Shown here piece after piece: positions 1 through 64,000 of a stretch of 64,000 nucleotides of DNA (the stretch's first letter is position 1; the number at the start of each line of letters is the position of its first letter). Both the position numbers and the translations under genes were made by a program. A model generated the notes under the pieces. That model made no database searches and had not been told where the DNA came from. It saw nothing but the letters and a program-made list of their open reading frames with translations. Source of the DNA: Fistulifera solaris (Eukaryota). The stretch lies in contig AP026162.1 in NCBI GenBank assembly GCA_030295235.1, positions 558,001-622,000 of the forward strand, written 5' to 3'.

Positions 1-951
1 GGAATTTTGAGGAGCGCTTCTTCGTCAACATTTTTAAATGAAGCAACATTGACTACAGTTGCATTCGGTTGAATCCATTCGGTTGGAAGCATGTAGTTTT
101 TCGTGGGTACACCGGTGATGACGATAGAAGATTGACGGACGCATTCTTCCGGTGTAAGTTCGCATTTGTGCAAACGGCCTCCAGAAAATTTGTAAATCGA
201 ATTAATGTCAACCGAGTATACCTCTGCTCCGTCGTTGGCTAGCATGGCTGCCAGCGGGCGTCCCACAATCTCGGATCGATTGATGATCGTTACCGTTCTA
301 CCCTCGAGTTGACGACCTACAGCTTTTGATTCATCGTAGCAGTTTGGGCACTTTTCCAGAATCTTGACAACGGAAAGAGCGGTACACGGCAAAAGGCACT
401 TTTGTGACTGATTCGGGTAGTCTAAATAACGAACGTTTCGATACAAGTTGGTCCGATACGTGTGACAAAGTCCTTCCACATCACATTTGAAACTAACAGA
501 ATCGCGGAGGTAGTCATCTTGACTAGCCCCGGAGAAGGATTCTTCTTGTCCGAATATCGGATAATAAACAATAATGCCGTGAACTTTGGGGTCTTCGTTT
601 GCTTTCATCAGTTCCGCCTCGACATCAATCGCATCGTCCACACATCGTAATTCATATCGAAGACCATCTGACTCACAAGCCTTTCGCGTCCACTCGGCGT
701 ACTGTTTCGCTGCAGGATCTTTGTTGGCGAGTAGCCCTACTAAAAGCGGTGCATCTAGAAGCAAACGAAGGCTATTTCATGAGTTTTTGATTGCGAGTAG
801 GAACAGAGAGTGTTTCGTAAGACGTACCGACTCCGTGTGCTTTCAGGGCCTCCACCTTGTCACGAATTTCCTTTCGAAAAGGAGCGGCAACCACACCGGC
901 GTCTACTTTCACTCCCTTGGAGGGGTCTGCAACAATCACGGGCTTTGACAT
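1..951 (-). CDS. MTD1: NAD-dependent methylenetetrahydrofolate dehydrogenase (3' end runs off the window; intron 755-827)
   Basis: Manual minus-strand translation from ATG at 951 (MSKPVIVADPSKG...) with a GT-AG intron at 827-755. Motifs VHGIIVYYP, DVEGL, LLPCTALSVVKIL and INRSEIVGRPLAAMLANDGAEVYSVD match the yeast MTD1-type enzyme. Not in the ORF track because there is no stop in the window. Confidence 0.9.
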
Positions 952-1110
952 TCTTTAGCAACTTGGGGAAATCGTTGATATGTTTGTTGTGCTTGTATTT
1001 TCTTTTTCCGAAACGAGGAATAACGCAAAAAAATCGCTTGATGGCCGGGGGCGCGGCGCGATGGCTGACGATGAATGAGCAGACAGACAGGCAGACGACA
1101 CGTTGCCGAT

Positions 1111-2825
1111 ACCAGTTCCAGAAATTCTGGACCATAAGCAGCTTTTCTGTGTGAAACTTAATCGCGGACACTAAGGAATTTCTGGAACAAACGCAGATTT
1201 TTTGAGTGACACATAACCACAAATTCCAGAATTTCTGGAACGTGTATTTTTTATAAAAAAAAAGATTCTGGATAAACCAAAACACCGATAAATCGACAGT
1301 TTCTGGATCGCCAATAGGTTCTGAGTTCCGAATTCCGAATTTCTAGAACGTCGATAACCTTAGGAATTCTGTGTGACCGAAAACACCGATGACATTCCAG
1401 AATTTCTAAAACAATCGCAGATTTTCTGTGTGACGCATAACCAAGATGTATAAACCAAAACAGCGATGATTCCAGAATTTCTGGACCGTCCAAAGATTAT
1501 CTGTGTGATTTATAAGCACGGATTTCGAAATATCTGGAAGTCTCACAGAACTTCTGTACGACCCAATACACCGATTCCAGAATTTCTGGAAAATGCACAA
1601 AACCCTTGTCTGACAGAAATTCCTGGAAAGTGCACCAAAGCTCTTATGCGACGTACAGCACCTAATCCAAAATATCTGGAAGTCTCACAGAACTTCTGTA
1701 CGACCCAATACACCGATTCCAGAATTTCTGGAAAATGCACAAAACCCTTGTCTGACAGAAATTCCTGGAAAGTGCACCAAAGCTCTTATGCGACGTACAG
1801 CACCTAATCCAAAATATCTGGAAGTCTCACAGAACTTCTGTACGACCCAATACACCGATTCCAGAATTTCTGGAAAATGCACAAAACCCTTGTCTGACAG
1901 AAAGTCCCGATCCCGAAACTTCTGAAATGTGCACAGAATCTCTGTGTCACCTCAATCACCTGATCGAAAATATCTGGAAGTCTCGCAGAACTTCTGTACG
2001 ACCCAATACATCTGGTCCAGAAATTCTGGACCAACCACAGAATTTCTGTTTGACTGAATACCGATTCCAGAATTTCTGGAATATGGGACAATGTTATCTA
2101 AAACCCAGACAACGATTCCAAGAATTCCTGGATCGTGCACAAAAGCTCTTATGCGACGTAAAGCACCTAATACAAAATATCTGGGAGTCTCACAGAACTT
2201 CTGTACGACCCAATACACCGATTCCAGAATTTCTGGAAAATGCACAAAACCCTTGTCTGACAGAAAGTCCCGATCCCGAAACTTCTGAAATGTGCACAGA
2301 ATCTCTGTTGTGTCACCTCAATCACCTGATCGAAAATATCTGGAAGCTTCGCAGAACTTCTGTACGACCCAATACACCTGGTCCAGAAATTCTGGACCAA
2401 CCACAGAATTTCTGTTTGACTGAATACCGATTCCAGAATTTCTGGAATATGGGACAATGTTATCTAAAACCCAGACAACAATTCCAAGAATTCGTGGAAC
2501 GTGCACAAAAGCTCTTATGCGACGCAAAGCACCTAATCCAATACATAACCACGATTTCCAGACTCTCTGGATCGTCCATTAGATGAGGTTCTAGATGAAC
2601 CAAAACACGGATGATTCATTTCAAAATTTCTTTATTGTCCGTTGGTTATCTGTTTGAATTATATCCAAGGATTTCCGAATTTCTGGAACGTCGATAGAAA
2701 TTCTGTGTGAGCAAAAACACTGATGATGATTCCAGAATTTCTGGAATTGTCGCAGATTTTCTGTGTGACACATGACCAGGAATTCCAGAATTTCTGGAAC
2801 ATTCGCAAATTTTCTGTGTGACACG
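1111..2825. repeat. Hierarchical tandem repeat array (family A) built on the palindrome TTCCAGAATTTCTGGAA; ~50-57 bp monomers, 142-bp units and ~363-bp higher-order units
   Basis: AATATCTGG recurs at 1529, 1671 and 1813 (period 142). Blocks 1813-2175 and 2176-~2540 are near-identical. The palindrome or close variants occur more than 15 times, e.g. 1223, 1470, 1575, 1717, 1859, 2222, 2730, 2783. Confidence 0.95.
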
Positions 2826-3110
2826 CCAACGCAACAGGTGCGCGCACAAAAACCATCCCGCAGAGCCATCGCCCTCTGAGCAAAAACTATCGTCATTATT
2901 GCTTCCTTTTAAGTCTATCGTTCGACCTTTGCTCTATCGCATATCGACGGACACGTAATAGGTGTAGTTTCACCATTATGAAAAGAAGCGGATATCTACT
3001 GAAGAATCTTTGCTTCGTTGTGCAATCTCATTTCTTGACGAACAGCCGAACTTCGTCGGCCATTCGATTTCCCCTTCGAACAAATAGCGTATGGTACAAC
3101 GAAAAGAGCC

Positions 3111-4190
3111 ATGTCAAGAACAACTGTCGATCATAGTCTCTTCTGGAACCGCGAAATATCCAGTAAACTATCGTATGATGCAAATGCACCTATTGTCAAA
3201 GAAGCCAAGATTATATCATTGAGTGATGTCAATGATCCTTCGAATGGGCCTCTGAACAATCCCACAAATGACCTACCCCAGGGAAGTCGTCTTCTTGCTG
3301 TCGGGGGTTCCATTGACGACTTTGATGTGGAACTGTTGAAGCGGGAAGGGGCGAATACCATCTTTGTGAGTCATCCACTGGCACGTGATCCTCTGGATCG
3401 TTTGTTACAGGAAATTCCGTCCATTGAATGGATTCATTCACGTTCGGCGGGGATGGACTTTGTAGCTTCACCCACGCTAACCTCTTTCCAAGGAAAAGTG
3501 ACGAATGCCAAGGGACTCTATAGTAGTACACTGGCAGAATACACGATGATGGCGTGCTCCTACTTTGCCAAGGATTTGCCTCGATTACTCAAAAACAAAG
3601 GCTTCAAGAACTGGGAAAAGTACAATGTATTGGAGCTTAGAGGATCGACATTGGGAATTGTTGGCTACGGTGATATTGGTCGAGCGGCGGCGCGATTGGC
3701 GGTTGCGTACGGCATGAAGGTAATTGCCCTTCGACGACGCCCCGTACCAGACGACCTCTGCTCCGTGGTCTATGGGAATGACAAAGAGTCTTTGAATCGA
3801 CTCTTTGCCGAATGTGACTATATTTTGTGCGCTGCACCTCTCACAGCAGAGACGAACGGTATGATTGGTAAGGAGCAATTTGATGCAGCGAAATCCGGAG
3901 CCGTCTTTATCAATGTAGGACGTGGACCGATTGTTGACGAGGACGCTCTCGTAGAGGCTTTAAAGGATGGCCGCCTTAAAGGAGCAGGGTTGGATGTGTT
4001 TGCTACCGAACCGTTGTCGAAATCATCTCCTCTCTGGGAACTGGATAATGTTTTGCTATCGCCACATAACATGGACCAGACTGCTACATTCACCTACGAA
4101 TCAACGTCCTTTTTCGTGGAAGAGAATCTTCCTCGGTTCGTGAGAGGCTTGCCTCTTCTTAATCCAGTAGATGCATCTGCAGGATACTAG
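3111..4190 (+). CDS. D-isomer-specific 2-hydroxyacid dehydrogenase
   Basis: GIVGYGDIG Rossmann motif, FINVGRG, GAGLDVF..EPL and LLSPHN catalytic His region. Confidence 0.9.
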   Translation: MSRTTVDHSLFWNREISSKLSYDANAPIVKEAKIISLSDVNDPSNGPLNNPTNDLPQGSRLLAVGGSIDDFDVELLKREGANTIFVSHPLARDPLDRLLQEIPSIEWIHSRSAGMDFVASPTLTSFQGKVTNAKGLYSSTLAEYTMMACSYFAKDLPRLLKNKGFKNWEKYNVLELRGSTLGIVGYGDIGRAAARLAVAYGMKVIALRRRPVPDDLCSVVYGNDKESLNRLFAECDYILCAAPLTAETNGMIGKEQFDAAKSGAVFINVGRGPIVDEDALVEALKDGRLKGAGLDVFATEPLSKSSPLWELDNVLLSPHNMDQTATFTYESTSFFVEENLPRFVRGLPLLNPVDASAGY

Positions 4191-4266
4191 ATCATTTGAC
4201 GTTCGAACAGTATCGATAACCTGTAGATTCTTTGTCTTTATTATGTTAAGAGCTACATGGCGTCGC

Positions 4267-5652
4267 TTAAAAGGCGAAGTCACCGTCGTCGAAGCCATAG
4301 TCATCGCCTTTGTATTCATCGTCCTCGTCCTCGTCATCATTACCACCCTTGGCATGATCTTTACCTGCCGCATCCTCAAAGTTCGAAAGTTCAACAAAGT
4401 CAACTTTCCATCGCAAGATACCGCCAATACCACCAAACCCTTTTACAAATTGTGTTCCTTCGCCAGATCGATCAGTAACAAATTCCAAATTGCACCCAAA
4501 CTGCTTAAAGTTGTTCGCAAACCACTCCACCAAAGCTTCCTTCTCAATTGTTTCTAGTTCTGTACCACTTTCCGGATCTCGAAAGTGTTCATCATTTTTC
4601 TCTTCTTCCTTACTCAAGTGAACAACTTTCTCTTCTCCTGTTGTTTGATTGCGTAGAACATATCGGGAAACTTCTAGATTGTCCCAGATAATGAGGTCTT
4701 CTACAGCACCCAGATCTAATGCCTTGAGCGTATCTTCCACCATGAAACAATACTTGCCCGTGTCTTGCGAGATTTCGTCCATGTACCGCTGTAGTAACTT
4801 CTTTTCTTTCATGAGCTTCACATTTGCCAAAGCGTCCGCAGCCAGCTCAATGGCTTGATTGAACCCTTGTTCTCCACCGTAACTGACATCCACCAATTTG
4901 ACTACAATTTTGGCCAGACGAGGGTCAAAGAGATCACTGCGCATGAGCTCGGCTTTAAAGTCGGCGGAACCAGCCAGTACGATACCTCGGACGTTCGGTC
5001 TTTGACCGTCGGGTACAAACAACTGGGTCGCCATTTCCGCGACTTTGCGCACGTAGTTGTGTCGCTTTTCCAAGCGCAGACGGGCGAAACGTAGCGCGGA
5101 CTGACCACCACGGCCGTGTTTCTTGGGTAGATCGACGGAGAATTTGTGCAAGATTTCGCGGTTGCTGCCTTGCACATTGCCGTACAAGCAGCCGTTACCG
5201 TCCATGACAATGAAACCAAAGCATTCGTCATCCATGAGGAGTTCTTGCAAGTCTTCGGTGTGAAATTTGTTGTCACAAAGGTACAGCGATGTATTGATCG
5301 GTCGGAATGGCTCAAAATCAATGTTCACCTTTCGTTCTTTGCCGTCTTCTGTGATAACTGTGCCGCAGTATAGAACCAGACCATTTTTGGGGCATTTGGT
5401 GTACAACTTGAGGCGCTGTTGTGTCGATGTGATCGCCGATAGAACGGAAGACCGATTGACGCGTGATTTGATATTCGAAGCGGTTCCGTATTCGTCACTC
5501 AACATCTTATTGACTCGGCTAATCTGATCGCCGGGAGGAATAATGAGAGAAATCATGCTCGTTCCGTTACCTCGGGCAGCTTCGAGATTCTTTATCAGTT
5601 TCTTCACTTTGAAGATCTCAATCTGCTGTTCCATATCATCGTTCGTCGACAT
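4267..5652 (-). CDS. eRF1: Eukaryotic peptide chain release factor 1
   Basis: GTSMISL, TASNIKS, YLCDNKF and GRGGQS motifs in an intact 461-aa ORF. Confidence 0.98.
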
Positions 5653-5969
5653 GATTGCTTCGTTGTGGTATAACTATCGAATATGCGTATCAAGGCAAAG
5701 AATGCGGGTATTTCTGATTGTACTGACCCACTTCTTTTGTTGTCTTTGGCGACGTCTTTCTCGTCGATGGCCTCGTGCATGTTGGTTGGCCGACGGCTCA
5801 ACAAGAAACACACGCAAAAAAAGAGGCGCGAGGAGTTTCTTCAAGGTTTCGAATGCCATCCATTGTACATTATGCTCTTATAGTACAGGAGGTTATGAGT
5901 GTAAAGCCCTTCACCATCACCACAAAAAAGCGTCCGCGTGATCGAAAAAGAATCACGAGTCATACGTCC

Positions 5970-6425
5970 GTGACTAACTCTAATCCAGTCTTGGAGAAAA
6001 CGGACAACACTGTTTCGAGTGTCCAATCCGGCAAGCTCTTAGACGCTATTCAATCGAAAGGTTTATTTCAAATGTAAAAGATTATTAACAAAAGCACTTC
6101 CTTAGTTGCAAAACTATAACCTTCACGTACTGTATGCTAGGGACGACAGAACAACAGCTCATCATCCAACCATTTACGGTCTCATGACTGAAATCCAGTC
6201 GTGGGGAAACGGACAACACTTTGGACCACAGTAAGTTTCAAGCGCCCCATCCGGCAAGCTCTTCGACGCTATTCAAGCTCAATCGTAGACTTCTTTTCTT
6301 TATTTCAAAGTTATTGACAGCAGTTCCTAAAGACTATATAATCTTTAGGCAGCTCTTTCACTTGCGAAACAATGACCTTCATATATGCTTTAGGGACGAC
6401 AGCATAACCGCTTATCGTACAATTC
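5970..6425. repeat. Degenerate tandem duplication (family C), ~210-bp period, upstream of eRF1
   Basis: AATCCAGTC..GG.GAAA.CGGACAACACT at 5982 and 6192. ATCCGGCAAGCTCTT.GACGCTATTCAA and TAGGGACGACAG are also duplicated. Confidence 0.85.
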
Positions 6426-6627
6426 CAGCCGTGAAGAAAACATACAAGTGTTAAGTACGGAGTAGCACTTATTGAACCGCACAGAGTAATACCGGGTAAA
6501 TATCAAGTGAATGCAGGTTTTAGGACGGATTGCGACGATGACAACTAAAGTCGAAAATTTTACTCCAGGTGCTATTCTTATCATAGTAAGAGCAACTATA
6601 TGGTCGACTAAGGTCAGATTATCAAAG

Positions 6628-8077
6628 TTATCGCGAAACGCGATAGAGATAGCGGCCCACAGATTGTCCCCAACGCGAATAACATCGTGCATTAGGGTGA
6701 ACGCCGTCGATGGCGATCAAGGCCCCTTCCTCCATTGCTTTCAATACGTTTCCTTTCATGCCACTTTTCATGCGCGGTGCGTACCAAGATTCTAACTCTG
6801 CCTTTGACAGTGGAACATACATGACATCATTTGATGGAAATGTATCCACAACAACTTTTTTTGGGATTCCCAAAAGCCAACCACCATGTCAATGAAGAAG
6901 AGCAATGGGAATATGTTCAGCGGGGAATTGTAATGTATCATTTGCGTTGGCAATGCCGGTAGAATTACTTTCGATCCCGGAGAGAGCCGTCGGATTTCGA
7001 GAATAAGATCATTGAGTAGCCCACGAAAATCTTTGGGTGTCAAAGGCTTGAGTGGGTTGGCCACTACCTGCTTCAAATCATTCAATCCGCACAAAATGAC
7101 GACACAGTCCGGTGCGCGGCCTGCTTGAACCTCTTGTTCCAAAACAGGAAGACACAAGTCGCGAATGTGGACCACGGTGCCGCCATCCACACCGGCCGAC
7201 CTCCAACTCACCGGATGATCCGACAAGCCCGCGAGACAGCCGGCTAGTGCCTGTGGGAAAGCGGGACTGGGAAGAGACGGTGAAAAATCTAAATTTTGGT
7301 AGAGCTGATAATCGATGGATTGATTCTTGTTCGCGTCGAAAATGTCCACCGTCCCCAATCCGACGGCCAACGAGTCTCCAATGACTAGTATCCGTTCGAT
7401 GTCCTTTTGCTCGTAGTGTTCGTAGTGGGTAATGGATCGGCTGAGTGGGTCTCGTGTTGTGCAAAAAAGGCGGCAGGGACGTCAAAGAGCTTGACCAAGG
7501 TTAAAATGAAACCGATGTGCAGCACATGCATCGAGCGATTAAAGATAAAAGCCACTTGTTGTGCTGCTAGAGGCAACAGAAGAAACAAGAATCGATTAAC
7601 GCGATTGATATTTCGCGTATATGCACTTGTCGACGATGCTTCGGATACATTCGTTTCGAGAAAGGATGTCTCGTCGGTGTGCGTATTGTTGTAAGATGAC
7701 GACTCGTATAGACCCGTGTTGTTCTTTTGATTCGGATGCGCGATTCCGACCGTCGGGCCCGGTGGAATGATGAGTTCACCAGCGGGGTTTGTGCGATACT
7801 GAAAAAGAGCAATGACGGCTTGCAAGAACGCAATCAAAAGAGAGGCAATTAAGATAGTTTCTCCAACTTTTTGAATCGCTTGCGTCGTCGCCCACAAAGA
7901 AAAGCCTTGGCTTTGAATGAAACTCATGATAAAATGTGGTTCTTTCGTTACTTCCGAGGCCAGCGCAGTGTCTGTCATCGGATATGTCATGATGACTGGC
8001 GCAACAGCAAGTCCGCCTTTTGCTGGAAAGAAGGTACTTCCGGGTAATATGAAAAGTTGCATGGCATGTCTCAACAA
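6628..8077 (-). CDS. Membrane-associated SGNH/GDSL hydrolase, split over three ORFs by two frameshifts
   Basis: Reading across frames gives ILVIGDSLAVG (block I, ~7390-7360), VVILCGLNDL (block III) and LIAIDGVHPN (block V DxxH). There are N-terminal hydrophobic segments. One frameshift falls at the T7 run 6856-6862. Confidence 0.8.
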
Positions 8078-8536
8078 ACTAAGATGCCGCCGCCGAAAGG
8101 ATCGACTACTTTACAAAAGTAAGGAACGAGATGAATCGAAGAGAGTGACTCTGTTTGCTGAAAAGGGTTCGCACGAACGCCGATTGCGAATTTCGAAAGA
8201 AACCGAAGTGGTGCAACAAAAAGTGGCGCGAATCTTTTGCGTATCTTTTTCATCCAGAAAAATCGACGTCCGATAACCGACGAATAGCAGACAACCAAAA
8301 CGCGCTTCCGTTCAAAGGTCATTTTATACAGTTTTGCGTATAGTCCAAGGGTCATTTTTGCGATCTTGCGAACTATCGAGCACACAGTGAAAGCTCCTTA
8401 CACGATCCGAACGCGCAATGAAACCAGCAATAAAAAGCGCAACAAAATCAGAAGCCATGACATTGACATGCTAAAGAGAAGAGTATTTGTGAAACGAAAA
8501 CAATAAAAGGAAGGAAGAGATCCAGGATACACAGTC

Positions 8537-9000
8537 ATGTCCGAAACAAAAAGCAAAGACGAAGACCTTGTTGAGGTTTCATGGACAGGCCGAAAGCTGT
8601 TGATCAAACGCTCTCTTCTGGACGGTTGGTATCACCAGATGTCTTACGAGGACAAAGTTCAGTACGTTAAGGAGCATCCTTATGCAGAGCAGCCCGTAAA
8701 TGTTCATACTTTCAAGCCGTTGAAGGATATGAAAATCGAAAAGGTAAGTCGATCACCCGTGAAAACTTCATAGTGTGTTATTTCAAAGTACTCTTTCTCA
8801 TCTTCTTTCAATTCTTCCTTGCACCTCTTGGCCTTTTCCAGATCTTAGACCCCGATGACTACGTCCTTATCAAATGGGCAGGAAGTAAGGTTCTTATGAT
8901 TCCCAAAGATTTTGTTGAGGAGTGGTACGCCAGTAGTTACGAGCAGCATCAGGACTATGTGGAAAAGAATCCGGACTGTGTCATCGAGGAATCTACCTAA
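8537..9000 (+). CDS. Small (~121 aa) hypothetical protein with an internal two-fold repeat; intron 8744-8841
   Basis: AAG|GTAAGT donor at 8744 and TTTTCCAG acceptor at 8841 join ORFs 8537..8773 and 8773..9000 in frame. The two exons are homologous to each other. Confidence 0.75.
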
Positions 9001-9348
9001 CGGAAACGCTCTAATAGTCGGATCGAGCAATGGTAATACTCCATGTTCGTGGTCGATTCACTGCCCTGTAGCAATGTCGGAGTAAGCTATTAGATGCTTC
9101 TGAAAGGGCGTACTGTAATAGTTAATGTCTCTCCATGTTTCATTTGATCTAATGTTTGCTACGGAATAGTATTTTCTTCGTCGTACTTGTAGCGAATTGT
9201 TAAGAAGATGTTTATCGAGAAAATTTCTGTAGAAAATGTTCATTAGTCGTCTGAAATCTAGGAAAAAACCTGATGTCTACGTGTGCCTAGGTCTAACGCT
9301 CTTTTTCAGCTTTTATTAAAAACTAAGATGCCTCGTTTTGTTCATGCT

Positions 9349-11378
9349 CTAACTCAAATTGCGTTTACGTCGCCACTTTCCTTCCACTACATGGCACCAC
9401 CATTCTTCTGGAAGATCTTCGATGGTCAAATCTTCATCGAAAGGTCTCCCGATCAGCTTTTGATATAACTCTTTCGACGACAACGCCTTCAGTTGCTGAA
9501 CGACCAAGTTTCCCACCTGGCCATCTTTGCAACACTTTTTGAAGAGAATCTCCACAATTTGTTCTCGGCTGTGAGAATCTGGCATTTGGTTGGCACATAC
9601 TTTAAGAAAAGTCCCGTAAGTCACTTGGTCAGGTTTGCCGTACGTTGACTTTTCAAAGTCTTTCATAATCTTATGGGCGATTTCGACCGCCCGTGTTTGT
9701 TCGGCGAGATTGTCTCCGCTGGTGTAGGCGCATGCATTCATGACGGCATTGGCAGCCACAACATTTGGTCGAACGTGAGGGTTGCCCTTTGCACTTAGCG
9801 CTTGCATCTGGCGATACAGGTTATACGAACGTTCGGCTTTGCCTGGTTTCTGACTTCTCGCCCATGCTGTTGATCGAGGCAATCAGTACTGAGTCACTGC
9901 GCAAACACAGCCTTGAAACATACATTGTGGTACGTACCATTAATCACCGTACAAAAACTATGCACGTCGGGATGGACAAATTCGTTGCCTTCTTCGCTCA
10001 TTCTCGTCATCGTGTCAAGAAGATTTTTCTGCGATAGCGGTAGCTTCGCTTTCACCGCTTTTGCCCATGCTGAAAAAGAGTCATCTGTGAGTGTAGAAAA
10101 GTGGAGTGCCACTGCAGAGCAGCACAAGCACTTACCGTTAATTACAGAATTGAAGGACCGAGTGTTCGGCCTAGCATTCGGATTTTCATTTGACTCATAC
10201 AGATACGTCATGTGATTGAGAATATTTTGTGCCTTTTTGGGGGCATCTTCTTCGCCGGATTTGGCATAAGCATCGATGACAGCATTGTAGCTGACTGTGG
10301 TGGGTACAACATCCGTCGAACCTCTTTTGAAAAGCATTTCCATTCGGTCTAACACTTGGCCAGCTCGCTGTGCGGATCCATCATCATCGCAGTTAGCCCA
10401 GGCTGAAATTAATGTGTTAAAGTTGACAGTCGTCGGTTTCGCATCTTGCGCGCCGAAATTATATAGTTGTTCCATGCGATCGAATAGCGATTGAGCTTTC
10501 TCTCCGTCACCCGCTTTGCCGTAAGCGTGTATTGCGGCGTTAAACGCTCGAGCGGTAGGCAGCACATCCGGATCTCCAGCTTTGTATTTAGAAACCATGA
10601 GCTCGCAAAGCTCTTCGACGCGTTGAGCCGAGCCTAATCGACCCGAATTGGCGTGAGCTTCCATGACGGCCGTGTACGTAAACGTATTTGGCTTGACCGA
10701 CACGTCTCCACTATTGTACATGGATTCCATATTTGCCAAAATTCGCTCAGCCTCTTCGCCCGCCGTTAAACTGGCAGAACGACTAATGGCATTGATCGCC
10801 TTGGTATAGGATCGCACATCGGGTTTCATGAGAGGATTGGATCTCCCCGTTTCTTCCATACACTTTAATAAGTTCATGGCTTGTATTGCTGCGTCATCTT
10901 CGCCCGAAAAAGCCCAAGCATCCAATAAGAAATTGAACGTTTTGCGTTCTACTTTCATTCCCCCTGCTACTGAGCGCAGCGTCGTATTTGTCACTTTGTG
11001 CGAGTTCGAGGAGAGTCGCCGTTCGTTTCCGCAAAAGTTGGTATCGGCCATGGCCGGATTCGATCGCTTCGTGTGTGCGTTTTCGTGAACTGTGTCACCC
11101 GTTGTAATTTTGAGATCGAGTAATTTGAAAGCTTCCTCGTCATCCTCTGGGAAAAACGAGGATGAAGAACCGGGTTCTGACACGAGTGTGGCTTGAAAGT
11201 GTGATTGCTTCGTTGCACGATCCCGAAACGGTACCGAGAGTCCCTCAATGTTCGGTTTTGATAGATAGCCGTGTGCGAATTCATTGGTGACCACAGCCAG
11301 AAAATAGACGAGTGCAATTTCCTTTCTTTTGCGAGACGAAATATTACAGCACCGTAGGGAAGAGTCGTTAGACGCCAT
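9349..11378 (-). CDS. Pentatricopeptide repeat (PPR) protein; introns ~10070-10135 and ~9867-9937
   Basis: Multiple PPR units (PDVRSYTKAINA, PNTFTYTAVMEAHA, PTTVNFNTLISAWA, PTTVSYNAVIDAYAK, PDQVTYGTFLK) and GT-AG introns. Confidence 0.9.
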
Positions 11379-12141
11379 TCTCGATCTTTTTGTCTCGTCA
11401 ATGGATGAAGAGTAACAAAGGTTTGCTCTCGCTATCTTTCCGTTGCTAATTTATTTTAATGTTATTAATAATAGGTGTGAAGTTTTGGATGGCCGTTGAC
11501 ACATGTGCTTCTTTTTTATCGAGTTGAGTGGAGAAAGAAGACACGATGATGTGTGTGATGCAAGACGATTTTGATGGCAGTTATTGCGCGCGTTGCGCTT
11601 GTGGGGAGGGAGGTTTCTCATTTTACTCTAACCGCCATAGTATCTTTCGACCAAAGTGCGTTAGTTCGGAGTTCGGATAGTCAAGTCGTACCGGTAACCG
11701 AACTGCACTGTCCGTTGTCCGGTCACAGACATTTATATTGTTGATGCTTGATGCGGAACGACGAGATCGAGCAATGGAGGTGCAGAAGCTGAAGTCAATA
11801 ATCCGAAAACGTCGAACTTGACAACACAATTTGACTTTGACCATAAGGAAGAGCGTAAAGAGCGTGAACCGGAAGGGGCTATTGTTAAACAGAGGAGAAG
11901 GCGCTCTACGGCTGTTTTCTTGGGGGCAAGGCTTTATTCTACGCCTTAAATGAAACTGCGAACGAGCAAAAACTTTCTTTCTTGAAGAGTGCACTGCTGC
12001 GAAGTGAACTTGAGCCGAGCCCAGAAGCAACCAAACCAAACATTTGATAGTTGCACTTCGAAAAGCACTTTGGTGATCTACAAAATATGCTAAACACCCT
12101 AGAAATATCAAAGCTTCTTCATTGAGAACGTAAGGAGGCCA

Positions 12142-12789
12142 ATGGAACAATCCACTCTCAAACGAGCAGCTGCGACGGCTGAGGTGCAAGATCCTGCTCT
12201 TTCCACGATTACCCCGTCGACCACGGCATGGGAACAGCAAGGAGTGTCGAAGCGCCCCCGTCTCGATGAGTATCGAGAATCAACGCAAGAAAGTGACGAC
12301 GAAGAAGATGACACTGACAGTAAGGAAAGCAGCCGGAGTATTGCAAATCCACGCACTGCGAGTGATAATGATGCAAGCTGGTCCTTCTCCGATTCTGGTC
12401 TATCGGGGACGGAGGATTCGCGACGAAAAGAGCGCCGATGGATTGTTCGGAAGGACTCGGCGAACCCTTCCGTGTCGTCTGTCATTACGGAAGTTTCGGA
12501 TTCCGAAATTACGTCAACGATGCTTGGACAAGACGATGATACCTCTGAGCGTCGTAAAAATCATCGCAAAGGATCGCAATCCATCGAGAGCGTGATACGA
12601 AATATGGAATCGTGGAGTGTTACGCACATTCGCGCGTTACGGAGAAACAACGTTTATGAAAACAATCGATTATCAGGGACGGGTGCCAAATACCGCACGG
12701 CTGTAAATAATGCGAAACGTGATGTTATGCGGACGTTACGACGATCGAGCGATGACAATCTTTCGCGATCGAGTTCGAGGGTAACTTGA
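12142..12789 (+). CDS. Hypothetical Ser/acidic-rich protein
   Basis: 215-aa ATG-initiated ORF with low-complexity composition; no family recognised. Confidence 0.55.
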   Translation: MEQSTLKRAAATAEVQDPALSTITPSTTAWEQQGVSKRPRLDEYRESTQESDDEEDDTDSKESSRSIANPRTASDNDASWSFSDSGLSGTEDSRRKERRWIVRKDSANPSVSSVITEVSDSEITSTMLGQDDDTSERRKNHRKGSQSIESVIRNMESWSVTHIRALRRNNVYENNRLSGTGAKYRTAVNNAKRDVMRTLRRSSDDNLSRSSSRVT

Positions 12790-13018
12790 AGGACGACGCG
12801 TCCTACACCTACTCAAATGATGGGGCCACAGGGCTCGATCGCTCTCCGAGTCCTATGGATGAACTGTAATCCATCCTTTCACTTTTCAAGAAGCATGAGT
12901 TCCCTTGACCATTTAAATGCTCATAAGCGCCGCATAGAATTTGTTAACTTTACAATAAGAGGAATTACTTTGATAAAAAAGTGCAGACGTTGCCCGAATA
13001 AGAGCTTTCGTCTATCAG

Positions 13019-13531
13019 CTAGGCATCATTCGCTTCCCGAACAGCGACTCCCATTGTTCCACAAGTACCTACTACAGACCGGGCAATCCCCTCCAGGGGA
13101 AGATGCCATCGCATTTCGTCTTGTTGCTTAATTTTGGCTATTTCATAGACAGCCTCTGGAGTTATGTAGGCTACTGGTGCATCTGGATTCGGCTGAGCTG
13201 GACCTTTCTCCAATCCGACGACACGTTTGATGAGATACGATGTCGGTGGACTTCTCACGTCAAACGTAAAGCTTCGATCCGACATGGCCGACAATCGGAT
13301 CGACAGCAAAATGTCTTTTTCATAAACTGATTCTGTTCGCTCGTTAAACTGCTTGCAAAATTCAGCCATGTTGATTCCCTGTAAAGAGAAGTAAAAATTA
13401 GAATATTTGCCTAACGAGAGAACGCGGCAGTTTATTCTACTCACCAGCGGGCCGAGTGCTTGTCCCAACGCCGGACCAGGGCGTGCGTTTCCTGCTAAAC
13501 ATCTTAGTTTCACAAATCTAACAAAGGACAT
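13019..13531 (-). CDS. MRPL11: Mitochondrial ribosomal protein uL11; intron 13379-13444
   Basis: AGNARPGPALGQALG, GINMAEFCKQFNERT, DRSFTFDVRSPPTSYLIK and VYEIAKIK motifs; GTGAGT...CAG intron. Confidence 0.93.
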   Translation of the reverse strand: MSFVRFVKLRCLAGNARPGPALGQALGPLVSRINCRVLSLGKYSNFYFSLQGINMAEFCKQFNERTESVYEKDILLSIRLSAMSDRSFTFDVRSPPTSYLIKRVVGLEKGPAQPNPDAPVAYITPEAVYEIAKIKQQDEMRWHLPLEGIARSVVGTCGTMGVAVREANDA

Positions 13532-13879
13532 AATGCGCCGCAATTTTCGGTAGAAGACAAATGGATTGCTGTTTATTATTTGCTTTTCAGTGTCACCGAA
13601 TGTTATTGTGCGAGATCGATAATAGCGATGCCCGTGCGCATCATCATCTTGCGTGGAGGAGGTTAAGTCATGAATGTTTAATCATGAGTTAGTGTCATTA
13701 AAATTGCTACTCCGTATGATTAGGAATCACACTCTTGCTATTGAAACCATTCATTTATTAAAGCTAAAACTATATCCTCCGTATTCTAATTACTCGATTC
13801 ATATGTAGAACAATGATTGGAGTGCTGCGTCGGAAACACAGTCGAGTTTTTCCAATGCCGAAAATCTCTTTTCTTGCCC

Positions 13880-14931
13880 TTAGAGACCAGAAAGACACAA
13901 GCACGAATCGAAAGGAAAGTCATCCACGAAATCATCGTAGTCGTCGTCAAACTCCAGCTCCTCTTCTCGGTCTTCCGGTATCCCCTTATTTCTTGTGCTT
14001 CTACAAGTTTCTTCGCTTCGGGTTTCAGCAGTACCTTCAATGACATGTATTCGGTGAGTCCGTCGAGTGTTGTCGGGGATGCGGCCGGAACCTCTATTGT
14101 TGCGAGTCCTGAATTTAGACTGTTCCGACTGATTGTGGCGTTTGCGACGAAAGAGTTTACGCAAGCTCGCCATCTTCGGCTCTGGGGTTGTCTTTACTGT
14201 TTCGTCGGTGCTCGTTCGTGATGCTTTGGCATTCCGCGATCTCCGAGAAGATACAAACACAGGCTTTGCTTTCTCAAAGTTAAATCGGCTGCGAGACGTG
14301 GCTGACGTGTTGTAAATCGCATTTGCTGAAATAGACCTGTCAACTCCTGCGTTACTGTAGTCGTCGTCGCTCTCTTCGTCTGGTAAATCAAATATGCTCA
14401 CTCCGTCTAAGGATACAATACTAGCGGTATCATCCTGATCCACAGCTGCTTGCAACCGCGAACTAACTCTCTCTTCTAGCTTTCTGTATCGTTCTAGTTT
14501 CTCATTATCTTCTGATAGAAAGTCTTCATCGAAACTCCCTTCGTAGAAGCTTTCCTCGTCGAAGAGGACTCGAGGAGCGAGCATATTCTCCTTTGACTTT
14601 GCAAAAATATTTCCAGTCGACTTGCTGCAGCTCTTTCCCATGCTGTGAAACCACCTACACTCGTGTTGCTTGAAGGTTGAATGTCCCTTGTGCTTTTGGA
14701 TAATTGCTGGTGTGGATATATGATTCGTGGCCTCTTTCCGGCGTCGCCACAACTGTCTCTCGTTTTTCGATCCTTCAATTCGACTATAGGGTTAATCTTG
14801 TCGTACGATCCGAGCTTCTTCTTATTGAATGGTTTTATTTCACCAGCCCCTTTCGAACGGTCATTTTTATTGTGATGCCTATTTTTTGTTCGTTTGGTCG
14901 AAGCAACTTTAGCAGTCCCGACAATTTTCAT
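13880..14931 (-). CDS. Hypothetical low-complexity protein, probably one gene with a frameshift near 14750
   Basis: Overlapping ORFs 14494..14931 and 13880..14752 on the same strand with charged/Ser-rich composition. Confidence 0.5.
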
Positions 14932-15431
14932 GTTTTTCCTCGCATTTTTATAATCCTCCCCAGTGCAACTATCCTTTTTGAACGAGCAAAAGAGAATATG
15001 ACACGCGGGGATCTGTGATTACTCGTTTGCGATGATCTCATTGATCTCGACGACAGTTGTTCGACATCGCTTTGTTCCCAGCAACCGCCGTTGTCATTTC
15101 TGGTTCCATCGATGTCGCAGGACGCTGACCGAAAGAGACTCCTCGTCGAGCTAGCTGACTTTGTAAACTTCATTTTACATTTCGTGACGGTGACTTTCTT
15201 TTGGGAAAATTTCAAATCGAAAAATGGGAGTAACTTTCTCATTTTTTCGGTGCTCTATCGCGTCCGTTGAAGAGGAAAAGCGGTACTTCAACGTATGAAA
15301 AATTATGGTCAACTGCCCACAGTCAAAACCGCAGCGACATCAAAGAATGGTAAATTCAGCCTTATTCAGACCTAAGGTTCATTCAGACCTAGATTGTGTA
15401 CTTAGTTTTTAGTTCGTGCGATCAGCCAAAC

Positions 15432-15532
15432 GGTGAAATCATTACGAAAATAACATTGTTAGACTTATTATTAGAGAATCATGGTGAAAGCATTACGAAA
15501 ATAACATTGTTAAATTATTATTAGAACAACAT
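15432..15532. repeat. 51-bp AT-rich tandem duplication
   Basis: GGTGAAA.CATTACGAAAATAACATTGTTA...TTATTATTAGA at 15432 and 15483. Confidence 0.9.
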
Positions 15533-15558
15533 AGTTTGAGAGCCAAAACAGAAATTCA

Positions 15559-18388
15559 CTACGGATCCAAGCGATTGCTTCTGAAATTAACTTTTGCCGA
15601 TGTCGGGTCAATACCTCGACGGGGTTGGCGACCAATTTGTTTCTTCAGATGGGCAACTAAGGGATCCTCTTCGATAGCAGCATGCACAAAACGAGTCTCT
15701 GTGTCGTGGCTTGCTTCGGGTTCAAGGTCGTCACAAAGCGAAAGTGTAGAGTCAGTTTCGGTGGGCTTGTCTAAGCCCTGTGCAAAGACCTTCGTGGATT
15801 CAGGGCACGTCGACACAACCGTATGGGTTTGCTCTGATTTCGAAAAGCTTCTATGTGATGGGCCCGAGACATGTGAAGACGCCTGAACGTTTTCAGCCTT
15901 ATTGTTGATGACAGGATGCTCGTGATGAGTATGGAGCAGGTTGTCACTTTCCGTCTTTGCATCAGGGAGACCTCGTATCCGATAGTGCGGTAAGACAAAC
16001 GTAGCACCTTGCTCGGTATAGTTAGTCGGGAGGGATTTCACTTTCGTTGGTGGATCACTTTTCCTTATCAAAGGGGTATTCATTGGCTTAGAACGAGTGT
16101 ACTTGTGGTCGGAAAGGGGATTCGCGTTACCGAAGCCGAAGAGATCAGCAATACTTTTTCGTTTTAATCTTTTGCCTCGTTGTAGCTTCATCATTTCCGC
16201 GGCGGGTACTTTGCTTGCCTTCATAGCGGTTTTATGATGCGTCTTGCTCGTTGATTCCACCTCTCCCATGATGCGGATGCCCCTTGGTGACGTTGTCTGT
16301 AGTTGCGCAGAATGGTAATGGTATTGCTCAGTCTTGTACCCTGAGCGTGGTACCGTGTACTCAGGATGGTATTTATCTGATGGCGACGACTCTCGTTGTC
16401 TGACCGGACTCTGATCGTGAGATGATCGTGTACCAAGTGTTGAAATTGTGTCCAAACCGGGAAGAGTGATGATGTTCTTTTCGTCGCCGCTTTGCAAGAA
16501 CGTGCGAAACGAGTTTGTGGCCTCAACGATATCGTCATCATCATTAGATAGCACTGCGTATCGATCACACATACTGTTTGCGTTTTGAAGTGACGAAATT
16601 CGTAAATGAATCAATTCCTTCTTTGGAGCCGAATGGCGCAGTCCTCTGTTTGTGGCGACCTCAATTTCGAGTTTTGACCATATCTTGCTTTCCCCTTTCT
16701 GTTCTTCAGGATAGGCTTATGTCCAGCAATAGTCAGAGACTTATCCGTGGGGAGCGAAACACTGCAGTCGCTTGCTAGAAGATCCGGATATATTTCTTCT
16801 GCTGCTACAACTAGTCTAGACGTTGAATCCTCAGTCTTTTCATTTTGTATCATGCGCTCTAGTGTTGAATCCACTCGAGTTCTATTTGCTGCAGATTCCT
16901 GTATGAAATGTATTTTCACGTTCTTTCGGGAATCTATACCCTCGATGTCAACGATGGGAGTATCCTGCACTCTCTTCGCAGCGGCTGGAATTTTTACTTG
17001 TGGATGGTCAAAATTACTGACTTTATGACTTGGCTCTTCCGGGCAAGATGAACCGTTGCCACTGACAAGCGACGCAGCATCTGTATCTGCTGTCGTCTTT
17101 TCTTTCCGTTTCTTTTCTTTTCTGGTTGCAAATAAGCCTCCCGAACAAACCAGACCTTCGCGACGAGATTTTTCGTTGGTCCCTATGTTTCTCGTTAGTA
17201 TTCGTCTCATGTATCGTCGAATCGCGAACTTGCACTCCCTGCATTTGTTACAACCGCATCCGTGCCTTCCGTTGAAGCATTTGTGGATATCTCTTGTAAC
17301 CTCTTTTCCTCTGGTTTTTCCGTCATTTGCTCGGGAGTCGTAGTTGTGGCCTCTTCCTCCGGGCCGTCCAAAATTTCATTCAATGAACTCATGCTCAGTA
17401 CGTCGAAATCCTTAGGTTTCGCGACGTTCTTAAATATTGCATCAGATGAATTGACTGTTTCCAGTTTCGTATTCGAAAGCAATTTGTACCCATCCAACGA
17501 AACCTTTGGCGTCGCAACTTTGTTTTCCGGGAGAATAAAATCCATCAAACTTCGAGCTCTACTGGCATGATTCTCTCCTTCAATTTGCAATGTATCATTG
17601 TTGAGTTGTTGGTTGAGCTCCTGTACTTTCAATACTTCTGCCTTTCCTTTGGTAATCGCATCATTGATTATCGTTGTTAACTCTTCTGACGTGTTCATTG
17701 GTAGCTCCGCTAAGCTTCTCGCTTCCATTGCTAAAGAGAATGCTTTGTTCGATAACTCACTGCTCCTTTGCATTGACTTTTCGTTGAGTGCTTGCTCTAG
17801 CATCTGCTTGGCAGCCGCCACTTTTTCAGCAGTAACGAGCAGTGTCGATTCGGAGCTCACCACATTATCTTTCACTTTCACAGAAAGCTCAAGCGCTTCT
17901 TTGGGAACGGTATCGATCATCGGCTCGGGTAAGACTATTATGTGACATTTTGATCCGTCGGCAATGATCTGCTCTGTTCTCTTTGCCGTCGCAAGTTTTG
18001 TTGTCTCCCCTAATTGCGAGTTTGGGGTCGTTAATTCGGCCTCATTCTCGACCCACAAAATTTCTTGTCCTTGTTCCTCCGGAAAGTCTTCGTCTGTGGC
18101 GACAGAAATAATAGAGCCTTTGAGGACCAAAGGATCGTTCTGTCTATCGGGAGTTGTTGGTTCAAGATAAGATCCTTTCATTTTTGTTGTCGATGTTTCG
18201 CCAGGGAGATTGCCGTTTTGATTCGGATTGACTGTCGTGCTCTTGTCAAGGATGGTTTCCCCCATTGTTCTAAAGTCCCCTGTTGTAAAGACGCTTTGAA
18301 CTTCTCTCTCACTCGGTTGTTCGAGCTCAAAGTGCTGCTCGGTATAACTAGAAAAGTGATGAGGTGATGGAGACGTCGAAACGTTCAA
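15559..18388 (-). CDS. Large hypothetical, largely disordered protein, probably one gene broken by frameshifts
   Basis: Three abutting same-strand ORFs (17207..18388, 16611..17210, 15559..16614) with similar S/T/E/K-rich composition; start uncertain. Confidence 0.5.
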
Positions 18389-18840
18389 TTTATTTCGATA
18401 AAATTGTGGCGAGGCGCGAGTTCTTTCATTTGAGAGGTGTGCGCATTCATCACTCTAAACATAGGTGATACTTAGCGTATCTTGCCTATTGCTCACATAC
18501 GTGTTCATTTAAATAAATAACCATGAAGTCTTATTGCCATCTTATCTCAACGGAAACAGGACAAATTATCCTAGTAGTAAATGGGCGCAGTCCAAAAGTG
18601 ACATAACTTAATGAGTGATAGTGAACTTTCTGGCTCGCGCGGGCGCGCAGTGGCGCGGCAAACACTCAATTGTATTTGATCCATGATTGAAGTTCATTCA
18701 CGTTTCTGTTTTCTGGCTCCTTCGCTGAGGTTCATCTGCATGCGGCATCCGCTCGTCCCCTGGGGACCATGGTGATGCGCACATTGTACGGAGGTTTTCA
18801 ATCTTCAATAAATTTTTCCTTGATAGGATTATAATTGAGA

Positions 18841-19579
18841 ATGACAACAGAAGTATCTATGATGCATTCCGCCGAGTCTCAGAACTTGAAGGACGGGGAA
18901 GTGAGCACCGGCACAACTATCATCGCAATCCCTTTTCAAGGCGGAGTGGTCGTTGGTGCGGATTCGCGCACGTCTACCGGAAGTTATGTTGCTGTGCGAA
19001 CGTCAGACAAAATCGCCTGCCTTTCCGATCATATCTATGCCTGTCGATCTGGAAGTGCCGCTGACACGCAGGCGTTGACGGATTATATCCGTTATTATCT
19101 GCAACAACTCAAGTAAGTTGTCAAGCGCGTCTTCTTTAGTTCTTTGTCTGCGTCTCACACCAATCTATTTATCAACTAGAATTGAGACTGGTCGTCCTGC
19201 TCGGGTCAAGTCGGCTGCCCATTTGCTACAAAAGCTTGTTTATCAGAACAAAGACAACCTGAGCGCTGGCATGATTGTCGCGGGATGGGATCCAGTCGAA
19301 GGACCCGCGATCTACAGTATTGCCTTGGGTGGAACTTGTCTTAAGGTCCCCTTTGCGTTCAGTGGGTCTGGAAGTTTGTATATTACCGGTTTGCTGGATT
19401 CAGAGTTTCGGGAGAACATGACAAAAGAGGAGGCGCGAACTTTGGTCAAAAAGGCCCTTGCTCATGCGATGGCCCGTGACGGCTCATCTGGAGGAATCAT
19501 CCGTACTGTCGCAATCACAGCAGAAGGAAATGATCGCGATTACACATCACAGCTTCCCTACGGGCCTGTTTCGTATTGA
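18841..19579 (+). CDS. PSMB6: 20S proteasome subunit beta 1; intron 19113-19179
   Basis: Propeptide cleavage [36 protein letters not shown] and [10 protein letters not shown] motifs. Confidence 0.95.
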
Positions 19580-19895
19580 GGTTTTTTAAAATGCGTATAA
19601 CCTATGACTTCTACATTCTTTATAAAGCGTGAAGATGGTAGCATTGGAGTCGACTACAACAGCCTGTTATCAGATGCATGTCCCCTCTATCTTGCTCAAA
19701 GCTAGTCTTTAAGAAACTGTAGAACATCTTCCAATTCGTGTCATAACTTGAGCTCTAGAACACACTCTAGTCTAGAGGTAAAGTGAATATCGCGTCGACT
19801 TTGTGAGTGCTGCAATTTCCCGCTCCTATTACGCAAGGTTCATTGCTGGTATAAGCCATAACTAACATTGACGTAAGGCGAAAGTGGCTGTTATA

Positions 19896-20217
19896 CTCAT
19901 GGAAAGCTCCTATCATTGGGGTCGTCGAATTGTAGAATTTCCGGGTACCCCTGCAGAGATAAATTTCCTACGGCGGCTACGTGAACAATACGTAGACTTT
20001 CCAAGGACTGCAGCTCTCCCTATTCCTCTTGTTTTCACTCGAAAACAACGCTGATAGACGATAAAGAAATGCATGTAATATGATGCTGCAAGCGAAACTT
20101 GATTTATGCTCATGAAATGCTCCTATCATTGGGGTCGTCGAATTGTAGAATTTCCGGGTTCCCCTGCAGAGATAAATTTCCTACGGCGGCTACGTGAAAA
20201 GTACGTACTTTGTAGAC
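19896..20217. repeat. Family B repeat, two copies, 213-bp period
   Basis: GCTCCTATCATTGGGGTCGTCGAATTGTAGAATTTCCGGGT.CCCCTGCAGAGATAAATTTCCTACGGCGGCTACGTGAA is duplicated (cores at 19941 and 20154). Confidence 0.95.
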
Positions 20218-20231
20218 ACCTAAAAACCGCT

Positions 20232-20334
20232 CCCCCACATTTTCTGGAAACGTGAAAATACCGCCCTTCCACCCCCACATTTTCTGGAAACGTGAAAATA
20301 CCCTGCGCCCACGCATTTTTTGGACACGCGTGAA
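20232..20334. repeat. 40-bp tandem repeat (two full copies, one degenerate)
   Basis: CCCCCACATTTTCTGGAAACGTGAAAATACC at 20232 and 20272. Confidence 0.9.
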
Positions 20335-20532
20335 CCATCGCTGCTTTCGGCAAGCACGTTGTCACGCTTTATATTACGCGATACAAGGTACGGGCCGTGC
20401 GATCTCTTTCAGCTTATTATTCTGCTCCTGCCTTCTTATAAAAAAGGAACAAAACAAGCTGTGTTGTCTTCACTTATCTCGGTCAAAGGGGATTGTGTGG
20501 ATGGGCAGCAAATAGCGGCTTTATCCTATACT

Positions 20533-21810
20533 ATGAAGACTCTTTCAACAACCCAATTTCTCCTCCTGTTTGTTCTATTCGGAAAGTCCAAATCAAAGAA
20601 GACGATAAGGGGTGCTTCAGAGAACAACTTAAGGTTACAAAATGAGTTTCCGAGCATCGATGACACAGTAGAGATGGCGGCTCTTTCTGTGATTGTATAC
20701 ACGTTCCGCGATGTACTCGATGACACAGGCGTTTGTCAGATGGTGAATGAGCGAAATTTCAATACGACCGGCTTGCATGTTCCCGACGTCATTCAAAAGA
20801 ACACAGATATTGAGTGCCACTGGTATCTGCATGATCGAATACAAGGAACACAAGTCATGCTGGTTTCTTCTCCCTCCAAGAAGTACAACGCTTTAGTATT
20901 CGCTGGCACGGACAACATGAGGTCGGCGCTCACAGATGCGGATATCATGACGGTTCCGTTTGGTGATGGGGAAAGTACGGTATTGCCCCCCGATTTGGCA
21001 ATACGCGTCCATGCGGGTTTCAATCACGGTGTTTTTCTTCAAAAGATCTTTGCGCAAGTGCTGGACCATTTTCACGCGTTGCAGTCGAAATATCCTTCGC
21101 ATCGGCTGTTCACGACGGGTCATTCGCTGGGGGCGGCCGAGTCGATACTTGCGGCAGTCGCTCTTACCATGAAACAACGTGAACATAAGAGTCGCTATCG
21201 TTGGTGGCCTTGGAAGCGCAAAAAGACGGTTCAACCGATTACGAATATTAACTTTGGTTGTCCGAGAATTGGGAACGAGAACTGGAGAGCGTTTGTCGAC
21301 GACGATTCTTCCGTGGCAAATCTGGCCATCTGGCGACTTGTTCTGGGCTGGGATCTTGTACCACGCTTACCAGAACTATTCAAACACGTTGGTCACACCA
21401 TCGAGTTGCTGAAAAATAGTATTGCGGACGAAAGTGGGAGCAATGCCACTGCCGTGGCCTACTATCAACATTACGGAGACGAGTCTCTCGGGTTGGCGGG
21501 CGTCCCTTTTGGCTGGTCCGCCAAACCTTACATTTGGGTCCCAGGCGCCTTGTGGTCGCATCACGTCACCAAGTACTGGAGTGTATTAAATGATTGGGCC
21601 AACTCAACAGTGGAGCATCGAGCTGCGTGGGTGAGTGAGTTTGAAAAAGTGGATTCATCGCATAATAATAGCGACGACGGTAGATCAAGGAATGTTGACG
21701 ACGATTTCTGGGTGAATCCACCGGACGATGATTTCCGGTATAAAGACGATTTGCTCGATTCGCAACTCGAGCAAATGATATTGGATGAACCGTATCGCGC
21801 GGTTGCATAG
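20533..21810 (+). CDS. Secreted class 3 lipase
   Basis: Signal-like N-terminus (MKTLSTTQFLLLFVLFG), LVFAGT, VHAGF, TGHSLG nucleophile, FGCPRIGN, DLVPRLP and FKHVG. Confidence 0.9.
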   Translation: MKTLSTTQFLLLFVLFGKSKSKKTIRGASENNLRLQNEFPSIDDTVEMAALSVIVYTFRDVLDDTGVCQMVNERNFNTTGLHVPDVIQKNTDIECHWYLHDRIQGTQVMLVSSPSKKYNALVFAGTDNMRSALTDADIMTVPFGDGESTVLPPDLAIRVHAGFNHGVFLQKIFAQVLDHFHALQSKYPSHRLFTTGHSLGAAESILAAVALTMKQREHKSRYRWWPWKRKKTVQPITNINFGCPRIGNENWRAFVDDDSSVANLAIWRLVLGWDLVPRLPELFKHVGHTIELLKNSIADESGSNATAVAYYQHYGDESLGLAGVPFGWSAKPYIWVPGALWSHHVTKYWSVLNDWANSTVEHRAAWVSEFEKVDSSHNNSDDGRSRNVDDDFWVNPPDDDFRYKDDLLDSQLEQMILDEPYRAVA

Positions 21811-21856
21811 TGCTGTATACTTGTATATTGTAATAGTTTCAATTTTCACGCTTGTC

Positions 21857-22842
21857 CTAATCGAGTTTTCTCCTAACAAGCACGGAGAAGATATAATAGT
21901 CGGCTATTGTATGAGTAAAGATCGGTAGCCAGATACTTCCTCCCGTTTGATCCGCCATCCACCCGAGGAGAAAACCGTAAAGAAAAGTCAAAGCAACTCC
22001 CGTCATGCCGCTGGGGATTCCGTAGTAATGTCGAATGCCAAACAGTGTTGCCTGCCCCAGGTTTGAGTACAACGTGATGCTGGGATCTGTTAGAATAGTA
22101 TTTGTGGAAATGCTTTGGATTGTTTCGAGCCAATTGAGATGGTTTTGGCCATAAAAGTGGGTATGCACGCAACGGCAAAGATTGACCGCCAAAGTACCCT
22201 TGCGGAAAGTTCTTCGCATATCGCGTTGATTGCTGCCAAGCTAAGCAGCTGTAAATGTTCTCGTCGTGTCAGAGCCCTCCCTAAAGACCCACGGACCATG
22301 CGGTTGACACCGGAATGATTTCCTCGCGATTGGGGGAGCTTGGACCATAGCTGTAATACAAAGTTGACAGTTAACGAGAAAAGGGTCACCGACAAAATCG
22401 CGACCCAAGAAGGTGAAAATCCAAGTCTCAGAAACATCGGAAACGAACCTAGCCCTGCTTGTGGTCCTGTGTGATACCACAGAAGAAAACCCACCAGAAT
22501 CTCACAGAATTTGGAAAGGCCGTGACCCAAAGGACCACCCTTCACAATCCAAAGTGGAACGAAAGAGAACAAGCGGGGCCATGATGCAGCTAGAAAAGAA
22601 GACAGACATCTCCACCATGCCAACGAGCATAGAAATGGCAGTACGGGTAAAAAATAAGACTCTCGTAAAGTCCAGTAGATTGCAAAGAAAGAGAGAACTG
22701 CCGAAGCAGCAATGTGAATGGCAACGCGTCGCGCATTGTTTCGGAAAAGAGTCCACCCTAAATCGTGCGTGATAGCTGTTAGAACTGTGAAGGCCACCAA
22801 TAACATAAGCCAAGGATGGAGAACTCGAGAAACTTTGAGCAA
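21857..22842 (-). CDS. CPBP/Abi (CAAX protease type II-like) intramembrane metalloprotease, frameshifted near 22130
   Basis: Multi-TM protein with CEELSAR (EExxxR), FGIRHY and HTIADY motifs across ORFs 22090..22842 and 21857..22219; start uncertain. Confidence 0.8.
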
Positions 22843-23056
22843 TTAGCCTCGGCATTGGATGCATCGTAAAAATAAATACTCCGTAAATTTTTTCGTCGTT
22901 GCGAAATAATCGTAGTGCCACGACTCAAATCAAAAACAGTCCCGGGCTACGTCTCTAGGGATTAATCTATGGGCCTTAGAAAAGCAATCGTCGATCGTGA
23001 AATGTTTACTCGTCGCGGCTCAGAAAAATAGCTAAAAAGTCCTAGCTCTCATTTAT

Positions 23057-24591
23057 TTAAGTCGAGTTCGGGACTTTTGTGAAAACAAAAAAGGAGCCAT
23101 GATGGCCGCGAAGAACTCTCATTGTTCGATCCGCATAGATTACGTCGATAAACGCCTTTCCGTGGCCACCAATTGGTCGATTGAGAGAGTATGCCATGGT
23201 TCCATCCTCCGACATACTCTCAGGAAGGTCCGCTCCCGCAAATACCCGCGCAGCTAAGATGCGCGCTGACTGAATAGTGGAACGGGAGGGTAACAATTCT
23301 TTGTCAAACAACTCTTTCCACTCACGCAAGTCTGCCTCCTCATTCTCTACTTCGAGTGCACCTCCTGTGAACCAGACAGTCAATCGGTTACTGACTTCGG
23401 GGTCAGGTAAGCAGTATCCATGATTCGTTAACAGGCATTTGATTGGACGACGAACGACATATTCATCACTTGACTGAGCTCCTACTTGTCCGCTTCGTGT
23501 TTGACCCGGTTCGATAGTTAGTGTAAAAACAAGGCTTCCAAACAAAGAAGAGGTTAGAGCAATGCATGATTGGCCAAACCCGAATATGTTGACAAAAGCT
23601 TACTCGTATTTCCGCAGTGGAGCCCGACCGGATAATGTGCTGGCTTTGATTAGACTAGCAGGATAGATCACAGGGCGGGCTTTCTCTTTCTCAGGATCCC
23701 AGGGACTTATTATATTAAAAGCCCCTTGCATAGAACATAACAATCCAGTCGGCCGAAACATATCGAAAGCAATACGACCAAGTGGAAAAGAATATCGCCG
23801 TTCTCGTTTTTGCCAATGCTTCCAGTGAGTTCAGACTTGGAAAGAGCTAGCCAAGTACCGTCAAGATTGCAACTTGCTGAAATATCTCCAGCTTTCCACC
23901 GTTGATCCGATCCGTGATCCCTGTAAAACTCTCCAAGTGTATTGATCAGCGAATGAAATTCAGGAGACGTTGTATCACCTCTGTTCCGACGAAGAAGCTG
24001 TATTAAAGTTGACTTCAATTCAGAAATTTGATGATTACGCCTGGATAGTGGTATTCTTTGCTCCATATAACTTATTGATGCGTCATCAGCCCCAGTTGTT
24101 ATATCCTTCTGCTCATGAAAAGCACCACTCGTCGATTCGGAAATTGCTTGACGGAAGCCTGGTTTCTTATCCGCTTGATCGTTCAATTTCTGACGTTTCG
24201 CTATTTGATCTCTCTCTTGTTGTTTGTCTTCCAGATAGCTTGCTTCTATCCACCACCTTTTAAACAGCTTGTCGGCATCAAGTGCCGCCGCATTCGCTTC
24301 ATCTGGATTTATCCCCTGCATCAAACATTCCGAGTAAAACTTAGCTCGTATCAAGGCTCTCTTCCGTTCCTCTTTTGGAATAGGCGCTACTTGAGGACGT
24401 GTAATGTTGGCTGTTACACAATTCTCTAAAACGAAATGGCGTGGAAGTTGATGAGACCCGCTCAACAGATGGCTGTTCCGATCTTTCGATGATCTTCCTG
24501 ATATTGAGGTTTCATCCCTTACGACGAATGCTCCACTCTCCGTGGAAAGAGTCTTGCCATCTAGTGGATTGTCTTTATTCATTCGATACAA
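23057..24591 (-). CDS. Hypothetical protein with a fibrillin/PAP-like C-terminal region; intron 23535-23603 and a probable frameshift near 23790
   Basis: LDGTWLAL and FIDVIYADRTMRVLRGHHGSFFVF resemble the PAP/fibrillin barrel motifs; GTAAG...AG intron. Confidence 0.55.
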
Positions 24592-25467
24592 CCGCTGTAC
24601 GCCTCAAATAGCAATAAGAAGATTGTTGGCAATGTTGCTATTAATTGCAAAGGGTTTCATTGTTGTCTTATCGAAGGTCGATGCGGGGAGAAGCGAGAAA
24701 GAGTTGAATGTTGAATGCGAAAAGGACTGTTCTTCAAACGTCCGACTGTTTTTCGTTGCTCGTCGTCCTTCAGTATAAAACATTTCAAAGAACAGAAAGC
24801 AGAACACAAAGAATACAGAGAACAGCACGACTACAAAATAGGTGATACTTGGTCAATGCGAGACAGCCGCCTTTTCAGAAAGTGCCGAAGTGCGATGTGC
24901 GACGTCATAAGACGTGTCTAATCCGTACTAAAAACACAACAGTATTTGTTTCTGTGTACTCGGAGTACCTTTTTTCTTCCGTTCTGATCTTCTGTCATCG
25001 TTCTTCATTCTTCATAAACTACTGTTCACTTTATACTGCAAATGACCATTATGTCCGTTTATTCCGATGATCGACGTTTTTCTGTTCTTCATTTTTCACT
25101 CGATCAGAAATTCCCACCGACCAGCAAGCGACGAAAGAAAATGAGACCACTTGACCATGAAGCTGTTATTCTTGCCACAAAGGGGTGTTCACAACACAAG
25201 CCCAGGCATAGCTAGCCTACGGAGGTGTGAAGGAAGGCTTTGTTGGGGTCATCACCCTGGGTTGTCGGAGTGGCTCTCGATTACGACGAAGCTAATTTCT
25301 TGGGCAATCCGCTTAGTTGATTCCACCTTTTAAGAAAATTGACCATCACGCCATTTTACTTTCCATCTGATCGTTTCAAAACAGTACAATGACTACGAAA
25401 ACAAGTCTTAACGAAACTGCAGATTGCAAAGTTTCTTCTTGTCTTTTCGAGAAGCTAACGATCTAAC

Positions 25468-28099
25468 TTAATTAGCTACTTTGTAAGCAAACGCCAGCGT
25501 AATTACGAGTGACGTATCTTCCGGAGATGCGGTGCGTTCAAAAGATAAAAGCATTTCGCGGAATAGCTCTTGGTTCGACTCTGTGAAGTAAGTCGATCTT
25601 ACCGCGTCGATGCACTTGGGAGTTTTCAGGAATAATCCGAAGCAGCGAACAAATTCCGAAGAAACGGGTGGTCTAGCACACTCGAGCACTCCACCGACAA
25701 AGTAACGAATGAGAGATGCATCCAAATCAGACGATCCGTGCTGCTCCATTTTGTGGGATAATTTTCCAAGTACATCCGGTATCTCGCCTTCCAAGAGTAG
25801 AATGATAAGTAGCCGGATACTTTGTTCCTTGATTGTGGTCACCTTTTGATACGAAATATCTTGGTTCGAGTGTCCCAGGAAATTGACGGCAACGTCTATG
25901 ATCCGCTTTCGTGTGAATGGATGCTTCACACTGATAGTGCGGAGCAATGATAGAATGCTTACAGAAATCGTCGGAAACGCGGGAGAGCTTGCAAAATCTG
26001 TGCCGTGGGTGAACGCCTCGGCCCAAATGACAACGCCCTGAGCAATCGCAGCGCAGTTTAGCGCTAGCGAGCATAGCTTTTCGCCCGGTGATGTTCCACT
26101 CTTTGTCTCGTCCAAAAGCACCAGAAAAGAAACCATAGTTTCTAGCTGTTCACAAAGCTGACTCGCCTGAACTATCATCCTTGTAAGAGCTACTTCGTCC
26201 GAATAATCGCCCGCCATACCCCCCCTCTTCTCCTGCGGCTTTTTCTGCAGCTAGGACAGCAAATGCTAATAACCTTGCGCACTTGTTGCGGAGTACTGGA
26301 GCGACGACTCGCGTTGATCCTGGCTTGAATAAGTGTTCCAATAGGGCTTTGATTGCGACAGGGTGTTGGACGAAAAGCCTCCCAGTATCCGCGAAGGACG
26401 TGATATCAATGCCGCTGGGAAGAAGAGAATCCAGGACTACGTCATCAAGTTGCATTCCAACAGAGTGTCGGCGAAGAAAGGATAATAAAGCGGTCTCTAG
26501 TTTTCTTTTCGTCCCGTTGCCGTTCACCACATGTTGCTCATTGGATTCCGGATCATTCTTCACACGTCTCCTTTCGCTTTGATGAAGTTCACTCATAGTC
26601 AAAGCAACATCCAGTCTTCGCTTTCGAAACAAATGCGAAGTACCACTGGCATTTGATGGAGCTGACGGGTCGATCATTGAGTTTTCAAGACTTTGCGAAA
26701 GAGCACGCCATTTCCGAATAGCTCTGTTAAGTCGGGAGCCAGTGCTACTCCCGGCAACCTCCAGCGCCCGACTTACCAAATGACGTAGCATTTCCATCGA
26801 ATACAAATATGTGTACGAAGTAGAACAACAAGCTCTCACCAAATCGTCAACAAGATCATCTAGCTCCACGGCTGAAGAAATGTCGCTTTCGGCTGACACT
26901 GATACATTCCCAACAATTGTTAGCTCAGACTGCAGCATAGCATTGAAAACTGCAAAATGATCGGATTGGTTCACTCGCTTTGCAATTTCCCGGTGGTGGC
27001 CGCGCTTGGATATTGCCTGCAAGCAATAAATGAGAACAGCACTGTCCTTATGCACTGCGGAGAGATCGATGAGAAGCTTCCGCCATCGAGATGAGTCCAT
27101 CATTTCTTCCAGAAAAGCAGCTTCTGCTTTTGAAAGGTTCAAGATTCGATCGCCTGTTTCTTTCGAGAAACGTTCCTTCACAAAGCGGCTGATTACACCT
27201 TGAGTAATTTCGCGTACTGCATCCGTTGACTCTTGTGATGGACCATCCGCAGGTGTACCAGCAGAAGATGTAGCAGCTGTACGAAAATCAGCAAGCCAAC
27301 GCCCCAGAAGCCCACAAATAGCCGTTTGACCGTGATAGTTATCAATGAGTGACGTGATCGCTTTCTGAGGCTGTCCACCTTCACTTCGTACAACTTCCGC
27401 CACGTTTTTGATACAAGTAGGCTCTAGGATGGAATCGGTTTGATTCAAAGCAGCTTCCGCTTCCTGAACACGTAATACTTCCGGATCTACCCACTGTTTT
27501 TGGCTTTCTTGTTTCGCTGTCTCCGAAGCATCTTCTTTCGGCGATCCATGACGCTCTCCGTCGCCTTCCATTTCCATTTGCATAGACTCCCCACCGGTGT
27601 CGATGAGACCGCGATCAATGTCTACAATGGTTGCTGATCCTTCGACAGCCTCTGTTCCAGCTGTCTCCTCGTCAACTTCCAGATCTTCAGCGGACACGAC
27701 ATGTTCGTCCGGTTTCTCCCATTGTGTTTCCCCCGTTGATGAGTTGTAATAGTACTCGCGTCCTTCTTCGTCTTTGTATGCAATCCATTGTGAGACAACC
27801 TCTTCGGTGGGCTTTTCTGCTGAGTTGTCGCCGGCTTCTTGCTGATTACTGGTTGCTTCCGCTTGCTGAGCATCGATATTCGCTCCGTCGGTATTGACAT
27901 CATCCGTTGTGGCCACCGCAGTTTCCTCCCCCTCCACTATTTCCGGTGGATTGAACTTCCCATCTTCCGGTGGATCCCACGAGCTTTCTTCAGTGACGCT
28001 GTTGTAGTAATAAAGCCGGCCTTCTTCATCATAGTAGGCGGACCAATCATGCACGTCGCTTTCTATTTGTGGTGTTTTTTCTGTTGTTAGTTCAGACAT
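25468..28099 (-). CDS. NELFCD: NELF-C/D (TH1-like) protein with two N-terminal WW domains; frameshift at C7 run 26219-26225
   Basis: Two WW domains (WSAYYDEEGRLYYYN...SSWDPP; WIAYKDEEGREYYYN...TQWEKP). TH1 motifs DSILEP...GGQPQKAITSLIDNY, FLEEMMDSSRWRKLLIDL and DASLIRYFV..VL....PP.SSEFV. Confidence 0.85.
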
Positions 28100-28869
28100 T
28101 GCATTCGGTGTATCCCAAGGGGGACTTAACTCAATGGTTGTTATACTACTATTAAGTCAATTGAGCTTTAGGATGGTGATGTACTCTGCGATGGCGATGA
28201 ATATTGAATGATGTTGTTGTTGATAAAGTGCGGGGTGCGGTGCGAAGGCCAAAAATCATGGGCAATCCCCTTGCATTTTTGAGCAAAAAATCACGGTTTA
28301 ATACAATAAGTCTATTAAGTACACTTCCAGGCTATATGAATCAAAAAAAGTAGTCTTAAGGTCAGAGCGGTATTTAAGTAGCGCGACATGTCGGAGCGTG
28401 TATCAAAAATGTGTCTCAGGATGCACGGACAGACTGGACCCTCTTTTCAGACTCGTGACCAAAATAAGAGACCGTGACTCGACTTCTGCTACTGTTTACT
28501 TGATATACGATTTCAGTATGACAGCTTTTGAATGTCATTCCTTTATAATAAATCATCCTTGCATCGTACTGCTACCAAGCATATAGCAAAATTACTTGTT
28601 TGTGACAGAAATGTTGTTCCACTCTGACCGTCTCTCGCGGCCGCATTTTTCCCACCACTCCTCCGGTTTTGTGAAGAGAGATGACTGCATCGCATCATCG
28701 TCGGCCTTTCTCGGTTCTCGTGAAGAGTAATCCAGCAAAAGAATAGACATCATTTCCACGTTTCACTACATAGACACTTTCTACTCTTCTTTTATCAGAA
28801 CAAAAAGTTGACGGTCGGCAGTAATCGAAGAGAGGCAGCGCAAGGCATTCGACATTCAGAGACGCTCCC

Positions 28870-31800
28870 ATGACTTCGTATGGCAGCATCCAGGGAAACA
28901 CGTCGCCGTCGAACACCGACCTTCATGAGACAACTCCCCTCGTGAATGGTAGAAACGACAGCAACAATGAGCACATATCGACAAAGTGTAGTTACTGGTC
29001 GAAACTTACCTTTCACTGGTTTACTCCAGTTCTGTATCGAGGAAACGAAAAACTCAAACTTGATCAAGACGATCTTGACCTCGTGCCTTTGTTAAATGAC
29101 TGCGAGACCGACTATGTAACGAACACCTTCGATATGTATTGGGGGCAAGAGCTGCAGAAGGACTCTCCGTGTTTGGTAACCGCATTGACACGGGCATTTG
29201 GGGCGGAATATTTAGAGGGTGCTGCCTTGAAACTCGTGCATGATCTCTGCTTATTTGTGGGGCCACAAGTTCTCCACAGCATGATTGTTTTTCTGAGAGA
29301 TCCCGATGCACCACTGATATGGGGTTTGTGGCTCATTTTCGCTGTGACGATAAGTCAGTTGGCCATGAGCATTTGCCTCCGGCACTACTTTTACAAGGTA
29401 AGTGATTTAAGACAGCCGCTAAATCTTGAATCAGTTCCAATTTGGCACAACTCACTGTTCCCTTCAAGTGCTACACAACTGGACTGCGAACTAGAACAGC
29501 AATTGTCATGGCAGTCTATCGAAAAGCTCTACTTTTAAGTCCGGAGGAAAGACAAAGTCGTAGCATCGGTGAGATCACTAATCTTGCTTCGATTGATGCA
29601 CAACGCTTACAAGGTACGAAAGGAACCTTGTTTTCAGATTGTTAAATTGCATGTTTCTCACCGACAATCATTGATCAAAAATAGACTTGACAACGTATTT
29701 GAATGCTGTTTGGTCTAGTCCCCTCCAGATTGGCCTCGCTCTTTTCTTTCTGTGGAGGCAACTGGGTCCGAGCTCGCTGGGAGGCGTATCCGTCATCATT
29801 ATTATGATCCCAGTAACAAAGTACATAGCGACTTGGATGGGCAATATGCAAGCAAGTCTGATGAAAGCAAAAGACGAAAGAGTGGAGCTAAACGCAGAAG
29901 TGTTGGGCGGAATGAAAGTTATCAAGTTTCAAGCTTGGGAAGAGTCGTTTCAAAAAAGAATACAAACGCTTCGTGAAGCAGAGTTAGCGCAACTGCTGCG
30001 ATACTTTTTGGGGACCTCATTTTCTCGCATGTTGTGGGTATTCACACCACTCTTGGTTGCTCTTGCAACCTTTTCTGCTTACGTTTGGAGTGGTCATAAA
30101 CTCGATGTGGCTTCAGCGCTGACTGCTTTATCTCTTTTCGATCTTCTTCGATTTCCACTATTTATGTTGCCGCAAAGTAAGTTACTTCGAAATTAGTTCT
30201 TGCTTCTTCGGTGTGCGTGTCTTCTCATATTCGGAATGACAGCCATCAATTCAATCATTGAAGCAGCAGTTTCAATTGATCGCCTTCGAAGCTTTTTCAT
30301 TAGCGAAGAGCATCATGCGGTAGGACCGGGAAATCTGACAGAAAACGGAATCAACGTTAATGGTGTTTCGGCTGTATATGGTTCGAAAAGCACAGAAGGA
30401 GGGACTACTGCTCGAGCAGAGCGAAAGGGCACACTGGAGAAGGATAGGGAAGTTGCTATTCTGAGAGCCTTACTTTTAGACGCTGAACAAGAAATCCAGA
30501 AACTGCAAGGTGAACAATCCGATTCGCGCCAAGAGCCAGTAATTGACCAGGCAAGCTCGTCGCTTTGTCTGCGAAGGGTAAATTTTAAAATTCACCAAGG
30601 AGAAGTTATCGCGATTGTGGGCTCAGTTGGTAGTGGGAAAAGTTCGCTGATTAATAGCATTCTCGGCGAATTACGAATACTGACAGGCAAAACTGAAGTT
30701 AAGGGAACCTTGGCGTATTTTTCTCAGACCCCTTTTATCATGAACGCATCCGTCCGCGATAACATATTGTTCGGTCATGTGAACGAGCCTGTCGACGAAA
30801 ATCTTTATCAGCGCGCGCTCGATTGCTGTGCTTTGCGGCATGATCTGTCTTTATTACCCGATGGTGATCAGACTGAAATAGGTGAAAGAGGTATTACATT
30901 GTCGGGTGGGCAGAAAGCGAGAGTTGCTCTGGCGCGAGCTGTGTATCATAGAGCCGATATCACACTCGTTGACGATGCTCTTTCGGCTGTTGATGCGCAC
31001 GTTGCGAAGCACTTGTTTGATCGAGCTATTCTTGACGAGTTGATGCAGCCTACTATCCCAGGTAGTATGCGCAGTGTCGTCTTGGTTACCAATGCTCTTC
31101 AATACTTGAATCATCCTAGAATCAACAAAATATACGTCATTGAAGACGGTCGGATTGTGGAGGAAGGTTCTTACAATTCATTATCAAACAACTCAGATTC
31201 AGTCTTCGCCCGAATTTTATCGGTAATAAAAGATAACAAAGTGTCGAAAGACCTGTCAGAAACTGAAGACGATTTGAATACGGAACCAAAAAAAACTCTA
31301 ACTTCCACTTTAAGCGATAACGGACATAATCTTACAGCAAAGGACGCAAAACCGTCTAAGCTGGTTTCCGAAGAGCTAAGAAAAACAGGGAAAATTTCTA
31401 CTGAGGCATATTTATCTTGGATACATGCATCAGGTGGCTTCATGATTGCCTTTTTCATTTTGGTTCTGTTCGCCGCGGGTGAGGGGGTGGGCTTTCTCTC
31501 GAATTGGTGGTTGACTTACTGGTCTCGACATGCAGACGAGGCAAGTCAGTTTAGTTTTCTCAGTACATACGCTATCATCAATCTATCTGCTGCTTTGGCA
31601 GGGGTTTTCCGCATGCTTTTTGTTGCTTTGGTCAGCCTCAAGGCCTCTCGTCATGTAAGATAATTCGTTTTCCTTTGTGCTGATTGCCATTTCCTTTCCA
31701 TTCTAATGTGGTCTCATTGCAGTTGTTTGATGGTCTGCTGAACGCGGTCCTCTTTGCGCCCATGTCATTCTTCGACACGACGCCTGTCGGGCGGTTGGTG

Positions 31801-33459
31801 AACCGATTTAGTAAAGGTACGTTGGAAACTGATTCACTAGCAGATGTATAAACTTTCAGAGAAGCCAGCACCTCATGATTCGTTTCACCAGATGTTTACA
31901 CCATTGACGAGCAATTGGTTCAAACACTCAGAATGTACTTGCAGACTCTTTTTTCGATCTTAAGTACATTTGTAGTCATATCAGGTGTAACTCCGACGTT
32001 TCTTGTCGGACTTGTCCCACTTTGTCTGTTTTATATATCAGAGCAGCGCTTTTTTTACGGTAAGTCTCGAAATACCTGTCCTTGCAAATTTGGCGTCCGC
32101 ATTTGTCTTATGCAATAAATTCTTGTAGCTTACGTACCGCGAGTTAAAACGACTTGACTCTGTTCTGCGATCGCCGATCTATGCGCTTTTGGGCGAAACA
32201 ATAGATGGAGTTGCATGTATCCGAGCTTTTTCAGCACAAAGATCACTGACAGATAGGCTCAAAGTTATGCTTAATGAACAGCAGCATGCATACTTTTTGA
32301 CATGCACAGCACAATCATGGCTGGCCGTTAGGTTGGAGCTAATCGGAACTTTGGTAATCACTTTCGCTACAACAAGTGCAGTCGTGGAGCATGCTCTGTT
32401 TGGCGCAGATGAGACTTTCGCTGGATTGGCAGGACTGGCAATCTCATACGCTTTATCGGTCACGCAATCACTGAATTGGAGTGTTCGTATGGCCAGTGAT
32501 CTCGAAGCTAATATGGTGGCCGTCGAGAGGGTTCAGGAATATTCCCAGATTCGTCATGAGGGGCTTCGCAATGCCGAGCTTGACGAAAAACTTACCCCAA
32601 CTTGGCCGACGCACGGCGAAATTGTCTTCAAAGGAGCAAAGCTGCGTTACCGTCCCAACCTTCCTTTAGTTCTCAAAGGCCTCGATTTACACATACCTTC
32701 AGGGTCTAAGATTGGTGTTGTTGGGCGCACAGGTTCGTTTCAATTTTCTCTTTGAAATTCCGTTTTATTATTAATTCGACTCGATTTCTCATCGGTTTAT
32801 GTTTGGCTTCATTAGGGGCTGGAAAGTCGACGCTTATGGTGGCGCTGATGAGAATAGTTGAATTGGATGAAGGAAGTATTTCGATTGATGGTGTTGACAT
32901 TCGACAGATTGGTCTAGGAAAACTTAGACGAAATGTTGCCGTTATACCTCAAGATCCAGTTCTGTTTAGCGGAACAATACGAAGCAACCTTGATCCATTT
33001 GACGAATTCAGCGATGAGCAGCTACACGCAGTTCTTGAAAGTGTTGGTCTGTACAAGAGAACCATGGAGGGATCAATGCACAGTTACTCATCGCTACCGT
33101 TGGCCCGGGTTGATTCCATCGATGACTCAGTAGCTGAAGGTGGTATTAACTATTCCGTTGGACAGCGGCAACTTGTAGTAATAGCCAGAGCACTTCTCCA
33201 GGGAGCGAAGATAGTCATCATCGATGAAGCTACGGCAGCGGTTGATGCAGAGACCGACGCTGCAATTCAAAGAGTCTTGAGAATGGAGTTTGCTAATGCT
33301 ACATGTCTAACTGTCGCTCACCGATTGAACACGATCATGGACAGCGATTTTATTCTAGTCATGGACGATGGTAAACTTGCCGAGTTTGACAAGCCCGATG
33401 CTCTTGTGCGAAAGGGTGGCTTGTTTAGAGATCTTGTCAAAGCTGCTTCTCACGATTAA
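28870..33459 (+). CDS. ABCC/MRP-type full ABC transporter, multi-exon
   Basis: TMD1; NBD1 ([32 protein letters not shown]); TMD2 ([15 protein letters not shown]); NBD2 ([31 protein letters not shown]); several GT-AG introns. Confidence 0.95.
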
Positions 33460-33696
33460 AAATAACATTTTGGTAATTTCCGTATATCACGGCTATGCTA
33501 GTAATAGAATCCGCCACTTCTCCACTAATAAAATCGGTATTTGGGAAGATGAGATGTTTCCCGAGACGTTCCCTTGCTGCAAAAACTAGAAGTAGTAGAA
33601 GACGCGCTCCTTAACTTTAAAGAACTCTCGCATTCACATGAGGAGCTACGAAACAATATCTTTAAGAAATCCACTGTTCCGTTATTAATGCTGTCA

Positions 33697-35553
33697 TTAG
33701 GCGCTTTCAGCTTCAGGGTTCTTCATCTCGGCCAACTGTTTCTCATACTTTTGACTTCGGCGGAATAAAGTTAGTGCAAAGATCAGAAGGATCACGCAAA
33801 GCAGACCCAGCCCAATGCTCAAACCAGGTGTGAGCGAGTTTTGACCTTTTGATTTAGCGTTAGGCAACTCTGGTTGAACAGGACAATTAATGAACATAGC
33901 CTTTTCGACATCATAGTCCCAGCGAGGTGTCAGCTCCACGTCGCAATATGGGGCATCCAATGGGAAAACATTGTCTACAGTGCGCTCAAGACCGCCCATC
34001 TCTGTTTCCAAAATTCGTGCTTTATTGATGGCATGAATGATAGTCTTCCGCACGGTTATATCATTGAGAGGAGTTTTCCCAGAGTTCAAAAGGAGCAGTA
34101 CATTTTGAACATCATCTGTGAAGAAGACCGACAAATTATTGGTTTCTTCGTTATTTTCGATCTCAATCAGATCTTGTGCACTCAAAACACCAGATCCCCA
34201 AACCACGTCCAATGATCCATCTAATAACGCTTTCTTTACCTGTTCTGCTGTGTCGTATCTCACAACAAGTAGCTCTTCGATTTGAGAAGCACCTCCCCAG
34301 TAATTATCATGTCGCGCAAATAGAACTTCATCATCAACAACATCACCATCGGCATTTGTGGAAGACGTTCGACTACGGAACATGAAGGGTCCCGTACCCG
34401 AAATATTCTTTATCCCCGCACAGATGATGGATGAATCATCGTTCTCGGGAGAAGTGACATTTCCCCATCCAGCATGACACGAGTTACCTGTCACTGGATC
34501 TTTATCAACAAATGCTGCAGGCGATAACATTCGAAGAGGCCGAATAAAAGAGAGCTCTTGAAGAAAAGGGTAGTACACTGACTTGGTAACTACCACAAAT
34601 GTGGCGGAATCTTCGCAGCTCCATTCCGATATTTGTTGCGGCAGTCCATACCAACCATGGTAATCGGCAGATAGAAGCGGATCCGCTAAAACGTGATCGA
34701 AATTGATCTTGGCTGCTTCACAATTCCAGGGTGTACCGTCGTGAAACGTGACCCCTGTTCGCAATGAAAACGTGTATTTCTGCCCCCCGTTTGAGTGTGG
34801 CTCGATTTTATACGATTGTGCCAAGGCGGGAAGAATCTGACCGTACTCTCCGTAACTCACAAGACCTTCGTAGACCCAGTTATTTGCGAAAAATTCGTTG
34901 GGACGGTAGGTGTGAGGATCAAGACGACCGACCGACTGAAATACTCCCGTTTGAGCTCCAGGTGAGATGCGCACTGTGGTGGATCCGGAGAGAACTTGCA
35001 ATCGATGCACGGGGTAGTCAAATTGCTGTAACCCGGCTTGGTAGCCCGTCAATCTGTTGTTTAAAACAGTCGGCACACGTTTACCCCACAACGGCAACAT
35101 GACAGCCTGTTGATGAAGAACATTGTGTATATCTTTCCACTTCGTTTCACGCTCCCGGTGGTCCGACTCCTGAAGTACGTCCTGGATCATGTCGAAAATC
35201 GCATCCCTCGATGCTGGTGGCTCCAAGTTGGCCATTGCATGATAATGTCCTTCATCGCCCGTCATCCATCCCGAAGCGAACGAATGGGGATCGTAGGGGG
35301 CGCCCCACGTTTCACTAAACGACAAATGGAAGTCACCCGTCTCGTGGGCCTTGTTGAAATCTTCTTTGGACAGAAATCGTGGAGTAACTGTAATGCCCAG
35401 TCGTTCTAAATCCATTCGAATGTCATCCTCGATTGAGACCAGAGAAACGTCCCCTTCTACCATGATGAAGTCGATCGTATGCTTCTTGCAATCATTCTGG
35501 ACCGTTTGTGCCAGCAACATGGTAGGTGCAAGAACCAGAAGCAACGCCAACAT
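33697..35553 (-). CDS. Membrane-anchored NikA/CntA-like (SBP family 5) metal-complex-binding protein, ZCRP-B-like, circularly permuted
   Basis: Signal peptide (MLALLLVLAPTMLLA; an upstream in-frame ATG lies at 35616). NikA motifs TWGAPYDPH, VGRLDPHTYRPN, VYEGLVSY, TFSLRTGVTFHDG, YYPFLQELSFIRP, GTGPF and NYWG. C-terminal TM helix plus short basic tail. Intronless. Confidence 0.9.
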   Translation of the reverse strand: MLALLLVLAPTMLLAQTVQNDCKKHTIDFIMVEGDVSLVSIEDDIRMDLERLGITVTPRFLSKEDFNKAHETGDFHLSFSETWGAPYDPHSFASGWMTGDEGHYHAMANLEPPASRDAIFDMIQDVLQESDHRERETKWKDIHNVLHQQAVMLPLWGKRVPTVLNNRLTGYQAGLQQFDYPVHRLQVLSGSTTVRISPGAQTGVFQSVGRLDPHTYRPNEFFANNWVYEGLVSYGEYGQILPALAQSYKIEPHSNGGQKYTFSLRTGVTFHDGTPWNCEAAKINFDHVLADPLLSADYHGWYGLPQQISEWSCEDSATFVVVTKSVYYPFLQELSFIRPLRMLSPAAFVDKDPVTGNSCHAGWGNVTSPENDDSSIICAGIKNISGTGPFMFRSRTSSTNADGDVVDDEVLFARHDNYWGGASQIEELLVVRYDTAEQVKKALLDGSLDVVWGSGVLSAQDLIEIENNEETNNLSVFFTDDVQNVLLLLNSGKTPLNDITVRKTIIHAINKARILETEMGGLERTVDNVFPLDAPYCDVELTPRWDYDVEKAMFINCPVQPELPNAKSKGQNSLTPGLSIGLGLLCVILLIFALTLFRRSQKYEKQLAEMKNPEAESA

Positions 35554-35616
35554 CTTAGACAGAAGATAAGATAATCGAATATTCGGATCTCCTCCAAGTA
35601 GAATTGTGCGAGGCAT

Positions 35617-36180
35617 ACCATCTACCGATTTCTAGAAAAAATTGTGAGACCAAGGCCAAACTTCAGCACAACATCGAGGCCTACATGCATTACAATTTAG
35701 CCTCGAATCAAGCTCGGTCGGCAAACTTCATGTCTCTATACTTTTGGCTCCATTTTGTTACGTTTTATTTTGCCTATTGCTGGGTTGAAAGGCCTTGGCA
35801 TTAAGAAGCCTCTTTGTTCAATCGTTGATGCTTTACGGCTTCAGCTATAATAATTGAATCGTTTCAACCCAGTTGTGAAATCAATCATTTGTGTCGAAGT
35901 AAAATAGAAAATGAGGTTTCGGCCTTGTTAAAGGCAATTTAGAGCCTATGAGCAGTAACCAGCGCTCACAGTCCCGTATTGGTCCGGCCCTAGAAATAGC
36001 CTAAATATGTGTCACTTTTTCGCACGCGACACGCGACGACAACGGCCTTCCCCCCACGAGGAGTCGTCGATCTTGGGCGAAGGAAGGCTACAATTGTTAA
36101 AAGTGGCTGTCGGCGGGAATATTCTATCTGCAAAAGAAAGACTCCGTAATGTTCTTTCCACATAATTTTGTGACTTGACC
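35617..36180. promoter_or_regulatory. Putative bidirectional promoter between the NikA-like gene and the ferric reductase
   Basis: ~560-bp gap between divergent ATGs, with clustered GGCC(TT) motifs. Confidence 0.55.
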
Positions 36181-38643
36181 ATGACACAAGTCGCAGGGAT
36201 TATCGTGGCTTTGCTTGGCAGTCTTGTATTTCAACTGCAGAAAAATTCGAGTAATATTCTGTACTTTTATGGAAACAGCTGGAGCTGCACCACATGGCAA
36301 GAATGGACATGGATCGCGCTCACAGGGCTACTTATGCTTATGCTTCAAATGAAACCAAACAGTCAGATCGACCCGCCGTCAGAACAAGCGAAGACCAAGC
36401 TCTTTCTATGCTTCTTGGCAATCAACTTCATATGGTTTTTTGTTGCCATCGCGGAATTTGATTACACGTTCTCGGTAGTAAAGGCAGTAGAGTTTCTTGG
36501 GGCGAAAGCTGCCTGGCCAGGCATGTGGAATTTAGCATTTGTGATTTTCCCCATCAAGCGCTCGTCTGAAATGTTGGCGATCTCACACAAAGATTTATTA
36601 TTCCTTCATATTTGGGCTGGACAAGCCATCTTCTTCTGGTTAGCCGTCCACACGGTGCTCTTATCCATCGCATACGCAGTAAATCTTGACTATTCACTTC
36701 GAAATTGGACAAAGGTAATGATCCCATCCGATAACTTGTATACAGAAGGCGTAGTGAATTTCATGGGGTGGCTTGGACTAGCCATGCTTCTACTTTTGTG
36801 GCTCACTTCTCGACCGTGGTTCCGCAAACATTGTTATGAGATGTTCTCCTTCCTGCATCTAGTGACAGCCGCGTCCTTCATTCTGTTCTCCAATCTTCAC
36901 GATTACAACACAATCCATTTTATTCAACCGGCATTTGCTGCGTGGATCGCTGAGCGACTAGTGCGGCGTATTTCCACCGTGAACGTAATGATCGAAAAAA
37001 CACCACCACCTACTACTGTTGAAGATGGGATCCTCGGTAATGGCGGTATCCTCGCTGTTTCGATTTGTGAAACAAGTGGGAGAAAAGATTTTCCTCCTTT
37101 GGTGCGTCTTACCATGACTTTACCACGATCCTGGAATGTTTGTCCTGGAACGGCAGCATTCCTGTATCTGAAATGTCCGAGCATTTCCAACTGGCAGCTA
37201 CATCCATTCTCGATTAGCACGATTGACGTCGAGAGCATGACGTTTTCTGTACATATCAAAGCTCTCGGTGATTGGACGAATCAGTTTGTTCGGCAATTAA
37301 ATCAGCTTGTCGTCAAAGCGGACTTGCCGCTCGACGATCATCAAACTGGTCGGGAGGAGGCAAGTGAAACAATTCAAAATGCCACGAACCAGTTTGGTCT
37401 TTGCATTGAAGGTCCCTATTGCTCAGATCTTGGTGCACAATTGGATTCCGATCAAAAGTGCTTATTCATAGCTGGAGGAGTGGGCCTCACCGGCTTGTCT
37501 GAAGTCTTATACCGCCGACACGGACGTGGACAAGCGACGCTACTGGTTTGGATCCTCCGCACTATCGAGGAAATGGACTTTCTGGCCAAAGACTTACTTG
37601 ATCGCCTACAACCACCAAGGGACACAACACAAATCATGGTGTATATCACGCGCCAAGACGAGCGTTACGAACGTCGTCGCCGGCAGACCGCGAAAGTGGA
37701 TCACACACCGTTGCTGCTGCCCGGCTATGTCAAGTCAATCGACAGGACTGCAGCGGCAAAGAATTCGATCTTGACGTTTCCTACCATTGTCGAAGAGACG
37801 TCCACAAATCCAGATCAAAAACCGATGTCACTTGTCAGCCTTCTCGGAGTCTCCCTCAGTTTCTTGCTTGCTCGGATGGCCTGCTGCAATAGGACCGTAC
37901 GTGATACCGAGACCGGTAGAATTCTCCACACCTGTTCCGCAGTAACTAGAGCCTCGACCAGTATGACCTGTTCCAATTCATGCCAAGATGATGGCTTTTC
38001 TTGCTGTACCACGCCTATCTGTTTCTACTGCTTCCGAGGGTTGCCCGTGCTCTTCATGTTCATCCTGGCTCCTTTGTTGCCTCTTCTGTTTGCGTGGGTC
38101 TACCCGTACTGTATTCAGGTCACGAAATGGGTGCGCAAAGCCATTCGACCTCATCACGTTGCACCAGGGTTCCGATCTTGTACGTTAATACCGCTTCGCA
38201 TGGCGGGTCGGTCGGCATCGGCAGTGGAGGATACCTCCGAAAATTCCGTAACATACGGTGATGCAAGGAACGATTCGTTGCGAGTGATAGACCATTTGTG
38301 TCAACGAAACGCGCCTGCCATCATGACCAATCTCAATCACACCACTGTTGAGTTTCGAAAACCAAAGTTGTCGCAAATTATTCAAGAGTTCGGTGCCTCC
38401 GTGGGCAGAAACGAGGATGAAGACTTTGCTTTCCGCGAAAATAGCCACGTCCGGAGAAACGCAGAGGAGGCCGCGGTTTTTGTTTGCGGATCCAAAGCTC
38501 TCGCTGAAAGTGTGTTGAAGGAGGTGGAAATCTACAATAGTAATGATACAAGCAATGACGAAAGAAGCACGTCATCTCATGGAGCTTCTCGATCGAACCG
38601 ACGTGTTACTTTGTCAGTATGGACGGCCACCGGGGCCTATTGA
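36181..38643 (+). CDS. Ferric reductase (FRE/FRO family) flavocytochrome
   Basis: Heme-ligating His pairs (FLHIWAG...AVHT; FLHLVT...NLHD), FAD motif HPFSIS, HIKALGDWT, EGPY, NADPH motif FIAGGVGLT and C-terminal VFVCGS. Intronless, ~820 aa. Confidence 0.93.
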   Translation: MTQVAGIIVALLGSLVFQLQKNSSNILYFYGNSWSCTTWQEWTWIALTGLLMLMLQMKPNSQIDPPSEQAKTKLFLCFLAINFIWFFVAIAEFDYTFSVVKAVEFLGAKAAWPGMWNLAFVIFPIKRSSEMLAISHKDLLFLHIWAGQAIFFWLAVHTVLLSIAYAVNLDYSLRNWTKVMIPSDNLYTEGVVNFMGWLGLAMLLLLWLTSRPWFRKHCYEMFSFLHLVTAASFILFSNLHDYNTIHFIQPAFAAWIAERLVRRISTVNVMIEKTPPPTTVEDGILGNGGILAVSICETSGRKDFPPLVRLTMTLPRSWNVCPGTAAFLYLKCPSISNWQLHPFSISTIDVESMTFSVHIKALGDWTNQFVRQLNQLVVKADLPLDDHQTGREEASETIQNATNQFGLCIEGPYCSDLGAQLDSDQKCLFIAGGVGLTGLSEVLYRRHGRGQATLLVWILRTIEEMDFLAKDLLDRLQPPRDTTQIMVYITRQDERYERRRRQTAKVDHTPLLLPGYVKSIDRTAAAKNSILTFPTIVEETSTNPDQKPMSLVSLLGVSLSFLLARMACCNRTVRDTETGRILHTCSAVTRASTSMTCSNSCQDDGFSCCTTPICFYCFRGLPVLFMFILAPLLPLLFAWVYPYCIQVTKWVRKAIRPHHVAPGFRSCTLIPLRMAGRSASAVEDTSENSVTYGDARNDSLRVIDHLCQRNAPAIMTNLNHTTVEFRKPKLSQIIQEFGASVGRNEDEDFAFRENSHVRRNAEEAAVFVCGSKALAESVLKEVEIYNSNDTSNDERSTSSHGASRSNRRVTLSVWTATGAY

Positions 38644-39212
38644 AGGTTGCTTCGGCCTTTTGATTTTGCACTGTTATATTTGAAGCGTCCCTAAAGCGCG
38701 CTCGTAGTATAGTGTTACCAGGTAAACGTTTTTGATCGCAACCATTGAACTGTAATTGGGTAAAATATTGGGATGCATTAAACGAATAAAAACGTTCTAG
38801 TCCAGTCCTACTGGTATTCATCACTATCTGGTAAAGTGTAATCTCGTCCGTTTGGTGACTCTAGACTCCAATTGCAGTCCCAGCATTGCTTGACCACCAT
38901 TAATGAAAGTAATAGTTCGGTATGACTCCTCTACTCTAGCTTTTCTAATTTAAAATAGAAGAAATAGCAACCGCCGCTTCTGAATAATCTTGTTGAACAT
39001 TGTTTGCATCCAATTCTCAAGGGACGGACGAAGGAATGGAACGTCTAGCACTGCCGGTGAATTTAGACGGACATCCGGCGATTGAAAAAACGAAAAGATT
39101 ACCCACTTGAAACCTCCCGAATGCTGTCTGCATTTTCGAACGGCTTTCGTAATTGCATGTCTTGCCCCCCTTACTTGAATACCCGACTGAGGTTTATTTA
39201 TTTAGTAACTAC

Positions 39213-42200
39213 TCAGCCTTGTGGCTGATAGCGTGACTTATAGCTTGTTCTAGTTCGTCTTTGCCAGCGCTGGAAGGCGTCAACAACGACAAGCGCTCTT
39301 GTTTGTCGACCCCTCTCCCAAAAAAGGCAGACGAGACGACTTAAATTCTCGTGCGATACCTGCTTCAGTTCGATTGGGGATGGAGTAGCAAGACCGGAAT
39401 GGCCAGACAGGAAAATGCTTCCGAGAGGTGGACATCCTTCGTCAAAGTCGTTTACAGAGGACCACCAGGTAAATCGATGTCCCTGTATGATAGCAAAGCA
39501 AGTTTTCCATCGATCTCCCGAACTCGATAGAATTTGAATAGATGAATACCACCGAGCTCGGAAAAGCATCTTCAATCTCTTTCCTCTCTTTTCCTCGGAA
39601 AATTGTTCAGCTTCGCGGACTCCCCGCCGAAGACTTTCCCAAAAATATGTCCTCCTTAAATCCTCATAAGTCGGAATTCCACGAAAAGCGTTCAGTATCC
39701 AAATTCCGATCGGACTCGGATTTTTCTTGTTCACTTTCTCGCTTTTTCTTCTCATTTTTCTTTGAAAGAGATAATCAAAACGGGCGAAGAACGTGGCTCC
39801 GTATTGTCCCTTTATTTTGTTGGTTAGATTATTGTTCGTTTGTATACACGAAGGCGGACGACAGTACCTACCAGAACTAATGCGTAAAAAATAATTTTCA
39901 TGGAAACAAGCGAGAAGAATATCCAAAGTCCGACGGCGATACCGAGCAATATTGTCGATTTCCAAGGATCCTTCATAGATGTCACATGTTAGGCGTCATC
40001 GTGTGGAAGATTACAGTTGTCGAACCAAGATCTTACCGTAAACGTAACCGCGTTACAAATGGCTTCCACGGTGTCCAGGACTTGGCCAAGAGAATTTTGC
40101 ACCATTGCGAGGTGGCCCGTCAAACCACGAACTGAACTTATTGCCCCTAATGAGCTTCCGATCACACCGCGCCGCGCTTCGGCTTGGATGATCGCGGAAC
40201 GCGTCATCTCTTCTTGTATGAATACAGACTCTTCTCTGTTCGTATCACTTTCTCTTTCGATGTCTTCGTTATTATTTTCGTTTAAAGGAGGCGTCCACCA
40301 TAGCTTCAGAAATATTTGCGGAGTTCCATCGTTATCGGAGACTGGGTTGCAATGCGAGCTCACTGTGTCAGGATGCTTTAGTTTAAACCAGCCTTTTATC
40401 TCCTTCTGCTTGTACACCTCGGTGAACGGAATAGAAATCACACCCGCAGTTGCCTCAGAATCGGGAAAGATACTGATAATGTCAGTGAAGTCTACCTCGA
40501 TATCAACCGTACACGTACTGCTTTCCCACGGTTCAAGAACGGGGAGGCCTTCATCTAGAGTATTCGATGGCTGAAGAACTGGAAAAATGAATTGCGGTGT
40601 ACCAGTCGATCCATTTCGCTCTGCAGATTCCCGATTAAAGTGCTTAATAGAGCGAAGGCGCTTGGTTAGAGAACTCTCCTTCGCTTCCTTCCACACAGGA
40701 TTGGTTGAATAGACACGATCCGTCGATCCTATTTCGTGCACAATAGGTCGAGCATTCCCTCTCTCCCTCTCATCATTTGACTTTAAGCCTTCGGTGTTCC
40801 AAAATGCACGGCACATCACACTTCCAGCGATGCCAAACTCCAGAGAGCTGATGTTACGACCAGCCGATATTGATATACCAATTTCTCCAACAGGACGGTG
40901 TACGCTATGCTCGAGCACTATATTTTCTTCCTTACGGCGTTTTTCGACTTCTCTTTTGACAAAATACTCTTTATGACTCTGAAAGCAAACGTGGCGCAAA
41001 GCACTGGTCATCATGAACACAACGACACAGAAACATGGTAAACTTCCAAGGAAAGCAGGGTTAAAAGTGGCACACACTTGCACTGACATGAATAGTGATA
41101 ACGAAGTGACGATCGGATTTTTCCAACTGATAACGTAAATGTACCCGTTCACGGCCTCTTTCATAGTTTCGATGAGGTTTGTCAATCGAGTCAAGTGTAG
41201 CTGAAAGAGACGCATGTTCAGGTCATCAGGCGGGCGAGGAGGACACTCATACGGACTGTCGCCGTATAGACTGGTAAAATCTTCCTTTATCGAAACAAGA
41301 ATATCGGTATAACCGACAATATCTCCTGTGCCAGAAGTTAGAGACAAATTGACTTCATTAGGTACAGAGACTGTTTCGCTTACCTCGATGGACCTTCGAT
41401 GAATGAGGGGAAGGGGTCGGAGGCGAAAAATACTCAAGCGTTGTTGCGTCTTTCATATCGTGCCTCAGATCAATTCTAAGAGGGATTTTCGGCGGGGGCT
41501 TCTGGTTGACACCGAAAAAGTTAAAGAATTGAAATAAAACTCCCCACTATCACTGTCACGTTGAAGTTGCAAGATTGATTGAGTTGTCACGAACGAACTC
41601 CCAACGGGTTTGTCGGTCAAAGCGTCGACCAAATCAATCCGGTACGCGCATCCGTAGTGTGGACTATTGATGATTGAGAAGAATGAAACGAAGTAATGAA
41701 AGACAGAAAGGCAGCAATGATCAACTTACACGTTCAATACCAACTCTTGAGAATCGAAGACAGGCTTGCTTGAATTTTGTATAGTCTGTGTCCTTGCCGA
41801 ATCTCTACTTCCGACCCTGGTCACTCGCATGTAATAGTCTCCAGGTTTGAAAGAGGTTTTTTCATCGGCAAGAATATCACCTGCGTCTGATTCTGGGGAC
41901 CACGGCTCGTACAGCACAAATGCACGAAGAAAAGCCATCTCCATGATCCCAATTCCCTTGGATGCACCAGCACTTTGATTGGACGGATGCTCAGGCCCCT
42001 GTGCTATTGTTGCATTATCGCCAACTGGTGCAACAGTGTTTAAAATAGTGTTCAAACTCAATTTGTTTTGAATCGAGTGTTTTGTCACATCTTGCGCTTC
42101 CAGTGAGCCGCAAGGCATTTTGATATCGACTTGGAGCATACAATCTTCGCAACAGTCAACTTTGCATTTCTCACAACGATATGCCGGTTGGGCTCGGATA

Positions 42201-44563
42201 GCAGACATAATGCTTTTCTTACAAACGCAGCATGTCGCAGGCAACCGAAACTTTCTCAGTCGAAGAAGATGCTGATTTGCCTGACTGTGCGTACTTCGTT
42301 GTGACTTGGCAGAAAACGGAGGGGTTTTATTCGACACAGGACTAGCCGTCTCGTAATCGTCAGCTCGCGGACCTCCTTTCGAACCCCGACGCTCAGGTGT
42401 AAACGGAAAATCGTGTTGGCTATCGTTTCTCGCACTTTGAAATGTAAGAGCGTCCTCCGGGATCTCGATGGTATCAGGAGGCAAGACGTCGCCATCCTCG
42501 CTGATCTCCGAATCCACAATTGTAGGTTCGAACATAGCTTCAACTTGCAGCATAGGCGAAGCCAAACGAGTAGATCCAGGAATTTTCTTTGTTTCAGGAA
42601 ATGTAAGCCAATATCGGCAGGCGCGGTAAGGATTCATCAAAAGTTCTTCGCAACTAAGTGAGAGTGTACCCATGCTAAAGCCAAGTAATCCCATGCCTAG
42701 GGGACTGACAGTGAGGTCAATCTCAATGGTTGGTGTAGGACTTTCGTCACTCGAATAAGCATGTACCATCGAAACACGATTATCCTCAATATCATCCCAC
42801 ACTGCACAGACACCGTGACCTCCCTTTGACGAAGAGAAGGTTTTCGTGCTTTTCGTTCGTACCTTCCCCTTCCAGGGTTTTAGGGAAATAGTTCCTTGGA
42901 CAAAGGATCCAGTAGAGCATGAGAGTTTACGTGCCCGCACTAGACGCAGATTGACCATTCCATGACAATTTTTGCTCTTGTCAAATGGAACATTTAAATT
43001 GAAGTTGCTCCATATCGATATAGTACTGTCAACATCAAAATCGGTCTTCGCCACGCTAACTGACTTGTGCGACGAGTCTTTCACATTCTCTGAAGGTGTG
43101 AGTGACCCGTTACGAGCAGGTGCCTTCCATACAGCGGGTGGATCTATCAGAAGGTCACGAGCTTCGGATTCGTCAAATTCTTTCCGATCGAAAAGTAGCG
43201 GAGCATCTTTTGTGATTTCATGGCTTGTATAATCGATGGCGAAAGATTCACCAGTCGTAGCAATGTGATCTTTCGTCGGCTGACCTGCCGTTACTTGTTT
43301 CTCTGAAATTGCGGTCGATCGTTCAGGCTCGGCGTCGATATTACCTGGCATTTGCTCTTTTTGTAATTGTGGAGGATTCGAATCAATGGAAACATTTGAT
43401 TGGTTCGCTTTTTCCGTCAAGAGGGGAGACTCTGTACTAGGTAGAATGGGCCCCTTTACCGCATTTCTGTGATGCTGTTCCATATCGTTCGTAGGTAAAG
43501 GAGATGGCTCGTGCGATTCGTCATAAACAGTCGTTTCAGTAGGATGTACAAAATCGTCGTCGTGGGATGGTTGCAGCCGCTTTTCATCAATGCTATCCGA
43601 AAACAAAGCAACAACAATACCACCGTCTTCTCCACGGTTTTTACTTCGCGTCGCAAGCTCTGGCTGTGTACCCTCTTTCGCGGCGACTATTTTCTCAGGG
43701 GTGATAATATCATGCGATGTATCCAAGGTGACGCCAGCATCCTCTTGTTGTTGGTCGGATCTCAGCTCCAATGCCGGTATCGAAGATGCTTTGAGACTAT
43801 CGGCGCGGTCCACAATGTCAGGATGATCCTCATTGCGATTCGCCTGTAAAAATCCCCACACATTTGTCTTAGCCATACAACCTTCTGATTTGACTACATC
43901 AGTAACTGTACATTGCTCGGGGCTTTGGTCGGTTTGTGATAGCATTTTCGCCGTTTCCTTGTCCGAATCTTGTTGCATTTCTACTTGTACTTCACATTCG
44001 TCGTGATCCGTCTGATTAACGCTTATTGCGGTCACAGGCTCTAATGCTTCCGCATCGGTCTGATTAACTTCCTCGAAAGCCGCTGCTTCTAATTGTCGAT
44101 CTATTTTGTCCGTCTTTGTAGGATCTAATGAAAGAGTTGGTTGTGCTTCCCTCTCCGAGTCTGACAATGATTCTTGTAAATCATTACGCTTCGGAATCAC
44201 TCTCCGTTTTACATTTCCGGGATATTGTTTTTTTTTCTCCGTAGTTTCATGGCTCGTTCTTCGTTTTAACGTTCCTGGCATGACATTTTTGGGTTGATTG
44301 CTTGGCCTGGACGGTATAGTTCCTTCCGAACGCTGCCGCCTCACTCTCCCAGGAACAGATGTACGCACCACTTCAAGCGACCGCGAAGGGAGTATTGCGG
44401 GAGAGTCATGACTATTTTCGCTGTCATCGTCGCCCAGTTTTTCCAGGATATGATCGGCCAGAGCCGATTGGGATTCGCGGACGGCGGAGGACGACCCATG
44501 ACGAGAATTTTGCGGCGTCAAGACTTTATCTAGCGCGTCGTCTAACCGATTAAGCCAATTCAT
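39213..44563 (-). CDS. Large multi-domain membrane-targeting protein (disordered N-terminus, C2, C1 zinc finger, further C2 and C-terminal PH-like domains); introns and frameshifts present
   Basis: C1 pattern H..LRKF..PATCCVCKK.I.......YRCEKCKVDCCEDC...C, C2-like segments (NLRLVRARKL; ISAGRNI...NPVW) and PH-like WKTCFAIIQGHRFTWW. Exon junctions not fully resolved. Confidence 0.7.
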
Positions 44564-44839
44564 TTTTTAACAGTTCATAGCCGGTATTTTTATTTGTTGT
44601 GTCTTGGATGAAAGGACAAGGAATATAATAGGGCTCTTTCAACGACGCCATGTGAGATGCGAGGTTTTATTGCGAGCAAGCAAGGCGCAGCTGACGAAAA
44701 CGGCTAGCGGTACCTAATGATTAGGTAAAGACTACCGCTTCGACGCATTCTCGTTTCATGAATTGGTAAGAGTATCGCTGATGTCGTACTGTTTAGCTTT
44801 CAATGGTACGTATCATTTTGGATCCATAGTAAATGTATC

Positions 44840-45220
44840 GCTTGGCTCTTCGACGTAAATAAGGCTTGTAATTCAAGCGCTGCTACAAGACTATTTCATT
44901 GCAACAACACAAATGGACCTCAAAATGTTATGCTGAACGAACGAATTGTAGGCAGCATTGTCGCTCGGAAGAATTTTGATAAGATTCATGACTGAAATGC
45001 AGTCGTGGCGAAATCCGGAAAACACTTTGATCGATAGTAAATCGGAAAGACAACGTTTCAAAGTTCTTCGACGTGAAAAATAATGACTTTTTATGCAAAT
45101 GTTGCTAAAGGAATACAGTATTTCATTTTGACGAATGAACGAATTTAGGCAGCGTTGTCGTTCACTGGTAGTCGTTCAAATGCAAACGGATTGATGACTG
45201 AAACAAATGCAGTCGTCGAT
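44840..45220. repeat. Family C repeat, second locus, ~208-218-bp period
   Basis: TCATGACTGAAATGCAGTCGTGGCGAAATCCGGAAAACACTTT (44986-45028) matches 6182-6222. GAACGAATT.TAGGCAGC.TTGTCG and TCTTCGACGT are duplicated locally. Confidence 0.8.
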
Positions 45221-45373
45221 AAAGTTGAGGGCATACTTCGGACTATATTATAGTCAACACCGTTGTCTTTCTAGAGGCATACGGAAATTCTGAATGAGCC
45301 TTTTCCGTATTTTTTTTTGCGAACAATGAAAATTACGGAATATTGCTTCATTTTCAAACAACATAGATTCAAA

Positions 45374-46039
45374 ATGGAAGAGATGGAAAAATTGATACGA
45401 TGTTGCGACTCTATTACTCGTAACTCTCTTATATATCGAACACTCTCCGCTCCGGTGTCGCAGTTCAACCGCACGAGTGAGAAAATACGCTTGGAGAAAA
45501 ATCTAGCCATTTGGCTCGATCAACGAATCTTGGATTATCGCGTTCAGCTCAAGACCCATTCCATAGAATCTCAAACAGACCGGGAGGACATATCGACGAA
45601 GCAGGAATATGCACTACTTTTGGATGAGACTATACGACAGCAACAAGACTTGTTGATACTGAAGAACGTGGCCAATTTGAAACAAGTCAAACAGGCATTC
45701 TCTAACGAAGGAGATCCTCTCATTCGCGACGCCTTGCCTATTCACTTTCAACTAGGAAGACAAGTAGAGCAGTCTTCTCAGCAATATAATGAACGCCGTG
45801 TCGCCATTCAAGAGAAATTACAAGCACTGCACCAAATGGAGCAAGAAACACAGCAATTATGGGAACAAATACAACGTCGGAAAGTAGGGCAAACGCCAAA
45901 AGCTACGGTATCAATATTGAAAAGAGAGAATAAAGTTTTGAAAATTATGATTGAAGACCTGCTATCTGGAAGCAAAATAGACTGGTGTGAGGATCCGCGT
46001 TTGATTCAAATAGTCTCCAGGTTACAATCGGATCGATAG
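45374..46039 (+). CDS. CENP-H-like coiled-coil protein
   Basis: Coiled-coil ORF ending in IEDLLSGSKIDWCEDPRLIQIV, which resembles the CENP-H C-terminal LILGSxVNWAEDPxLxxIV signature. Confidence 0.6.
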   Translation: MEEMEKLIRCCDSITRNSLIYRTLSAPVSQFNRTSEKIRLEKNLAIWLDQRILDYRVQLKTHSIESQTDREDISTKQEYALLLDETIRQQQDLLILKNVANLKQVKQAFSNEGDPLIRDALPIHFQLGRQVEQSSQQYNERRVAIQEKLQALHQMEQETQQLWEQIQRRKVGQTPKATVSILKRENKVLKIMIEDLLSGSKIDWCEDPRLIQIVSRLQSDR

Positions 46040-46132
46040 GATCATTGAAGGAATCTACCATGTACGGAGTATATGTAACGAGCGAGATGACAACTATGAA
46101 GACCAAAAGAACGAAAAGAAATAAACCAATTT

Positions 46133-49100
46133 CTATCCTAGCACGTTGTACTTATGAGAAGCAGCACTACTGGAAGATTTGGCTCCGACTCGCAGTGTTT
46201 CCTCATTCAAAATTCGTTGAATCTCAAGAGCGCATTTCTTGACGCTCTGCTCGCTAGCAGCTTCCAGATGGAGATACAGTCGCCGTTCGCCTTCTTTTGG
46301 CTCCTTTCCGGGTGGATAGTACGAACCTTTGAGCGTAACTGCAGTACGGAATTCATCCTGTAGTCTCGATGTCGTATCTTTCTGGGTTACTTTCCAGCGC
46401 GCTTCTCGTGGATAATCATTGATCTCGAATTCTTGCAACCAATGATCGTCTCCCAGTCGTACGGGGGCGCCTAAATAACCGTTCTTCTCGCTACTATCAG
46501 CATCTTCAGCCGGCAAAATTCCGGCCTTTCGAAGAAGCGCTTCTTTCATGCCCGGTAGAGCAAGCAACTCGGGAGTAAGATTGTCCGGAATTTCAATGTC
46601 CTTCTTTTCGACTGATTTTGCATCTCCCGTTTTCCCTTTTCCTTGTTCGACTTCCGGCCGGCTGGATATCGCATCAGAAATTTCAGACATCAGCGGGTCT
46701 TCATCCTCAGGATCTAGAAGACCAGCTTCAATCAATGCCTGTCGTTTTTCTAAGTGGGCCATCTTTTGAGCTTCAGTCATCTCACTGGCATCGTACGTGT
46801 AGCCTCGTCCTTTGAAACCACTACCAGCGTATCTTGCCTCTCCTCGCTCGACCTTTGCTTTGTACTCGTCCGACAATTTCTTGAGATCGGGGCTAATTCT
46901 TTCTGATTGCCCTGCTTCACTCAAAGCGCGAACAATGGTTGGCGCGTATTTAGCCCTCATCCGTTGAATTCACAAATGTGTAGCATACACCCTTATTATT
47001 AGCTCGGCCTGTTCTTCCAGCTTGGTGCACATAAGCTTCTAAGTGACTAGGAGCCGAATAATTCACGACACATGAACACGCTGGCACGTCAAGACCTCTT
47101 CCTGCTACTCCAGTCGCTACCAAAACGTTTGCACCATCCCGTTGCTTGAAATCAGAGATGGTCGAGTCGCGATCTTCTTGTTCTTTCCCTCCATGCAAAG
47201 AAAGCGCCATATAGCCGTTGCGTAAGAGCTGCTCAAATAAACTGTCAGCCCGAACTTGAGTATCAACAAAAACTATCGCCTTCTTTGTGCCTTCCACCTG
47301 TTCGCCCAATATTTGCAGCAGTCTCAGAAACTTATCGTCTTCTTCTACCAGTTCCGCATATTGAGTGACACTATCCGACGCAATAGATCGACCCCCAACG
47401 ACGACCTCAACAGGATACTTCAATGACTTTCGCGCTAAATTCTCGATCGCTTTCGGGAAAGTAGCGGAGAACAAGACAGTCTGTTTGTCGGGACGAATCG
47501 CACCTAAGATGGCACTAATTTGAGGGGCAAATCCCATATCATACATTCGATCGGCTTCATCCATGACGCAAAAGTGACTCTTTGCAGCGATAGGATTTTG
47601 CCCGACTGCATGGTGAGAATATCAATCAACCGACCTGGAGTGGCGACAACAATATGGGCTCCACGCTTCAAGTCCCCGATTTGCTCCGCAACACCAGCTC
47701 CACCGTAAACTGCTGTTGATCTGATGATCGTCAAAGTAACAAAGAAACGGCAATGTTAGAATCGAAAGATATTAAAAATATATAATCATTTCCAGCATTT
47801 TACCCTCGGTTGATTGCTGGAAATAGGTGATTATTCAACATCGCGCCCAGTTAGCGACTTCACAAAAGAAATAATCAATGAGAAAAAGTACTTACTTGAG
47901 TCCAAGCGGCTTGGCAAACTTCTTGTTCACCACGTAAATTTGATAGGCAAGCTCTCGGGCTGGCGCCAAAATTAACCCAATAGGACCCGATTCCTGCGGT
48001 CCCAATGGTGGTTGGACAAGGATATGGCGTAACATAGGAAGGAGGTAGGCCAGGGTCTTACCACTGCCCGTTTTGGCGATTCCTATCACATCTCGACCAG
48101 CCATTATACAAGGAATACACTGCGCCTGTACCGGATAGGGCTCCAAAATCTTTTGCGCAGCGAGAATTTCAATGATTTTTTCCGAGAGACCACACTCCGC
48201 AAAAGTACGAACCGGTGCCGGAGCACCGCTGCCTCGAACGCGGACTTTTAACTTGGCTCGCAAATTAAGCACATCATCATTTGTGAGATTTGCCAGCGAT
48301 CTCGGGACGCGATACAAATTCTTTTGAAACGGCAAATAGTCCACCTTTGAATGATCGATAGACTTGAGTTCCTTTTTCTTATTCAATTCCGCCAAAACAG
48401 TCAGAGCGTCCGGTGCAGCCATAGCAGCCTGCAGATTTCGCTCCGCTTCTTCCATTATACCATCCTCTGTTTCACCGACATACAAACGTCCAACTTCGGG
48501 ATTTTCTGCAGTGACAGCCGATTTTCTAGCCTGATTCGCTTCGTTCTCCAATTGTCGCAATCGTTCTTCGCGACGCGTCTTTTCGCTTCTGACTTCTTCG
48601 GCCGTTTGTGCTGGACGCGATACTTCAACGAATTCTTCTTCGCCACTGGGCACTGGGGCTGCCTTGAGGGCATCGATCAATGCTCGTCGTGCTTCTTCCT
48701 CATTTTCATCGTCTGTGTCCGATGGAGCATCACTCAACCAATCTTTTGGCTGGTAGAGGGGTTTCGAGTGGTCCTCCGAAACATCACTTGCGGCTCGACT
48801 TTTTCGTTGTTGCATTTTCATAATGTCTTCTGCAGTAATAGCCGTCCCCGATGTATGAGCGACTGGTACTTTGTGTTTTCTCCGCATCATAGAACCAGAC
48901 GCATCAATGGATAATGTGGCCTCATCTCCTTTTGCAGAAATATTCATCGACTCACTTGAAGAAAGTTTGTCCATAAATTGATCTAGTAAGTCTTTTGATG
49001 ACTTATCCCATCTTCCATCGGTAGTCTTGGTGCGTTTGGGCTCCGGAGGTGCATTGAAGTCCACCAGCAAGTCGACGGGACGTTTCGAACGCGTATCCAC

Positions 49101-49303
49101 CGCCTGTTCGTCTTCGGAATCACTTTCGTTGAAAAAGGATTAATCGGCTTCTTGACCGAAAGTATTTCAGCTTTCTTGGCCGGAATTTTCGCAACGTTCA
49201 AAGATAAAGACACTTTCGTTACCGGAGCCTGCGATTGCTTGCGACGCCATTGCTCCAAGCGCTTTCTTTTGCGTTCTTCCGCCGATAACTCTTCAGATTG
49301 CAT
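46133..49303 (-). CDS. PRP5: DEAD-box splicing helicase PRP5/DDX46; intron ~47721-47896 and several frameshifts
   Basis: [52 protein letters not shown] and C-terminal [16 protein letters not shown]-like domain. Confidence 0.93.
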
Positions 49304-50017
49304 CCCTTTTCAGACACTCAAGGACAACGAATCTGTAATTTTAGTTTATTTGTGAAAGTACCTGGTATGCTCAAAGGAAACAATACTGGTTATACTGGTT
49401 ATAACGCATTCCGTCTTCTTTCATCAGTTCGTTGGCGGCCGACGATATTACTCCGTATTTTTTCGCGCCGCACACTAGTCTACCAGTTGCCGATACGACA
49501 ACAAACGTTGACTGCCATGTTACTATAGCGTCAAGTGTTGGTTTAAGCACCATGATCCACGACTAGATTTCGGTCACGACCCACATAAGTAAGGCTAAGA
49601 CGACAACCAACAGGGCCACATATGGTAGCGTGAAATGTTGAAATAGATGCAATGGCGTTGATGGTATTTCTACTAGTCTATCTACCACTTTATTCGAAGC
49701 ATCTTCTCGATTCTTTGCCTCGTAAAGCTTCCGGATCGTTCATTACCGCTTTGAGTATAAACTCAAAGTGTATTTTACATTTATCACGACTGGATTTCAG
49801 TCACGAACTAACTACCGAAAACAAAGGATCTACGGAGTATAGTAGTCTACCTGGTACGCAAGATGCAAAAAACCATTAACCCAGATGTGAAGTTGTAGGA
49901 AAACGATTTCGATGGATTTTTCGACATTCAGATCCGAGGTGATTGCAAATAATAATGCTGCATGACTCTAGAAGGCATTTATGGTAAATCTACCAGGAAC
50001 ATTTAGCTGAAAGGTGG

Positions 50018-52776
50018 CTACTTCCTATCGTATCCCTTTGCACTACTTGGGCCTTTTCCCAAGTGTGCGAGGTGTTTCAAAAGACCATTTGTTTTGCCGG
50101 CTTCATTCGTTTCTACCTTCGGATCAGTAGGCACAGCAACGTATTTCTTGTCCTGCAAGAGAAAGCTACATGAGACGACACTACAATAATTACAAGATAT
50201 TGGCAACTCGAGAATACTTACCCAGTTCATGTACCCTCGACAATCCTTAGCACCGCAGTAGCATGGAATTCTTTTCTTCTCATCAAATTCCAGTGGAAAT
50301 TTGTAATCGTAGCACAGTTCTTCTCCAGCCCTGATGGTACGCTTAGCATAGATCACAATCCTCTTACTTCCATCTAAAGTAATAATTTTCGTGTGGCAGT
50401 TTGGTTCGCAGCTTGCGTTTATGAAACGTGCAACGCATCCCAGCTTCGTTGCGTCGCAAACTGTAGTGGCGTCAATGCGAAACATGTAATCGCTACCGAT
50501 ATTTGCTGCTTCGTATTCTACTTCCCGCTTCTCTGCAATTGAATTGCCAATAATTTCGCCTCTGTACTCGAGAATCATTTCTCCTGCAGCAATATCCTCG
50601 TCTGCAAATACACCCCATGCATGTATACCACTCCGATCAAAACGAAGCTGAGGCTCTCGGCACGCTAGAGTGTCGATATTCAGCGCAGTGGATGATCCGA
50701 GAGAAGCCACACTTTTATCACCCTTCGTTGATTGGCACGCGCAGCACGCCCACTCGTGGTCTTCTCCTCCTTTTCCAAGTCACCACCACCTTTCTCGTCG
50801 TCCTTTTCTCGTAGACTGCGCGGTTTATCTCTTCGTGTTTCATTAGTACTAAAGCCGTCCCTCTTTTTTATTCTGCTTCTATCATATGGTGTGAAGCGGG
50901 CACAAGTCGCCTGGAAAACTGAAAAATCTTCTTGTGTTTTTGTCGAATCAGTTTTGTTGGAGACAATGCCATTTACAATACCACTCAAGCGCCTTTTCTT
51001 GTTCTTTGACTCGTTGCCTGCGTGCGTTGCAATGTCCTTTGGAGGTCTTCCGGGAGCTGCACGCTTGATTTTCGATGGCCCCTTCGGCCTGATTTTCATA
51101 GATACGCTGCCCCTCGCAACCGGAATGGTAGAAGGAGAAATATTCGGTGGACTGAAATCAACTATACCAAGTTCGTCGATGGTGTGATATATATGCGAGA
51201 ATATACTGTTCCCACGCGATGTACCACTTAAATCCTCTATGCGTGAGCTCATCTCAGCCTCCCAGCCCTTCGATCGATCACCAAGACAACTTCGGCACTC
51301 GCACTTCTCAATATGAGAAAGAGCACCATTCCCGGTAATAACCAGCTCGCTAATACAGATTTGACATAGCCACAACTCATTTCCTCCTCTTTGCCACGAT
51401 TTATCACCACATTGATCATGCGAAATGATCCGACGACAGCGATGACATGATGGACATGACTTCAACACTGACTCTTCCGCACTGAATGATGATGGACGGT
51501 AGACGTTATTAGCTTGTGAGTACGAGTGGGATACAAACAACGCGGACAAAATGTCATTTGAATCCGACTGTCCTGCCTCTGAAGCACCGCATGTCGTGTG
51601 AAGATTTTTGCTGATGATAATTAAATGTTCCACTGGTACTTTCAGTAAATACTGGCGGTCCCAGTCTTGATAGGCTGACAATGCTTGGTCCTGCGAGAGT
51701 CTCCCTGAGCACGTTTGCTCGGGAAGAAATATTCTTTGAAGCGTTACCATGGCAAGAGTTGAGGTAGCACTTCCATTCGTTGGTGTATTTGACCGTGTAG
51801 GTTCCACCTTAACGACTTCCGCACAAACTCCAGCACACAGCGATTCAGCGTCAAAAGGTCCTTTTCTTGTTCCATTGTCGCTGAAAGCAGCGTTTCATGA
51901 TATCGACTAGCTACCCATTGAAAGTTGATTGTTTGTTGATCAGCTGAATCATTACCGTCACCCAGATACCGAGCAGCCGTAGATATCGTCGCTTTGCTCT
52001 TGCGCCGTTCTTTTGTTATATTCTCGGACTGAATATACTCGTTGTCACTCTTTGAACTTGTTGCTGCTGGCCGATGAAATAGTTTTGTCGGAACAAGCTT
52101 TTGTATATCCCATCTGGCAAATTTCGCCGAATCTAACTCCGGATTGGGTTGATACTCCATCCACCAAGGTTTCATGAGATTGACGATGACACTGACGGTA
52201 TCCTTTCCTCGTATTATCTCTTCAAGTTGTTGTTTCTTTGTTTTCTCACCCGTTTCCAGCCCTTCGAATCCATTTGGCAGGAATGAAAATCGCCCCGCGT
52301 TCTTTTTTATCAATGAGGAGCTCAACAGTAAAGCTCCGTTTTGTCCCCCGCAATTGTTGTTCCCCGTAGTCTACCAGTCGTATTATTTCACCCTCTAGTA
52401 ATTTGTTCTTGCTTTTCGGATTATCTGGTGCTCTCGGAAAGAAACATCGTATTCGCTTTCCTATCAATGTCAAGCCTTCATCCCGCCCGATGCAAGGTTT
52501 CGTCCAGATCCATGTGAATGCATCATCCCAAGCAATGGATTGTAATAACGAAGCTTCTTCTCCGTTTTCGTTAGACGGTCGTCGTACTACCGATATTCGA
52601 CACTGTTGCACTTCCGGTCGAAGTCGGAGGGCAACCACACACCCTGTTTGAATACGAAACGGTCCAGTCCGTTTCCGCTTCTTTACGGGCACCACTGCTT
52701 CGGCCGTAGTTGCTTTGACAGGTTGTTCCGCATCATCTGTTTTACGGGGGATTTTCCAAGAGCCGTTCGATGTCAT
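50018..52776 (-). CDS. SET1-like histone H3K4 methyltransferase; intron 50153-50221 and frameshifts near 52305, 51800 and 50715
   Basis: RSGIHAWGVFA, EYRGEII, YMFRID, ARFINASCEPNC, EELCYDYKF and post-SET CYCGAKDCRGYMN; upstream CARFTPY and RAARANQRR n-SET-like segments. Confidence 0.85.
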
Positions 52777-53009
52777 GATTGCACTGTAGATGACGCTTTT
52801 CCGGAACCCTTGGTTTACAATGACGAGTGTTTCATGACGGCTCGTGTTATACTTATGAACCTTAAAAACAAGCGAGGGAATTTGTAGTAAACGATGTTCT
52901 GTCTCCGGACTTTCAATTAGCGTTGAAATGTTTTCTATTGAAAAATTAATGAAAGGATGTTCCTTGTTTGCAATCAATAGGCAACAACAAGAAGAAAGTT
53001 GCACCGCCG

Positions 53010-53605
53010 TTGGTAGGATCCCCAACGCCGTGTCCAGACTATTTTCGAAACGTTTACAGCATTTCGGTACGATCGAAAAAAACTGGTCCAGAATTTCTGG
53101 AGCACAACAGAATTTCTGTTTGACCAGAAATGACTCATCTAGAATTCCAGAATTTCTGGAATGTCCACTTCCTTTCGTTATCATCAAAACACCGCGTCCA
53201 GAAGTTCCTTGAGCGTGCACAGCATTTCGGAAGGATCCCAAACACCGTGTCCAGACTGTTTTGGAACGTTTTTAGCATATCGGTAGGATCGAAAAAATCT
53301 GGTCCAGAATTTACCAGAAATGACTCATCTAAAATTCCAGAATTTCTGGAGTGTGCACTATCTTTCGTTATCATCAAAACACCGCGTCCAGAAGTTCCTT
53401 GAGCGTGCACAGCATTTCGGAAGGATCCCAAACACGGTGTCCAGACTGTTTTGGAACGTTTTTAGCATTTCGGTAGGATCGAAAAATCTGGTCCAGAATT
53501 TCTGGACCACTACAGAATTTCTGTTTGAACGGAAATGAGGCGTCCAGAATTCTGGAATGTGCACTATCTTTCGTTATCATCAAAACACCGCGTCCAAAAG
53601 CTTTC
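53010..53605. repeat. Family A repeat array, second locus (units of 217, 190 and ~185 bp)
   Basis: GGATCCCAA recurs at 53016, 53233 and 53423, with multiple TCCAGAATTTCTGGA palindromes. 53487-53528 matches 2011-2053 at 40 of 43 positions. Confidence 0.93.
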
Positions 53606-53972
53606 CTACACAATCCTAAAAATTTATTCCTAATTTCCTAAAGTCCGAATGGATTTTTGACATTCGAATGCATTTTCCACTGGTTTTGTTCTCTTCTATC
53701 ACAAATCATTTTTTCTGCTTGAACGTGTTTTTCGTCCCCACAATACACGTCTGGCGCGCCCAGGCGGGAATGTGCTATCGTGACGGCTGGATGACAAACA
53801 TCATTATTTATTTTATTCAAAAACGTTATCTAATCTTTATCTGTTTAATGTCATGACTGATTTGATTGCCTGGTCGATGCAAATTGTTCTTTGCCCGCAG
53901 TATTCTGTCTACATCAGCTTTGCGATTGAAATGCTGCTTGTGTAAAAACACACTCAAACTAAGACTCCGATG

Positions 53973-55057
53973 TCATAAATTGTTCGATTCTTGCGCACGC
54001 TTTTCCAGTGCTAGCAACCGGGCTTGTCTGGCTTCCGCAGCCGAAGTTGTCCCACGTCTCGTAGCTCCACCCAATGTTCTTCCCGGACCCACCGGATTGT
54101 TAGTCGTTGACGACGAGGAGGAAATGGAGTTTTCGTGGCCATCTTCAACCGACCTGGACTGGCCAAACAATGGTAGCCTCTGCAAAAGAGATTTTCAGAG
54201 TCATAATAAGAAACGAAAAAAACATCAATAATGGAACGACGAAGACCTACCATTCCGACAGCGTCCGTTTCGTTCCAGGCGCCTGATCCGGCGGCTGCAT
54301 GACCCGAAATCCAGCCTGGACGATTCGTCCAGTCATTCAGATATTTGTCTTCCCAAGCTTTTGCAGTAACACTATCTATTAACAAATATCGATCTAGCTT
54401 TTGACCGATAGCAGAAGTGTCCTCGCCATTGCTCGCAAAACCGAGTGCATACCCCAAACCCAAGGATATGCCTTGCCCCATCAACAATCCTTGCCCCATC
54501 AGCACAAACAGCAAATATAGCGAAAACGGAAAGTAAAGTACAGGAACGTCTACGACAAACAGTCTGCGTGTCGATCCTCGTGGTGCGCGGACGCATTCCA
54601 TGGAAAGAGTACCGAAAAGAATGATCCAAATTCCCGAAGAATCTTGAAACAGAAATGAAGTTTTACCGAAGAGAACGTACAACGTGAATGATACCGCAAT
54701 GAATAGTAAATTGGTCAGAGTGCCCATCATCAGACACAGCCAAGCAAACGAAGTTGACCCTAAGCTTTGCTCCAGCCGCTTTCCATGGTCTTGAAACGAC
54801 CAAAAGGCGAGAATCAAAGCAAATAAACTTGAGTTCACCAGAGGACTCAACAAAATTCGATAGATCTCGAACCGCAGTATGGAGAAATGGGGTATATTTC
54901 CGAGTGCGTAATGTGGATCAAAGAACCAGGAGACGATGTAGGAGACGGCCTGAACGATGAGAATGGTCCGCGTCACAAAGGGCGTGGATTGTGAAAACTG
55001 TTCGTACGCCTGTAAAGCAGGATTGCTAGGCGGGGGTTCGCCATGGCTATTCTGCAT
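53973..55057 (-). CDS. Rhomboid-superfamily membrane protein, probably a pseudoprotease; intron 54180-54250
   Basis: TPFVTR, FEIYRILLSPL and GKRLEQSLGS (rhomboid/Derlin-like L1 region), multiple TMs, C-terminal PGRTLGG and RQARLLALEKR. Confidence 0.75.
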
Positions 55058-55157
55058 TCTTTTTCTAAATTGTTCGCCAATGATAATAATAACAACAGGG
55101 GGCCGTAAATTTATGATCAAGTGCAATACTTTCTTATTGTTTATTACGGAGTACGAC

Positions 55158-55690
55158 GTTGACATCTGAGCACTTTTGAAAAACACAACATCCGGGTATC
55201 CCTGCAGAGATAAATTTCCTACGGCGGCCACGTAAACTACGCGTAGACATTCGAAGCGTTGCATCTTTTACTGTTTCATGTTTCACAGTCCAATCAAGTT
55301 AGATTATTGTTTGATGGCTCGCATAAGCGATGTTGGGCAAAGTCTTGTTGACATTGGTGTCCAAAGACGCGAAAAATGGTGTGATCGAAATTGAGTAATA
55401 TCCGGGTTGTCCCTCTGTCGATAAATTTCCTACGAGAGCTACGTGAAACAGCGTAGACATTCGAAGCGTTGCATCATTCGTCATGTTCGTTCGATCAACA
55501 TTTTGTTTTCTAATCAATGACAATTATTGCTTTCTGATACGAAGAAAATACGGTGGACATGGAAACATTGACATCTGGGCGCTTTGAATCCAAGAATTGG
55601 AGGATGAAAAACACAACATCCGGGTACCCATGCAGAGATAAATTTCCTACGGCAGCTACGTGAAAGTTATGTAGACAACTGAAGCGTCTG
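55158..55690. repeat. Family B repeat, second locus, three copies (periods 210 and 218 bp)
   Basis: CCGGGT..CC.TGCAGAGATAAATTTCCTACGGC.GC.ACGT.AA...GTAGAC cores at 55192, 55402 (more diverged) and 55620. Confidence 0.93.
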
Positions 55691-55863
55691 TAGTTGGTAC
55701 GCATTGAAAAGAAAGCCGCCAAAGCCAAAAATGGGGCAACAAGAATAACGACGATACATGTACCAGCTACCGGTAGGTCTCACCATTTATTGCATTTATC
55801 GTTATACGTCAAACGAACTTCAGAAACAACTCAATAGTCTACTTGCATTGATTGAGGAAAAGA

Positions 55864-56553
55864 ATGGCGCGTCCAGCAGAGAAAGCTCGAGCCATGCTCA
55901 ATAAATGGGTCGCCATGCGTGAAGCCGGCAATGTCGACCCGGCGATGCGACGCAACCGCAAACGACCGAATCTTGCTTCGGAGTGTGAGCACTTAGCGGA
56001 CGCCGAGCGATTTCGGAGTCAGATTGTCAGAGAAATTTCCGATAAAATTGCCAAGATTCAAAATCCGGCTCTTGGAGAACATGAGATTCGTGAATTGAAC
56101 GACGAAATCAATCAGAAGCTTCGTGAGAAATGGCACTGGAACAAGCGTATACACGAACTAGGCGGTCTGGATTTCAATGCGATTGAAAGAAAGCGCCAAA
56201 TTGAAGAAGGAGACACTCAATTGAGTGGATACCGATATTTTGGAGCTGCGAAAGATCTGCCCGGAGTAAAAGAATTGCTCGAAAAGCAAAAAGCAAAGGA
56301 GCAAAAGCGTAGTATTGGAGACGTATACAAGCGTATTCCACCAGATTATTACGGATGGAGGGATGAGGAGGACGGAGTTCTTTTGAAACTTGAAGAAATT
56401 GCGTCGCGAAAGTTGGGTGCGAAAAAGCCACGTGGTGATATTGATGCGTTAATTGGAGATGTAGACTACATCGATGTACCCACCCCAGACGAAATCGCTG
56501 CGGCTTTGTTGGAATATAAGAAGAAAGCTTTGCTTGAAAAGTATTCGTTGTAA
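55864..56553 (+). CDS. ISY1: Pre-mRNA splicing factor ISY1
   Basis: MARPAEKARAMLNKW, KIQNPALGEHEIRELNDEIN, YRYFGAAKDLPGVKEL and PDYYGWRDEEDG. Confidence 0.96.
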   Translation: MARPAEKARAMLNKWVAMREAGNVDPAMRRNRKRPNLASECEHLADAERFRSQIVREISDKIAKIQNPALGEHEIRELNDEINQKLREKWHWNKRIHELGGLDFNAIERKRQIEEGDTQLSGYRYFGAAKDLPGVKELLEKQKAKEQKRSIGDVYKRIPPDYYGWRDEEDGVLLKLEEIASRKLGAKKPRGDIDALIGDVDYIDVPTPDEIAAALLEYKKKALLEKYSL

Positions 56554-57174
56554 ATTCCTCGAGAAATGGACGCGCGCTGAGTGACAAGCCGCTGATTCCA
56601 TAGTAAGAATTAGCGAACTTTAAAGACGCAATCTTTTGCTTTGTAGGAATATAAGTGATAAAGATGGAAGAGTTGGTGCTTTCTCAGTCACTGATCGCTG
56701 CTGGAAGCTTCGTGTTATTGTCTAGCTGTTACCTGGTATGCACATATCGAAAATAGGTGCCATCATTTTGCAGCTTTTCGCCGGAGATCATTGTCGCATT
56801 TATCGCAACTAAATATGCTACATGCTCCTAAGCACTTACATTTATCGTAGTAGTAAGATTTATCGTCGACTAGACTATTCCAAGTGGAGATGTATATTGG
56901 CATTGTTGCTAATTTTCATGACTCATGAATTCGTGACTTGCTGCAGTCACGGTCACGGTCGCGGATATTCTTCGTGTTCTCGTCGTTATTTTTTGTTTTT
57001 ATTGTGCGCTTCCACCCCATCGAGGGCTTTGCTTATCACTTGTATGAAGACTGCATGGCAATCATACAATACAAGTCTTCCAAAGAAAAAACTTCGCAAT
57101 TAAAGTTGACGTTCGTGCCGCAGGCTCATCTTGCGATCCGGTGCGATTTTTGTCTCTAATCCGCTGAGTTTGAC

Positions 57175-58722
57175 ATGACGATCGAAACCAAAGTCCAGAC
57201 TTCCGCTGGATACCCTCGAGCGACGCAAGCTTCTCATAAACTCGAGAAGCCTTATTTTCGTGATCCTCTCTTTGCCGTGCTCTGGATCGTTCAGCTGATC
57301 ATTGTTGTGAGCTGTGCTGTGTTCCTACGCCCTTCGCCGTCGGACTCAAAAAATAAGGATGACGAAGAGGGGTACATCGAAACCGCTTTGCTTGCACTGG
57401 CGCTATTGATCGTGCCTTTGGGTGCCGCTCTGATTGCCGTTTGTATGGTGTTTCTATTCATGTCGGCTTACTCGCAACAAGTGATTCGAATGGCATTTTT
57501 CAGTCCAACGATTGCTTCGATTGCAACAAGTATGATTGCTACATACAACATGGGAAAGAGTGCGTTGCCTCTGTGGTATGCGACAGCAGGTGTAGCAGCA
57601 GTTTCTGCTTTTATGTATTTCTGGGTGCGTCGGTATGTTCCGTTTGCTGCTTCTACCCTGAGGGTATCTTTGCAGGCGCTGCGCGATTACAAAGGATTGA
57701 TCGGTATGGCAATGTTGACATCGACACTGGTCTTTGCATGGTTCGCCGTATGGGCCGTGGCGTCGTTGGGAATCTATCAATACCGGCAACGGCACCCACG
57801 CCCTCCACAAGTTCGTTGGATGCCTTGCGAACACGATCCGAGAAAGCAGTGTTCCGAAACGGTCACCAACTATGAGCCCTTCTACGTGACGGTTTTCTTG
57901 TTGCTATCATTGTACTGGACATCGCAGGTGTTGTCGAACATTCTTCACACGGCTACTGTAGGTACCGTGGCTTCTTGGTGGACGTCGAAGTCCAAAAACG
58001 AGCGGGCGTTGCGCGAAGCATTGTATCGAGCCAGTACAACATCTTTGGGAAGTATTTGTTTGGGGAGTTTGGTGGTTGCCATCGTTTCCACTTTAGAAAC
58101 CATCGTCTCTACTGTAAGCAACACGCAAAAGAAGATGGAAGAGAAAGCAGAAGAAGCTCAGAGACGCGAACGTGGACAGCGTCCACGCCGTCAGCACAGC
58201 GGGGCAGCGAATGCAATTGTGAAGCAACTTTTACAGTTGCTTCGTAAGATTTCCGAGTACATCAACTCTTGGGCTTTCGTGTACGTCGGGTTGTACGGCG
58301 ACACTTATTGGGCAGCTGGAAAGAAGGTTTCTTCGTCCCTTTTCTCGAAGACAGGACGACCAACGTTTGTATCCGACCGCCTCGTGTATCGTGTTCTCGG
58401 TCTGATGAAAGTCGCGATCGCTTTACTGAGCGGAGCTCTGTTGGTGGTGACTCAATTCGCATTTGACTGGACGACGAGCAGTGATATGAATCCCTCTACT
58501 TGGCGGGGAATCGTTTTTTCCTCCGGTGTTGTTGTAGGATATTGGGTGTCGAGTGTTTCACTCTCTGTCCTCGAAAGCATTGCCCGCACCGTCATTGTAT
58601 GTTTTCTAGAAAATCCCGATGCATTGCAGTCCAGCCATCCTGCGTTGCACAAAGAGCTCCAACACGGCTGGTCGACAGCTTATCCTAACGCCTGGAAATC
58701 GTTCAAACAGAAAAGGCTCTGA
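57175..58722 (+). CDS. Choline transporter-like (CTL/SLC44/PNS1) membrane protein
   Basis: RDPLFAVL, SLYWTSQV, TTSLGSICLGSLVVA, YINSWAFVYVGLYG and VCFLENP motifs; ~10 TMs. Confidence 0.88.
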   Translation: MTIETKVQTSAGYPRATQASHKLEKPYFRDPLFAVLWIVQLIIVVSCAVFLRPSPSDSKNKDDEEGYIETALLALALLIVPLGAALIAVCMVFLFMSAYSQQVIRMAFFSPTIASIATSMIATYNMGKSALPLWYATAGVAAVSAFMYFWVRRYVPFAASTLRVSLQALRDYKGLIGMAMLTSTLVFAWFAVWAVASLGIYQYRQRHPRPPQVRWMPCEHDPRKQCSETVTNYEPFYVTVFLLLSLYWTSQVLSNILHTATVGTVASWWTSKSKNERALREALYRASTTSLGSICLGSLVVAIVSTLETIVSTVSNTQKKMEEKAEEAQRRERGQRPRRQHSGAANAIVKQLLQLLRKISEYINSWAFVYVGLYGDTYWAAGKKVSSSLFSKTGRPTFVSDRLVYRVLGLMKVAIALLSGALLVVTQFAFDWTTSSDMNPSTWRGIVFSSGVVVGYWVSSVSLSVLESIARTVIVCFLENPDALQSSHPALHKELQHGWSTAYPNAWKSFKQKRL

Positions 58723-59268
58723 GACTGAGACTTGCATTTCTAATCGAGCGCACTCGACCTTCTGAAAACGTAACTTCATATTCTGCTTGCACACGAAACG
58801 GGAAACTACACATAGATCAACTCGCAGTTCGTTCTCAGATATCCCTTAAATTTTAGATATCTCAATACCAGATGTTGTGCCGCTCTAGTCGATGTAAGAT
58901 ACTTGTTGAAACTATGGTTAGTTTTAGGGATGATTTAGATTCTAGTTGCTCATCAATTTTCAAACGACATAACCTCTCTAGATTTTACTCCGAGTGTTCT
59001 CGGCATTCGGAATCAGCAGATTAGAGACAATAGAAGATGACTTCATAAATATAATGTCCTTATAGCCTTAGCCTTACAGCCTTAGCCACAGGCTAGAATC
59101 GGACAAACGACAGACGAGGAAGAATAATTGGGCGGAAATTACACGACCACGAAAAAATGGCGCAAAAAAAATTGAATTCGGCGATCTTTCGTACAGTATA
59201 TTGTTGCACCTATATTCGTCGCACAAATCACAAATATCCATTGAGAGATAAGCGAAACGAGAACCATC

Positions 59269-60483
59269 ATGGCTGGATTGAAACGAGACTATGATGTGTC
59301 TGTGCCGGACGAAGAGTTGTTTGTGGATGATCTCGCTGTAGCCGCAACGTATGCGGTTGCCGCTCCGCCGGTATCTGTGTCGAACGAAGTGCCTGTGACT
59401 GACGACCAGGACGAGATTGAACTGGAGGATTTTCTTTCAGCAGAGAATACAGAGACTCGGGATACGCCGGAGATTATTGAGAAGCAGACTGCGGATACGG
59501 ATGGCCAAGAAAATGGCGAAGACGATGACGAGTCGGATGTTGATTTAGAGGAACAGTTACGACAGATGGTGGACGAGGAAGAAGAAGCTCCAGTAAACAC
59601 AGCGACAGACAGCCGCCCTAGAACGGCACATGAGATCGACCCATACAGTTCGGGCCAGAATGAACTAGAATTTCTATTTGATGTTTCCGAAGAAGAAAGG
59701 CTGCGACTAAAGAATTTAACTCGCAATCATTTGAAAGTAGCTGGGAATGTTCGACATCTTCTGGCGTCTGAGCGGACTGTTGTGATTCAAAGTAAACCGG
59801 GTGAAGCTGTACTCGAAGAGGGAACTATACTTGTTGTTTGTACAACATCACTCGATGAGAATTCCTCCGATTCAAAGATCGTCCCCCTCGGCAGGGTGCT
59901 CGAAGTCTTTGGCCCGGTTTCTCAGCCTCTGTACAGTGTACGTCTTCCAGAGCCCCTACCAGCCGAGACAACCGAACCAACGGACGCGAAAGACGCACGC
60001 ACTGTAAAAGAGAATGATCCATGGGCAGAAAGCGGTGATTTTACCAATCTTTTGAGACGGGACACTAACGCATTTCCAATCTACTATGTTCCTGAAGGAG
60101 TTCGAGTAATCGATCCTGCCTTGATCATGAAAGCGAGTGGCCGAGGTTCGGATGCTTCCAATTTCTATGATGAAGAAGTTACAAATCCAAATGATCTCGA
60201 TTATTCTGACGACGAGCAAGAACGCGTGGCAAAGCGGAAGGGTCGACAAAACAGACAAGGAATCGACAGCGTTGCTTCTTTCGGAGGCACGAGAAATGAG
60301 CATGGCGCGGTAGCCGTGGATAACTACTTGGCACCCCAAGGCTTTCATCACATCTCGCAGCGTGAACACCATTTTCATTCGACGCAAAATATGCTGCCTC
60401 GATATCCTGGAGTGGCGTCGAACAATTCAGGAGCCCATGCACCGTCCTCTGAGCAAGAAGAATCCGACACGGTTTATTTTTGA
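59269..60483 (+). CDS. NAF1: H/ACA RNP assembly factor NAF1
   Basis: Acidic N-terminus, Gar1/Naf1 core (LEEGTIL...LGRVLEVFGPVSQPLYSVR) and GSDASNFYDEEV...DYSDDEQE. Confidence 0.9.
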   Translation: MAGLKRDYDVSVPDEELFVDDLAVAATYAVAAPPVSVSNEVPVTDDQDEIELEDFLSAENTETRDTPEIIEKQTADTDGQENGEDDDESDVDLEEQLRQMVDEEEEAPVNTATDSRPRTAHEIDPYSSGQNELEFLFDVSEEERLRLKNLTRNHLKVAGNVRHLLASERTVVIQSKPGEAVLEEGTILVVCTTSLDENSSDSKIVPLGRVLEVFGPVSQPLYSVRLPEPLPAETTEPTDAKDARTVKENDPWAESGDFTNLLRRDTNAFPIYYVPEGVRVIDPALIMKASGRGSDASNFYDEEVTNPNDLDYSDDEQERVAKRKGRQNRQGIDSVASFGGTRNEHGAVAVDNYLAPQGFHHISQREHHFHSTQNMLPRYPGVASNNSGAHAPSSEQEESDTVYF

Positions 60484-60499
60484 AGTAAAAATCTCATAG

Positions 60500-62227
60500 T
60501 CATGTCCAAGGGAGCCAGTTGGGATGCATGATGACACCGAGAATATTGTAGAGTAAAAAGTATCCGATTATGGCATCTCCAAACCGTTTGTTAAGAGCAC
60601 CGACCAAAAACCAATAAAGCGCAGGACAAGAGCTGCAGATAAGACGAGTGGAAATCTGTACATGAGCTATTGTTAATCCCAATAGCGTACTGGCTGCTAA
60701 GACCGCATAGAAACCCAATAGATAAGGGCTCCCTTGCAAAACGTCGCCTGGCGTCAACAGTGGAGCGGTCGGACGCTGTTCGCCACCAAAAGTCTGCAGT
60801 GCATCCACAATCCACAAAATGGTTCGGTTGGGCACTGATTTCTGATTATCGCTGAGAAGCGTCCAACTCGTTTGAATCCATGTACTCGTGGCAAGGGCTG
60901 ATAACATTAGAATAGGACCCGCCAGCAAAAAGTTTGGGATCTGCTTGATTTGGAAATATCGTAGAAATCCAACATTCCAATACTTTTTCTGTACATGACC
61001 GTACAGATTGAACCACGGCCCTTGTTCGCACCATGCTGGTCGCACTCCCGTGAACTCGACGCAATGCATCGAGTAGCCTCGGAAATTGTGCCAACCCATG
61101 CTTCCATAGGCCACAAAGACAATCAATAATAGAATATAACAAGCGACCAAGGAGCGCCGCCACCAAATCCATCGCCCACGACGTTTTCGAAGAACGAGAC
61201 CCGCACCGTACAAAAGAAGGAAACCGCCATACAAAGTACTGTTGGATCGCGTCAAAGCGGCTAACCACCAAAAAGGGGTAGCGCCTAGCATCGTCCACCA
61301 AGTAGTAGAAGGGACGATGCCGTTTGGACTAGACGCAGCATTGGATAGAACCATTTGGAGAGCCCACCGGCAGCCATGACAAAGCAGGGCAGCACACAGT
61401 GCCTCGCTGTAAGCTGTTCCGAAAAATACATTTGCCGGGTTGCAAACAAAGAGCAAGGCAACGCGTCGCGCCCATGTTTCGCAGTCGCTTAAAGACAATA
61501 TTGTTTTCTCTTTGTACTTCTCTTGCATTCGATAATGAAATAGCAGTAGATCCTTGGTCATCGCATACAAATCCATAGTCACCATAAGGAAGCAAATCGT
61601 GTTCAAACAAACCGCCGAAAACACCATCAACGACGTACACGTCGAAGGTAATAGAAAGCGAGGGACCAGATAGGTAAGAATGGTTGCGGTGACTCGAATC
61701 ATGGTAGGAAACAAGGGGAAGAAGGCATGAGTCTGTTCCGAGTCGGCAAATCGATGCAAGAGACACTCTTCGTCTTCGTCGCATTCGTCGAGCTGCGGTT
61801 TTCTCGATTGCGGTTCGTACGCAAGACGCAGAAATCGCGCCGCATCCCAACGAGTCAATGGCTTTAAGAGAAAAGGATATATCTTGCTTTGAAGCAGGAA
61901 AACCGGGAAGGATACAGACGCCTTGGTAAGGACAGACTTTTGGCTCTCAATATTTCGAAAAGGTAATGAACACGTTTCCCAGTCGATCCACCTCGCGTTC
62001 GTGTGCTGGTCGTATATTAATTGAGGTCCTTCCAGAGGAAACTGCAAAACATCATTGCCTGGATTATGATTTGGAATTATAGCGCACGATAGACTCATAG
62101 CCAGCCAAACGATCAGTCGCCAAATAATGGCCGTACAGAAAATCTTCTGGCGATTGCATTGATTCGAAAAAGTTAAAAAGCGCTCCGCGAGACCTTTCCT
62201 TTTCAACCGTGTTCTGCGAAGACTCAT
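60500..62227 (-). CDS. PIGV: GPI mannosyltransferase 2
   Basis: LTRWDAARFL, AFFPLFP, NPANVFFGTAYSEAL, TRSN, YGHVQKKYWNVGFLRYFQIKQIPNFLLA, HVQISTRL and C-terminal NWLPWT. Confidence 0.95.
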   Translation of the reverse strand: MSLRRTRLKRKGLAERFLTFSNQCNRQKIFCTAIIWRLIVWLAMSLSCAIIPNHNPGNDVLQFPLEGPQLIYDQHTNARWIDWETCSLPFRNIESQKSVLTKASVSFPVFLLQSKIYPFLLKPLTRWDAARFLRLAYEPQSRKPQLDECDEDEECLLHRFADSEQTHAFFPLFPTMIRVTATILTYLVPRFLLPSTCTSLMVFSAVCLNTICFLMVTMDLYAMTKDLLLFHYRMQEKYKEKTILSLSDCETWARRVALLFVCNPANVFFGTAYSEALCAALLCHGCRWALQMVLSNAASSPNGIVPSTTWWTMLGATPFWWLAALTRSNSTLYGGFLLLYGAGLVLRKRRGRWIWWRRSLVACYILLLIVFVAYGSMGWHNFRGYSMHCVEFTGVRPAWCEQGPWFNLYGHVQKKYWNVGFLRYFQIKQIPNFLLAGPILMLSALATSTWIQTSWTLLSDNQKSVPNRTILWIVDALQTFGGEQRPTAPLLTPGDVLQGSPYLLGFYAVLAASTLLGLTIAHVQISTRLICSSCPALYWFLVGALNKRFGDAIIGYFLLYNILGVIMHPNWLPWT

Positions 62228-63328
62228 TATTGTTTGACAGGCGTCACTGTGAAAAAGATCACAACATTATTTCATTGACGATGATCATTCAATTTTTTCA
62301 CAACCAGACGAGCAGTTCGCGCATCCGGGTTTCTACTTACTCCTATGCATCCGTCGTCAACATGTCTCGAGTGAATACTATGGACAAAAATGTAGATTAC
62401 CTTTTTCATGACTGCATTGTTTCAGCATCTTCATGTTCCGAGCCAGATTCTACCTACAGTAACCTTTGCTAGTTTTGCTAAAGTGTAAGGCTTCAAATGT
62501 CTTTCCTATCGTGGACGTCCCTCTAGCAGCATTTGCAATGCGCACTTTGGATCTCTACGTTGAAAAGGTTTGCAATTTATTTTTTCCTTTTCATTACTAT
62601 CGACCAAAGTGTTGGTTTACGAGACTGTGAGGAGTTTTTTTTATTCTTCCGAGCCAGACTGCTACCTAACTGCCGCTCGTTCTGCAAGTCTGCAAGCTTG
62701 TTGAGCTCTATCGTTTGATCACAATCCAATACACTTAGCAGCGTTTGCACTGCATGAATCGTTTCTTCAAGACGAAAAACCTTGGGAGTTGTTGTATTTA
62801 GTATTTTACTATAGACCAAAGTGTGGCATCCTCTTTTCCACGACTGCGTTTCAGTCACGAGACATTTCACGAAAAGACACGTACGTTTGCATTTTATTGC
62901 GCTCAGCAACAACAAACGTATGCCTTAATGTCGTTGCTCATTGTTTGTTCTTCGATTATATAGATCGCTTGTAGAGGCTAGAGACTCTGTTGACTAATTA
63001 TAATACAATGCGCTAGAGGCGAATGAATAAATGGAGGGAGTTATTGCGGTCACGGACGTAAAAAGAGCCCTAACAAAATTAATCAGAACAAGTCTTGAAC
63101 AATAGTACCTGAAACACTCTACTACTATGCTAGCTATACTGCGGATTGCACTGGTACGGTACTTGCACCCCACCTCCGTGACCCCTTTCTCATTCTCGGA
63201 GAATAATGAATCAGTCCCCACCCTTTTTTCATTTCATTTTGCAATGCATCTGAGTAACTTTATTGTGTTGTCAACCCGTTTCATAAACACGGAGTCATTA
63301 ATAAAAAGTCCAACAATAGTCAATACAA

Positions 63329-64000
63329 ATGAGGACTTGCTTTTTAGCGGTTTTTCTACTATCATGGACGCGCCCTTCGACCGCGTTCGCTCCTCGTCCA
63401 GTTTCCACTCGATGTTGTAAAACACGTCTTCCGGTATTCTCATCGGGCAATGGAGATGGAGCGAGGCGAAAAAAAGAAATCACTGTCCGACCGAACACCG
63501 CAGGAAGCTATCACGTTGATACAAGATATTTTGAAAGCTGCCATCGAAGCGGGTCCGCGGGCTGGACCCGCTCGAACGTTGCAGGCCTATCGCGCCTTTG
63601 CCACCACAACACAAGAATTCTTACCGAAATTGCTGTCGCAACCCTCCAGTGTCGCATTGCCAGCTGTGTTACGGACATTATTTGAACGCATGGGTGCCAC
63701 GTACATCAAATTAGGACAATTCATTGCGAGTAGCCCCACACTCTTCCCCAAGGAATATGTTGTCGAATTTCAAAAATGCCTCGATCAGACCGAACCTCTC
63801 CCGTGGTCTACCATCAAAGAAGTGATTGAAAAGAACTAGGGCCCATTTCGAATACTTTTTCCAGCATTGATCAGACACCGCTCGCATCTGCCAGTATCGC
63901 GCAAGTCCACGTGGCGACGTTGAAGTCGACGGGGGAAGAAGTTGTCATCAAAGTACAAAAGCCGCGAATTGACGAGTGTCTGCAGGCCGATTTGGGGTTC
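63329..64000 (+). CDS. Plastid-targeted ABC1/UbiB atypical kinase (partial; frameshifts near 63472 and 63835)
   Basis: Signal peptide plus STAFAP motif; [14 protein letters not shown]; then in a shifted frame [11 protein letters not shown] and VVIKVQKP. Runs off the window. Confidence 0.88.

Follow-up and report, generated by a model that had tools for sequence, protein, structure and literature searches.

A 64,000-nucleotide stretch of the Fistulifera solaris genome (contig AP026162.1, positions 558,001 to 622,000; hereafter the window) carries a gene for a NikA-like solute-binding protein head-to-head with a gene for a ferric reductase. The locus raises the question of whether the two products work together, the one capturing a metal-organic complex and the other releasing the metal, or are merely neighbours that act apart.

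Layout of the gene pair

The first-pass annotation had described two intact, intronless genes transcribed divergently some 560-630 bp apart, and both ORFs were found exactly at its coordinates (Table 1). The distance between them becomes 627 bp when the binding protein is taken to start at M22 (position 35553), which gives 618 aa and is the probable start because the 617/618-aa models P0153 and P0001, as well as the signal peptide, begin there. Neither ORF is interrupted, and each aligns collinearly with its homologues, so there is no sign of introns in either gene; judged from their sequences both are intact, with the catalytic and binding hallmarks apparently all present. The shared intergenic region contains a tandem CACGCGA x2 at 36023-36036.

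A bacterial-type permease or ATPase partner had been reported as absent from the window, and indeed no NikB/C-type permease or NikBCDE-type ATPase was found by a Pfam scan of 47 window ORFs (at least 130-150 aa, with some overlapping opposite-strand ORFs left out). The sole ABC gene among the scanned ORFs encodes a eukaryote ABCC-type transporter (28825-33459, + strand). A tblastn search of the window for an FBP1-like gene returned only a 57-residue match with an E value of 0.002, and no such gene was found.

Table 1. Features of the divergent gene pair (positions within the window; residue numbers follow the 639-aa and 820-aa ORFs)
Feature	Position	Strand	Basis
NikA-like (ZCRP-B-type) family-5 binding protein gene	33697..35616	-	639-aa ORF
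C-terminal transmembrane anchor (residues 595-618) and 21-residue cytosolic tail (619-639)	33700..33834	-	AF2 helix 595-631
NikA 13-318 homologue (residues 228-576)	33889..34935	-	phmmer vs 1uiu, 48-sequence alignment
Permutation junction (residues 177-227), former NikA C-terminus joined to former N-terminus	34936..35088	-	between aligned phmmer segments
NikA C-terminal-part homologue (residues 52-176; NikA 346-467) with ETWGxPYDP	35089..35463	-	phmmer vs 1uiu, 48-sequence alignment
Shared divergent intergenic region	35617..36180	.	564 bp between outermost ATGs
FRE/ppFRE-type NAD(P)H metalloreductase gene	36181..38643	+	820-aa ORF, full-length conservation, AF2 pLDDT 70.0
Haem-binding transmembrane core (residues 100-265), His pairs H143/H157 and H226/H240	36478..36975	+	Pfam Ferric_reduct 115-236
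FAD-binding domain (H341-P-F-S344) and first half of NAD(P)H domain (G432-G-V-G-L-T-G438), residues 307-497	37099..37671	+	Pfam, conservation
Two-helix transmembrane hairpin inserted in NAD(P)H domain (residues 546-655), with Cys-rich beta cap	37816..38145	+	AF2, conservation
Second half of NAD(P)H domain with C769-G770 (residues 699-781)	38275..38523	+	NAD_binding_6 profile positions 100-154

A permuted receptor and a complete reductase

The binding protein belongs to the SBP_bac_5 family (Pfam PF00496; E 3e-41, 142 bits against a gathering score of 32.4). Its score with the NCBIfam nikA model (TIGR02294) is 300.4 bits, under the equivalog cut-off of 393, and that with the CntA model (NF047575) is 194.4 bits, under the cut-off of 800, while the best Foldseek matches of its AF2 model are NikA structures (E 3.7e-21). 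The AF2 model (pLDDT 86.9) has an N-terminal helix at residues 13-36 and the C-terminal helix listed in Table 1. Together with the family matches, these terminal helices agree with the earlier description of a NikA/CntA-type family-5 protein bearing a signal peptide and a C-terminal anchor. The anchor and tail are common to most of the 48 aligned homologues, and the protein is predicted to be a type-I, membrane-tethered protein facing outward.

The order of segments in the binding protein is a circular permutation of that in NikA, with the equivalent of NikA 346-467 placed first. In the phmmer alignment to 1uiu, residues 52-176 match this part of NikA, residues 228-385 match NikA 13-163 and residues 406-576 match NikA 160-318; the junction has 51 residues, and the unaligned part of NikA (468-502 plus 1-12) about 47. 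The canonical family-5 order is kept in all 62 prokaryote loci compared (62/62). This permutation had been missed in the first-pass annotation.

The fold is that of bacterial NikA and CntA, and the equivalents of seven pocket residues (Y22, H98, W100, R137, R140, W398 and Y402 in NikA numbering) are invariant or nearly so. The ETWGxPYDP motif, which carries the W398 and Y402 equivalents, is invariant in the 48-sequence alignment, as are Y237, H320/W322 and R359/R362, which correspond to Y22, H98/W100 and R137/R140; counted over the family, the Y22, W100, R137, W398 and Y402 equivalents are kept in 46-48 of the 48 sequences, and R359, at the carboxylate-binding R137 position, in all of them (48/48). 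With residue roles assigned from the NikA literature, this pocket presumably holds a carboxylate-bearing chelator, and the binding protein appears to have kept the residues for such a ligand while losing its ABC permease partners. NikA pockets take Fe-EDTA-type and other metal-chelate complexes, as PDB titles show, those of 1zlq, 3mvw, 4dcx and 5on9 naming Fe-EDTA and related iron complexes. Unlike bacterial NikA and CntA, the window protein is permuted, tethered to the membrane, without permease or ATPase and below the NCBIfam cut-offs. The NikA metal ligand His416, singled out as important by the title of PDB entry 3qim, is replaced by Glu in 43 of the 48 family members, and the position of NikA R97 is not kept as Arg, holding Tyr, Trp, Lys or Arg.

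Among characterized proteins, the window protein resembles, as far as the published description goes, ZCRP-B, a Zn/Co-responsive protein of marine diatoms (PMC9010474): NikA-like, with an identity of about 30% to the E. coli protein, found in diatoms and dinoflagellates, and an outward-facing single-pass membrane protein without a NikB/C partner. That paper, however, predicts a single transmembrane segment close to the N-terminus, whereas the window protein has a signal-peptide-like N-terminus and a C-terminal anchor. The searches gave 518 matches for the binding protein, including dinoflagellates and one green alga, and 31 for the reductase, so that, as far as sequence matches indicate, the family of the binding protein extends well beyond the range of the reductase clade.

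The reductase matches Ferric_reduct, FAD_binding_8 and NAD_binding_6 with 49, 47.7 and 34.9 bits, respectively, each over its cut-off. The hallmarks of FRE enzymes are all present, namely four haem-ligating histidines in two helices and the motifs known as HPF(S/T), G-x-G-x-T-G and C-G. H226, H240, C769 and G770 do not vary across 24 sequences, in which H143 and H157 are conserved to at least 90%. The reductase models in databases, of 641 and 645 aa, begin at M180, and the first of the two haem histidine pairs is missing from them; P0121 and P0124-P0127 match the 820-aa ORF from end to end, and this ORF probably represents the full enzyme, which corrects the shorter models. The three Pfam domains, both histidine pairs and the full-length conservation support the earlier call of a complete FRE flavocytochrome.

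The domain architecture (Ferric_reduct, FAD and NADPH domains, with extra transmembrane helices inside the NADPH domain) is that of ppFRE enzymes such as Arabidopsis FRO2, and PMC3591440 describes these extra helices in plant and stramenopile FREs. In the AF2 model the hairpin is made up of helix 546-567, strands 568-574, 581-587 and 590-595 and helix 611-655 (block pLDDT 65-92), and no counterpart was found in solved NOX-family chains. The loop between its helices forms the Cys-rich beta cap, which is conserved in the diatom reductase clade (R565, C597, C608, C609, F618, R619 and P622) and is predicted to face outward.

Recurrence of the pair and of its reductase clade

The pairing is not unique to this genome. 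It recurs in the homoeologous copy of F. solaris, under the adjacent tags FisN_1Lh267 and FisN_1Lh268, and on a metagenome contig (L003) that carries the same head-to-head pair, with a binding protein 59% identical to that of the window. This contig is identical to a second one (L002) over 11,588 nt, and in both the binding-protein gene may be decaying, since an in-frame TAG stands where a Trp codon is conserved. Same-contig pairs are also suggested for two to three more close relatives, because the longest contigs of both proteins match in size (20054, 81680 and 16300 nt); in the 16300-nt case the reductase has 57% identity. The pairing is not universal, given that the two NikA-like proteins of Nitzschia inconspicua lie on contigs of 3,510,965 and 4,610,928 nt and its retrieved FRE-clade proteins on different ones, of 3,679,959 and 3,618,388 nt. 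Taken together, these sequences are consistent with conservation of the divergent pair among raphid pennate diatoms.

Relatedness of the sampled lineages could by itself have kept such an adjacency, as a historical accident without shared regulation or function. Most paired cases do fall in one genus-level group (the window, its homoeologue and the 20054- and 81680-nt contigs), and the sequence-verified distant case is L002/L003 only. An accident is nevertheless improbable: apart from the pair, L003 has no neighbour in common with the window, and with a reductase identity of only 35% it still matches in orientation and start-to-start gap (566 bp against 564-627 bp); analogous FBP1-like/FRE pairs also occur independently.

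The model for such pairs is Phaeodactylum tricornutum, whose FBP1 and FRE2 genes are divergent neighbours about 1.5 kb apart and have been investigated as a siderophore uptake system that depends on reduction (PMC6876252). As in that case, a bacterially derived, tethered extracellular receptor is encoded divergently from an NADPH-oxidase-type ferric reductase across a short shared intergenic region. The window receptor differs in being of the family-5 or cluster-C NikA type (PF00496), FBP1 being of the FhuD/DesE-like type (PF01497); its gene lies about 0.56-0.63 kb from that of the reductase, compared with about 1.5 kb in P. tricornutum; and its published relatives are responsive to Zn and Co instead of Fe.

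On two related contigs, L007 and L009, a reductase of the same clade as that of the window is divergently paired with a Peripla_BP_2 (FhuD/FBP1-like) protein instead of a NikA-like one. In the careful reductase tree, which was built without P. tricornutum FRE2 itself, the diatom FRE clade holding the window and L007/L009 enzymes has 24 rows and a support of 100/99, and the FBP1-paired L007 branch stands as sister group of the other 22 clade rows with a support of only 83/74. By this placement the reductase is related to FBP1-paired ones. Moreover, both receptor types are joined in P0086, a single 981-aa ORF: its FBP1-like domain shares 34-40% identity with the L009 protein, and its NikA-like domain, which is permuted, shares 52.6% with the window protein.

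The first-pass annotation had put forward a module that parallels FBP1/FRE2 but uses another SBP fold, of which same-clade reductases with FBP1-like partners are a prediction. The recurrence of the pair, the shared clade and the P0086 fusion favour the proposal; the separate contigs of N. inconspicua go against it. Its further remark that the pairing is apparently undescribed still stands, as no mention of a NikA-like/FRE gene pairing was found in the searched literature; in the text of PMC9010474, 'ferric reductase' and 'permut' are absent and the sole 'adjacent' concerns ZCRP-A localisation, not gene neighbourhood.

The two genes might instead be driven from a common bidirectional promoter, perhaps under one regulator, while their products act independently, the receptor concentrating free or weakly bound Zn2+ or Co2+ for ZIP transporters and the reductase serving as a general surface ferric and cupric reductase. 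This reading is possible, at rather less than even likelihood. The published ZCRP-B model relies on ZIP transporters and does without a redox step (PMC9010474), diatom FREs have a broad reducing activity on Cu(II) and Fe(III) (PMC9502191), and both the separate contigs of the N. inconspicua homologues and the far wider binding-protein family fit this reading. Independent action does not account well for the head-to-head order and spacing that persist on L003 with all other neighbours changed, for the pairing of same-clade reductases with bacterial binding proteins of another type, or for the fusion of both receptor kinds in P0086. The adjacency kept in distant relatives suggests that binding protein and reductase cooperate in stripping scarce metals from organic carriers.

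Proposed mechanism and candidate metals

The best explanation, held at an even balance of probability, is a module of receptor and reductase that parallels FBP1/FRE2, has the ZCRP-B family as its basis and acts on a metal-chelate complex. The tethered binding protein would capture a complex of metal and organic ligand, either on the cell surface or inside an endocytic vesicle, and the presumably co-transcribed reductase would move electrons across the membrane from cytosolic NAD(P)H. Reduction would render the bound metal, or its complex, labile, to be handed to a separate transporter; the logic would be that of FBP1/FRE2 with the receptor swapped, a cluster-C (NikA-type) protein taking the place of a FhuD-type one. 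Zn is redox-inert, and the candidate substrates would be, in order of preference, Co(III) complexes, Fe(III)-carboxylate chelates and Cu(II). The response of ZCRP-B to Zn and Co (PMC9010474) counts against a redox module. Also counted against it are the separate contigs of N. inconspicua, the fall of the T. pseudonana 'NikA' under Fe limitation (PMC3797725), the in-frame TAG of L002/L003, the change of His416 to Glu, the lack of a conserved Arg at the R97 position and the breadth of the binding-protein family.

An iron system would be a narrower version, in which the NikA-like protein binds Fe(III) carboxylate or aminocarboxylate chelates, complementing the hydroxamate-binding FBP1, and the reductase releases Fe(II). 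It draws on the Fe-EDTA and related iron complexes in the solved NikA structures cited above, on the invariant R359, and on the P0086 fusion and FBP1-paired sister reductases, which tie the family to siderophore uptake. A role in iron is argued against because the 'NikA' of T. pseudonana is the most down-regulated protein under Fe limitation, with a 2.87-fold fall (PMC3797725), and ZCRP-B is Zn/Co-responsive and used as a Zn-stress marker; the iron-responsive element CACGTG(T/C)C is absent from the intergenic region, a weak test since it is also absent from FBP1-type loci. Iron as the dedicated substrate is accordingly unlikely.

For the module acting on metal chelates more generally, a wider and more tentative possibility is that diatoms hold interchangeable cassettes of a bacterial binding protein and an FRE reductase, with ZCRP-B as one of the receptors. 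Such cassettes may serve the reductive release of metals from strong organic complexes, most attractively those of Co(III), which is kinetically inert. If this is true, ZCRP-B, a marker of Zn/Co stress, would report access to ligand-bound metal and not the capture of free ions.

The gene pair in its genomic setting

The NikA-like binding protein and the FRE-type reductase are encoded by divergent genes with 564 bp between them, and both long open reading frames of the head-to-head pair proposed in the first-pass annotation were recovered at the same coordinates. Base composition is flat over the region (GC 0.44-0.49) and the other scanned ORFs of the window are ordinary eukaryote genes, such as those for eRF1, a PPR protein, a proteasome subunit, Isy1 and PIG-V, which argues for a normal nuclear region and not a recent foreign insert. 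The claim that no bacterial-type permease accompanies the pair also held, a NikB/C-type permease being found in 0 of the 47 scanned window ORFs, and the sole ABC gene among them encodes a eukaryote ABCC-type transporter. The latter gene is convergent with the binding-protein gene, with 238 bp between its end and the stop codon of that gene, and it was ruled out as the partner of the pair because it is absent beside the pair in L003, a metagenome locus retrieved with the reductase alignment. In one strongly matching sequencing run the intergenic region was covered as evenly as the genes, which suggests that genomic DNA was sequenced there; fragments were all that came from two small runs.

The shared intergenic region contains a tandem of two CACGCGA copies at 36023-36036, ~145 bp upstream of the reductase ATG. 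No counterpart of this tandem was seen in L003, and no motif common to the window and L003 intergenic regions was found. The published iron-responsive motif of P. tricornutum, CACGTG(T/C)C (as quoted in PMC11947080), occurs in none of the four intergenic regions of the window, L003 and two further metagenome loci, L007 and L009, and since it is missing from these other loci too, the motif test says nothing on the window.

Location and layout of the genes, aligned protein pieces and gene pairs
Feature	Location	Strand or orientation	Remarks
Binding-protein gene	window 33697..35616	-	ORF, 639 aa
Reductase gene	window 36181..38643	+	ORF, 820 aa
Multi-exon ABCC/MRP-type ABC transporter gene	window 28825-33459	+	ABC_membrane and ABC_tran, twice
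Binding-protein piece	residues 52-176		NikA 346-467 (phmmer)
Binding-protein piece	residues 228-385		NikA 13-163 (phmmer)
Binding-protein piece	residues 406-576		NikA 160-318 (phmmer)
FBP1-like + FRE pair	L007:3748-8364	divergent	contig GC 39%
FBP1-like + FRE pair	L009:7738-12186	divergent	contig GC 39%
Candidate pair	20054-nt contig		reductase 96.5% identical to the window's
Candidate pair	81680-nt contig		reductase 82% identical to the window's
Candidate pair	16300-nt contig		reductase 57%, binding protein 81% identical to the window's

Fold, pocket and anchor of the binding protein

The binding protein matches the Pfam family SBP_bac_5 (E 3e-41) and its best NCBIfam model is nikA, at 300 bits, followed by CntA, at 194 bits, neither of which reaches its equivalog cut-off, in agreement with its earlier placement as a family-5 protein of NikA/CntA type. 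In phmmer searches against PDB chains it aligns with E. coli NikA in three pieces of scrambled order, and the junction, residues 177-227, comprises 51 residues versus ~47 unaligned at the extreme C- and N-termini of NikA. On these alignments, the order of the pieces and the matching junction length indicate that the protein is a circular permutant, in which the final third of NikA stands at the front and the remainder follows it, head to tail. The AlphaFold2 model built from 48 homologues is confident in both parts (mean pLDDT 86.9, pTM 0.79), and its top Foldseek structures are NikA (E 3.7e-21), with ~370-390 columns aligned, a partial count that is expected of a sequential aligner on a permuted fold.

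Each of the 120 homologues listed covers 73-98% of the query in a single local alignment, at 47-100% identity, and the permuted order is thus common to all 120, among which the named sources are the diatoms Bacillariaceae sp., Skeletonema, Thalassiosira exigua and Nitzschia inconspicua, together with Symbiodinium and Chloropicon. From prokaryote genomes 62 loci were retrieved, with a best identity to the binding protein of 36%; canonical order was found by script in 60 of them and by printed coordinates in the remaining two, and the permuted order of the window in 0 of 62. When longer proteins were inspected for a fusion of binding protein and reductase, three matches were obtained (1320 aa, 1715 aa with several domains, and a weak one of 1357 aa), none of them fused to an FRE. 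The first two are the EukProt models P0161, ~2x the single-domain length, and P0162, in which copper type II monooxygenase, RhoGAP and SH3 domains accompany the NikA-like one, perhaps through the merging of gene models.

Pocket equivalents were counted by hand from the phmmer alignment with NikA, for the NikA pocket residues Y22, R97, H98, W100, R137, R140, W398 and Y402, and the columns were checked in the 48-sequence alignment. The equivalents of Y22, H98, W100, R137, R140 and Y402 are invariant there and that of W398 is kept in 46 of 48 sequences, while the R97 position is not kept as Arg. The nickel ligand of NikA, His416, named as important by the title of PDB entry 3qim, is replaced by Glu in 43 of 48 sequences. 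The C-terminal membrane anchor noticed at first pass is likewise predicted here, as a transmembrane helix at residues 595-618 followed by a ~21-residue tail, also in most aligned homologues (AlphaFold2, alignment). This tail (residues 619-639, window 33700-33762) starts basic and ends in ...A-V/Q-x-A in most diatom homologues, and could be a conserved sorting signal.

The reductase and its relation to FBP1/FRE2

The reductase contains Ferric_reduct, FAD_binding_8 and NAD_binding_6 domains (Pfam), and five homologous proteins (P0121 and P0124-P0127) align with the 820-aa ORF from end to end, as expected of the complete FRE flavocytochrome that had been described. The database models of 641 and 645 aa, for the window reductase and the F. 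solaris homoeologue, begin at M180 and leave out 179 conserved residues (window 36181-36717), so that the first haem histidine pair, H143 and H157, is missing from them. In a 24-sequence alignment these two histidines are at least 90% conserved and H226 and H240 are invariant, and the HPFS, GGVGLTG and CG motifs are conserved. An insertion of ~200 residues splits the NAD(P)H domain, and in the AlphaFold2 model (mean pLDDT 70.0) three short strands lie there between a helix at 546-567 and a long one at 611-655, with block pLDDT values of 65-92. As modelled, the region 546-655 would form a transmembrane hairpin with its Cys-rich loop outward. All 24 sequences have C609, and in them C597 and C608 reach at least 90% conservation, and C569, C585, C597, C608, C609 and C614 are invariant in a 10-sequence alignment. 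The hairpin was dropped as a novelty, since PMC3591440 had already reported additional helices within this domain for the FREs of plants and stramenopiles.

The reductases of L007 and L009 are 26-28% identical to that of the window and share the same Cys-rich hairpin. Upstream of each, ~0.5 kb apart, lies a divergent gene for a Peripla_BP_2 (FhuD-type) protein, which in L009 carries a hydrophobic anchor at its end. According to PMC6876252, the Phaeodactylum FBP1 and FRE2 genes are divergent and ~1.5 kb apart, with an FhuD/DesE-like receptor, and the L007 and L009 pairs match this architecture; the same paper (2019) reports that the few additional diatom genomes available at the time showed no similar FBP1/FRE2 microsynteny.

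In a maximum-likelihood tree of 27 reductases, with long-branch warnings for L007 and the homologue P0159, one clade (100/99) takes in all 24 diatom-type rows, so that the relationship of the window FRE, which the first-pass annotation had proposed to check by phylogeny, falls out as membership of one clade with reductases paired with FBP1-like proteins. Within it, the FBP1-paired L007 reductase groups with a Nitzschia protein (100/98), and the window's 7-member group (100/100) stands with L003 among the remaining 22 rows (83/74, not strong). A second link is provided by the homologue P0086, a single 981-aa ORF on a 503,337-nt contig. Its residues 26-394 are FBP1-like, with 34-40% identity to the L009 protein and PDB matches to periplasmic and Fe3+-hydroxamate binding proteins, and its residues 399-947 form a NikA-like domain of permuted order, with 52.6% identity to the window protein; FBP1-like and NikA-like receptors are thus fused in nature. 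P0086 lacks a C-terminal anchor, and the tail at its end is rich in Cys and Asn.

Extent of the pairing and its possible role in metal uptake

The closest named relatives of the binding protein and the reductase are Fistulifera solaris FisN_1Lh267 and FisN_1Lh268, which have neighbouring locus tags and accessions on a 609,189-nt contig distinct from the 622,807-nt contig of the window. Judged only by the equal size of each gene's longest contig, three further same-contig pairs are suggested (see table). A metagenome scan with the reductase alignment gave 12 loci (L001-L012), in two of which, L002 and L003, tblastn matched the binding protein; these share 11,588 nt of identical sequence and were treated as one observation, so the sequence-verified distant pair is a single lineage. 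The L003 pair is head-to-head with start codons 566 bp apart, its reductase is 35% and its binding protein 59% identical to those of the window, and its other neighbours (LRR proteins, an amino-acid transporter, a DEAD helicase) match none of the window's. The binding-protein gene of L003, otherwise intact, has an in-frame TAG (L003:8283-8285, also in L002) at the codon of W384, a conserved Trp, which could reflect recent decay into a pseudogene, an allele of the strain or a fault in the assembly.

As to the other loci, L001, L004, L005, L006 and L010 have <600 nt upstream, L011 and L012 are weak partial matches, and L008 has the L007 reductase on a contig that diverges within the N-terminal coding region and was counted neither for nor against. 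In Nitzschia inconspicua, the two homologues of the binding protein and those retrieved for the reductase are on contigs of four different sizes, which argues against universal pairing. The synteny proposed for checking at first pass is therefore found in the homoeologue and in L002/L003 and is not seen among the retrieved Nitzschia inconspicua homologues. No match was found in the viral contigs scanned with either alignment.

The conserved divergent layout, the sister FBP1-like pairs and the receptor fusion make a receptor-plus-reductase module the best-supported explanation, to which we give about an even chance. In such a module, a metal-chelate complex would be captured in the NikA-type pocket, the reductase would deliver electrons, and the released metal would be handed to another transporter. 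The main rival, that the two genes share regulation and their products are not functionally coupled, seems to us rather unlikely. Complex prediction between the binding-protein ectodomain with anchor and the reductase transmembrane core with hairpin scored 0.00, controls not having been run, and counts neither way. For the receptor-plus-reductase module, Co(III) is a candidate metal, in keeping with the Zn/Co response and with a requirement for reduction. Fe(III)-carboxylate chelates are candidates from the known promiscuity of NikA (PDB titles) and the FBP1 link, but this is at odds with T. pseudonana 'NikA', which fell 2.87-fold when Fe was limiting (PMC3797725). Cu(II) is possible, as diatom FREs act as cupric reductases (PMC9502191).

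The window binding protein, we infer, is orthologous to the published ZCRP-B, a NikA-like, plasma-membrane and Zn/Co-responsive protein that is proposed to feed ZIP transporters or to undergo endocytosis (PMC9010474). The text of that paper mentions neither ferric reductase nor permutation, a reductase is likewise absent from two preprints in which ZCRP-B serves as a marker, and a literature search on diatom NikA with ferric reductase and on NikA permutation returned nothing on either pairing or permutation, consistent with the earlier impression that the pairing had not been described. ZCRP-B already serves as a field marker of zinc stress, and all 'ZCRP-B' contigs of one metaproteomic study were actually bacterial, according to its preprint (10.1101/2023.11.05.565706).

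The permutation cleanly separates the algal NikA-like family from bacterial NikA, and as a sorting criterion it could help where such contigs prove bacterial. The conserved reductase partner offers a concrete, testable mechanism for ZCRP-B. If the coupling is real, receptor-plus-reductase uptake would reach past hydroxamate-iron to a second class of metal chelates, and would bear on how diatoms gain access to the Co, Fe, Cu and Zn of seawater that are held in large pools of strong complexes.

Follow-up and report, generated by a model that had tools for sequence, protein, structure and literature searches.

A circularly permuted NikA-type domain in a predicted surface protein of Fistulifera solaris and its algal relatives

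The NikA-like protein encoded at positions 33697..35616 (minus strand) of Fistulifera solaris contig AP026162.1, within the 64,000-nucleotide stretch of DNA that was analysed (the window), has a circularly permuted NikA-like domain, as had been proposed from the sequence alone. Such a permutation of a NikA-type domain is apparently undescribed, rare, and common to a large family of marine algal proteins; a literature search, which had subscription journals outside its reach, found no report of a NikA-type or family 5 binding protein that is permuted in nature. We consider it likely that, taken as a whole, this is a single-pass surface protein with a NikA-type domain for chelated metal, permuted once and with a putative disulfide between its new ends.

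The gene and the order of its segments

The gene is a single uninterrupted ORF of 639 codons plus stop, for which the database gene model (P0002) has 618 aa; the probable start codon is Met22 at 35553, which opens a signal-peptide-like stretch and is also the start chosen in the sequence-only reading. From its sequence the product looks like a type I membrane protein whose NikA-type (SBP_bac_5) ectodomain is permuted. Pfam profile PF00496 matches it above cut-off (E=3e-41, 142.2 bits, cut-off 32.4), in two stretches of which the best spans only positions 2-269 of the 368 in the profile. The features below are all on the minus strand, and the sequence-only reading had located the TWGAPYDPH motif, both end cysteines, the join, the stalk and the transmembrane helix in full agreement with the sequence. 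At the N-terminus is a signal-peptide-like hydrophobic stretch (residues 22-38, 35503..35553; low AF2 pLDDT of 55-62), and Cys43 (35488..35490) lies at the new N-terminal end, three residues ahead of the first strand (46-53), as placed by homologue alignment and with a pLDDT of 94 in block 41-50. Segment C' (residues 44-211, 34984..35487) is equivalent to the C-terminal third of NikA (~337-502) in phmmer and BLASTP, and includes the TWGAPYDPH motif (35284-35310) and the counterpart of the NikA His416 loop, which here reads DEGH (35245-35256). The old C-terminus and old N-terminus meet at residues ~209-214 (34975..34992), where alignment and a pLDDT of 98 in blocks 201-220 indicate a near-direct join with no floppy linker. 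Segment N' (residues 212-577, 33886..34983), equivalent to NikA ~1-320 in phmmer, BLASTP and the AF2 model, contains a eukaryote-type insertion with a Cys380/Cys399 pair, recognised from the alignment columns (34411..34485), and ends in the YD.EKA helix (570-577). Homologue alignment places Cys578 (33883..33885) at the folded domain's new C-terminal end; it is followed by a stalk (579-597, 33826..33882; pLDDT 62-65), a transmembrane helix (598-618, 33763..33825; a hydrophobic run, with an AF2 helix at 595-632) and a short cytosolic tail (619-639, 33700..33762) from which the [RK]E[KR]xGxP[VM]F motif of many relatives is absent.

When PDB sequences were searched with phmmer, the best solved match was E. 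coli NikA (1uiu_A, E=2.3e-56), aligned in three stretches and in rotated order: query residues 228-385 with NikA 13-163 (i-E-value 3.6e-27), 406-576 with NikA 160-318 (1.6e-12), and 52-176 with NikA 346-467 (8.9e-11). Judged by these values the rotated match is far beyond chance, and a single collinear alignment of the ectodomain to NikA is excluded. BLASTP against ten bacterial ORFs gave for each of them the two offset diagonals expected by the sequence-only reading, for example q228-564 = s37-336 and q40-207 = s363-527 with a 529 aa protein (L002). The TIGR02294 (nickel_nikA) profile matches the window protein (P0001) in three stretches with 300.4 bits, below its equivalog cut-off of 393, and matches the normal-order algal protein P0411 in one stretch (profile positions 14-499 of 501, 391.3 bits); in the comparison with CntA (see below), P0001 scores 194 bits against NF047575, where the cut-off is 800. 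The canonical SBP_bac_5 order, N-terminal part followed by C-terminal part, is absent from the window protein; the two diagonals cover the domain, the old termini are joined and the new termini lie at a formerly internal site. About 15 residues of the canonical chain are absent at that site, in the alignment, corresponding to the surface hairpin after the YD.EKA helix. The sequence-only reading had described the two halves as joined by a short linker at ~35000-34950, and while the junction is indeed there, no linker has been added: residues 212-228 correspond to the former N-terminal strand, also present in normal-order algal relatives, and only ~2-3 residues bridge the old ends in the alignment.

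The AF2 model of the window protein has a mean pLDDT of 91.4 and a pTM of 0.83, and is confident across the join; its confident region extends from residue ~41 to ~580, and thus begins and ends at Cys43 and Cys578. In a Foldseek search with this model NikA ranked first (E=3.6e-22), with a two-lobed binding-protein fold, and of the 171 PDB matches at E<=0.001 those listed were all family 5 binding proteins. The alignments cover 371-385 columns of targets of ~500 residues, with TM scores of 0.52-0.56 (normalised to target length), and such partial coverage is as expected of a sequential aligner given a permuted protein.

Distribution, phylogeny and membrane anchor

The NikA order was present in all 62 bacterial loci fetched (60 by script, 2 by reading the HSPs). 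The sequence-only reading had considered that the permuted order might be shared by all algal homologues and by some bacterial ones; neither turned out to be the case, as none of these 62 bacterial loci has it and normal-order algal proteins exist, for example in Nannochloris and Octactis. The search with the window protein gave 504 proteins at E<=1e-5, the 120 listed having 73-98% coverage in a single alignment, while two normal-order searches at stricter thresholds gave 87 and 88 matches, bacterial proteins included; both the choice of queries and the sampling influence these counts. There are 156 algal-type proteins which span the permutation junction, and among the matches listed the named organisms with relatives include Symbiodinium, Chloropicon, Nitzschia, Skeletonema and Thalassiosira. 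Most of the permuted proteins, and of the normal-order eukaryote-type group eukA all except P0411, are environmental records, for which we infer an algal origin because of the few named sequences and the signal peptide, stalk and transmembrane features. Cluster look-ups gave a weak lead at most, a Bacillariophyta cluster for P0172 and look-alikes from bacteria for P0146.

A tree was made, with a careful search, from 62 rows: 21 permuted, 16 normal-order eukaryote-type (9 eukA and 7 eukB) and 25 bacterial, the two segments of the permuted sequences having been re-ordered before alignment and the junction columns dropped. All 21 permuted rows fall in one clade (support 98/91), which is present in 96% of 200 bootstrap trees, and within it P0127 is sister to the other 20 rows (100/100). 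The permuted and normal-order eukaryote-type rows together are separated from the 25 bacterial rows with 100/100 support, and the permuted clade is nested within this eukaryote-type group, its own sister group being weakly placed (55/25). The normal-order algal proteins P0411 (Nannochloris sp. 'desiccata') and P0364 (Octactis speculum) belong to the same 100/100 clade, and P0411 has 45% identity to the window protein over N' and 39% over C'. Normal-order eukaryote-type and permuted proteins share an AQTG[LIV]F N-terminal strand, the change of His416 to Glu and the same kind of stalk-TM-tail anchor, whereas the normal-order algal proteins have the NikA chain order, keep the hairpin at the cut site and lack Cys at the positions of 43, 578, 299 and 334.

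The normal-order members of the eukaryote-type group, the algal ones included, already carry a C-terminal stalk, transmembrane helix and tail. A form of this module reading LSGGAIAG...TM...[RK]E[KR]xGxP[VM]F is present in 39 of 54 TM-bearing normal-order proteins vs 9 of 92 TM-bearing permuted proteins. The suggestion that the permutation relocated the termini so that the domain could be tethered is therefore not supported as a cause, since the anchor predates the permutation. The permutation changed just the attachment point and lobe, from the old C-terminus to the helix ending at residue 577.

We propose that the ectodomain is a cluster C, SBP_bac_5 NikA-type domain for chelated metal on a single-pass surface protein, laid out as the equivalent of NikA ~337-502, a near-direct fusion, the equivalent of NikA ~1-320, a short stalk, a TM helix and a tail. 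This layout would have arisen in a single event, in a eukaryote-type lineage with the normal order and an existing signal peptide and stalk-TM-tail anchor; with both of these in place, the halves of the ectodomain would have been swapped between fixed ends. The simplest route would be either an internal tandem duplication whose outer parts were then lost, or a segment swap in one step. No eukaryote-type tandem (N-C-N-C) or half-tandem intermediate was present among the 18 collected proteins of at least 760 aa. P0111 was considered as such an intermediate and rejected, as the long stretch at its N-terminus is coiled-coil-like and unrelated, and probably comes from a fused gene model. The only tandem form found is P0238, a distant prokaryote-like lipoprotein with 22-24% identity.

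Cysteines, binding pocket and alternative readings

The cysteines noticed at both new ends by the sequence-only reading are a constant feature of the permuted proteins. Of 114 permuted sequences complete at both ends, 112 have the two, and neither is present in the 41 normal-order relatives (16 eukaryote-type and 25 bacterial). In the alignment of 118 homologues Cys578 is kept in 117, and a Cys lies within 20 residues before the DF column in 111, the other seven being N-truncated. The disulfide which had been suggested to staple the cut is well supported by this pattern of presence and absence, and Cys43 and Cys578 most likely form a disulfide by which the split lobe is made covalently continuous again. 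P0127, the earliest-branching permuted member, lacks both end cysteines as well as Cys299 and Cys334; as it is sister to all other permuted proteins, the fold can evidently exist without the staple, which on this comparison is not required for it, at least where another domain follows.

The permuted clade has two cysteine pairs of its own, Cys43/Cys578 and Cys299/Cys334. Cys380 and Cys399 are both present in 21/21 permuted, 9/9 eukA and 4/7 eukB rows, and the 25 bacterial rows all have a gap at the Cys380 column and none has a Cys at the 399 column.

The equivalents of NikA Tyr22, His98, Trp100, Arg137, Trp398 and Tyr402 are retained in the alignment, with numbering from phmmer; we take Arg137 to be carboxylate-binding in NikA, and Tyr22, Trp100, Trp398 and Tyr402 to form its aromatic pocket. 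In the window protein's numbering Tyr237, Trp322, Arg359 and Tyr108 occur in 21/21 permuted rows and Trp104 in 20/21. At the position of His416, a nickel-ligating residue of NikA whose importance is stated in the title of PDB entry 3qim, the window protein has Glu122, with Glu in 17/21 permuted rows and His in 21/25 bacterial rows; the position of Arg97 is here the aromatic Tyr. From the aligned rows, the changes of His416 to Glu and of Arg97 to an aromatic are both older than the permutation. With a pocket that is largely NikA-like apart from these two changes, the protein probably serves at the cell surface to capture a metal-organic ligand complex, which it would then hand to a transporter, a reductase or endocytosis.

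It is possible, though we doubt it, that the permutation is real but selectively neutral, a by-product of duplication and deletion, with end cysteines that form ordinary secretory-type disulfides and a tether point without function. The persistence in algae of both chain orders with the same kind of anchor fits this view, as do the greater age of the pocket changes, the fact that P0127 works, or at least persists, without end cysteines, and the location of the second permuted-specific pair (Cys299/Cys334) away from the cut. Against it, diatoms, dinoflagellates and green algae alike keep the end pair in nearly all complete members, which indicates a strong constraint on these cysteines, and most relatives found belong to the permuted clade, with the dependence on query and sampling given above. 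A bolder proposal, which we regard as unlikely but worth stating, is that an ancient single-origin permutation of a cluster C binding protein in a eukaryotic surface receptor took place between fixed ends and was later sealed by a disulfide acquired for that purpose, and that the new attachment to the other lobe frees the binding protein from the need for an ABC permease, the chelate being handed to another partner such as a ZIP transporter, a surface reductase or the endocytic machinery. If true, this permease-free geometry would account for most of the relatives found in diatoms, dinoflagellates and some green algae being of the permuted form.

It is improbable that the end cysteines are unpaired with each other, with a Cys578-Cys558 bond and Cys43 free, in an intermolecular bond or a metal ligand. 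The number of cysteines in the ectodomain is odd (seven), and residues 558 and 578 are only 20 apart, which would allow for such a bond, but position 558 is an ancestral Cys that varies, with Cys in 12/25 bacterial and 13/16 normal-order eukaryote-type relatives, all without Cys578, and within the family Ser in 17/118 and Ala in 1/118, Cys578 being retained in the Ser members. Moreover, Cys43 and Cys578 were lost together in P0127. Finally, while tandem SBP5 proteins exist and the middle of P0238 reads as permuted, the chance that the permutation is an artefact of mis-assembly, of gene prediction or of looking at the middle of a larger N-C-N-C gene is negligible, as there is one continuous ORF in which a signal peptide precedes the domain and a TM helix follows it, neither a second copy nor a remnant or flanking piece of the domain was found by tblastn in the 64-kb window, the junction-spanning proteins come from independent assemblies including MMETSP transcripts and named genomes, and AF2 folds the chain as one confident domain.

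Known relatives, gene neighbourhood and significance

NikA is the periplasmic nickel/metallophore-binding protein of the NikABCDE ABC importer. By both sequence and fold it is the closest solved relative (PDB 1uiu, 1zlq, 3dp8, 3qim), from which the window protein differs in its rotated chain, the missing hairpin of ~15 residues, three extra Cys pairs, Glu and Tyr in place of His416 and Arg97, and a predicted signal peptide and C-terminal TM anchor where NikA is free in the periplasm. No NikB/C/D/E-like protein or binding-protein-dependent permease was found among the 12 window ORFs scanned. Staphylococcus aureus CntA (PDB 5yh5, 5yhe) is the second-best solved group (E=7e-34) and has the same fold; by its PDB titles it binds metals complexed with the organic chelator staphylopine, and it differs in being a lipoprotein of normal chain order and part of an ABC importer.

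About 560 bp upstream of the NikA-like gene lies a divergent gene on the plus strand (36175..38643) for a ferric-reductase/NOX-type protein (Ferric_reduct 8.1e-13, FAD_binding_8 1.8e-12, NAD_binding_6 2e-8), a possible functional partner; another neighbour is an exporter-type ABC protein (ABC_membrane plus ABC_tran). Diatoms reportedly have a siderophore uptake pair, FBP1/FRE2, said to have been described by Coale et al. in 2019, in which a bacterial-type surface-tethered binding protein is found beside a divergent ferric reductase. The arrangement here is alike, with the gene of a bacterial-type binding protein, predicted to be tethered at the surface, beside that of a divergently transcribed ferric reductase. 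In this analysis nothing tied the NikA-like gene to iron, and its domain is SBP_bac_5 whereas the FBP1 fold is presumably Peripla_BP_2. The CACGTG-type motif, iron-responsive in diatom promoters, was sought upstream and rejected, with none in 35617-36174 and three in the whole window vs 14 expected by chance. Fusions of the SBP_bac_5 and Peripla_BP_2 folds do occur (P0087, P0127 and P0372).

With regard to eukaryotic proteins, Kellogg et al. 2022 (PMC9010474) describe ZCRP-B, a Zn/Co-responsive protein of diatoms under Zn/Co scarcity, as a NikA-like member of SBP family 5 with 30.5% identity to E. coli NikA, single-pass at the cell membrane in diatoms, with homologues in dinoflagellates such as Symbiodinium, and with a proposed role in capture and hand-over of a metal-ligand complex; its supplementary tables name XP_002183815.1 and XP_002297477.1. 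Like ZCRP-B, the window protein has a NikA-like SBP family 5 domain in a diatom and dinoflagellate family, which includes, among the matches listed, Symbiodinium 'nikA' proteins with 51-52% identity. The family is probably that of ZCRP-B, to which it is likened by description. A difference is that P. tricornutum ZCRP-B is given in that paper as having one TM segment predicted near its N-terminus, where the window protein has a predicted signal peptide and a C-terminal TM helix, and neither 'permut' nor 'disulfide' occurs in the main text of the paper.

ZCRP-B, to whose family this protein probably belongs, is a proposed marker of oceanic zinc stress, and the permutation has consequences for how members of the window protein's family are recognised and modelled: collinear alignments and homology models on NikA misplace about one third of the chain, and profile tools under-score the family, as Pfam covers only part of it and TIGR02294 stays below its cut-off. 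The His416-to-Glu switch, the fusions with siderophore-type domains and the ferric reductase neighbour offer testable ideas on which metal complex is bound. Permutations with a defined breakpoint are rare among genomic changes, and since this one cleanly marks a single clade, it can be used to trace the spread of a bacterial-type gene among diatoms, dinoflagellates and green algae. The family also constitutes a natural experiment, in which related proteins with the same anchor have the same two-lobed binding fold with one or the other lobe unbroken, and with pairs of permuted and normal-order proteins one can test directly what chain connectivity, hinge motion and tether point do to ligand capture.

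Chain order, join and cut

The NikA-like protein (P0001) is encoded by a single unbroken ORF of 639 codons (33697..35616, minus strand). The sequence-only reading had placed its start at 35553, which is Met22 of this ORF and begins a hydrophobic signal-peptide-like stretch; the database gene model P0002 (618 aa) likewise begins there. The positions given in that reading for the motifs, cysteines, join, stalk and TM helix were all confirmed, as was its central proposal: phmmer, BLASTP and profile matches all show that the ectodomain is circularly permuted relative to NikA. In a phmmer search of all PDB sequences the top match was E. coli NikA (1uiu_A, E=2.3e-56), aligned as three stretches in rotated order: residues 228-385 to NikA 13-163 (i-E-value 3.6e-27), 406-576 to NikA 160-318 (1.6e-12), and 52-176 to NikA 346-467 (8.9e-11). 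The two offset diagonals expected of a permutation were obtained by BLASTP with each of 10 full-length bacterial ORFs from fetched loci, for example with L002 (529 residues), where residues 228-564 and 40-207 of the query align to 37-336 and 363-527, respectively. With the NCBIfam NikA model, P0001 gives three stretches (300.4 bits, cut-off 393) and the normal-order algal protein P0411 a single one (profile positions 14-499 of 501, 391.3 bits), and Pfam SBP_bac_5 scores far above its cut-off on P0001, yet is broken into two stretches. An AlphaFold2 model made with 118 homologues had a mean pLDDT of 91.4 and a pTM of 0.83, with a pLDDT of 98 at the join (blocks 201-220). NikA structures ranked first in Foldseek (E=3.6e-22), with 371-385 aligned columns against targets of about 500 residues and TM scores of 0.52-0.56 when normalised to target length; such a short alignment should be expected from a sequential aligner given a permuted protein.

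Alignment with normal-order relatives shows that the old C-terminal end (residues 199-211) passes nearly directly into the old N-terminal strand (212-228). The joining linker of the sequence-only reading does contain the join, but is mostly native structure, since normal-order algal relatives have this strand, including the AQTG[LIV]F motif, as their mature N-terminus; the actual bridge is 2-3 residues long. The domain begins three residues ahead of the first strand (46-53) and ends, as had been proposed, at the YD.EKA helix (570-577). Missing from the permuted chain are the approximately 15 residues which connect the two new ends in normal-order proteins, where they make up a length-variable hairpin following the YD.EKA helix; in the phmmer alignment Cys578 and Cys43 correspond to NikA positions 320 and 337. 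NikA has its second lobe in one unbroken stretch and its first lobe assembled from both chain ends; on this layout, the permutation would leave the first lobe unbroken and divide the second.

Distribution of the two orders and origin of the permuted one

A pattern scan of bacteria and archaea, using one genome per species and two order-independent motifs, found 62 loci encoding relatives, all with the NikA order (established by script for 60, and from the HSPs themselves for L021 and L049). In a word-indexed search there were 504 relatives at E<=1e-5, and the best 120 of these cross the junction, as each single BLASTP alignment extends over 73-98% of its length; named sources of the permuted order include Symbiodinium, Chloropicon primus, Nitzschia inconspicua, Skeletonema menzelii, Thalassiosira exigua and a Bacillariaceae MAG. 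An exhaustive search of 1.84 billion representatives gave 7904 matches at E<=0.001 (187 at E<=1e-30), and the best 150 comprised 30 junction-spanning proteins, 42 with the NikA order and 78 fragments without a class. By a stricter test, 156 of the collected proteins span the junction. The permuted order is not common to all algal homologues, as two normal-order groups (eukA and eukB) look eukaryotic, with a signal peptide, Ser/Gly-rich stalk, C-terminal TM helix and short tail. Named normal-order members are P0411 from Nannochloris sp. 'desiccata' (45% identical to P0001 over residues 212-577, 39% over 44-211), P0364 from Octactis speculum and the MMETSP transcript P0375. A further 85 proteins comprised 75 with normal order (48 with a TM-like tail), four permuted and six without an assigned order. 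Permuted paralogue lineages seen in P0288 (Pseudo-nitzschia multiseries, 604 aa), P0128, P0122 and P0276 are 39-48% identical to P0001 and lie deeply diverged within the diatom-type sequences, and one species may therefore have several permuted copies that differ in role.

For phylogenetic analysis, 21 permuted sequences, their two segments re-ordered, were aligned together with 25 bacterial sequences and 16 eukaryote-type sequences of normal order. After removal of the columns flanking cut and join, a careful IQ-TREE run was performed; P0355, which had a very long branch in an earlier tree, was excluded here, and L024 was excluded from both tree sets. Eukaryote-type and bacterial sequences were split at 100/100, and the permuted sequences formed one clade (ultrafast bootstrap 98, SH-aLRT 91), with the order change inferred once in 96% of 200 bootstrap trees. 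P0127 is sister to the remaining 20 permuted sequences (100/100); support for what branches next to the permuted clade is low (55/25), and ten rows have an atypical composition. Features derived in common are consistent with the tree: the AQTG[LIV]F strand and the replacement of His416 of NikA by Glu are common to permuted and normal-order eukaryote-type proteins, and the insertion with Cys380 and Cys399 is present in 21/21 permuted, 9/9 eukA and 4/7 eukB rows, with the Cys380 column a gap in 25/25 bacterial rows and Cys at the 399 column in none of the 25.

The sequence-only reading had suggested that the permutation allowed membrane tethering, and this is not supported, because the anchor came first. 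The module LSGGAIAG...TM...[RK]E[KR]xGxP[VM]F is found in 39/54 TM-bearing normal-order and 9/92 TM-bearing permuted proteins, the latter including P0123, P0128, P0288 and P0413. With the anchor common to both orders, the ectodomain halves were exchanged between an unchanged signal peptide and an unchanged anchor. The permutation did change which part of the domain the stalk is attached to. By the textbook route to a permutation, an internal tandem duplication arises first and its outer parts are then deleted; the same arrangement would also follow from one segment swap. No eukaryote-type intermediate was present among the 18 collected proteins of 760 aa or more. Tandem duplication, with which the duplication-deletion route would begin, does occur in the superfamily, as P0238 (1016 aa), a distant prokaryote-like lipoprotein, is a tandem of two complete family 5 binding domains, the middle of which aligns to P0001 in permuted order. 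The [RK]E[KR]xGxP[VM]F tail motif is lost in P0001; it is conserved on the cytosolic side directly past the TM helix in P0128, P0288, P0123, P0413, P0411, P0172 and others, and may act as a signal for sorting or endocytosis.

End cysteines and ligand pocket

P0001 has cysteines at positions 43, 299, 334, 380, 399, 558, 578 and 607, the last within the TM helix. In the 118-sequence alignment Cys299, Cys334, Cys380 and Cys399 are invariant, Cys578 is present in 117/118, and position 558 is Cys in 100, Ser in 17 and Ala in one. An N-terminal Cys lies within 20 residues before the DF column in 111/118 (usually 6-9 residues ahead of the Asp), the other seven being N-truncated. The proposed Cys at each new terminus was thus borne out, with both present in 112 of the 114 permuted sequences complete at both ends; P0127 has neither, and P0111, the N-terminus of which is probably a fused gene model, has the C-terminal Cys and a second Cys one residue beyond the scored N-terminal range. 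Among the eukaryote-type sequences of normal order (16) and the bacterial ones (25), none has a Cys at either position. The confident region of the AlphaFold2 model, from ~41 to ~580, has boundaries coinciding with the two end cysteines (pLDDT 94 in blocks 41-50 and 571-580, 55 and 65 in the adjoining outer blocks). Given the strong conservation pattern, a disulfide linking Cys43 and Cys578 is the best reading. Cys299 and Cys334 are also specific to the permuted order (20/21 rows, both missing in P0127), and Cys558 is ancestral (12/25 bacterial and 13/16 normal-order eukaryote-type rows). The simplest predicted pairing is 43-578, 299-334 and 380-399, with Cys558 free. As the earliest branch, P0127, has neither permuted-specific pair, the putative staple was either gained after the permutation or lost in P0127, the chain of which runs on into a second folded domain, Peripla_BP_2. 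HDHDHD-type His/Asp-rich tracts between signal peptide and N-terminal Cys were seen in P0022, P0034, P0037, P0021 and P0025; at least four His occur there in 5/83 homologues with enough N-terminal sequence, P0001 lacks the tract, and it could be an extra metal-binding arm.

Using the phmmer alignment for NikA numbering, we compared what we take to be pocket positions in 21 permuted and 25 bacterial rows. Tyr22 (Tyr237 in P0001), His98 (His320), Trp100 (Trp322), Arg137 (Arg359) and Tyr402 (Tyr108) are retained in 21/21 permuted rows and in 24, 24, 25, 25 and 24 of the bacterial rows, respectively, and Trp398 (Trp104) in 20/21 and 22/25. Arg97, found in 17/25 bacterial rows, gives way to an aromatic or hydrophobic residue (Tyr319 in P0001; Tyr in seven, Trp in seven and Arg in three of the 21 permuted rows). 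His416, whose importance PDB entry 3qim states in its title, is a nickel ligand in NikA and is His in 21/25 bacterial rows; its loop is DEGH in P0001 (residues 121-124, 35245-35256, minus strand), with Glu122 at the equivalent position. Glu is found there in all three eukaryote-type groups (17/21 permuted, 6/9 eukA and 7/7 eukB rows), which, together with the replacement of Arg97, suggests a change in ligand specificity older than the permutation. Judged from these residues, the pocket looks suited to a metal in an organic, carboxylate-bearing chelator, with altered specificity. Fusions to Peripla_BP_2 (PF01497, siderophore/cobalamin-type) were observed in P0087 (981 aa, N-terminal), P0127 (1037 aa, C-terminal) and, from precomputed Pfam domains, normal-order P0372 (1079 aa), so that the two types of chelate receptor may be functionally connected.

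Genomic surroundings and likeness to ZCRP-B

The window is eukaryotic nuclear DNA with a G+C content of ~45%, a context which genes for a TH1-domain protein with WW domains (26150-28099, minus strand) and a class 3 lipase (20320-21810, plus strand), both ordinary eukaryotic genes, confirm. Divergent from the NikA-like gene and ~560 bp upstream of it is a ferric-reductase/NOX-type gene (36175-38643, plus strand; Ferric_reduct, FAD_binding_8 and NAD_binding_6 domains), and the intergenic region (35617-36174) contains no CACGTG motif. The diatom siderophore pair FBP1/FRE2 reportedly has a similar gene layout. Tail-to-tail with the NikA-like gene is a gene for an exporter-type ABC protein (30200-33459, plus strand; ABC_membrane and two ABC_tran matches), probably with introns, as it is spread across several ORFs; it is no NikBCDE-type importer.

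According to Kellogg et al. 2022 (PMC9010474), ZCRP-B is a NikA-like family 5 diatom protein of the cell membrane, the level of which goes up under Zn or Co scarcity, and which is proposed to enrich metal at the cell surface, for ZIP transporters or for endocytosis. The P0001 family is consistent with this published description of ZCRP-B (PMC9010474); ZCRP-B homologues are reported there from dinoflagellates including Symbiodinium, and Symbiodinium 'nikA' proteins belong to the P0001 family (51-52% identity). Neither 'permut' nor 'disulfide' occurs in the main text of PMC9010474, and in literature outside subscription journals we found no published account of a NikA-type or family 5 binding protein that is naturally circularly permuted. 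Both the family and the type of evolutionary event are known, and it is their combination, bearing on a protein of present interest in ocean trace-metal biology, which seems undescribed.
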